Shown in pieces: positions 1 through 14,432 of a DNA stretch of 14,432 nt. This DNA comes from a virus. Taxonomy: Duplodnaviria > Heunggongvirae > Uroviricota > Caudoviricetes. The position numbers and the translations under genes are program-made. Positions within the stretch are counted from its first letter, which is position 1, and the number at the start of each line of letters is the position of its first letter. The notes under the pieces are model-generated. The model ran no database searches and was not told where the DNA came from. It saw only the letters and a list, made by a program, of their open reading frames with translations. The stretch is taken from IMG/VR virus record IMGVR_UViG_651053020_000002; one strand, given 5' to 3'.

Positions 1-300
1 ATGACAAAAACAGTATCAACCAGTAAAAAACCCCGTAAACAGCATTCGCCTGAATTTCGCAGTGAAGCCCTGAAGCTTGCTGAACGCATCGGTGTTACTG
101 CCGCAGCCCGTGAACTCAGCCTGTATGAATCACAACTCTACAACTGGCGCAGTAAACAGCAAAATCAGCAGACGTCTTCTGAACGTGAACTGGAGATGTC
201 TACCGAGATTGCACGTCTCAAACGCCAGCTGGCAGAACGGGATGAAGAGCTGGCTATCCTCCAAAAGGCCGCGACATACTTCGCGAAGCGCCTGAAATGA
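1..300 (+). CDS. insE: IS3 OrfA transposase subunit (HTH, leucine-zipper-like C-terminus)
   Basis: 99-aa [56 protein letters not shown]..., recognised as IS3 OrfA; stop overlaps orfB start (ATGA). Confidence 0.93.
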
Positions 301-1163
301 AGTATGTCTTTATTGAAAAACATCAGGCTGAGTTCAGCATCAAAGCAATGTGCCGCGTGCTCCGGGTGGCCCGCAGCGGCTGGTATACGTGGTGTCAGCG
401 GCGGACAAGGATAAGCACGCGTCAGCAGTTCCGCCAACACTGCGACAGCGTTGTCCTCGCGGCTTTTACCCGGTCAAAACAGCGTTACGGTGCCCCACGC
501 CTGACGGATGAACTGCGTGCTCAGGGTTACCCCTTTAACGTAAAAACCGTGGCGGCAAGCCTGCGCCGTCAGGGACTGAGGGCAAAGGCCTCCCGGAAGT
601 TCAGCCCGGTCAGCTACCGCGCACACGGCCTGCCTGTGTCAGAAAATCTGTTGGAGCAGGATTTTTACGCCAGTGGCCCGAACCAGAAGTGGGCAGGAGA
701 CATCACGTACTTACGTACAGATGAAGGCTGGCTGTATCTGGCAGTGGTCATTGACCTGTGGTCACGTGCCGTTATTGGCTGGTCAATGTCGCCACGCATG
801 ACGGCGCAACTGGCCTGCGATGCCCTGCAGATGGCGCTGTGGCGGCGTAAGAGGCCCCGGAACGTTATCGTTCACACGGACCGTGGAGGCCAGTACTGTT
901 CAGCAGATTATCAGGCGCAACTGAAGCGGCATAATCTGCGTGGAAGTATGAGCGCAAAAGGTTGCTGCTACGATAATGCCTGCGTGGAAAGCTTCTTTCA
1001 TTCGCTGAAAGTGGAATGTATCCATGGAGAACACTTTATCAGCCGGGAAATAATGCGGGCAACGGTGTTTAATTATATCGAATGTGATTACAATCGGTGG
1101 CGGCGGCACAGTTGGTGTGGCGGCCTCAGTCCGGAACAATTTGAAAACAAGAACCTCGCTTAG
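297..1163 (+). CDS. insF: IS3 OrfB transposase catalytic subunit (DDE/integrase core); normally expressed as an OrfAB fusion by programmed -1 frameshifting
   Basis: 288-aa ORF containing the characteristic ...[34 protein letters not shown]...[10 protein letters not shown]...[11 protein letters not shown]... motifs of IS3-family transposases. Confidence 0.93.
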
Positions 1164-1193
1164 GCCTGTGTCCATATTACGTGGGTAGGATCA
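1155..1193 (+). repeat. IS3 right terminal inverted repeat
   Basis: Sequence ...CTCGCTTAGGCCTGTGTCCATATTACGTGGGTAGGATCA ends in the IS3 terminal TGATC... on the complementary strand. Confidence 0.85.
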
Positions 1194-2131
1194 GCTTTAC
1201 TAAAATTCATCGTCAATGTATTGGCTTTAACCTGCGCTCCGCGCTCTGCTTGTGAAGTTGAACGAAAAAAATGCACTAAGTATGCACTGACTGCATAGTC
1301 ACGGCAGCGGGCTACTACATCGCGTAAACTCCAGTTAATCGCATTGAGGCGAAGAGAAAGAGGAATTGCGATTTTGCTCCCGGTCTTTTCCTGAATGACA
1401 TGAAGATGATCATCCCAAATATCGCTAAATTTCATACGCGAAATATCACCTAACCGCTGACCAGTAACCAGCGCTAACAGCATGGCATTTCCCATGTAAC
1501 GATGAGTAGCGTCTGCGATATCGAAGATTTTTTTCCATTCTTCAAGGCTCAGCCGTTGTCGGGTAATTTTTCTTCTTGGTTGTTTAGTGGCTAATGCTGG
1601 GTTATAGCCAGGAGGTACTTCTCCGTAGTGCTGCGCCTCTTTGAAAACATCAATCAGGACGGAGCGAACTACTTGTGCCATTCTTGGCCGCCCAGCGGCG
1701 ATATACTCATCAAGCAATTGTGCTATATCTCTGACATCAACGGCTGAGATCAACTTCATTCCTGCTCGTTCTCTGAGCAAGGATACTGGTTTAGCTTTTT
1801 GTTTATAGGTGTTGAGTCTTATATCACCACTTTTAAGCCTGTCATCCTGGATCGCTTGATAGCGATCTAACCAGGTTGACGTTGTGATAGCCTTTCCTTT
1901 GCTGGTTGCGATCCTGTCACTGATAGCCAGAATCTGCCGGGTTCTTTGTTCAGCCAGGCGAGTGTTGGCCTCAGTGGCAATAGCGATAGCTTCAGCTTCG
2001 TTTGTTCCCAAAGCATGGAATTTTCCTGTCACTGGATGCTTATACCGCCAATAGACTTTATTTACCTTCCTACTATAAAGCGGATATAAGTTAGGGACTG
2101 AAACATTATTCTTACGCGGTCTGGCTGCCAT
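1194..2131 (-). pseudogene. intE: Prophage tyrosine integrase (lambda Int family), C-terminally truncated by the IS3 insertion; the ORF reads ~10 codons into IS3 before a stop at 1160
   Basis: Minus-strand ORF 1160..2131 begins MAARPRKNNVSVPNLYPL... and aligns with lambda Int through the conserved Arg (..LVTGQRLGDISRMKFSDI..) and Lys (..EKTGSKIAIP..) boxes, but the region that would carry the H-x-x-R and catalytic Tyr is replaced by IS3-derived codons. Confidence 0.85.
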
Positions 2132-2357
2132 TACTCAAAATCCGTTGCAAAAGTAATGAGTCATTTTTCTTGATTACAGGTGTTACCAACTCCCCAACTA
2201 ACTCGGCGTCCTCACGCACTCGCCATAACCGGCCTTGTTTCATGGCCGGTGGACAAAATAAATTCTGCTTAGCATAACGACGCAATGTGGACACACTTGG
2301 AGGATTACTTCTGTATTTTTCAGCAGCCCATTCTTCAAGAGTTAACATTTGAAGCAT
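2112..2357 (-). CDS. xisE: Excisionase (lambda Xis-like winged-helix protein)
   Basis: 81-aa ORF MLQMLTLEEWAAEKYRSNPPSVSTLRRYAKQNLFCPPAMKQGRLWRV... resembles lambda Xis (..LTLQEWNARQ.. pattern); overlaps integrase start by 20 nt, typical xis-int arrangement. Confidence 0.8.
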   Translation of the reverse strand: MLQMLTLEEWAAEKYRSNPPSVSTLRRYAKQNLFCPPAMKQGRLWRVREDAELVGELVTPVIKKNDSLLLQRILSNGSQTA

Positions 2358-2430
2358 ATGCGATCACCTTATTACTACACTAACTGCTTAGTCTCAGCAT
2401 ATCGACCCTGCACGGTCGGTTAGTTTCTCC

Positions 2431-2519
2431 ACAAAACAGAGAAGAGCACCTGTGGCCACAGCTATCAGGATGGGTCGGGTTATTAACCCGTCATCCGGGG
2501 ATACTCTTCTCTGTTTTGT
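2431..2519. repeat. Perfect 16-bp inverted repeat (ACAAAACAGAGAAGAG at 2431-2446 / CTCTTCTCTGTTTTGT at 2504-2519) enclosing inner palindromes (CTGTGGCCACAG 2451-2462; GGGTTATTAACCC about 2476-2488)
   Basis: Read directly from the sequence; the arms are exact reverse complements. Confidence 0.6.
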
Positions 2520-2525
2520 AAAAAG

Positions 2526-2565
2526 GGCGGTACCAGAAAGGACTAAGGAAAAAACTGGTACCGCC
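2526..2565 (-). terminator. Candidate rho-independent terminator for a leftward (minus-strand) transcript: perfect 11-bp GC-rich stem (GGCGGTACCAG / CTGGTACCGCC) with 18-nt loop, followed on the minus strand by CTTTTTAC
   Basis: Stem arms at 2526-2536 and 2555-2565 are exact reverse complements; a T-run follows on the minus strand (plus-strand 2519-2525 GTAAAAAG). Confidence 0.4.
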
Positions 2566-2821
2566 AAGACTACACACAGCATAAAGTTGTGGTGTCGGGT
2601 GCCCCCGGTGCCTGGCGAAGGTTGCACACCAGGCGGGTGGGTATCCACAGAAGGTCGATTGTCAGCCTCAACCTTAACCCGCGTGCGCTGAGCCGCATTC
2701 ACCACAACGCTAAGGATTCTCTCTGGTTGAAAATACTTAGCTGTTATGTGCCTGTCTTTTCACCACTTCAGGCTCGGTGGTATGCTGGAGTTCTCACACA
2801 GCCAGCAAGCAAGGAAACTTA

Positions 2822-3163
2822 ATGAACCAGTTTTATGTTCACGTTCGTCTATTTGAAGACACAGCCGAACAGACCAAAAAATTTGAAGAATTAATGCTTA
2901 ACTTTCTGTACCAGAAAACAGTTAAAGAGTCTGACGATAGCTGCTGCAGACTGATTCCAGAGGGATATATCCTCAAAAGTACAATGAACTGCCAACAAAT
3001 CCTTGATCAAACATTTTCAATTGCTAACAGTGCCGGTGTTGACGCAAATATATTTGTCTGTAAATTTGAACAAAGCGCATGCTTACTTCCGTCTGCTTCC
3101 TTAGTTGGTAACGATTTCGTTCATTACGATCTTACGCCTAAGCCCATCAAGCTCGATTCTTAA
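2822..3163 (+). CDS. ymfI: Uncharacterised prophage protein (113 aa), opposite in orientation to the flanking leftward genes
   Basis: ORF 2777..3163 with probable start at ATG 2822 (MNQFYVHVRLF...), preceded by GGAAACTT; size and position match my recollection of e14 ymfI; no recognisable domain. Confidence 0.6.
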   Translation: MNQFYVHVRLFEDTAEQTKKFEELMLNFLYQKTVKESDDSCCRLIPEGYILKSTMNCQQILDQTFSIANSAGVDANIFVCKFEQSACLLPSASLVGNDFVHYDLTPKPIKLDS

Positions 3164-3409
3164 AGCCTTAACCATTGTGTCGTGATAAACACGGCTCACC
3201 TTCTCTCCATTGCATGGCAGAGGGGTGAGTGTGTTAGCCATGAAATTCATGAACTCGGTTCGACCAGGGGCTTGCGCCCCGCAAGTCTTTAATGCCTGTT
3301 TTGCTAACAAAATGCGGGCCTCAGTGCCTGCATTTGGCTCTATCTGCTGCAAACGTTTAGCGTCTTCCAGCAACAATGCGATCACATGCTTCAAATTCTG
3401 CTCATTCAT
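3101..3409 (-). CDS. ymfJ: Uncharacterised prophage protein (102 aa)
   Basis: 102-aa minus-strand ORF MNEQNLKHVIALLLEDAKRLQQIEPNAGTEARILLAKQ...; convergent with ymfI and overlapping it by 63 nt at the 3' ends. Confidence 0.6.
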   Translation of the reverse strand: MNEQNLKHVIALLLEDAKRLQQIEPNAGTEARILLAKQALKTCGAQAPGRTEFMNFMANTLTPLPCNGEKVSRVYHDTMVKALRIELDGLRRKIVMNEIVTN

Positions 3410-3511
3410 CTATTCTCTCCACTGAAATCATCCGCTAACGAATCATCCCGGTCTTCGTACGTACCGGGCGGGCTACTTCGTGGGCGTCCTGCCTGTTTGT
3501 TGTTTCTCTTG

Positions 3512-3539
3512 GGTACATTATGTATCTCAAAGGTACATT
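3512..3539. promoter_or_regulatory. OL-like operator candidate: GTAC-cored repeat (GGTACATT at 3512-3519 and 3532-3539; TATGTATctcaaagGTACATT fits GTAY-N7-GTAC)
   Basis: Shares core and spacing with the two palindromes in the cohE-croE intergenic region; lies between the cohE terminator and the ymfJ start. Confidence 0.45.
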
Positions 3540-3546
3540 GTCAAGT

Positions 3547-3571
3547 ATAAAAAAACCTGCCGAAGCAGGTT
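3547..3571 (-). terminator. Rho-independent terminator downstream of cohE (minus strand): 7-bp stem ACCTGC(A)/GCAGGT with a UUCG tetraloop followed by a 7-T run
   Basis: Plus-strand A7 (3549-3555) then stem 3554-3560 / 3565-3571 with loop CGAA; on the minus strand this reads hairpin then TTTTTTT; starts 12 nt after the cohE stop. Confidence 0.65.
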
Positions 3572-3583
3572 CATAAACATTGA

Positions 3584-4258
3584 TTAGGCTTTGATTTTGT
3601 ATCTTCTTGGTTTTCCTGAGAAAATCACAGTACCAATTATAGAGCAATTACCGTTGATCTTAATGTAAGGCTCAGGCCAGTTTGGGTTTAACGCTTTGAG
3701 ATAACGCTGTGTCCCATCTTCTATCAACCTTTTGAAGGTGGTTTCACCTGTATCGTGCATCAATGCAATAACGTCGTCACCGTGGCAGGCAGGTACTTCA
3801 GGATCGACAAAAATCATGTCTCCCGGGCGGTACTCATCAATCATTGAATCACCTATTACCCGCAAGATATAAGTCATTTCCCCACAGGGTACAGGGCAGG
3901 GATACGTTTCTGCTGTGCTCAAATCAACCTCAGAATATCCAACTTCTTTCCATGCTCCGGCCTGTACCCATGATATGACAGGGACTAATGTGATTTGTTT
4001 ATTAGTGATTGAAACATCAGGTTTTTTTGTGATGTTCGTTGTCTGGTGTTCTTGATCGAGCCATCCTACAGGCAGGTCGAAACATTTTTCGATGTGTCGT
4101 GCCATGCTGTCACCGATATTTTTAGTAGCACCATCTCCCATAAACCTGCTGGTCTGGGTTGGCTCGCGATCAATCATAGTGGCAAAGGAAGAATTCCCGC
4201 CAACACCATCTCTCAGTTTTCTGGCGTTAGACCGCCGGATGTCATGGATTGTTTTCAT
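3584..4258 (-). CDS. cohE: Prophage CI-like repressor: N-terminal HTH DNA-binding region and C-terminal LexA/S24-type autopeptidase domain
   Basis: 224-aa ORF; C-terminal part ..ILRVIGDSMIDEYRPGDMIFVDPEVPACHGDDVIALMHDTGETTFKRL.. carries the Ser (GDSM) and Lys of S24 peptidases; divergent from a Cro-like gene. Confidence 0.88.
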   Translation of the reverse strand: MKTIHDIRRSNARKLRDGVGGNSSFATMIDREPTQTSRFMGDGATKNIGDSMARHIEKCFDLPVGWLDQEHQTTNITKKPDVSITNKQITLVPVISWVQAGAWKEVGYSEVDLSTAETYPCPVPCGEMTYILRVIGDSMIDEYRPGDMIFVDPEVPACHGDDVIALMHDTGETTFKRLIEDGTQRYLKALNPNWPEPYIKINGNCSIIGTVIFSGKPRRYKIKA

Positions 4259-4273
4259 AACGAAATTAAAACC

Positions 4274-4294
4274 CTTGTACCGTTAAGGTACAAG
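4274..4294. promoter_or_regulatory. Operator candidate O(R)-a: 21-bp palindrome CTTGTACC-GTTAA-GGTACAAG
   Basis: Arms are exact reverse complements; sits just upstream of a -35-like TTGAAG (4299-4304) in the cohE-croE divergent region. Confidence 0.6.
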
Positions 4295-4322
4295 TATCTT
4301 GAAGGTTCATTTCAATCATGTA

Positions 4323-4345
4323 ATATGTACACCGGAGGTACATAT
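4323..4345. promoter_or_regulatory. Operator candidate O(R)-b: 23-bp palindrome ATATGTAC-ACCGGAG-GTACATAT overlapping the putative croE -10 (TAATAT 4321-4326) and the croE ribosome-binding site
   Basis: Arms are exact reverse complements; GTAC cores are 11 bp apart, the same spacing as in O(R)-a. Confidence 0.6.
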
Positions 4346-4348
4346 TGT

Positions 4349-4549
4349 ATGAAAGCGTATTGGGACTCTTTAACCAAAGAACAGCAGGGCGAGTTGGCCG
4401 GAAAAGTTGGCTCAACACCTGGCTACTTACGGCTGGTTTTCAATGGCTATAAAAAAGCCAGTTTTGTGCTGGCTAAAAAACTTGAGCAATACACATCAGG
4501 TGCAATTACGAAATCTGACTTAAGACCGGATATCTATCCGAAAGATTAG
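4349..4549 (+). CDS. croE: Cro-like small HTH regulator (66 aa)
   Basis: ATG at 4349 preceded by GGAGG (4334-4338); MKAYWDSLTKEQQGELAGKVGSTPGYLRLVFNGYKKASFVLAKKLEQYTSGAITKSDLRPDIYPKD has a Cro/YdaS-like HTH; the upstream part of ORF 4046..4549 overlaps cohE on the opposite strand and is not expected to be coding. Confidence 0.8.
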   Translation: MKAYWDSLTKEQQGELAGKVGSTPGYLRLVFNGYKKASFVLAKKLEQYTSGAITKSDLRPDIYPKD

Positions 4550-4580
4550 CAGAACACTTTCAATTTTTAACCACAGAACG

Positions 4581-5150
4581 ATGAGGCTAATCGTGGGTAA
4601 GCATCACTGGAAAATAGAAAAACAGCCTGAGTGGTACGTGAAAGCTGTCAGAAAAACTATCGCGGCGTTGCCGAGTGGTTACGCTGAAGCGGCTGACTGG
4701 CTCGATGTAACAGAAAACGCTTTATTCAACCGCCTTCGTGCAGATGGCGATCAGATTTTCCCGCTGGGATGGGCAATGGTTTTACAGCGTGCTGGTGGCA
4801 CTCACTTCATTGCTGATGCTGTGGCGCAGTCTGCAAATGGCGTCTTTGTGTCTCTTCCTGACGTCGAGGATGTGGACAACGCCGATATTAACCAGCGTCT
4901 GCTGGAAGTCATTGAACAGATCGGCAGTTATTCAAAACAGATTCGTTCAGCAATCGAAGACGGTGTAGTGGAACCGCATGAGAAGACAGCAATTAACGAC
5001 GAGCTGTATCTCTCAATTTCGAAGCTGCAGGAGCATGCAGCACTTGTCTACAAAATTTTTTGCATTTCAGAAAGTAATGACGCCCGCGAGTGTGCAGCTC
5101 CGGGCGTCGTGGCGTCGATTGCTTCTGGTTGTGGAGAAACTAACGCATGA
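4581..5150 (+). CDS. ymfL: Prophage CII/YdaT-like putative regulator (start uncertain: ATG 4581 or GTG 4593, which has a GAGG 6 nt upstream)
   Basis: 189-aa ORF immediately downstream of the Cro-like gene, the position a CII analogue occupies in lambdoid phages. Confidence 0.7.
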
Positions 5151-5485
5151 ACAGTTTAACAACACACTACCGTCGCTCGCAACTGATTGCGCTTCCTGTA
5201 CCGGGTGGAAAAGCGAAGGTGGAATATTGCTATGCAGTGAATGTACCAGGTGACAGGGAAATTGTAACCCACAGCTTTGCAGAGTGGGCTGTGGGTGATT
5301 TCAACCGGCAGAAGGAGACAGTCCTTTGCGACAAGTTAACCGCTGGTTCAAAGATCACTACGGAGTGCCCGTCAGAGTCATTCGTTGGGAGCCGGAAACA
5401 CAACGGGTTATCTACCTCCGCGAAGGTTATGAGCATGAATGCTTCAGCCCGCTCGAACAGTTTCGTCGTAAATTCAGGGAAATAG
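5147..5485 (+). CDS. ymfM: Small prophage protein (112 aa); I recall ymfM being reported as an SOS-inducible cell-division inhibitor
   Basis: 112-aa ORF whose start overlaps the ymfL stop (ATGA); function from memory of the literature, not visible in the sequence. Confidence 0.65.
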
Positions 5486-5494
5486 AGGTCGGTC

Positions 5495-6862
5495 ATGAGC
5501 ACTAAATTAACCGGCTATGTATGGGATGGTTGCGCTGCATCAGGCATGAAGTTATCCAGCGTGGCAATTATGGCCCGCCTGGCTGATTTCAGTAATGACG
5601 AAGGTGTGTGCTGGCCATCAATTGAAACCATTGCCCGTCAGATTGGCGCGGGGATGAGTACCGTCAGAACGGCTATCGCACGGCTGGAAGCAGAAGGCTG
5701 GTTAACGCGTAAGGCGCGTCGCCAGGGTGATGGTTCATCACCCCACTGTGCCGTGGTGGATGAATATCACGAGCACGCCACAGATGCGCTTTACACCACG
5801 ATGCTTACCGGGATGGGGGCGCGACGCCAGCCACTGATGTGGGCCATTACCACCGCCGGGTACAACATTGAGGGGCCGTGCTACGACAAACGGCGGGAAG
5901 TCATCGAGATGCTCAACGGCTCGGTGCCAAACGATGAACTGTTCGGGATCATCTATACCGTTGATGAAGGTGACGACTGGACCGACCCGCAGGTGCTGGA
6001 AAAAGCCAATCCAAATATTGGCGTGTCGGTTTATCGCGAATTTTTGTTAAGTCAGCAGCAGCGTGCGAAAAATAACGCCCGTCTGGCAAACGTCTTTAAA
6101 ACAAAACACCTCAATATCTGGGCGTCGGCGCGTTCGGCGTATTTCAACCTGGTGAGCTGGCAGAGCTGCGAGGATAAATCACTGACCCTTGAGCAGTTCG
6201 AGGGGCAGCCGTGCATTCTGGCCTTTGACCTGGCGCGTAAGCTGGATATGAACAGCATGGCGCGACTTTATACCCGCGAGATTGACGGTAAAACGCATTA
6301 CTACAGTGTGGCCCCGCGTTTCTGGGTACCGTATGACACGGTGTACAGCGTCGAGAAAAATGAAGATCGCCGGACAGCCGAACGCTTTCAGAAATGGGTG
6401 GAAATGGGCGTTCTGACCGTTACCGATGGTGCGGAGGTGGATTATCGCTACATCCTCGAAGAGGCCAAAGCGGCGAACAAAATCAGCCCGGTCAGTGAGT
6501 CACCCATCGACCCCTTCGGGGCGACCGGGCTGTCACATGACCTTGCTGATGAAGACCTGAACCCCGTCACCATCATTCAGAACTACACCAACATGTCCGA
6601 TCCGATGAAAGAGCTGGAAGCGGCGATTGAATCGGGGCGCTTTCATCATGACGGCAATCCCATCATGACCTGGTGTATCGGCAACGTGGTCGGCAAAACC
6701 ATTCCGGGTAACGATGATGTGGTGAAGCCCGTCAAGGAGCAGGCGGAAAACAAAATCGATGGTGCAGTTGCGCTGATTATGGCGGTTGGCAGAGCCATGC
6801 TGTACGAGAAAGAAGACACGCTGTCTGATCACATTGAGTCCTACGGGATCCGCTCGCTTTAA
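5495..6862 (+). CDS. ymfN: Deletion-fusion ORF: N-terminal phage replication-initiator (O-like) HTH region fused in frame to the C-terminal part of a terminase large subunit; I recall this as the e14 ymfN region (oweE/aaaE fragments in later annotation)
   Basis: 455-aa ORF; the N-terminus (..[50 protein letters not shown]..) looks like replication-protein HTH, the remainder (..[41 protein letters not shown]..) looks like terminase large subunit; ribosome-binding site AGAGG upstream. Confidence 0.8.
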
Positions 6863-6873
6863 CTGAGGTAATT

Positions 6874-7056
6874 ATGATCATGCTGATTCTCGCGCCTCTG
6901 GTGGGCGTGCTGGGTGCGCTTTTGCTGGCGTATGGTGCCTGGCTGATTTATCCCCCGGCGGGTTTTGTTGTTGCCGGGGCGCTGTGCCTGTTCTGGTCGT
7001 GGCTGGTGGCGCGATATCTCGACCGTACACAGTCGTCTGTCGGCGGAGGTAAATAG
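6874..7056 (+). CDS. ymfR: Small hydrophobic (membrane) protein, 60 aa
   Basis: [49 protein letters not shown]... is strongly hydrophobic; GAGG 5 nt upstream; stop overlaps the next start (TAGTG). Confidence 0.5.
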
Positions 7057-7529
7057 TGTTCTTTTCGGGATTATTTCAACGAAAAAGTGACGCACCGGTG
7101 ACCACGCCAGCAGAGCTGGCGGATGCCATCGGGCTGTCGTATGACACCTATACCGGAAAGCAGATCAGCAGTCAGCGGGCTATGCGACTGACGGCGGTTT
7201 TTTCCTGCGTCAGAGTGCTGGCAGAGTCGGTCGGGATGTTGCCCTGCAATCTGTATCACCTGAACGGCAGCCTGAAGCAGAGAGCCACCGGCGAACGTCT
7301 GCATAAACTGATCTCCACGCATCCCAATGGCTATATGACGCCGCAGGAGTTCTGGGAGCTGGTGGTCACCTGTCTGTGCCTGAGGGGAAACTTTTACGCC
7401 TACAAAGTGAAAGCATTTGGCGAAGTGGCTGAACTGCTGCCCGTCGATCCCGGCTGTGTGGTATATGCGCTGGGAAGGTGTCAGCGATGGCCTGAAGGTG
7501 ACCGCCGGGAGTGTTATTCAGCGCGATGA
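7056..7529 (+). pseudogene. beeE: Phage portal protein N-terminal fragment (GTG start), cut off by an internal prophage deletion
   Basis: 157-aa ORF with portal-like N-terminal sequence that ends where a baseplate-J-like reading frame takes over (junction about 7440-7480); GGAGG 6 nt upstream of GTG. Confidence 0.7.

Positions 7530-14432: not shown

Follow-up and report, generated by a model that had tools for sequence, protein, structure and literature searches.

The stretch of DNA analysed here (14,432 nt, hereafter the window) begins inside a copy of the insertion sequence IS3, passes at position 1194 into the interrupted integrase gene (intE) of prophage e14 of Escherichia coli K-12, and continues through xisE and the rest of the prophage to mcrA, the right attachment site and the host genes beyond it. 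The coordinates of these features, and the location of the catalytic residues of the integrase, are collected in Table 1.

Table 1. Features of the window and catalytic residues of IntE (numbered as in the intact protein)
Feature	Position	Strand	Basis or remark
IS3, nt 66-1258 of the 1258-bp element	1-1193	+	Match to the intE::IS3 copy of DH1
IS3 orfA (insE), 99 aa	1-300	+	ORF list; layout as insE1 of MG1655 IS3A
IS3 orfB (insF), 288 aa	297-1163	+	ORF list
IS3 right terminal inverted repeat	1155-1193		Ends ...GGGTAGGATCA at 1193; inner boundary approximate
intE' ORF, 323 aa	1160-2131	-	IntE 1-313 plus 10 IS3-encoded residues; stop at 1160-1162
Target-site duplication, right copy, GCT	1194-1196		Junction comparison with the MG1655 empty site
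e14 right of the insertion, intE' through mcrA to the right prophage end	1194-12737		Order and sequence identical to MG1655
K249 (lambda K235)	1385-1387		Kept in IntE'
R226 (lambda R212)	1454-1456		Kept in IntE'
H330 (lambda H308)			Lost from IntE'
R333 (lambda R311)			Lost from IntE'
H353 (lambda H333)			Lost from IntE'
Y362 (lambda Y342, nucleophile)			Lost from IntE'
xisE excisionase, intact, 81 aa	2112-2357	-	WP_000939945.1; 100% identity to MG1655
att core, 11 bp, ATGCTGCGCCA	12738-12748		Comparison of attL, attR and JM109
icdC, original icd 3' end at attR	12738-12902	+	MG1655 annotation

The truncated integrase and its neighbours

Position 1 of the window is the ATG of insE, and the first 65 bp of IS3, including its left inverted repeat, lie outside; this agrees with the original prediction, which had placed the other end of the element beyond the window, and in genomes with the same junction that end is indeed found 65 bp to the left. 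The corresponding copy in DH1 is 1258 bp long and 100% identical to IS3A of MG1655 across 1255 bp. The two open reading frames overlap by 4 nt (ATGA) and are joined in RefSeq as a single CDS ('IS3-like element IS3 family transposase, programmed frameshift'), so that, following this annotation, the transposase is taken to be an OrfAB fusion made through a -1 frameshift. The terminal inverted repeats are imperfect and start with TG (TGATCTTACCCA... and TGATCCTACCCA...), with matching blocks extending to about 39 bp; compared as reverse complements, both ends have in common TGATC.TACCCA...TGGACAC...CTAAG.GAG. Length and identity, inverted repeats, the two overlapping frames and a 3-bp duplication with a known empty site all identify the element as IS3.

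The right inverted repeat ends at 1193 and the minus-strand integrase frame enters IS3, as had been noticed from the sequence and as the open reading frame at 1160-2131 confirms. The first 313 residues of its product, IntE', are identical to MG1655 IntE (375 aa), the third base of codon 313 being supplied by IS3 and still giving Ala, and the last 10 come from the inverted repeat of IS3; the earlier count of 312 native codons plus about 10 was thus essentially right. RefSeq treats the gene as a pseudogene 'missing C-terminus'. The description of IS3 as sitting at the 3' end of the integrase gene needs correction, since the element interrupts the gene 62 codons upstream of the native stop, but the catalytic C-terminus has been removed as proposed.

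To map the catalytic residues, intact IntE was aligned to lambda Int (PDB 1z1b; residues 15-374, E = 3e-55). All six catalytic residues of lambda Int are conserved in intact IntE. The break falls after residue 313, and therefore four of the six are encoded only in the orphan 62-codon remnant beyond IS3; the claim that the Arg and Lys boxes are present and the H-x-x-R and Tyr region is replaced holds in this alignment. The Pfam domain Phage_integrase (PF00589, 172 positions) is matched over positions 2-168 by intact IntE, over 2-116 by IntE' and over 125-168 by the remnant alone. The Arm-DNA-bind_1 domain (PF09003) covers residues 1-73 (E = 1e-37) in both IntE' and intact IntE. Compared with a functional tyrosine integrase, IntE' has the arm-binding domain, but a complete PF00589 domain and the full R-K-H-R-H-Y set are absent. 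The core-binding domain is also kept in IntE'.

To the right of the insertion, positions 1194-14325 of the window correspond at 100% identity to 1199869-1213000 of MG1655, where the e14 feature ends at 1211412 (position 12737 of the window); beyond attR and icdC the window extends into iraM and ycgX according to the MG1655 annotation. This DNA is assigned to e14 by its match to the MG1655 prophage in sequence and gene order, by icdC at attR, and by icd with attL in the carrier genomes. The excisionase gene, which the original prediction considered intact, is so, and the cargo that it listed (ymfK/cohE, pinE and mcrA) is likewise 100% identical to MG1655. The icdC segment and the icd 3' end brought by e14 share 87% identity over 216 bp, the longest stretch without a mismatch being 29 bp. 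The invertible P segment has the MG1655 orientation in the window and is inverted in XL1-Blue, DH1 and S17-1; since both orientations exist among carriers, inversion by Pin, which is independent of IntE, still takes place.

Insertion site, carriers and age of the allele

The flanks of IS3 were examined in four carriers of this junction, DH1 (NC_017625), XL1-Blue, S17-1 and TUM24567. In all four IS3 is complete (1258 bp), and on its left side come the final 62 codons of intE, annotated in RefSeq as an integrase pseudogene 'missing N-terminus', followed by lit, ymfE, ymfD and icd, collinear with MG1655. The left copy of the GCT target is located 1261 bp upstream of the right copy, outside the window. 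Read base by base, the DH1 junctions are ctctcGCT/TGATC... on the left and ...GATCA/GCTttac on the right, and those of TUM24567 are the same; the empty site in MG1655 is ctctcGCTttac. Once IS3 and one GCT are taken out, DH1 equals MG1655 exactly across 1439 bp. Because removal of these elements restores the exact MG1655 site, IS3 at intE is a simple insertion and not the edge of a deletion. A duplication of 3 bp is typical of IS3, and members of its family transpose by a copy-out-paste-in mechanism. The comparison of TUM24567 with MG1655 gave a single SNP in the left arm, in ymfE, and that with the whole window also a single SNP, inside IS3, at window position 371; the laboratory strains of the TUM series are the closest matches over the full window, at this one difference.

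These observations settle several points that had been raised from the window sequence. A true insertion had been suspected, and the complete IS3, flanked by GCT on both sides and with an exact empty site in MG1655, supports it; the left end of IS3 and the 3-bp duplication, expected to the left of the window, were found in the carrier genomes. As to whether the integrase 3' end resumes there or the left arm has been deleted, intE does resume past IS3, and lit, ymfE, ymfD and icd/attL are present. The statement that the K-12 reference has no IS3 at this place and has lit beyond intE matches the MG1655 annotation.

The distribution of the allele was determined by searching 5426 complete E. coli genomes with a 300-bp probe centred on the junction. 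The junction was found in 47 of them, 46 at full probe cover and one at 83%, and 47 complete E. coli genomes likewise contain a full-length match to the first 2700 bp of the window. All junction carriers with a recognisable strain name are K-12 laboratory strains, the others being labelled as laboratory-developed or K-12. They include DH1 and its engineered derivatives, DH5-alpha (several independent assemblies), NEB 5-alpha, XL1-Blue, S17-1 and ST18, along with the 'Laboratory developed' TUM series and a few records labelled just K-12 or MG1655. In DH1, DH5-alpha, NEB 5-alpha, XL1-Blue, S17-1 and ST18 the insertion has the same position, orientation, duplication and sequence as in the window. 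A probe for the empty site matched 469 records, 282 of them at 99% identity or more (K-12-type, including about 48 carriers in which the match is split); the uninterrupted site is present in 419 genomes, and about 230 K-12-type genomes have it. The insertion is thus specific to a lineage, in line with what had been anticipated.

Regarding its age, DH1, XL1-Blue and TUM24567 have in common the change E115K in purB, which is taken to be the purB20 allele. S17-1 has wild-type purB, yet it carries intE::IS3. We assume from its pedigree that S17-1 derives from strain 294 (MM294) by a route separate from that of DH1. If so, the presence of the insertion without purB20 makes it older than DH1, and it probably arose in MM294/294 or an earlier ancestor.

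Predicted loss of e14 excision and alternative readings

Tyrosine recombinases cleave DNA through their conserved tyrosine, and XisE merely directs the reaction; loss of the tyrosine abolishes strand cleavage, although the N-terminal domains can still bind DNA. The explanation of the locus that we regard as very likely is the transposition of IS3 into codon 313/314 of a lambda-family integrase gene, probably in MM294/294 or an earlier ancestor of DH1, DH5-alpha, XL1-Blue and S17-1, with duplication of GCT and a block to excision as the expected consequence. The 5' piece of intE encodes the arm-binding and core-binding domains together with the N-terminal half of the catalytic domain, in which R226 and K249 lie, plus the 10 residues from IS3; H330, R333, H353 and the nucleophile Y362 are left to the 3' piece, an orphan of 62 codons. 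A recombinase without its tyrosine would neither cleave nor rejoin DNA. No second intact intE was found in the carrier genomes, where the 300-bp empty-site probe matches the two halves only. Given the loss of the nucleophile and this result, excision directed by XisE between attL and attR should fail, and e14 would be locked in icd together with lit, ymfK/cohE, pinE and mcrA. From the gene structure, the behaviour of strains with intact intE and the ways in which e14-free relatives arose, we consider with high confidence that the carriers have lost e14 excision.

In a recA1 background the LexA-like e14 repressor YmfK/CohE is not cleaved during the SOS response. Because repressor cleavage is prevented, induction of e14 would also be blocked upstream, which would make a double block to excision in recA1 carriers. 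This concerns the majority of carriers, in which recA1 alone should prevent SOS induction of e14; DH5-alpha is presumably among them. The published genotype of DH1 and XL1-Blue is recA1 (PMC11148124).

Where intE is intact, e14 is an active element. In BW25113 its excision occurs in 1-5 per 10,000 cells, the highest value among nine cryptic prophages, and increases 356-fold with mitomycin C; overproduction of IntE cures the strain of e14, and excision is undetectable for Qin, whose integrase is inactive, and for CP4-44, which has none (PMC3105296). Circles of e14 are induced by UV in MG1655 (bioRxiv 2024.07.17.603846), and e14 excision was described as 'a relatively frequent event' in the ER2796 genome paper (PMC4444293). 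Our literature search found no paper in which e14 excision was measured in DH5-alpha, DH1 or MM294.

It is improbable that e14 can still be excised in spite of a real insertion, by another tyrosine integrase acting in trans, by RecA recombination between icd and icdC, or after precise loss of IS3. K-12 does have several other prophage integrases, but the undetectable excision of Qin and CP4-44 in BW25113, where other integrases are present, argues against cross-complementation (PMC3105296). The 216-bp repeat shared by icd and icdC (87% identity, up to 29 bp without a mismatch) would offer a substrate for homologous recombination; against this, DH1 and XL1-Blue are recA1 by published genotype. 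In recA+ carriers, rare e14 deletion by RecA-dependent icd/icdC recombination could occur, and very rare precise loss of IS3 could restore intE, after which e14 could be lost.

The observation most favourable to continued excision comes from JM109, which was built from DH1 via a recA+ intermediate and mating with Hfr SL10 (PMC11148124). JM109 is free of e14, with a clean icd directly adjoining iraM, and the crossover at this junction lies within the 11-bp core ATGCTGCGCCA, all bases to its right being of the icdC type, which makes it a site-specific product; a RecA-dependent crossover would more probably have fallen in one of the longer stretches of identity. However, purB20, which DH1, XL1-Blue and TUM24567 carry 4.6 kb from attL, is absent from JM109 as well, and a single purB+ e14-free donor patch suffices to replace both. 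We therefore do not take attB of JM109 as proof of excision from intE::IS3: apparently e14 was lost there by replacement with donor DNA and not by excision. Less probably, the DH1 stock used predated purB20 and e14 was excised by some route. The phoP T156T SNP, tried as a left-hand lineage marker, was discarded as uninformative; C600 has the same base, so only the MG1655 reference is variant there. Another e14-free relative, the MM294 derivative ER1821, had e14 removed by P1 transduction (PMC4982283).

Two further readings give the insertion a function, and we regard them as quite doubtful: IntE' might persist as a stable, catalytically dead DNA-binder, on attL/attR or altering expression of nearby genes, for example lit and icd, or the insertion might have been selected in the MM294 lineage against SOS-triggered loss of e14. 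Deletion of intE in BW25113 reportedly reduces early biofilm formation (PMC3105296), and on that account some effect of IntE beyond excision is possible. Were either reading true, the locus would be a modest example of an IS element domesticating a prophage. Under the selection reading, loss of e14 would also cost the cell McrA, Lit and the division inhibitor YmfM.

That IS3 marks the edge of a deletion, in which the end of intE was lost along with the left arm (lit, ymfE, ymfD, attL), leaving a one-ended remnant, is compatible with the window alone because the window starts inside IS3, and an assembly labelled TOP10 (CP080620) has intE' and 56 bp of IS3 joined beside a tRNA-Leu gene near rsmC. 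Nevertheless, we reject this as very unlikely: the flanks of DH1, XL1-Blue, S17-1 and TUM24567, which keep GCT, the remnant and the collinear genes up to icd, are those of a simple insertion, TUM24567 combines that left arm with a match to the whole window except for one SNP, and CP080620 is a single outlier that looks like a misassembly or a mislabelled strain. An artefact in which collapsed repeat copies misplaced IS3 beside intE has a negligible probability, for even if IS3 is multicopy and XL1-Blue CP081007 and TOP10 CP080620 show a truncated IS3 at the junction, 46 assemblies from many laboratories and strains contain the same junction over the whole probe (47 with the 83% one), with a classical 3-bp duplication and an empty site that matches exactly, and in XL1-Blue it derives from Illumina and Nanopore data (PMC11148124).

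Significance and comparison with known systems

With excision very probably lost through interruption of intE, e14 would be fixed in strains used every day for cloning and conjugation (DH1, DH5-alpha, NEB 5-alpha, XL1-Blue, S17-1, ST18), and with it the methylcytosine restriction enzyme McrA, the Lit peptidase and the Pin invertase. Curing of e14 by UV or mitomycin, effective in other K-12 lines, should fail in the carriers, and obtaining McrA-negative derivatives would need transduction or engineering, as for ER1821. The intE::IS3 junction is also a handy marker of the MM294 lineage and exposes mislabelled public assemblies. Otherwise this is an ordinary IS insertion inactivating a prophage integrase in a laboratory lineage, with nothing new for integrase or IS biology.

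The allele itself is already published as a laboratory-strain mutation: the insertion of IS3 in intE was reported, from Illumina and Nanopore data, in the XL1-Blue genome paper (FEBS Open Bio 2024; PMC11148124), and both halves of the gene are pseudogenes in RefSeq. That paper does not address which catalytic residues are missing, how excision is affected or how old the insertion is, and no paper naming intE::IS3 in DH5-alpha was found in our literature search. What is added here is the loss described at residue level, the 3-bp duplication with its empty site, the distribution over 5426 genomes, the dating before DH1 and the reading of JM109.

Compared with the intact e14 of MG1655, the window is 100% identical in DNA from the target site to past attR, with the same xisE, repressor, pin and mcrA. 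The difference lies in the integrase gene, which in MG1655, BW25113 and C600 is uninterrupted (375 aa), e14 being excised in these strains both spontaneously and upon SOS induction, whereas in the window it is split by the 1258-bp IS3. Catalytic mutants of lambda Int such as Y342F carry point changes, while IntE' lacks four of the six catalytic residues along with the C-terminal third of the catalytic domain; because the whole third is gone, and this is no point mutation, the half of the catalytic domain that remains may fail to fold at all. The closest parallels within K-12 are Qin, with an inactive intQ, and CP4-44, without an integrase, which are likewise immobilised by integrase loss. In those prophages, however, the loss is an old decay found in all K-12, whereas intE::IS3 is recent, restricted to one laboratory lineage, and affects what is otherwise the most excision-active prophage of K-12.

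The intE copy of IS3 and its variants

The IS3 element inserted in the e14 integrase gene (intE::IS3) is 1258 bp long and has a complete TGATCTTACCC left end (locus L001, 8936-8940), as seen by comparison with the IS3A locus of MG1655 (L004, 226-232), in which the element is annotated as 1255 bp and the left inverted repeat, where GCC is immediately followed by TCTTACCC, is without the terminal TGA. When flanking loci were compared, a single C/T polymorphism in IS3 orfB, at position 371 of the window, split the genomes with this junction into two groups, C being found in DH1 and the window and T in the carrier genome TUM24567. Bit scores from a 2700-bp search suggest that the allele of the window is common to S17-1, ST18 and one DH5a assembly, and that NEB 5-alpha, XL1-Blue and the remaining TUM strains are one base off the window. 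None of the assemblies listed matched the full window exactly.

Lineage markers and the icd region of JM109

Two sites in the phoP-purB region (locus L007) were compared. At codon 156 of phoP (silent; L007 3981, MG1655 1189980), MG1655 has A while DH1, XL1-Blue, S17-1, C600 and JM109 all have G, and the A variant is therefore private to the MG1655 reference strain. At codon 115 of purB (L007 5645), the E115K change, which we take to be purB20, is present in DH1, XL1-Blue and TUM24567, and absent from S17-1, C600 and JM109. In addition, XL1-Blue and the DH5-alpha-sized TUM24567 have in common variants of PhoQ (WP_046613246.1) and YmfE (WP_077775096.1) (loci L009 and L012), whereas the sequenced DH1 and S17-1 carry the common alleles. 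This suggests that XL1-Blue and DH5-alpha come from one DH1 sub-line, distinct from the sequenced DH1 stock.

In the e14-free icd of JM109, the crossover lies within the 11-bp core ATGCTGCGCCA (icd-iraM junction in L006, NZ_CP117962.1, versus L002 2210-2425 and 17414-17629), even though the icd/icdC homology flanking the core offers identical runs of 29, 26 and 22 bp. JM109 also differs from its parent DH1 in being purB+. Its purB-icd region therefore seems to have been inherited from a donor and not from the DH1 parent.

Records with unexpected labels

The intE::IS3 junction was seen only in DH1/DH5-alpha-type laboratory strains, apart from NZ_CP174267.1 ('K-12 substr. MG1655', 4.60 Mb) and NZ_CP047127.1 ('K-12 strain K-12', 4.58 Mb). 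These two records probably represent strains of the DH5-alpha type whose names are generic or wrong. The 'TOP10' assembly NZ_CP080620.1 (L003, 5914-6994) holds a truncated intE fragment with only the final 56 bp of IS3, and this piece is joined to the sequence around 35 bp past a tRNA-Leu gene adjoining rsmC. e14 is expected to be absent from TOP10/DH10B-type strains. The record has the look of an assembly error caused by repeat collapse, or of a DH5-alpha-type strain that was given the wrong label; alternatively, IS3 has mediated a genuine rearrangement.

Orientation of the P segment

Coordinates of the invertible P segment and its repeats in the window
Feature	Position	Length	Remarks
Invertible P segment (Pin, tail-fibre)	9131-10927	1797 bp	9110-10948 in total with repeats
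Inverted repeats of the P segment	9110-9130 and 10928-10948	21 bp each	95% complementary

The P segment of the window has the same orientation as in MG1655, and is inverted relative to it in DH1, XL1-Blue and S17-1. Both orientations thus occur among carriers of one intE::IS3 allele, which means that switching by Pin continues in these strains' lineage.

Follow-up and report, generated by a model that had tools for sequence, protein, structure and literature searches.

The closest described relatives of the RNA considered here head early prophage operons. In Qin, DicF (Rfam RF00039) is followed by an STnc100-like domain and dicB, and in Rac a DicF-like element is followed by an STnc100-like domain and kilR, the Rac RNA having already been named KilS. 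DicF, an RNA of roughly 50–60 nt whose seed pairs with ftsZ mRNA, blocking cell division, is reportedly shaped by RNase III and RNase E. At the late promoter PR' of Stx phages a promoter-proximal terminator is said to give rise to the small RNA StxS in the lysogen, read-through expressing the operon, and the 6S RNA of phage lambda is a terminated leader transcript which doubles as an sRNA. Canonical STnc100 (STnc100/PasD, RF02076) lies in the late region, with Q, stx, an esterase gene and holin-lysozyme genes. The Pas genes have been reported to be absent from K-12 (Zhu, Shabalina and Storz 2026 preprint).

The window, that is the whole 14,432-nucleotide (14.4-kb) stretch of DNA that was analysed, is prophage e14 of E. 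coli K-12, and the gap between xisE and ymfI is 100% identical to that of MG1655. With a probability of roughly 0.7, the inverted repeats of this gap are best explained as RNA structures in a minus-strand leader of about 460 nt, which runs leftward from about position 2817 toward xisE-intE and is subject to layered RNA control.

Inverted repeats of the xisE-ymfI gap

A repeat finder returned a perfect 16-bp inverted repeat (arms 2431–2446 and 2504–2519, each 16 nt, 100% complementary, 57 nt apart) and a perfect 11-bp repeat (arms 2526–2536 and 2555–2565, each 11 nt, 100% complementary, 18 nt apart), both of which had been described in the sequence-only reading. The two inner palindromes that it had mentioned were also recovered, as CTGTGGCCACAG at 2450–2461 and GGATG..CGGGTT-ATT-AACCCG..CATCC at about 2466–2498, and, read on the minus strand, CTTTTTAC follows the 11-bp hairpin. 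Apart from the 16- and 11-bp repeats, no perfect inverted repeat in the whole window reaches 11 bp with a 3–100-nt loop. Among 40 dinucleotide-preserving shuffles the longest repeat was 13 bp (mean longest 10.2 bp), 16 bp was reached in none, and repeats of 11 bp or more averaged 0.3 in number. The repeats are real and lie well beyond chance expectation.

Folding z-scores on the minus strand were -7.3 for 2423–2519 and -6.8 for 2516–2582; for 2385–2800 they were -9.1 on the minus strand versus -4.6 on the plus strand. The region of the 16-bp repeat and its junction, described below, was matched in 2,159 of 5,426 complete E. coli genomes. Assignment to a REP, ERIC or MITE repeat class was rejected, there being a median of one place per genome (maximum four), always in prophage context.

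The leader transcript and its small RNA

The leftward leader transcript starts with ECS171 (2750–2817, minus strand), a 68-nt short RNA with a CCACC..GUGG hairpin, which is listed with matching sequence at U00096.2 1200648<-1200715 (Shinhara 2011, Additional file 4). Published Term-seq data place a strong 3' end at 1201423(-), window position 2748, in all three growth conditions, and the filter rule of Adams et al. for these data implies a mapped transcription start site upstream of it. The start site of the leader is drawn from the 2011 read cluster and this indirect filter logic. A simple promoter scan returned no consensus leftward promoter, the leader promoter being weak by consensus, and the supplements of Cappable-seq, SMRT-Cappable-seq and Rend-seq studies contained no entry for this locus. 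The end at 2748 is the dominant 3' end of the leader, so that little RNA reaches the terminator at 2520 in uninduced cells. The genes ymfH, xisE and intE are induced by AZT in a LexA-dependent manner; xisE (2112–2357, minus strand; MG1655 annotation) is the first gene downstream of the leader and is followed by intE.

The 11-bp hairpin had been taken for an intrinsic terminator of a leftward transcript, and this was borne out by a Term-seq 3' end at U00096.3 1201195(-), which is window position 2520 and the last U. The terminator (2520–2565, minus strand; -24.2 kcal/mol) comprises the 11-bp stem (2565–2555/2536–2526), an unusually long loop of 18 nt and the run CUUUUU at 2525–2520. It was missed by the simple promoter and terminator scan because the loop exceeds the limit of 8 nt used there. 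Of the three Term-seq conditions a single one called the 2520 end, and its score there is modest; the Rho and intrinsic-terminator scores of Adams et al. cover LB 0.4 alone, where this end was uncalled. A GC stem with 5–7 U follows the same plan in 29 of 29 diverse relatives, the stem sequences differing. In the relatives L061/L098 the stem shows a compensatory change from A-U to G-C, with G-U wobbles on the minus strand only. The terminator loop is expanded in some genera; a leader peptide (Shine-Dalgarno with ATG/GTG) within such loops, and a small uORF after GGAGAAAC, were rejected for want of conservation across relatives.

An E-value search with the Rfam DicF model (RF00039) gave a full-length match of 28.5 bits (E=3.7e-4), below the gathering cut-off of 48; true DicF scores 76.7 bits. 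In this match the DicF 5' seed region aligns with a single-stranded linker, (A)UGCUGUGUGUAGUCUU (2566–2582, minus strand), which is conserved in sequence from E. coli to Klebsiella, Citrobacter, Mixta and Buttiauxella and is a candidate sRNA seed. A Term-seq 3' end at 1201257(-), window position 2582 (Rho 'No', intrinsic-terminator score 1.45), marks a processing site just upstream of the linker. On the 3'-end data alone, the ends at 2582 and 2520 would delimit a species of about 62 nt. A scan with the linker seed across the window produced no convincing target.

Ahead of the linker lies an STnc100-like multi-hairpin domain (2586–2738, minus strand), closed by a helix of GUUGUGGUG (2708–2700) and CACCACAAC (2594–2586). 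The Rfam STnc100 model (RF02076) matched over its full length (1–206) in an E-value search with 29.2 bits (E=1.8e-4), below the gathering cut-off of 47, and relatives scored 44.1 (L002, a close relative), 43.8, 38.8 and 35 bits. The alignment covers all helices, including the closing helix (repeat I10 of the repeat finder), the internal hairpins and the 3' terminator. The STnc100-like domains of Qin and Rac have different closing-helix sequences. Neither the window nor HK022 gave any Rfam match at gathering thresholds; the leads to STnc100 and DicF came solely from the E-value mode.

The sequence-only reading had named a structured small RNA made leftward from this part of the gap as one possibility, and the Rfam matches, ECS171 and the 'ymfH' entries of Hfq RIL-seq all agree with such an RNA from 2566–2817. 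The entries comprise 81 and 117 chimeric fragments with 3 and 4 partners, 'ymfH' being always second in the chimera (SIC scores 0.667 and 0.75), and its RIL-seq sRNA score of 0.113 adjoins that of dicF (0.103). The RNA recorded as 'ymfH' behaves like an Hfq-bound sRNA in RIL-seq; a Northern blot for it was not found in the literature. The e14 RNA is an unannotated DicF/STnc100-like small RNA with its own terminator, situated upstream of the junction.

By homolog comparison, the 103-codon ORF 'ymfH' (2394–2705, minus strand), suspected from the outset of being non-coding, is an annotation artefact over this structured RNA. Each of the 40 homologs listed, from a set of 44 unique ones, differs in length by 2 to 9 nt and is broken by one or more in-frame stops, mostly near codon 75; the three codon positions show 442/490/519 substitutions, without third-position excess, and one relative's copy is marked as frameshifted by RefSeq. 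That the region codes for a protein YmfH, the repeats being incidental, is scarcely conceivable on these data, although RefSeq annotates ymfH as a CDS and a ymfH clone set off a retron toxin in a screen. That clone also makes the structured RNA, in sense orientation, and half of the relatives retain merely a 175-nt hairpin module. K-12 'ymfH' is a false gene over a multi-part regulatory RNA, and its correction adds an Hfq-associated small RNA of the DicF/STnc100 type to the best-studied bacterial genome.

A three-way junction upstream of xisE

The 16-bp repeat is separate from the terminated small RNA and belongs to an element downstream of the terminator, a point which the sequence-only reading did not make. 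It forms the core of a 19–20-bp stem carrying two arms, in a three-way-junction RNA at 2423–2519 of the minus strand (fold -43.2 kcal/mol). The long stem pairs a 5' arm at 2519–2500 with a 3' arm at 2450–2431; arm 1 occupies 2498–2466, with its apex loop at 2486–2480, and arm 2 occupies 2461–2450. Between the junction and the xisE ribosome-binding site lies a small hairpin, CGACC/GGUCG (2401–2420, minus strand), whose place is taken in relatives by other GC hairpins (GGCGG..CCGCC, GCCCC..GGGGC).

The junction is conserved across Enterobacterales prophages, with compensatory changes. In an alignment of 29 sequences, 93.3% of the cells were paired, against 38–54% in slid controls; 10 pairs showed compensatory changes and the covariation score was reached in none of 500 shuffles. 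Pair 19-97 is U-G in 27 of the 29 sequences, and G-U occurs at pairs 3-113 and 16-100, all of which would be A-C mismatches on the other strand. A covariance model (R1) scored 91 bits on the minus strand versus 31 bits on the plus strand. The element always stands directly upstream of the first early-left gene, whichever gene that is, and in Mixta it immediately adjoins the promoter and operators. It is an RNA motif covered by no Rfam family and widespread in Enterobacterales prophages.

These data bear directly on whether the repeats act as DNA, be it as an operator or protein-binding cluster, a cruciform or an att-like recombination site controlling xis/int. The nearness of xis and int, the perfect palindromes in K-12 and a YhaJ site reported near the predicted intE-xisE-ymfH promoter, though located elsewhere, would suit such a site, which is nevertheless very improbable given the wobbles and compensatory double changes in relatives, the 60-bit strand asymmetry of the covariance model, the transcript 3' end at the U-run, and an element that is intact within integrated prophages and far from int in most relatives. 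That the helices stay paired, by compensatory changes and by G-U wobbles present solely on the minus strand, points to RNA, and both repeats work as minus-strand (leftward) RNA rather than as DNA sites. The leftward terminator, the small RNA and the non-coding ORF of the sequence-only reading have stood, while its protein-binding or recombination site has not been supported. An attP or tRNA-gene-like integration site was rejected on the same features (intact in integrated prophages, mostly far from int, strand-specific wobbles). A boxA/nut-like reading of the 3' arm (UGCUCUU) was also discarded, this motif being buried in the 20-bp helix and reading UGUUCUU in the commonest E. coli class.

Several roles may be considered for the junction as RNA. 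It is possible, though we hold it rather unlikely, that it serves mainly as an RNase III processing or stability element, the helix of about 20 bp being cut so that the small RNA upstream comes apart from the xis-int mRNA and the half-life of that mRNA is set, as at the lambda N-leader and sib sites and in DicF maturation. The near-perfect stem of 19–20 bp, about two turns, its central mismatch at pair 11-105 in 19 of 29 sequences, like RNase III sites cut in a single strand, and its place between sRNA and mRNA are consistent with cleavage. Against this, the Term-seq lists are without a 3' or 5' end inside 2423–2519, though there is little RNA there in uninduced cells, and sequence is invariant throughout the arm-1 apex and at many stem positions, which a simple site for a cutter of double-stranded RNA would not need. 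An unlikely role is that the junction or the STnc100-like domain might be a cis antiterminator RNA resembling put of HK022, allowing read-through of early-left terminators in N-less lambdoids. No N gene is annotated between repressor and left operon in SfV, ST64B, e14 and phiSTEC1575; the element heads a long early operon close to the promoter, which it abuts in Mixta, and a mechanism of this kind for N-less lambdoids has been suggested by others. However, model R1 found no match in the HK022 immunity region, inspection of the putL region showed no similarity and Rfam holds no such family; moreover, the junction is downstream of the sole terminator mapped here and so cannot act on that terminator.

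The apex of arm 1 raises a further question. In 27 of the 29 aligned relatives it contains the 14-mer CGGGCUCAUAACCC, identical to nucleotides 28–41 of tRNAfMet, whose sequence was checked in 5,425 genomes. The 14-mer lies there inside an unchanged motif, ACGGGCUCAU(A/U)ACCCAAUCC; since 19 of these 27 rows were fetched by that very motif, part of its invariance is built into the sampling. Ahead of holin/endolysin genes in Raoultella and Pantoea this apex is borne by unrelated stems, as it also is in an Acidobacteriaceae MAG. In K-12 the apex is degenerate, being CGGGUUAAUAACCCG with the loop UUAAUAA, and is not identical to the tRNAfMet anticodon stem-loop; ARAGORN found no tRNA cloverleaf, either in the window or where relatives carry the apex motif. 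From its resemblance to the anticodon stem-loop of the initiator tRNA, the apex might functionally mimic that stem-loop and engage a partner that binds tRNAfMet. Candidates would be MetRS, the 30S P site together with IF3, or a nuclease of anticodon loops such as VapC, the apex then serving as a decoy. The 14-nt identity and its recurrence on unrelated stems favour mimicry, yet we find it quite doubtful, the identity having been noticed post hoc and most relatives fetched with the motif itself, and the K-12 loop indicating that the motif is dispensable for whatever e14 still does. A literature search for such an apex found nothing.

A broader proposal, also tentative and on balance unlikely, would make the junction an undescribed class of phage leader RNA which engages a tRNAfMet-recognising partner and whose flank may be gated in trans by an RNA of the ECS003 family (see below). 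If so, contact with the 30S P site and IF3 would set or block initiation on the first early-left or lysis gene, alternative partners being MetRS or a host toxin-antitoxin anticodon-loop nuclease decoyed by the apex, and the early-left operon of N-less lambdoid prophages would possess an RNA-only layer of control. In most members the invariant arm tip consists of three G-C pairs and the loop CUCAUAA. The exact copy of the initiator-tRNA anticodon arm in most junction members invites direct biochemical tests.

ECS003 and comparison with known RNA systems

ECS003 (5076–5149, minus strand) is an RNA of about 74 nt, antisense to the 3' end of ymfL and the ribosome-binding site of ymfM; its sequence and coordinates have been published, along with a Northern band near 70 nt (Shinhara 2011). 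It is abundant, with a Term-seq 3' end at 1203751(-), window position 5076 (scores 1.4e7–5e7), and was seen in Hfq RIL-seq as ymfL.AS. Nucleotides 6–21 of ECS003 are complementary at 16 of 16 positions to UUGUGGAGAAACUAAC (2419–2434, minus strand), which consists of the last 4 nt of the long stem and 12 nt of flank. In a 26-nt seed scan of the whole window no other trans site paired as stably with the ECS003 5' end (-28.2 kcal/mol here versus a background of -8.3 +/- 3.5), full-length RNAduplex having given meaningless extended duplexes. Across 101 loci (32 unique combinations), a locus's own pair averaged 13.2 nt of pairing versus 8.2 nt (maximum 10) for cross-allele swaps, showing that the pairing of the ECS003 5' end with the 3' base of the junction co-varies in relatives. 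The commonest E. coli class, with GGAGAAACCAAC, has a perfect run of just 11–12 nt. From this complementarity we propose ECS003 as a trans partner of 2419–2434. The shared 16-mer could alternatively stem from a common protein or ribosome site.

Taken together, the preferred reading of a leftward leader RNA gives the following 5' to 3' order: a short hairpin RNA ending mostly at 2748; the STnc100-like multi-hairpin domain (2738–2586); the conserved single-stranded stretch, cut at 2582; the DicF-like GC hairpin, which is the 11-bp repeat, with a U-run ending transcription at 2520; the three-way junction (2519–2423), whose 19–20-bp stem holds the 16-bp repeat; and the small hairpin, followed by the xisE ribosome-binding site. 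In the lysogen, weak leftward transcription would be stopped mostly at 2748 and 2520, leaving xis and int silent and yielding Hfq-associated small RNAs in a long STnc100-like form and a DicF-like form of about 62 nt, the latter with a free 5' seed. Upon SOS induction more polymerase would read through into the junction and xisE-intE. The junction would act as a cis-acting leader module of N-less lambdoid early-left operons, and the constitutive antisense RNA ECS003, with the 3' base of the junction as its trans target and the ymfM start covered in cis, would damp leaky expression of the left operon. This suggests how xis/int and toxic early genes could be kept silent in N-less lambdoid prophages, with stacked terminators as one proposed layer and a constitutive antisense RNA with one cis and one trans target as the other.

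In its antisense arm this arrangement recalls lambda OOP, for ECS003 likewise overlaps, in antisense, a cII-like gene (ymfL) at its end and the gene after it at its start. It also recalls P1/P7 C4 and P4 CI, since ECS003 has a second complementary site in another leader. It differs from these and from P22 Sar in that the e14 trans site lies in the opposite early operon, beside a three-way junction; there is no sequence homology to any of them, and regulation by ECS003 is read from complementarity and its co-variation. The likeness to HK022 put is that of a two-armed structured RNA heading early operons in a lambdoid phage without N, put being V-shaped and about 70 nt, whereas the e14 element is a three-way junction of 97–124 nt. 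StxS and lambda 6S RNA offer an analogy without sequence relation, the e14 operon being early-left rather than late and having, to our knowledge, no known antiterminator protein. With STnc100/PasD the e14 RNA shares a full-length alignment, the closing helix, the GGUGAAU...CACCGGGaGGCACCCGgCACCA blocks and an end at a terminator, but its STnc100-like domain is located in an early-left leader upstream of xis rather than in the late region. DicF, KilS and the e14 RNA are alike in being cut from, or ended within, an early prophage operon transcript ahead of the next genes, in possessing a free 5' stretch, a GGCGGUAnCAG...CUG..CCGCC hairpin and a U-run, and in their association with Hfq in RIL-seq. 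The e14 seed is unrelated to that of DicF and the e14 loop is longer, and the STnc100-like domain precedes the hairpin in e14 but follows DicF or its counterpart in Qin and Rac. A DicF-like hairpin and an STnc100-like domain are thus common to the early-operon heads of Qin, Rac and e14, to which the three-way junction is an addition in e14 and its relatives.

The inverted repeats and their conserved strand

The window is 100% identical to MG1655 and represents the cryptic prophage e14 of E. coli K-12. Between xisE (2112–2357, minus strand) and ymfI (plus strand, from about 2822), the annotated ORF 'ymfH' (2394–2705, minus) overlies two inverted repeats. Both were reproduced by a repeat finder as perfect, with 16/16 positions complementary in 2431–2446/2504–2519 and 11/11 in 2526–2536/2555–2565. 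The 14.4-kb window has no other perfect inverted repeat of 11 bp or more with a loop of 3–100 nt; in 40 dinucleotide-preserving shuffles the longest was ≤13 bp.

The 103-codon ORF had looked non-coding from the sequence alone, and comparison with 44 unique full-length homologs bears this out. Among the 40 of these listed with length and stop details, all differ in length from the K-12 ORF by 2–9 nt, and the reading frame is therefore lost; in-frame stops interrupt every one of them at least once, mostly near codon 75. The three codon positions carry similar numbers of substitutions (442/490/519), RefSeq marks the copy of one relative as frameshifted, and many relatives retain just a 175-nt hairpin module (window 2393–2567). 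An over-expression clone of 'ymfH' reportedly triggers the RcaT toxin of retron-Sen2 (bioRxiv 10.1101/2020.06.22.160242); since the ORF is non-coding, the structured RNA, expressed in sense, may be the triggering agent.

The region is matched in 2,159 of 5,426 complete E. coli genomes, and is found in phages SfV, SfII, SfIV, ST64B, mEp460, cdtI, Stx2c phages, and Klebsiella and Citrobacter phages. When one genome was scanned per species, about 20 Enterobacterales genera proved to carry it. In silico folding of 2385–2800 favoured the minus strand (z = -9.1) versus the plus strand (z = -4.6); a leftward structured RNA had been among the possibilities suggested. The repeats are conserved in relatives in that the helices still pair, via compensatory double changes and G-U wobbles, the latter being A-C mismatches if read on the opposite strand. 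Because of these compensatory changes and strand-specific wobbles, the selected feature is neither a DNA palindrome, cruciform or operator (a protein-binding cluster had also been considered in the sequence-only reading) nor a plus-strand RNA.

The three-way junction

The 16-bp repeat is part of the 20-bp stem of a conserved three-way junction (2423–2519), in which arm 1 has a 7-bp outer helix and a GGG/CCC tip, and arm 2 a 4-bp base with a variable top. The structure was specified by us and then tested on an alignment of 29 diverse sequences (A2). Paired cells amounted to 93.3%, versus 38–54% in slid controls, changes on both sides were seen at 10 pairs, and the covariation score was 0.190 versus 0.095 in shuffles (reached by 0/500). 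RNAalifold independently gave an essentially identical fold. With a covariance model of the junction derived from A2, the window scored 91 bits on the minus versus 31 bits on the plus strand; elsewhere in the window, and in HK022 and Rac-like phages, the model gave no hit. Rfam holds no family covering the junction, and no earlier description was found in the literature searched; it appears to be undescribed.

The arm 1 motif ACGGGCUCAU(A/U)ACCCAAUCC is unchanged in 27 of the 29 aligned sequences, the alignment including 19 rows fetched by that motif. Its core, CGGGCUCAUAACCC, equals nt 28–41 of E. coli initiator tRNA (three G-C pairs plus the anticodon loop), the tRNA sequence having been checked against 5,425 genomes. 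The identity was recognised after the fact, ARAGORN found no tRNA at the tip sites, and the tip is degenerate in K-12 (loop UUAAUAA); the apparent likeness is a lead, not a result. The tRNAfMet-like tip ACGGGCUCAUAACCCAAUC was also seen on unrelated pairing stems at three further loci fetched by the tip motif: ahead of holin/endolysin genes in prophages of Raoultella (L143, 3023–3098) and Pantoea (L154, 4878–4972), and upstream of an ORF in an Acidobacteriaceae MAG (L142, 2544–2628). It may be an RNA motif of wider occurrence.

Across the prophage leaders examined, the junction has the repressor gene on its upstream side and is directly followed by the first early-left gene, be it xis, yfdP, sb37 or another; in Mixta the promoter and operators adjoin it, with no sRNA/terminator module between. 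A put-like antiterminator is one candidate for the molecular role of the junction, and no N gene is annotated in the left operons of the junction-carrying prophages examined. An RNase III or stability element is another, as is control based on tRNA mimicry, the arm 1 tip being the feature concerned.

Transcript ends in the leader and predicted pairing with ECS003

The 11-bp hairpin had been proposed as a leftward intrinsic terminator, and the evidence supports a working terminator that ends a small RNA: CUUUUU follows directly on the minus strand, with a Term-seq 3' end on the last U. Adams et al. 2021 mapped three minus-strand 3' ends in the region, which were converted using the printed flanking sequences (window coordinate = U00096.3 coordinate minus 1,198,675). 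The end on the last U (1201195, window 2520) occurred in one growth condition only, probably M63. That at 1201257 (window 2582; LB 0.4) follows ...CACCACAACUUUA and precedes UGCUGUG; since it is scored Rho 'No' with an intrinsic score of 1.45, it is probably a processing site. The strongest, 1201423 (window 2748), lies past the hairpin CCACC..GUGG and was present in all three conditions. A GC hairpin with 5–7 U is found at the place equivalent to the 11-bp repeat in 29/29 diverse relatives, with differing stem sequences.

The terminator loop is expanded in several genera (related loci L125 2620–2670, L127 2610–2680, L131, L137 and L140) by an insertion, ...CUUCC..AGGAGGAAG..GAUAAUGUUCUG..., which includes a Shine-Dalgarno-like sequence. 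In most of these, not Klebsiella L127, ATG or GTG follows and the frame so opened would cross the 3' half of the stem. Such a layout is attenuation-like; E. coli and Citrobacter phiNP do not share it.

At gathering thresholds Rfam gave no match. In Rfam E-value mode the full STnc100 model scored 29.2 bits against 2517–2738 minus (cut-off 47, E = 1.8e-4), rising to 44.1 bits in close relatives, and the full DicF model 28.5 bits against 2525–2578 minus (cut-off 48, E = 3.7e-4). A RIL-seq-based table (Bar et al. 2021) lists 'ymfH' with 81 chimeric fragments and 3 partners in exponential phase, and 117 fragments and 4 partners in a second data set, always as the second RNA; its sRNA score is 0.113 (adjoining dicF, 0.103), and the main text does not discuss it. 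Together, terminator and small RNA form a sub-threshold variant of prophage sRNA families already known, new both in itself and in its genomic setting.

Upstream lies ECS171, a 68-nt minus-strand RNA at 2817–2750 (Shinhara et al. 2011), in agreement with the 3' end at 2748. Independently of ECS171, a mapped TSS somewhere within 2768–3101 follows from the filtering rule that Adams et al. applied; a promoter scan found no consensus match for the leader. Transcription read-through into xis-int takes place. The ECS171 hairpin CCACCGAGCCUGAAGUGGUG, followed by AAAAGACAGGCAC, is conserved, and in Enterobacter (L132) and Mixta (L140) this motif comes directly before seed and terminator, the STnc100-like body being absent; ECS171 as a promoter-proximal stop or pause is a possibility. 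In SfV (L159, 3908–3940 and 4523–4547) two putative rho-independent terminators were annotated by its authors between cI and the leader, and the early-left leader of this phage group thus seems to hold several stacked terminators.

Among the strongest Term-seq ends of the region is one antisense to ymfL (1203751 minus, window 5076; scores 1.4e7 to 5e7). It marks the end of an already known RNA, ECS003 (5149–5076, minus), which lies antisense to the 3' end of ymfL and to the ribosome-binding site of ymfM, in a position resembling that of lambda OOP. Of the cis-antisense candidates of Shinhara et al. 2011 it was the most abundant, and their Northern blot showed a band of about 70 nt; the RNA appears in Hfq RIL-seq as ymfL.AS and has no Rfam entry. 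Its nt 6–21 (GUUAGUUUCUCCACAA) are perfectly complementary to leader 2434–2419 (UUGUGGAGAAACUAAC), a stretch made up of the final 4 nt of the long stem and 12 nt of flank. The ECS003 5' end has no better site than this one on either strand of the window (-28.2 kcal/mol, background -8.3 ± 3.5), bar its cis target, the ymfM ribosome-binding site.

In relatives of several genera ECS003-like genes, with conserved promoter region and hairpin GACGCCCGGAGCUGCACACUCGCGGGCGUC, lie 2–3 kb upstream of the leader on the same strand; such homologs were seen in Enterobacter, Erwinia, Pseudocitrobacter and Klebsiella. When each leader was compared with its own sRNA at 101 loci (32 unique combinations), the longest stretch of complementarity averaged 13.2 nt; across the two leader alleles it was 8.2 nt on average (maximum 10). 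For UGUGUAUGGAGAAA-type leaders, three of four combinations match CCAUACAC seeds over 13–15 nt; in the fourth, from Klebsiella (L156, UGUGUACGGAGAAAU), there is one mismatch, and the match is perfect over just 8 nt. No earlier description of the ECS003-leader pairing was found in the literature searched, and it appears undescribed. On this complementarity, ECS003 may be a putative regulator of xis/int. Two loci with leader GGAGAAACCAAC (L043, L101) carry on the same strand a second 16-nt perfect complement, UUGGUUUCUCCACAAA, at a different, more distant site about 6.1–6.9 kb upstream of the leader, which suggests a putative second antisense partner locus in such prophages.

Proposed mechanism and related prophage leaders

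Most likely, the repeats would be the central part of a leftward leader of about 460 nt, in which stacked stops at 2748 and 2520 would hold xis/int silent in the lysogen, with Hfq-bound small RNAs of the DicF/STnc100/KilS kind as a further product. On SOS induction, transcription would pass the stops and proceed through the three-way junction into xisE-intE, and ECS003 would be able to pair at the junction base.

DicF-like and STnc100-like modules are common to e14 and other K-12-type prophages, but in opposite order. In Qin, true DicF (76.7 bits) is immediately followed by an STnc100-like domain (38.8 bits) and dicB; in a Qin-type dicB operon (L160, 2502–2728) that domain reaches the dicB start. 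In Rac-like phages a DicF-like element (41 bits) and an STnc100-like domain (44 bits) precede kilR, as in Rac-SA53 (L129, 2298–2531), the Rac RNA having already been named KilS. Being present before both dicB and kilR, the predicted STnc100-like fold is thus a recurrent leader element ahead of prophage cell-division inhibitor genes.

Follow-up and report, generated by a model that had tools for sequence, protein, structure and literature searches.

The convergent genes ymfI and ymfJ of prophage e14: a conserved pair with a probable remote GhoS-family protein in the sieB position

The genes ymfI and ymfJ of the e14 cryptic prophage face each other and share their 3' ends, and our analysis confirmed that they are a genuine conserved pair, not chance open reading frames. 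YmfI is probably a remote member of the GhoS family, and its gene takes the position that sieB occupies in lambda and Rac. The C-terminal module of YmfJ faces ymfI in every distinct pair, which suggests that YmfI and this module may form a functional pair. The whole stretch of DNA analysed (hereafter the window) is 14,432 nt long, and its positions 2300-3700 are 100% identical to e14 of Escherichia coli K-12. The annotated pair, its overlap and its entry in a published list of excludons are already known.

The convergent pair in e14 and related loci

In RefSeq, the e14 genes are ordered from left to right as intE, xisE, ymfH, ymfI, ymfJ, ymfK (cohE) and ymfT (croE). intE is interrupted by an IS3 copy (1-1163), a junction shared by laboratory strains such as DH1, DH5alpha and their relatives. 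An earlier sequence-only reading had described ymfJ as transcribed leftward like cohE, xisE and intE, with ymfI opposed to them. The analysis agrees with this, placing cohE/ymfK, ymfJ, xisE and intE on the - strand and ymfI alone on the + strand. The pair consists of the following features:

2822-3163, + strand: ymfI coding sequence, 113 aa, ATG at 2822 (open reading frame list; RefSeq; NCBIfam NF051477 YmfI_phage, 161 bits; phrog_8894)
3101-3409, - strand: ymfJ coding sequence, 102 aa, first early-left gene (open reading frame list; phrog_12693 over the full length)
3101-3163, both strands: overlap of the ymfI and ymfJ 3' ends, 63 nt; the codons of the two frames are in antisense register

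To place the pair in its family, 43 related loci were taken from assemblies and viral contigs, containing 24 distinct ymfI coding sequences. A convergent overlapping partner was present in 43/43 loci, and the overlap measured 63, 72 or 42 nt. The 63-nt overlap described in the earlier reading was exact in its coordinates, and a convergent overlap is a kept feature of the related loci. The AT-richness noted for ymfI was real but modest: its GC content is 38.6% (GC3 37.7%), compared with 46.8% for the window, 46.9% for ymfJ, 44.4% for cohE and 54.2% for the ymfH region. Low GC is a trait of the family, as ymfI lay on average 7.5 GC points under its own locus and was lower in 31/31 loci.

The variability of codon positions 1/2/3 was calculated across the 24 distinct sequences. 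For the 92 ymfI codons outside the overlap, the values were 0.49/0.37/1.25, a pattern of purifying selection in the ymfI frame, indicating that ymfI is a real coding gene. For the 21 codons inside the overlap, the values were 0.57/0.38/0.62, indicating that both reading frames are constrained there. A longer YmfI N-terminus (MLEFSHSQQGNL), which appears in 124/125-aa database entries, was rejected because the upstream ATG is out of frame; the frame is broken by a 4-nt insertion in e14 and by a stop in the related locus L005.

Fold and family of YmfI

YmfI was computed to be acidic (pI 4.85), and its hydropathy profile revealed no membrane segment. Structure prediction gave a confident fold, and two methods both ranked GhoS first among its structural matches; the predicted model has a ferredoxin-like fold of the GhoS type. 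The protein divides into two parts:

2822-3076, + strand: YmfI core, residues 1-85, predicted beta-alpha-beta-alpha-beta ferredoxin-like domain of GhoS type
3077-3160, + strand: YmfI C-terminal tail, residues 86-113, predicted to be disordered and present in the e14-type clade only; its last 21 codons form the ymfJ overlap

Direct searches with YmfI named only its own family, NCBIfam YmfI_phage and phrog_8894, both of which are annotated as function-unknown. A Pfam scan of e14 YmfI returned no family at E up to 1 or 10, and the gathering score of PF11080 was not reached. YmfI had no match among the PADLOC defence-system models, in a PDB sequence search, or by tblastn in 50,697 sequenced phages. 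The scan of species-representative genomes found E. coli and one chance match only, and a BFVD fold search yielded only weak, unnamed matches.

We searched 1.84 billion proteins with a profile of close YmfI sequences and found only 16 relatives, among them a group of 92-95 aa proteins with 23-30% identity to YmfI. The profile recovered P0157 (E 6.1e-6) and P0160 (E 6.1e-4), and these two proteins score 24.2 and 28.8 bits against the Pfam GhoS family PF11080, whose cut-off is 21. Their matches cover model positions 8-92 (P0157) and 12-90 (P0160) of 94, and four further remote relatives match PF11080 weakly. In the reciprocal direction, an HMM of the remote group recovered e14 YmfI with 55.7 bits (E 2e-15); the same HMM scored E. 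coli GhoS at only ~6 bits. Profile-profile comparison of YmfI with E. coli GhoS alone gave the right register without significance (E 0.014, probability 3%), the GhoS homologue set used for it being shallow and nearly all E. coli. MAFFT aligned GhoS and YmfI colinearly, with M25/M31 and L44/L50 invariant.

These results make it probable that YmfI is a remote GhoS-family protein, and as far as the literature shows the link is new. The earlier remark that no motif could be named in either protein therefore fails for YmfI, which is tied remotely to GhoS through P0157 and P0160, both over the PF11080 threshold. The remote-homology search and structure prediction that had been proposed for both proteins led to the GhoS family and fold for YmfI; for YmfJ they gave chance-level matches and a model of too low a score for a fold search.

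GhoS (PF11080, PDB 2LLZ) is the endoribonuclease antitoxin of the type V GhoT/GhoS system and has a Cas2-like ferredoxin fold. YmfI resembles it in size, fold and colinear alignment, and both proteins are acidic and soluble. The link is transitive, running through sequences above the Pfam threshold, and direct similarity is not significant. GhoS is chromosomal, whereas YmfI is prophage-borne and has an extra tail of 28 residues. It has been reported that R28 is the GhoS residue most important for cleavage and that D15 is also important (PMC4010927). In the register given by MAFFT and hhalign, which is one of low identity, the R28 column holds E22 in YmfI and H in the remote members, and the D15 column holds R9 in YmfI and E in the remote members. 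Since neither R28 nor D15 is conserved, RNase activity of YmfI should not be assumed. Ferredoxin-fold nucleases of the Cas2 and VapD types scored below GhoS and showed no sequence link to YmfI, which has no CRISPR context and, with R9, no acidic residue at the D15 column.

GhoS is toxin-partnered and co-transcribed; ymfI instead converges on a phage early gene and has no ghoT-like neighbour. A phmmer search with GhoT against 10,176 open reading frames (>=25 aa) of all fetched loci gave no match under E 1, and the gene tables of 13 contexts contained no small membrane toxin of the GhoT/OrtT type beside the ymfI relatives. The absence of GhoT beside the YmfI family is also new, as far as the literature shows. 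We considered ymfH as a GhoT-like partner, as its conserved part resembles a small two-segment membrane peptide, and rejected it: it has no GhoT similarity, a small RNA of the KilS/DicF/STnc100 type accounts better for the region, and it is absent beside ymfI in two relatives (L006 and L008). If YmfI truly belongs with GhoS, the one type V antitoxin family known would come to include GhoT-less prophage genes, which would have a bearing on the recruitment of toxin-antitoxin components.

The tail of YmfI was examined separately. Its residues 86-106 have pLDDT <50. Remote YmfI relatives stop at 92-102 residues, and proteins of the e14-type clade are longer by ~20 residues, which correspond to the ymfJ overlap. 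The tail motif LVGNDF is invariant in 24/24 distinct YmfI sequences, and several substitutions in the tail region are silent in ymfI yet change YmfJ. Together these observations indicate that the tail looks functional and is not likely to be an accident of read-through.

YmfJ modules, expression and genomic position

YmfJ is basic (pI 9.1) and thus opposite in charge to YmfI. Pfam and PDB sequence searches with YmfJ gave chance-level matches only. Its AlphaFold2 model (mean pLDDT 66) contains helices at residues 3-23, 27-42, 50-58 and 73-101. Residues 3-42 form a predicted hairpin, and a flexible linker joins it to the last helix (73-101), which is long and heptad-patterned. Two modules could be distinguished:

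3284-3409, - strand: YmfJ N-terminal module, residues 1-42, predicted helical hairpin; phrog_30817, phrog_32391 and phrog_2982 match residues 1-42 only
3104-3226, - strand: YmfJ C-terminal module, residues 62-102, core GVxRVYH[DE]TMVKALRIEL, predicted heptad-patterned long helix

The N-terminal module occurs on many phage proteins with other C-termini, the matches covering ~40% of the query. The C-terminal module was found in the partners of 24/24 distinct ymfI sequences, and the N-terminal parts of these partners are of at least four unrelated kinds. It also faces YmfI proper in L011/L012 (14-nt overlap) and in L058 (42-nt overlap), and in these loci no part of the RVYH[DE]TMV motif falls within the overlap. 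A partner that has no C-terminal module faces an unrelated, non-YmfI gene, and the remote GhoS-like members (~25% identity) face unrelated partner genes. Substitutions in the C-terminal module outside the overlap were distributed over codon positions 1/2/3 as 15/16/34, and this third-position bias indicates that the module is selected as a protein. Its conserved core reaches only ~12 codons past the 63-nt overlap, so that mere proximity could account for the linkage in the main clade. A modular YmfJ with a co-inherited C-terminal module is new, as far as the literature shows.

We then mapped the signals that could control the two genes:

3501-3544, - strand: early-left (PL-type) ymfJ promoter, -35 TTGACA at 3544-3539, 16-nt spacer, -10 CATAAT at 3522-3517; 11/12 matches in the promoter scan
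3521-3537 and 3501-3517: two 17-nt predicted CohE operators, over the spacer, the -10 element and the expected start of the ymfJ promoter
3553-3572, - strand: predicted intrinsic terminator after cohE, parting cohE from ymfJ; the scan gave GAACCTGCTTCGGCAGGTTT followed by TTTTATACTT
2748-2821, + strand: ymfI upstream block, 74 nt, near-invariant, with a putative extended -10 promoter, an inverted repeat and a Shine-Dalgarno sequence
2757-2762, 2778-2779 and 2781-2786, + strand: putative ymfI promoter, made up of -35 TTTTCA, TG and -10 TATGCT, with an 18-nt spacer (TGgTATGCT)
2762-2766 and 2777-2781, + strand: inverted repeat ACCAC/GTGGT in the spacer of the ymfI promoter
2811-2815, + strand: ymfI Shine-Dalgarno sequence AAGGA

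The predicted operator motif, TGTAYC-N4-RGGTACA, is palindromic and has three more copies at 4276-4342, between cohE and croE. Scanning both strands gave 13 matches, against 0.65 expected by chance, and none of them was near ymfI. A near-consensus promoter with two operators after the cohE terminator points to ymfJ as the first gene of an early-left operon repressed by CohE. On the - strand, no terminator-like site was found between the ymfJ promoter and ymfI; early-left transcription would therefore have to cross ymfI in antisense to reach xisE and intE.

The block upstream of ymfI is near-identical in 21 distinct upstream contexts and has a sharp left edge at ~2748. The motif TTTCACCAC-N9/10-GTGGTAT(G/C)CT is kept in the remote loci L010-L012, and the hairpin arms AGCCAC/GTGGCT in L016 represent a compensatory change. 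With 8/12 matches, the ymfI promoter was not called in a consensus scan. It may be active in the lysogen.

Published expression data bear on both genes. In two SOS data sets, one of them from PMC11002266, ymfJ and xisE rose by log2 4.6-4.8 (~25-fold) and ymfI by 1.8-2.0 (~4-fold). The rise of ymfJ is reported to come late in the SOS response, with YmfJ protein detected after induction (PMC11002266), and ymfJ is also raised in hupAB mutants and in dam mutants. ymfI did not fall on SOS in either of the two data sets, whose libraries may not be strand-specific. In at least 50% of 58 MG1655 transcriptomes, ExcludonFinder lists ymfI/ymfJ among the convergent excludons (PMC12288877), and the pair has the overlapping convergent units that define an excludon, with 63 nt shared and no terminator-like site on the - strand. 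The suggestion that ymfI is separately controlled was thereby upheld, as CohE operators cover the ymfJ promoter and none lies near ymfI, and as the two genes respond to SOS ~25-fold and ~4-fold, respectively. Mutual antisense interference, which the sequence-only reading had raised, is plausible, given the missing terminator before ymfI and the excludon call.

In all contexts examined, the family member was the lone + strand gene among - strand early-left genes. These contexts come from prophages of Klebsiella, Salmonella and Enterobacter and from metagenomic lambdoid phages that carry N, cIII, kil and recT. The facing gene follows the repressor or N, and its 3' end is overlapped in all contexts except that of a short contig (L014). 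Where kil or cIII exists, the family member precedes it. The ends of sieB (+) and N (-) abut in lambda, where the two genes lie tail to tail; Rac carries racR, ydaG and ydaF in that order, followed by the facing sieB (4-nt overlap with ydaF), the small RNA kilS and kilR. The sieB position is thus shared by ymfI in e14 and its relatives and by sieB in Rac and lambda, so the analogy with accessory and exclusion genes is well founded on position. Conservation of this position for the ymfI family is new, as far as the literature shows.

The likeness to sieB extends beyond the gene order. Both sieB and ymfI run rightward and meet the first early-left gene at its 3' end, upstream of each lie a small RNA of the KilS type and kil on the other strand, and the hairpin motif TTTCACCAC...GGTGGT precedes Rac sieB as it precedes ymfI. 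The sieB pair and the ymfI pair are both in the MG1655 list of convergent excludons. The proteins themselves differ: SieB is a basic membrane protein of 162-192 aa, whereas YmfI is an acidic, soluble, predicted ferredoxin-like protein of 113 aa with no sequence relation to it. The highest 19-residue Kyte-Doolittle mean is 1.24 for YmfI versus 2.19 for SieB, which speaks against homology with SieB. We also considered whether YmfI could target the upstream hairpin as RNA on the early-left transcript and rejected this, because the hairpin also precedes Rac sieB and hence belongs to the slot, not to ymfI. The idea that ymfI might be an exclusion or other accessory gene was therefore upheld in part: it is opposed, AT-rich and exactly in the position of sieB, but PADLOC, phage matches and the literature on phenotypes were all negative.

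Possible function of the pair

We tentatively propose, as the favoured reading but one that falls somewhat short of an even chance, that ymfI is an accessory lysogen gene under its own control in the sieB slot, and that its product is an RNA-directed exclusion or immunity factor neutralised by the C-terminal helix of YmfJ. In the lysogen, CohE bound to the two operators over the ymfJ promoter would keep ymfJ off, and YmfI would be made from its own conserved, operator-free extended -10 promoter. YmfI may then act on RNA, by cutting or binding it, or possibly on protein, in exclusion or immunity. SOS would remove CohE, the early-left promoter would fire, and YmfJ would be made. RNA polymerase would now run in antisense through the whole of ymfI toward xisE and intE, and ymfI would be switched off. 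With ymfJ repressed by CohE, ymfI free of operators and early-left transcription antisense to it, the two genes would be expressed in opposite states. The C-terminal coiled-coil helix of YmfJ would be the cognate early-phase partner that neutralises YmfI, much as Esc spares the phage from SieB.

Esc is a self-protection factor encoded inside sieB. The protector of sieB thus lies within the gene, whereas the candidate partner of ymfI is the facing gene. Escape of the resident phage from YmfI would resemble the escape of lambda and P22 from their own SieB. RexAB of lambda and BstA with its aba element are prophage defences expressed in the lysogen, with cognate self-immunity near the repressor. 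The proposed arrangement would be like these in that lysogen-expressed genes lie by the immunity region and would impair the prophage's lytic growth if no linked element neutralised them. They differ from ymfI in having no homology to it (PADLOC gave no match) and in that the neutralising partner of ymfI is a putative one.

Three other explanations were weighed against this proposal. It is hardly credible that ymfI is non-coding, that is, only a rightward antisense RNA to ymfJ or a spurious open reading frame. The gene is AT-rich and has no direct Pfam match, and no published ymfI phenotype or YmfI protein detection was found in the literature, all of which would fit; against it stand the third codon positions, at which substitutions are in threefold excess across 92 codons of the 24 sequences, a protein family that keeps this genomic slot even where identity drops to 23-30%, the confident fold prediction for YmfI and the curated NCBIfam and PHROG families. 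A type V-like antidote, in which a GhoS-type YmfI cuts toxic early-left mRNA (of YmfJ or of a downstream gene) in the lysogen, mutes leaky transcription and has the co-inherited part of ymfJ as its RNA target, appears unlikely. GhoS cuts ghoT mRNA (PMC4344625), and such a role agrees with the fold and profile link of YmfI to the GhoS family and with the fact that ymfI and the 3' part of ymfJ are strictly inherited together. It also agrees with the toxic early-left functions nearby, namely Kil in relatives L005, L007, L010-L012 and L017 and the KilS/DicF-like RNA in e14. R28 and D15 of GhoS, however, are not conserved in YmfI, no locus carries a GhoT-like membrane toxin, and unrelated genes face the remote family members. 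Moreover, the C-terminal module outside the overlap varies at third positions, as expected from selection on a protein and not on an RNA site.

A further explanation, which we consider somewhat unlikely, dispenses with functional coupling altogether: the slot would be a recombination hot spot for reversed cargo, the overlap a result of compaction, and the C-terminal module a traveller through shared DNA, with YmfI acting alone on a host or phage target. The slot does house unrelated cargo as well, namely SieB in Rac and lambda and a 92-aa protein in L059; remote GhoS-like members have unrelated partners, the core of the C-terminal module extends so little beyond the 63-nt overlap, and the upstream hairpin block is common to Rac sieB and so belongs to the slot. 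But in L011/L012 and L058 the motif lies outside the overlap and still accompanies a YmfI-proper gene. In addition, the N-terminal part of the partner has been swapped at least four times while the C-terminal module was never split from ymfI in 24 distinct pairs, and constraint on the YmfI tail equals or exceeds that on the YmfJ end. Sequence analysis cannot separate this explanation from the antidote.

Our proposal has a stronger form, in which YmfI and the C-terminal helix of YmfJ make up a two-part prophage system of an undescribed kind. A GhoS-fold effector of the lysogen would block incoming phages or silence phage RNA, and the first early-left protein, together with antisense transcription, would switch the effector off and let the induced prophage grow. 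We regard this form as doubtful; if it were true, the ancestry of chromosomal GhoS would lie in a prophage cargo family of the sieB slot.

Both genes of the pair belong to the uncharacterised set of K-12, and few transcripts of the cell respond to SOS as strongly as that of ymfJ. The pair may offer a clean natural case of switching by convergent transcription between the lysogenic and the induced state. In the Qin-like prophage L059, the same slot holds the unrelated 92-aa gene, and the site after the first early-left gene appears to be a general cargo site (SieB, GhoS-like proteins and others) that is worth mining for defence genes.

A candidate small RNA locus in the ymfH region

The annotated ymfH ORF (2394-2705) lies where Rfam searches returned matches to prophage small RNAs:

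2517-2738, minus strand: STnc100/DicF/KilS-like region within ymfH

The prophage small RNA STnc100 matched this region over its full length with 29 bits (E 6e-4), and DicF matched, also full-length, with 28.5 bits (E 1.3e-3), both scores being below threshold. Over its 3' part, the region shares 80% identity with KilS, a verified small RNA of Rac. There is also a terminator with a long loop, GGCGGTACCAG...CTGGTACCGCC and then CTTTTT; compared with Rac, its stem carries compensatory changes. STnc100-like matches were found at the equivalent place in five related loci (L005, L007, and L010-L012). No ncRNA is annotated at the equivalent of 2517-2738 in NC_000913.3. ymfH is probably an unannotated small RNA locus of the KilS/DicF type rather than a protein gene.

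Start codon and putative promoter of ymfI

Many ymfI relatives, P0004, P0008, P0011, and P0019 among them, carry an upstream in-frame ATG (region 2783-2821 in e14), and their database entries include proteins of 124 or 125 aa (MLEFSHSQQGNL...). Because a 4-nt AGCA insertion (about 2804-2807) shifts this ATG out of the ymfI frame in e14, and reading from it meets a stop in the related locus L005, the ATG at 2822 is the start that they share.

Within the putative promoter of ymfI, the spacer holds an inverted repeat, which has counterparts in Rac and L016:

2757-2786: T-run followed by a GC-rich inverted repeat
Rac (L013) 7577-7602: counterpart
L016, upstream of 1865: counterpart

Distant loci conserve the repeat, its arms changing in a compensatory way (ACCAC/GTGGT, AGCCAC/GTGGCT, and ACCACC/GGTGGT), and the Rac counterpart lies upstream of sieB. 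The repeat could serve as an operator or fold into an RNA hairpin in the early-left transcript.

Probable operators and defects of this e14 copy

3501-3537 and 4276-4342: 17-nt palindromic motif TGTAYC-N4-RGGTACA, present five times
1-1163: IS3 element interrupting intE
1160-2131: truncated intE (323 aa vs 375 aa in MG1655)
5495-6862, plus strand: long ORF in which a fragment of the terminase large subunit is fused to an N-terminal helix-turn-helix part

Two copies of the motif overlap the promoter of ymfJ, and the other three occupy the cohE-croE interval; these five are the likely CohE operators, OL1-2 and OR1-3. DH1, DH5alpha, NEB 5-alpha, and related strains all share this exact IS3-intE junction. 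Since IS3 truncates intE, this e14 copy can probably no longer be excised by its own integrase. Both pieces of the long ORF are incomplete pseudogenes in RefSeq, and the ORF is the scar of a deletion in a defective prophage.

YmfI relatives and other cargo in the slot

Among the YmfI relatives P0024-P0026 and P0028-P0030, some entries are frameshifted and differ in their C-terminal half, and others are internally deleted, with residue ~25 fused to the tail. Such database entries suggest that ymfI is decaying in some prophages.

The cargo of the slot facing YmfJ-like genes differs among prophages:

L059 3862-4140, minus strand: unrelated helical protein of 92 aa, in a Qin/DicB-type prophage
L058 3807-4106, minus strand: 99-aa YmfI-family member, in a Salmonella prophage

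In another Salmonella prophage, which carries ymfI (L006), strong Rfam matches to isrK (64 bits) and C4 antisense RNA (83 bits) at 8744-8932 (plus strand) fall in a gene with Phage_ASH/pRha domains.

Follow-up and report, generated by a model that had tools for sequence, protein, structure and literature searches.

A predicted left operator-promoter in the immunity region of the cryptic prophage e14

The immunity region and its operator-like palindromes

The stretch of DNA analysed here, called the window throughout, is a viral record of 14,432 nucleotides (IMGVR_UViG_651053020_000002). Between positions 3000 and 4600 it is 100% identical to Escherichia coli K-12 MG1655, in which it belongs to the cryptic prophage e14, and this interval holds the genes ymfI, ymfJ, ymfK (cohE), ymfT (croE) and ymfL (Table 1). 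The window is colinear with NC_000913.3 from position 1194 on (adding 1,198,675 to a window position gives the chromosomal one), while bases 1-1193 are taken up by an IS3-family element, which truncates intE at its 3' end. On the right arm, ymfL matches the CII-type family Phage_CP76 of Pfam.

Table 1. Genes, promoter elements, operator-like sites and RNA structures of the e14 immunity region, in window coordinates
Feature	Position	Strand	Description
ymfJ	3101..3409	-	Annotated gene; first gene of the predicted leftward transcript; induced late in SOS
Leader RNA	3437..3502	-	Conserved structured RNA, 66 nt; P1 pairs 3496-3501 with 3437-3442; two internal hairpins
OL2, weak operator-like site	3499..3519		AATGTACC-CAAGA-GAAACAAC (minus-strand reading); 10.4 bits, fifth-best match in the window
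-10 hexamer of the PL-like promoter	3517..3522	-	CATAAT, after a 16-bp spacer; promoter scan; conserved across loci
OL1, strong operator-like palindrome	3519..3539		TATGTAT-CTCAAAG-GTACATT; cores GTAT 3522-3525 and GTAC 3533-3536; 24.1 bits
-35 hexamer of the PL-like promoter	3539..3544	-	TTGACA; promoter scan, 11/12; invariant in 22/22 loci
cohE intrinsic terminator	3546..3572	-	Stem-loop 3572-3553, then a T-run abutting the -35; follows the cohE stop at 3584
cohE (ymfK)	3584..4258	-	Annotated gene; presumed repressor for the sites; Peptidase_S24 domain
OR3-like palindrome	4274..4294		CTTGTACC-GTTAA-GGTACAAG; strong; in the leaderless cohE promoter
OR2-like weak site	4291..4311		GTAT-N7-GTTC; 10.8 bits, fourth-best match in the window; overlaps the croE -35
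croE promoter -35	4299-4304	+	TTGAAG; hexamer read by eye
croE promoter -10	4321-4326	+	TAATAT; hexamer read by eye
OR1-like palindrome	4324..4344		TATGTAC-ACCGGAG-GTACATA; strong; overlaps the croE -10 and start
croE (ymfT)	4349..4549	+	Annotated gene; Cro-like partner that may bind the same sites; weak YdaS and HTH_3 matches

CohE has the makings of a cleavable repressor. Its residues 93-212 form a Peptidase_S24 domain (Pfam, E 1.5e-26) homologous to the C-terminal domain of lambda cI (E 2e-9), and the motifs VQAG and GDSM, followed downstream by the lysine of FKRL, are visible in its sequence. In lambda cI, VQAG, GDSM and the downstream lysine constitute the cleavage site and the catalytic dyad. 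The N-terminal domain of CohE has no Pfam match, and a profile of residues 1-90 matches the solved DNA-binding domains of two phage repressors, 5d50 (E 1.8e-6), which is that of phage SPC32H, and 7nkv (E 0.002). In the literature that we searched, we found no binding, footprint, gel-shift or ChIP data for CohE/YmfK.

Between cohE and croE lie two strong palindromes and a weaker, OR2-like site that recurs at the same position in most of the related loci described below. The cohE mRNA is leaderless and starts at its ATG (PMC4681348), and therefore the palindrome at 4274-4294 sits over the -35 and the spacer of the cohE promoter.

A third site of this kind had been proposed by the initial annotation, which saw a GTAY-N7-GTAC repeat past the cohE terminator and upstream of leftward ymfJ and read it as the left operator of a lambda-like OL-cI-OR layout. 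The string on which this was based, GGTACATTATGTATCTCAAAGGTACATTG, is present at 3512-3540; it is 29 nt long, so that the end given for it, 3539, was one base short. Within it we find GTAT-N7-GTAC at 3522-3536 with the 11-bp core spacing that had been claimed, and the flanks are as alike as was said: TATGTAT...GTACATT at this site, TATGTAC...GTACATA at 4324-4344 and CTTGTAC...GTACAAG at 4274-4294. Its position holds as well, since the palindrome, hereafter OL1, lies 8 bp beyond the T-run of the cohE hairpin and 110 bp upstream of the ATG of ymfJ (3409).

Such sites are rarely met by chance. The strict form GTAC-N7-GTAC occurs twice in the whole window, where 0.12 occurrences are expected, both of them between cohE and croE. 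The relaxed form GTAY-N7-RTAC occurs four times against 0.49 expected, a count reached in none of 200 shuffled windows, and the fourth match, at 7139, comes without matching flanks. We also built a 21-bp weight matrix, trained solely on the intergenic pairs of sites from 22 related loci and with the candidate site left out. Across the 14.4-kb window this matrix gives OL1 a score close to those of the training sites themselves (25.4 and 24.8 bits), and the next-best match after these three reaches only 10.8 bits; in 200 shuffled windows, the best match averages 7.5 bits, with a maximum of 21.3. OL1 of e14 has one non-consensus core, GTAT. The same core variant is found in the viable phages SfV and Ayreon, whose OR1 sites carry the matching ATAC variant.

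In fact, OL1 is more than merely upstream of ymfJ. The best sigma-70 match that a promoter scan returns between 3000 and 4700 is on the minus strand at this very place, TTGACA at 3544-3539 and CATAAT at 3522-3517, and the palindrome fills the spacer between the two hexamers. A transcript from this promoter would start at about 3510/3509, at a minus-strand A that lies 7 nt downstream of the -10 and about 100 nt before the ymfJ ATG. The table of transcription start sites in PMC4681348 has no entry near window position 3510, which is not surprising for a promoter that should have been repressed under the growth conditions used. Between 3510 and intE the scan finds neither terminator-like nor other promoter-like sites on the minus strand, and because no intrinsic terminator is predicted in between, the leftward transcript would run past ymfJ towards ymfH and read through to xisE and intE. 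Other authors predict that intE-xisE-ymfH have a promoter of their own (PMC12132413 / PMC10602906).

A weaker site, OL2, covers the -10 and the predicted start; the centres of OL1 and OL2 are 20 bp apart, or roughly two turns of the helix. Its left half, which is the GGTAC of the initial annotation (3512-3516), is conserved, its right half is degenerate, and GTACC after the -10 is conserved in the 22-locus alignment. The position of OL2 is among the fourth- or fifth-best matrix matches in most loci, and the site is lost in a few.

We consider it highly probable, judging from the sequence and its relatives, that 3499-3544 serves the e14 immunity module as its left operator-promoter (OL/PL). We envision a strong minus-strand sigma-70 promoter that would fire leftward into ymfJ and on towards ymfH, xisE and intE. 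A CohE dimer, with its HTH N-domain and its S24 C-domain, would bind ATGTAY-N7-GTACAT in the spacer (OL1, about -9 to -29), and it would probably also occupy the weaker OL2 with the cooperative help of OL1. Occupancy of both sites would then shut out RNA polymerase by occlusion; left free, the promoter would be very strong. The same protein would sit on the matching sites between cohE and croE, over the divergent promoters, and RecA-stimulated self-cleavage of CohE during the SOS response would free both arms together. CroE may use the CohE sites too. The predicted operator consensus of CohE is ATGTAY-N7-GTACAT, and of the five sites predicted, OL has two and the cohE-croE region three.

Conservation of the left site and its association with the repressor

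The module is widespread: it is matched in 1333 of 5426 complete E. coli genomes, about a quarter. In many of these 1333 genomes, homology to e14 ends at window position 3434, 3437, 3490 or 3501, just to the left of OL1, and beyond the breakpoints yfdP/Q/R/T-type genes and a different integrase stand in place of ymfJ. Because these breakpoints sit to the left of OL1, OL1/PL travels with cohE and not with the genes of the left arm.

A protein-guided scan with one genome per species brought up 17 loci with CohE homologues (73-100% identity) in Escherichia, Pseudocitrobacter, Klebsiella, Atlantibacter, Leclercia, Phytobacter, Enterobacter, Pantoea, Trabulsiella, Kluyvera, Limnobaculum, Rahnella, Edwardsiella and others. 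In each of these CohE-type loci, GTAY-N7-RTAC turns up three times over about 6.6 kb: the two intergenic copies are at -83 and -33 relative to the ATG of the repressor gene, and the left copy comes just after the repressor terminator. One locus carries an extra copy. Together with phages SfV and Ayreon and three E. coli prophages, these loci make up a set of 22 distinct sequences from over 14 genera.

Their consensus is cTTGACAaTGTACC.....G.TACATAATGTAcc. The block TTGACA-ATGTACC-N5-GRTACAT-AATGTA, with both hexamers and both half-sites, is invariant in the 22 loci, and none of the five central bases of OL1 is conserved at 80% or above. TTGACA-N16-CATAAT occurs once per locus and always at the OL1/PL position. 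Around this block conservation falls away, as the terminator stem of cohE varies from locus to locus with compensating substitutions, the sequence further left of the promoter diverges completely and the leftward genes differ.

Could the GTAC repeat be kept by promoter constraint or recent descent, with no repressor bound? Some of the invariance is explained in this way, since the right half-site shares the CAT of CATAAT with the -10 and the left one directly adjoins the -35. All the compared loci are also relatives, and part of the conservation of OL1 is inheritance, not selection, in loci related by descent. However, the left half TGTACC is invariant at spacer positions while the adjacent five bases are free, and promoter function alone cannot explain this invariance because RNA polymerase with sigma-70 does not read those positions. 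Nor would a promoter by itself have to match the OR palindromes at 24 bits.

The association of the site with one type of repressor weighs further against a bare promoter. We gathered 120 IMG/VR contigs solely by a conserved leader RNA that follows the promoter (see below), and 107 of them had enough flanking sequence. The CohE-type N-terminal domain is encoded in 20 of the 107, and all 20 carry the promoter with its embedded site 45 nt before the leader, as well as two sites 800 and 850 nt upstream. In contrast, the contigs with the same leader and other repressors differ in sequence at this position: none of the 87 without a CohE-type N-domain has OL1 or the upstream pair, and other palindromes near the -35 are found instead. 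ST64B and ZF40, whose repressors are of other types, are laid out in the same way, but each with repeats of its own.

More distant relatives extend this association. In Pseudomonas phage BR144a, the N-domain of the repressor is 55-59% identical to that of CohE and has the same REPTQxSR helix stretch. There, 5.2 kb contain three GTAY-N7-RTAC sites against 0.04 expected, two at OR and one in the promoter-like TTGACA-ATGTACC-TTTAA-GGTAC-TAGATT, after which comes a weak second site, upstream of the next rightward block. In phage CharmingMan, the repressor is about 35% identical to CohE and its recognition helix stretch reads REPSYVSR. We found no GTAC-type sites in this phage; TACC-N4-GGTA, by contrast, is present six times against 0.04 expected, with three copies at OR and two just past the repressor terminator. 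Thus, left and right operators change together with the repressor, because the CharmingMan palindromes differ from those of e14 at both positions. This parallel change again argues against a promoter with no repressor, and we regard that explanation as very improbable.

Late SOS induction of the left arm and its leader RNA

Published expression data allow the left site to be looked at from the side of its output. When the SOS response was followed over time, ymfJ and ymfM went up in parallel and only from about 50 min, to log2 values of 4.0-4.8, and intE belongs to the same late-induced cluster (PMC11002266). Independent-component analysis places intE, xisE, ymfH and ymfJ in one module with ymfT, ymfL, ymfM and later genes (PMC12132413, PMC10602906). 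These data, obtained in strains without manipulation of cohE or of the site, fit a single cleavable repressor that holds both arms. The left operator is not named in PMC11002266, PMC12132413, PMC10602906 or PMC4681348, and the late SOS behaviour of the left arm has so far been put down to LexA in some accounts and to 'YmfT' in others.

If LexA acted on ymfJ at an SOS box, the GTAC repeat would be irrelevant to its induction. In fact, ymfJ, ymfI and intE appear in lists of the LexA regulon (discussed in PMC11002266), and a perfect CTGT-N8-ACAG exists at 2906-2921. This box, the only perfect one in the window, is however inside ymfI, about 600 bp from the promoter, and with up to one mismatch allowed there is no LexA-like box in 3400-3600. 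Moreover, induction comes later than that of LexA targets and does not track the strength of LexA boxes, and the authors of the time course remark that these late genes behave unlike LexA targets (PMC11002266). We see next to no chance that LexA accounts for the induction of ymfJ.

A second objection is that OL1/PL might be a relic, inert in the K-12 cryptic prophage. The prophage is defective, OL1 has a G-to-A change in one core, the P1 helix of the leader RNA has an A.C mismatch and intE is cut by the IS3 element within the window. Against this, the plaque-forming phages SfV, SfIV and Ayreon have an OL1/PL that is identical apart from the central five bases, the promoter hexamers of e14 are intact and ymfJ is strongly SOS-inducible in K-12 (PMC11002266). 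A non-functional relic therefore seems to us extremely unlikely.

The partner of the site is a subtler matter. OL1 might serve not CohE but CroE, or some other protein of e14, and leftward shut-off would then belong to lytic development and not to the lysogen. CroE-type genes accompany CohE-type repressors in every locus, including that of the Pseudomonas phage (33% identity), and because both gene types always co-occur, the comparison of loci cannot tell CohE binding from CroE binding. Lambda Cro, too, binds OL. Nevertheless, ymfJ and intE are silent until late in SOS and then rise with the genes of the PR side, which is the behaviour of a cleavable repressor and not of Cro, and the change from TQ to SY in the recognition helix of the CohE-type protein accompanies the change of operator. 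Known lambdoid switches share operators between both proteins, and use by CroE is probably an addition to CohE binding, not an alternative to it. As an alternative we think it improbable, if less so than the others.

CohE thus remains the presumed repressor of the left site. The OL-cI-OR layout put forward by the initial annotation is supported in all its consequences that could be examined in silico, namely promoter context, conservation, association with the repressor and parallel change of the operators, and the published expression data fit it. The predicted OL/PL offers a concrete cis-element for the late SOS switch-on of ymfJ, ymfH, xisE and intE, which coincides with that of the right arm. 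Serotype-converting Shigella phages and Stx2c phages also have this module, and the prediction extends to their induction.

Downstream of the promoter we find a conserved, structured leader RNA. It sits at the 5' end of the predicted leftward transcript, about 8 nt after the presumed start, in e14, ST64B and ZF40. Its structure was derived from 43 distinct copies in genomes and viral contigs. The closing helix takes many forms (GCGAA/UUCGC, CCACC/GGUGG, GUCAUC/GAUGAC, GCAAA/UUUGC and others) and surrounds a small invariant hairpin, GGC-AGGAC-GCC, and a 5-bp hairpin with a conserved 12-nt loop, which are linked by invariant joining strands. Pairing holds in 94.5% of the alignment cells, compared with 23-44% for slid controls; compensatory changes are seen in 10 of 14 pairs, and the covariation score of 0.507 (0.128 in shuffles) was matched by none of 500. 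The e14 copy scores 78 bits with the covariance model, and there is one copy per locus. A first covariance model, built around the CGAA/UUCG helix proposed by RNAalifold, proved wrong, as wider sampling pairs the 3' strand with the 5' GCGAA. Rfam returned only weak terminator-like matches, both for the whole window at the gathering threshold and for 3380-3600 at E values up to 10.

The leader follows PL-type promoters of several unrelated immunity types (CohE-type, ST64B, SfII, ZF40 and others), and unrelated sequences follow the leader in turn, with no tie to any particular downstream gene. Our leading guess is that it acts in cis on the early-left transcript. More specifically, it could represent a cis-acting RNA of a new class, with RNA polymerase or the transcript as the target of its action, such as a factor-independent processive antiterminator of N-less lambdoid phages; this is a tentative idea, to which we would give rather long odds. 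If it were true, release of CohE from OL would both start leftward transcription and arm read-through to xis and int, and OL/PL would be the front end of a two-part control module of the left arm, with the leader RNA as its second part.

Comparison with known immunity regions

Among the closest known systems are the Shigella phages SfV and SfIV, whose cI and Cro proteins are 97-100% identical to those of e14 and which carry the same module, OL1/PL included. In the GenBank record of SfV, a 'putative operator region' is annotated solely in the interval from cI to cro, plus a terminator after cI, and the record of phage Ayreon has a promoter but no operator at the left position. In the phage records and literature that we examined, the left-side operator is unmarked, although an earlier description of it may exist.

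The leader, taken alone, resembles putL of HK022 in that it is about 65-70 nt long, structured and within a few bases of the PL start, and in that it occurs in lambdoid phages from which N is reportedly absent. In fact, the authors of the SfIV study describe SfII, SfV and SfIV as lacking N, cII and cIII. The architectures differ, however, since the leader folds as a closing helix, P1, around two hairpins whereas put consists of two side-by-side stem-loops. Neither sequence comparison nor covariance models gave a significant match to the leader in HK022. There is also no second copy of the leader on the PR side, in contrast to HK022, which has putR downstream of PR. An Rfam search of the put region of HK022 itself returns nothing, and because of this the negative Rfam search with e14 says little about put.

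The likeness to OL/PL of lambda is one of layout and of logic. The predicted left operators of e14 are of the same sequence type as its OR sites, and they overlap the core of a predicted early leftward promoter that points away from the repressor gene. CohE has the homologous S24/cI C-terminal domain with its VQAG cleavage motif, the left arm leads towards xis and int and both arms would be derepressed on SOS. The differences are equally clear. Lambda has three left sites, and e14 has one strong and one weak; the strong site of e14 fills the spacer between -35 and -10, and the half-site is ATGTAC with an 11-bp core spacing. In e14 the repressor gene is not separated from OL by rexA/rexB, the terminator of cohE abutting the -35, and the left and right operator complexes would be about 755-805 bp apart, compared with about 2.3 kb in lambda. 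Finally, no N gene or nutL is recognised in e14, and a different conserved RNA structure comes after the promoter; reading the first leftward ORFs (YmfJ and a 68-aa protein of strain D8) revealed no arginine-rich N-like motif.

This compact layout is closer to the immC of the P22/434 type than to lambda. In both, OL, repressor gene and OR are set close together, the operators are palindromes suited to an HTH dimer and the repressor is of the cleavable, cI-like kind, and the C-domain of P22 C2 is about 40% identical to residues 93-212 of CohE. On the other hand, the N-terminal DNA-binding domain of CohE, which gives no Pfam hit, is unrelated to theirs at the Pfam level, the operator sequence differs and the first leftward gene of e14 is not an N homologue. 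The predicted OL/PL of e14 is ordinary phage wiring, as expected in a lambdoid immunity region.

A conserved leader RNA on the leftward transcript

The transcript that runs leftward toward ymfJ carries at its 5' end a conserved structured RNA, which occurs once per locus and lies 3' of PL-type promoters in at least 120 viral contigs belonging to several unrelated immunity types. In its fold, P1 is the closing helix; of the two hairpins, one is small and invariant, and the other is a covarying hairpin of 5 bp whose 12-nt loop is conserved. Compensatory changes affect 10 of the 14 pairs, and 94.5% of cells in the alignment are paired, as against 23-44% for slid controls. The P1 of the e14 copy carries an A.C mismatch. 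The RNA has no Rfam family; a reading as an HK022 put element was also considered, but the RNA does not satisfy the tests for put.

In many relatives, including many viral contigs, a GC-rich hairpin and then GCTCTTTAACAA follow the leader RNA 3'; e14 itself has no such hairpin and GCTCTTTAACAA after its copy.

Features of the window and of comparison loci or contigs (L-numbers); bits are scores by a 21-bp matrix trained on the cohE-croE intergenic sites of 22 related loci
Feature	Source	Position	Strand	Remarks
IS3-family element	window	1-1193		orfA 1-300, orfB 297-1163; transpos_IS3, E 3e-101
LexA-type box, perfect (CTGTACCAGAAAACAG)	window	2906-2921		within ymfI coding sequence
Leader RNA, 66 nt	window	3437-3502	minus	5' end of leftward transcript
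OL2-like weak site	window	3499-3519		10.4 bits, fifth best match in window
cohE terminator	window	3546-3572		homologous positions in L007-L022
OR2-like weak site	window	4291-4311		10.8 bits, fourth best match in window; overlaps croE promoter -35
Leader RNA copy	L035	1996-2061		also in L038-L157
Leader RNA copy	L036	2003-2068		
Leader RNA copy	L037	2003-2068		
Hairpin + GCTCTTTAACAA	L001	about 3930-3985	minus	
Hairpin + GCTCTTTAACAA	L004	about 3815-3860		
BR144a counterpart regions	L033	2417-2482 and 4290-4355		

Sites around the leftward promoter

Most related loci have the two weak operator-like sites at matching positions. The OL2-like site lies over the leftward promoter's -10 and start, 20 bp from OL1, the palindrome in the promoter spacer. 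On the other side, the hairpin of the cohE terminator is kept across genera through compensatory stem changes, and its T-run directly adjoins the leftward -35; we therefore speculate that the A/T tract could double as an UP-like element of this promoter. The LexA-type box in ymfI lies about 600 bp from the promoter and may be the reason why ymfI and ymfJ both appear in LexA-regulon lists.

The integrase end and ymfL

An IS3-family element stands in place of the NC_000913.3 sequence and cuts intE to 323 codons, compared with 1128 bp (375 codons) in NC_000913.3. Judging from this truncation, the integrase, with which the leftward arm ends, is probably inactive in this source.

YmfL (4581-5150) matches the Pfam family Phage_CP76, "phage regulatory protein CII" (E 9e-13). 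According to the SfIV paper, cII is absent from the phages of this group, whereas a YmfL homologue is labelled cII in the SfII record.

Comparison with known systems

GCTCTTTAACAA is identical to the boxA antitermination sequence of rrn operons, and rrn leaders show the same order of hairpin and then boxA as these relatives.

In Pseudomonas phage vB_Pae_BR144a the DNA-binding domain is of CohE type, as in e14, and CroE has a homologue with 33% identity; the GTAC-N7-GTAC operators and the promoter-operator design TTGACA-ATGTACC-N5-GGTAC are shared too. In this phage two extra genes separate the repressor gene from the left site.

Follow-up and report, generated by a model that had tools for sequence, protein, structure and literature searches.

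Palindromes between cohE and croE of prophage e14 as probable operators of a lambda-type immunity region

Divergent genes cohE and croE of prophage e14 are separated by a 90-bp spacer that contains two palindromes with GTAC cores, which raises the question of whether these are the operators of a CI/Cro-type switch, as the original prediction proposed, and how many such sites the locus holds. The window that we analyzed, a stretch of 14,432 nucleotides of viral DNA, is the e14 prophage of Escherichia coli K-12, a cryptic lambdoid prophage, and the 1.24 kb around the palindromes is 100% identical to MG1655. The RefSeq genes under this match are ymfJ, ymfK (cohE; “LexA family protein”), ymfT (croE; “YdaS family helix-turn-helix protein”), and ymfL, and no Rfam family matches were found in the window. 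The e14 immunity region is 95 to 99% identical in SfV, SfIV, Ayreon, 2H10, cdtI, PhiR29/49, and a dozen Stx2c-converting phages, and has matches in 1,411 of the 5,426 complete E. coli genomes. Our comparative analysis indicates that the palindromes are very probably operators of this e14 (SfV-type) immunity region, in the form of 17-bp dyads with the consensus TGTACC-N5-GGTACA (Table 1). The comparative evidence in favor of the predicted CI/Cro-type switch is strong.

Table 1. Features of the e14 immunity region and matrix matches in the window
Feature	Position	Strand	Sequence or elements	Matrix score (bits)	Expected per window	Description
Matrix match	1017-1033			9.7	0.12	Within coding region
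ymfJ	3101-3409	-				First gene of the leftward operon
OL2	3501-3517		TGTTTC-TCTTG-GGTACA	12.0	0.015	Half-degenerate site
PL	3517-3544	-	-35 TTGACA 3544-3539, 16 nt, -10 CATAAT 3522-3517			PL-type promoter for ymfJ and leftward operon
OL1	3521-3537		TGTATC-TCAAA-GGTACA	23.9	about 0	Region outside the training set
cohE terminator	3553-3572	-				Intrinsic terminator (terminator scan), directly upstream of PL -35
cohE (ymfK)	3584-4258	-				224-aa CI-type repressor (RefSeq annotation, domain searches)
Matrix match	3877-3893			8.7	0.23	Within cohE
PRM (predicted)	4265-4293	-	-35 TTGTAC 4293-4288, 17 nt, -10 TTTAAT 4270-4265			PRM-type cohE promoter
OR3 (first palindrome)	4276-4292		TGTACC-GTTAA-GGTACA	20.6	about 0	Near-invariant arms
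OR2 (candidate)	4293-4309		AGTATC-TTGAA-GGTTCA	9.2	0.17	Weak middle operator
PR	4299-4326	+	-35 TTGAAG 4299-4304, 16 nt, -10 TAATAT 4321-4326			croE promoter
OR1 (second palindrome)	4326-4342		TGTACA-CCGGA-GGTACA	24.8	about 0	Top score in the window
croE Shine-Dalgarno	4334-4338	+	GGAGG			Within OR1 spacer
croE (ymfT)	4349-4549	+				66-aa Cro-like helix-turn-helix protein, ATG at 4349 (RefSeq annotation)
ymfL	4581-5150	+				RefSeq annotation

CohE has a Peptidase_S24 domain (Pfam, residues 93 to 212, E 1.5e-26), for which the PDB matches include the C-terminal domain of lambda CI, UmuD, and LexA, and it carries the motifs of an autoprotease (Ala100-Gly101, GDSM at 136 with Ser138, and KRL with Lys176). 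Over its first ~75 residues, CohE shows homology to the N-terminal domain of PDB 5d50 (E 6e-4, residues 1 to 73), an entry with the database title “Repressor” that we take to be Rep of Salmonella phage SPC32H, and weak homology to N-terminal domains of phage CI proteins. The Pfam HTH models stayed below threshold on this domain, the helix-turn-helix of which has the recognition helix DREPTQTSR. As for CroE, it gives weak Pfam matches to YdaS_toxin and HTH_3 and weak matches to solved “Cro” proteins, and the divergent gene of Pseudomonas phage BR133a encodes a homologue with 33% identity to it (E 1e-13).

Both the sequence and a repeat finder place the 8-nt arms of the first palindrome, CTTGTACC and GGTACAAG, at 4274-4281 and 4287-4294, where they are 100% complementary around the 5-nt spacer GTTAA. 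The second palindrome has perfect 9-nt arms, AATATGTAC (4322-4330) and GTACATATT (4338-4346), around the 7-nt spacer ACCGGAG, and these extend to 15 nt at 87% complementarity. The two had been described as perfect palindromes, which holds for the arms and their positions but not for the spacers, neither of which is symmetric. In each, the GTAC cores are 11 bp apart, as claimed (starts 4277/4288 and 4327/4338), and the half-sites of each dyad are one helical turn apart. A TTGAA-N7-TTCAA symmetry at 4299-4315 was considered as a third dyad and rejected, its right arm being variable among relatives.

GTAC is itself a palindromic tetramer, present in 41 copies in the window, and the two palindromes might in principle reflect chance or a clustering of GTAC through restriction-site or composition effects. 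However, GTAC-N7-GTAC occurs twice in the 14,432 bases against 0.12 expected, both times in the cohE-croE spacer and within 65 bp, and a count of two was reached in only one of 200 shuffles. Furthermore, of the 12 hexamers GGTACA/TGTACC that the window contains, 5 fall in the two control regions. A scan of Enterobacterales with one genome per species yielded 19 loci in 17 genera, with CohE 73 to 100% identical over all loci and 73 to 88% over the genera compared. These loci keep the half-sites with hardly a change, whereas the N5 spacers vary between nearly all genera (GTTAA, TTAAA, TCAAA, TTGTT, TCTTG, TTATT, TCTGT, TATAG, AAATA, and others). On the OR side, the consensus is TGTACC-N5-GGTACAAG for the first palindrome, its arms showing a single-base difference in 2 of 18 loci and its N5 spacer being free across the 17 genera, and ATGTA[CT]-N3-GGAG-GTACA for the second, the spacer of which has GGAG(G) in almost every lineage. 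Position 5 of the half-site tolerates C or T. This conservation of site positions over many genera, while the spacers vary, refutes an origin by chance, to which we attach a negligible probability.

We derived a symmetric position weight matrix from the OR-side sites of loci outside E. coli (51 distinct sites) and scanned it over the window, in which OR1, OL1, and OR3 stand out (Table 1). In shuffled sequences, the best score per window had a mean of 5.9 bits, a 95th percentile of 11.2, and a maximum of 16.4. The original prediction of a shared GTAC core stands, but its two operators and short core give way to about five sites and the fuller 17-bp consensus.

The sites to the left of cohE were found by a mismatch-tolerant search, which returned TGTATCTCAAAGGTACA (OL1) and TGTTTCTCTTGGGTACA (OL2), 20 bp apart. 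OL1 fills the spacer between the -35 and -10 elements of PL, which at 11 of 12 sigma-70 consensus positions is the strongest promoter-like site that the promoter scan found in the region. PL is invariant across genera, and the Ayreon record has a “promoter” at the equivalent of window 3518-3545. It lies directly after the cohE terminator, the counterpart of which is marked as such in the records of SfV and Ayreon, is aimed at ymfJ, and corresponds in position to lambda OL/PL. Across genera, OL1 reads TGTA[CT]C-N5-GGTACATTGTCAA, with a perfect TGTACC-N5-GGTACA dyad in most other genera and a free spacer. OL2 has a nearly invariant right half, GGTACAT, and a poorly conserved left half; it spans the last base of the PL -10 and the predicted start, with the same geometry as OR1 at PR. 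The OL sites and the leftward ymfJ promoter had been overlooked in the original prediction.

On the right side, the two hexamers proposed for croE are found where they had been placed, 16 nt apart, and their positions are kept in relatives, with the TTG of the -35 and the A2/T6 of the -10 (TAATAT, CATAAT, TAGAAT) at the same positions across lineages. PR is a weak match, agreeing with the sigma-70 consensus at 8 of 12 positions, and is missing from the promoter-scan list because this falls below threshold. The predicted overlap of the second palindrome with the croE promoter and ribosome-binding site is supported: OR1 begins at the last base of the PR -10 and therefore covers both the predicted start (~4333) and the Shine-Dalgarno sequence, GGAGG. 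The first palindrome does end just upstream of the croE -35, as had been claimed (its arm ends at 4294 and the -35 begins at 4299). It is better read as the equivalent of lambda OR3, lying over the -35 and spacer of a PRM-type promoter that we predict for cohE.

This putative PRM has a -10, TTTAAT, without the usual A at position 2, which is followed by 6 nt and then by the cohE ATG at 4258. In most short-leader lineages, an nnTAAT lies 5 nt past OR3 and 6 to 7 nt ahead of the ATG, the intervening bases vary, and a Shine-Dalgarno sequence ahead of the repressor ATG is absent. The two lineages with a ~50-nt leader (L170 and L171) have a CATAAT hexamer next to OR3 and an AAGG(A)G Shine-Dalgarno sequence before the ATG. 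The conserved nnTAAT, so close to an ATG without a Shine-Dalgarno sequence, indicates that the cohE mRNA is leaderless and comes from the PRM-type promoter. In lambda, the cI mRNA from PRM is leaderless. Relative to the predicted PRM start, OR3 would extend from about -18 to -34. Two other hexamers, TTGAAA (4315-4310) and TACAAT (4349-4344), were rejected as parts of cohE promoters; they are not conserved and lack a usable partner hexamer.

Between the two palindromes, the matrix scan also points to a weaker site, OR2, which adjoins the first palindrome and contains the PR -35 within its spacer. The centre of OR2 is 43 bp from the cohE ATG and at about -43 relative to the predicted PRM start, and the site is spaced 17 bp from OR3 and 33 bp from OR1. 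Its GGTTCA half is invariant in all 18 e14-like loci, despite an otherwise unconstrained position in a promoter spacer, and the equivalent half is a perfect GGTACA in the Pseudomonas-type and L157-164 lineages. Taken alone, OR2 is near chance window-wide, its equivalent is poor in the L165 lineage (4/10), and its offset relative to OR3, 17 bp in e14-like elements, is 16 bp in Pseudomonas-type ones. On balance, we favor 4293-4309 as a probable low-affinity OR2, with moderate confidence.

Invariant arms alone cannot tell a protein site from an RNA hairpin, and the palindromes could accordingly be read as acting in RNA, the first as an attenuator or terminator in the cohE sense and the second by sequestering the croE Shine-Dalgarno sequence. 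Indeed, a scan lists 4294-4274 on the minus strand as terminator-like, with an 8-bp stem followed by GGTTTTAATT, and the palindromes, if transcribed whole, fold at -11.4 kcal/mol (z-score -4.2) and -13.4 kcal/mol (z-score -3.0), respectively. Several observations argue against such a role. OL1 has the half-site at equal spacing inside a promoter spacer, where transcription of a hairpin is not expected. Compensatory changes are never seen in the arms, which are almost invariant, and the extension of the second palindrome to 15 nt is not kept in relatives. The T-run that follows the first palindrome is missing in relatives (e.g., L008 and L014) and the motif recurs in the OL promoter spacer, which led us to reject this palindrome as a terminator. 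Moreover, the predicted PR start lies inside OR1 and the predicted PRM start (~4258) lies downstream of OR3, so neither hairpin would be transcribed whole, and the RNA from the predicted PR start onward is unstructured (z +0.9). We therefore regard hairpins as a very unlikely explanation and retain operators as the preferred reading.

Does the motif accompany this type of repressor outside Enterobacterales? When viral contigs were scanned with the alignment of the CohE-type DNA-binding domain, only ~100% identical copies were returned, whereas the Pseudomonas domain retrieved a diverse set. With the domain of BR133a, we found 63 loci from several lineages, in which the domain is 56 to 100% identical to BR133a and the repressors, of 211 to 263 aa, all have an S24 C-terminal domain. 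Every lineage keeps the helix [DN]REPTQxSR together with a TGTACC-type half-site, and every lineage keeps the order of the sites, the cro Shine-Dalgarno sequence within OR1, and an OR3-OR1 distance of 50, 51, or 52 bp. The BR133a repressor can be aligned to CohE by BLAST over residues 1 to 71 only, where it is 59% identical, and its spacer reads, in window orientation, TGTACC-AGAAA-TGTACA / AGAACC-TTGAC-GGTACA / ... / TGTACC-CAGGA-GGTACA, then the ATG of the divergent gene. Across the Pseudomonas and other phage repressors, the DNA-binding domain is 56 to 70% identical to that of CohE, and the S24 domains are far more diverged. Since the divergent gene in the Pseudomonas types is a CroE homologue, the DNA-binding domain, Cro, and the operators travel as one module. 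Two homologues with other recognition helices served as controls. The Comamonas homologue, with the helix KAPAQISQ, has TTAGC-N5-GCTAA twice, 48 bp apart; the CI of H-19B, with the helix SPSQLTQ and a domain 41% identical, has TTTATC-type sites, and no GTAC dyads were found in the H-19B operators.

It is most likely that the HTH dimer of CohE binds the dyads and probable that CroE does too. A narrower reading would keep the operators but assign them to only one of the two proteins, with another element recognized by the other protein and the motif then not being a shared CI/Cro consensus. CroE, a YdaS-like HTH protein, has no sequence relationship to the CohE DNA-binding domain, and a second specificity could be served by the invariant GGTTCAT by the PR -35 and the invariant OL flanks GGTACATTATGTA. 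This is countered by the co-occurrence of CI DNA-binding domain, Cro homologue, and motif across Enterobacterales and Pseudomonas phages, and by the 90-bp spacer itself, in which the repeat finder detected no second conserved dyad. It is also countered by precedent: in lambda, 434, and P22, the operators are common to CI and Cro, although the two proteins differ in fold. We consider use by a single protein improbable and favor operators that both proteins probably use.

Published expression data bear on how the two arms are controlled. Late after DNA damage, expression of ymfJ in the left arm and of ymfM in the right arm increases in parallel, with kinetics and a magnitude that hardly differ (log2 changes of 1.34/1.44, then 4.05/4.00, then 4.83/4.77), and the authors ascribed this late induction to a CI-like repressor rather than LexA (PMC11002266). 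Consistently, a “YmfT” iModulon groups intE, xisE, ymfH, and ymfJ, plus ymfT, ymfL, ymfM, and ymfN, with recN and sulA, and this e14 iModulon shows activity when fur is deleted or under oxidative stress (PMC10602906, PMC12132413). By these data, derepression of both early operons is linked to the SOS response, and the pattern agrees with a single repressor that acts through one motif at both promoters. We looked for LexA boxes in the window and found none near PL or PR, the sole perfect CTGT-N8-ACAG being at 2906-2921; LexA control of either promoter was rejected. The Reg-Seq preprint targeted the ymfT and ymfJ promoters and reported e14 results for the intE operon and the icdC pseudogene only. 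For neither CohE nor CroE did the searchable literature yield footprinting, ChIP, gel-shift, or reporter results.

The layout suggests how the switch might work. OR1 would cover the PR start region and the croE Shine-Dalgarno sequence, and the weak OR2 would cover the PR -35, ~43 bp upstream of the cohE start. OR3 would cover the -35 and spacer of the weak PRM-type promoter, the transcript of which is predicted to start at or beside the cohE ATG and would therefore be leaderless. OL1 and OL2 would cover the strong leftward promoter for ymfJ and, presumably, the xis/int genes beyond. In a lysogen, CohE bound to OR1/OR2 and OL1/OL2 would silence both early operons, while CohE or CroE bound to OR3 would restrict cohE transcription. 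Upon DNA damage, RecA-stimulated self-cleavage of CohE at Ala100-Gly101 would derepress both arms together. The sites, their conservation, and their positions relative to promoter elements come directly from sequence and comparison, as do the CohE domains and the co-induction of the two arms, and from them we infer which protein occupies which site, with what affinity, any cooperativity or activation from OR2, the start sites, and bistability.

The palindromes were evidently noticed in 2002 in SfV, a 97%-identical phage, because its GenBank record (U82619) marks the equivalent stretch, 26377-26445, as a “putative operator region.” This maps to window 4275-4343 (offset 1937, no indels) and runs from the first palindrome to the second. 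No paper mapping these operators experimentally was found in the searchable literature on cohE/croE/e14, SfV, ymfK/ymfT, or ymfM. Judging prior knowledge from GenBank annotation, the features that may be new are the fuller consensus, the OL sites, the weak OR2 between the palindromes, the leaderless PRM, and the fact that the module is conserved as far as Pseudomonas phages, all of them ordinary elaborations of the lambda paradigm. In other words, the feature is an ordinary lambda-type operator set, already annotated as putative, and the original prediction was essentially right and incomplete. The locus is conceptually another worked example of that paradigm and not a new principle. Its practical interest is that this immunity type is common and found in SfV/SfIV serotype-converting, Stx2c-converting, and cdtI phages. 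An operator consensus and promoter map would help to explain why SOS induction of e14 genes, the division inhibitor ymfM among them, comes late, and would aid the prediction of superinfection-immunity groups and the design of induction reporters for toxin phages.

How closely, then, does e14 follow lambda? At the sequence level, e14 has several dyads of one consensus over the lytic and maintenance promoters, although OR2 is weak, and it shares with lambda the divergent repressor and cro genes, the 17-bp dyad operators with three at OR, and a second operator set at a leftward promoter directly past the terminator of the repressor gene. CohE resembles lambda CI in joining an N-terminal HTH to a C-terminal S24 autoprotease with Ala-Gly, Ser, and Lys. 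The repressor mRNA, predicted to be leaderless and made from a weak promoter that OR3 overlaps, is lambda-like as well, and the centre of the middle site, at about -43 from the repressor start, is close to the -42 of lambda OR2. In contrast, the half-site TGTACC is unlike that of lambda, and the spacing is uneven, with 17 bp from OR3 to OR2 and 33 bp from OR2 to OR1, versus ~23 to 24 bp in lambda. OR1 lies over +1 and the cro Shine-Dalgarno sequence instead of between -35 and -10, OL has two sites instead of three, and Cro is a YdaS-like HTH protein unlike lambda Cro. While CI of lambda prefers OR1 over OR2 over OR3, in e14 the outer sites are near-perfect and the middle one is weak, and the regulatory logic may therefore differ from the lambda model.

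A stronger version of this idea, that the e14/SfV-type module is a variant of the lambda design with a different logic, outer-spacing geometry included, strikes us as conceivable but rather unlikely. If it were true, two strong outer sites fixed at 50 to 52 bp, with a weak middle site buried in the PR -35, an OR1 on the cro Shine-Dalgarno sequence, and a leaderless repressor mRNA would all be part of the design. Through the strong OR3, the repressor would then tightly repress its own synthesis and activate it little or not at all, and the constant distance between the outer sites would stem from a defined repressor oligomer or a DNA-wrapping geometry. The OR geometry is kept from Enterobacterales to Pseudomonas phages, Stx2c- and cdtI-carrying phages included.

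Among other phages, SfV and SfIV have practically this DNA in their immunity region, 97 to 98% identical to e14 over cI, spacer, and cro, with an SfIV repressor 100% identical to CohE. The left half of OR1 is TGTAT in SfV, unlike in e14, which explains why GTAC-N7-GTAC is single there, and the SfV record marks one region, with individual sites, OL sites, and promoters absent from its annotation. According to the SfIV paper, SfV-type phages are without N, cII, and cIII homologues (PMC3851460); despite this, YmfL of e14 matches CP76, the 186-type CII family. Although the gene name hints at a link with phi80, that phage was not among the 60 records listed of the 101 that matched in the DNA-binding-domain search. 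H-19B CI (a Shiga-toxin phage) and PDB 5d50 have N-terminal DNA-binding domains homologous to that of CohE, but their recognition helices are unlike it (RSQNLVNR in 5d50). Finally, the CIs of Pseudomonas aeruginosa phages (vB_Pae_BR133a, LESphi3, and relatives) have a DNA-binding domain 55 to 59% identical to that of CohE and share the DREPTQxSR helix, while their C-terminal domain is too diverged from CohE for BLAST alignment and their host is different. These phages have in common with e14 the half-site, the three-site layout, the Shine-Dalgarno sequence within OR1, the S24 domain, and a homologous Cro. They differ in their middle site, one half of which is a perfect GGTACA and which shares one base with OR3 (a 16-bp offset), and in an OR3-OR1 distance of 51 to 52 bp.

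The leader of the leftward operon, whose first gene is ymfJ, contains an element (see the table) in which ~60 nt are conserved, with the layout ACAGGCAGGACGCCCACGAAGTAGCCGCC-hairpin-ATGATTCG. The stem of the hairpin consists of 5 bp, three of which display compensatory changes across the 8 loci compared. A search of Rfam returned no family matching this element, and the corresponding DNA is also found in phages with different immunity regions (SfII, YeP1-3, AH07, phiNP, Kp4866-6, and Kati). For the leftward operon, the element may serve as a leader RNA, in antitermination, or as an sRNA.

Features of the e14 window other than the GTAC operators
Feature	Position	Strand	Description
Weak operator-like match	1017-1033		In coding region; 9.7 bits, 0.12 expected per window
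LexA-box-like CTGTACCAGAAAACAG	2906-2921		Perfect CTGT-N8-ACAG
Conserved leader element	3434-3504	-	Between predicted PL start (~3510) and ymfJ ATG (3409)
Weak operator-like match	3877-3893		In coding region; 8.7 bits, 0.23 expected per window
ymfL	4581-5150	+	Pfam Phage_CP76 match

The same operon harbors, ~600 bp downstream of its predicted promoter PL, the only perfect CTGT-N8-ACAG in the window, which may explain the inclusion of ymfI and ymfJ among listed LexA-box genes. Despite this listing, the kinetics of both genes are consistent with CI-type control (PMC11002266). As for the two weak operator-like matches, they are probably due to chance.

YmfL matches Phage_CP76 (E 9e-13), the family of 186-type CII regulatory proteins, so there may be an establishment promoter, activated by CII, from which transcription would run back across croE toward cohE. 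SfV-type phages have been described, in the SfIV paper, as lacking CII (PMC3851460).

Different palindromes were seen at the loci of relatives. In Pseudomonas phage vB_Pae_BR133a, two copies of one such palindrome (CTGTATATACAG and CTGTATATACAA, positions 2320-2395 of that locus) lie ~55 bp apart downstream of the repressor gene, between it and a gene whose LESphi3 counterpart is annotated as a BrnT toxin; these copies bear no relation to the GTAC operators. In Comamonas terrae, the stretch from 26 to 74 bp ahead of the cohE homologue contains two TTAGC-N5-GCTAA dyads. The distance of 48 bp between these dyads resembles the ~50 bp by which the e14 family separates its outer OR sites, although the half-site differs.
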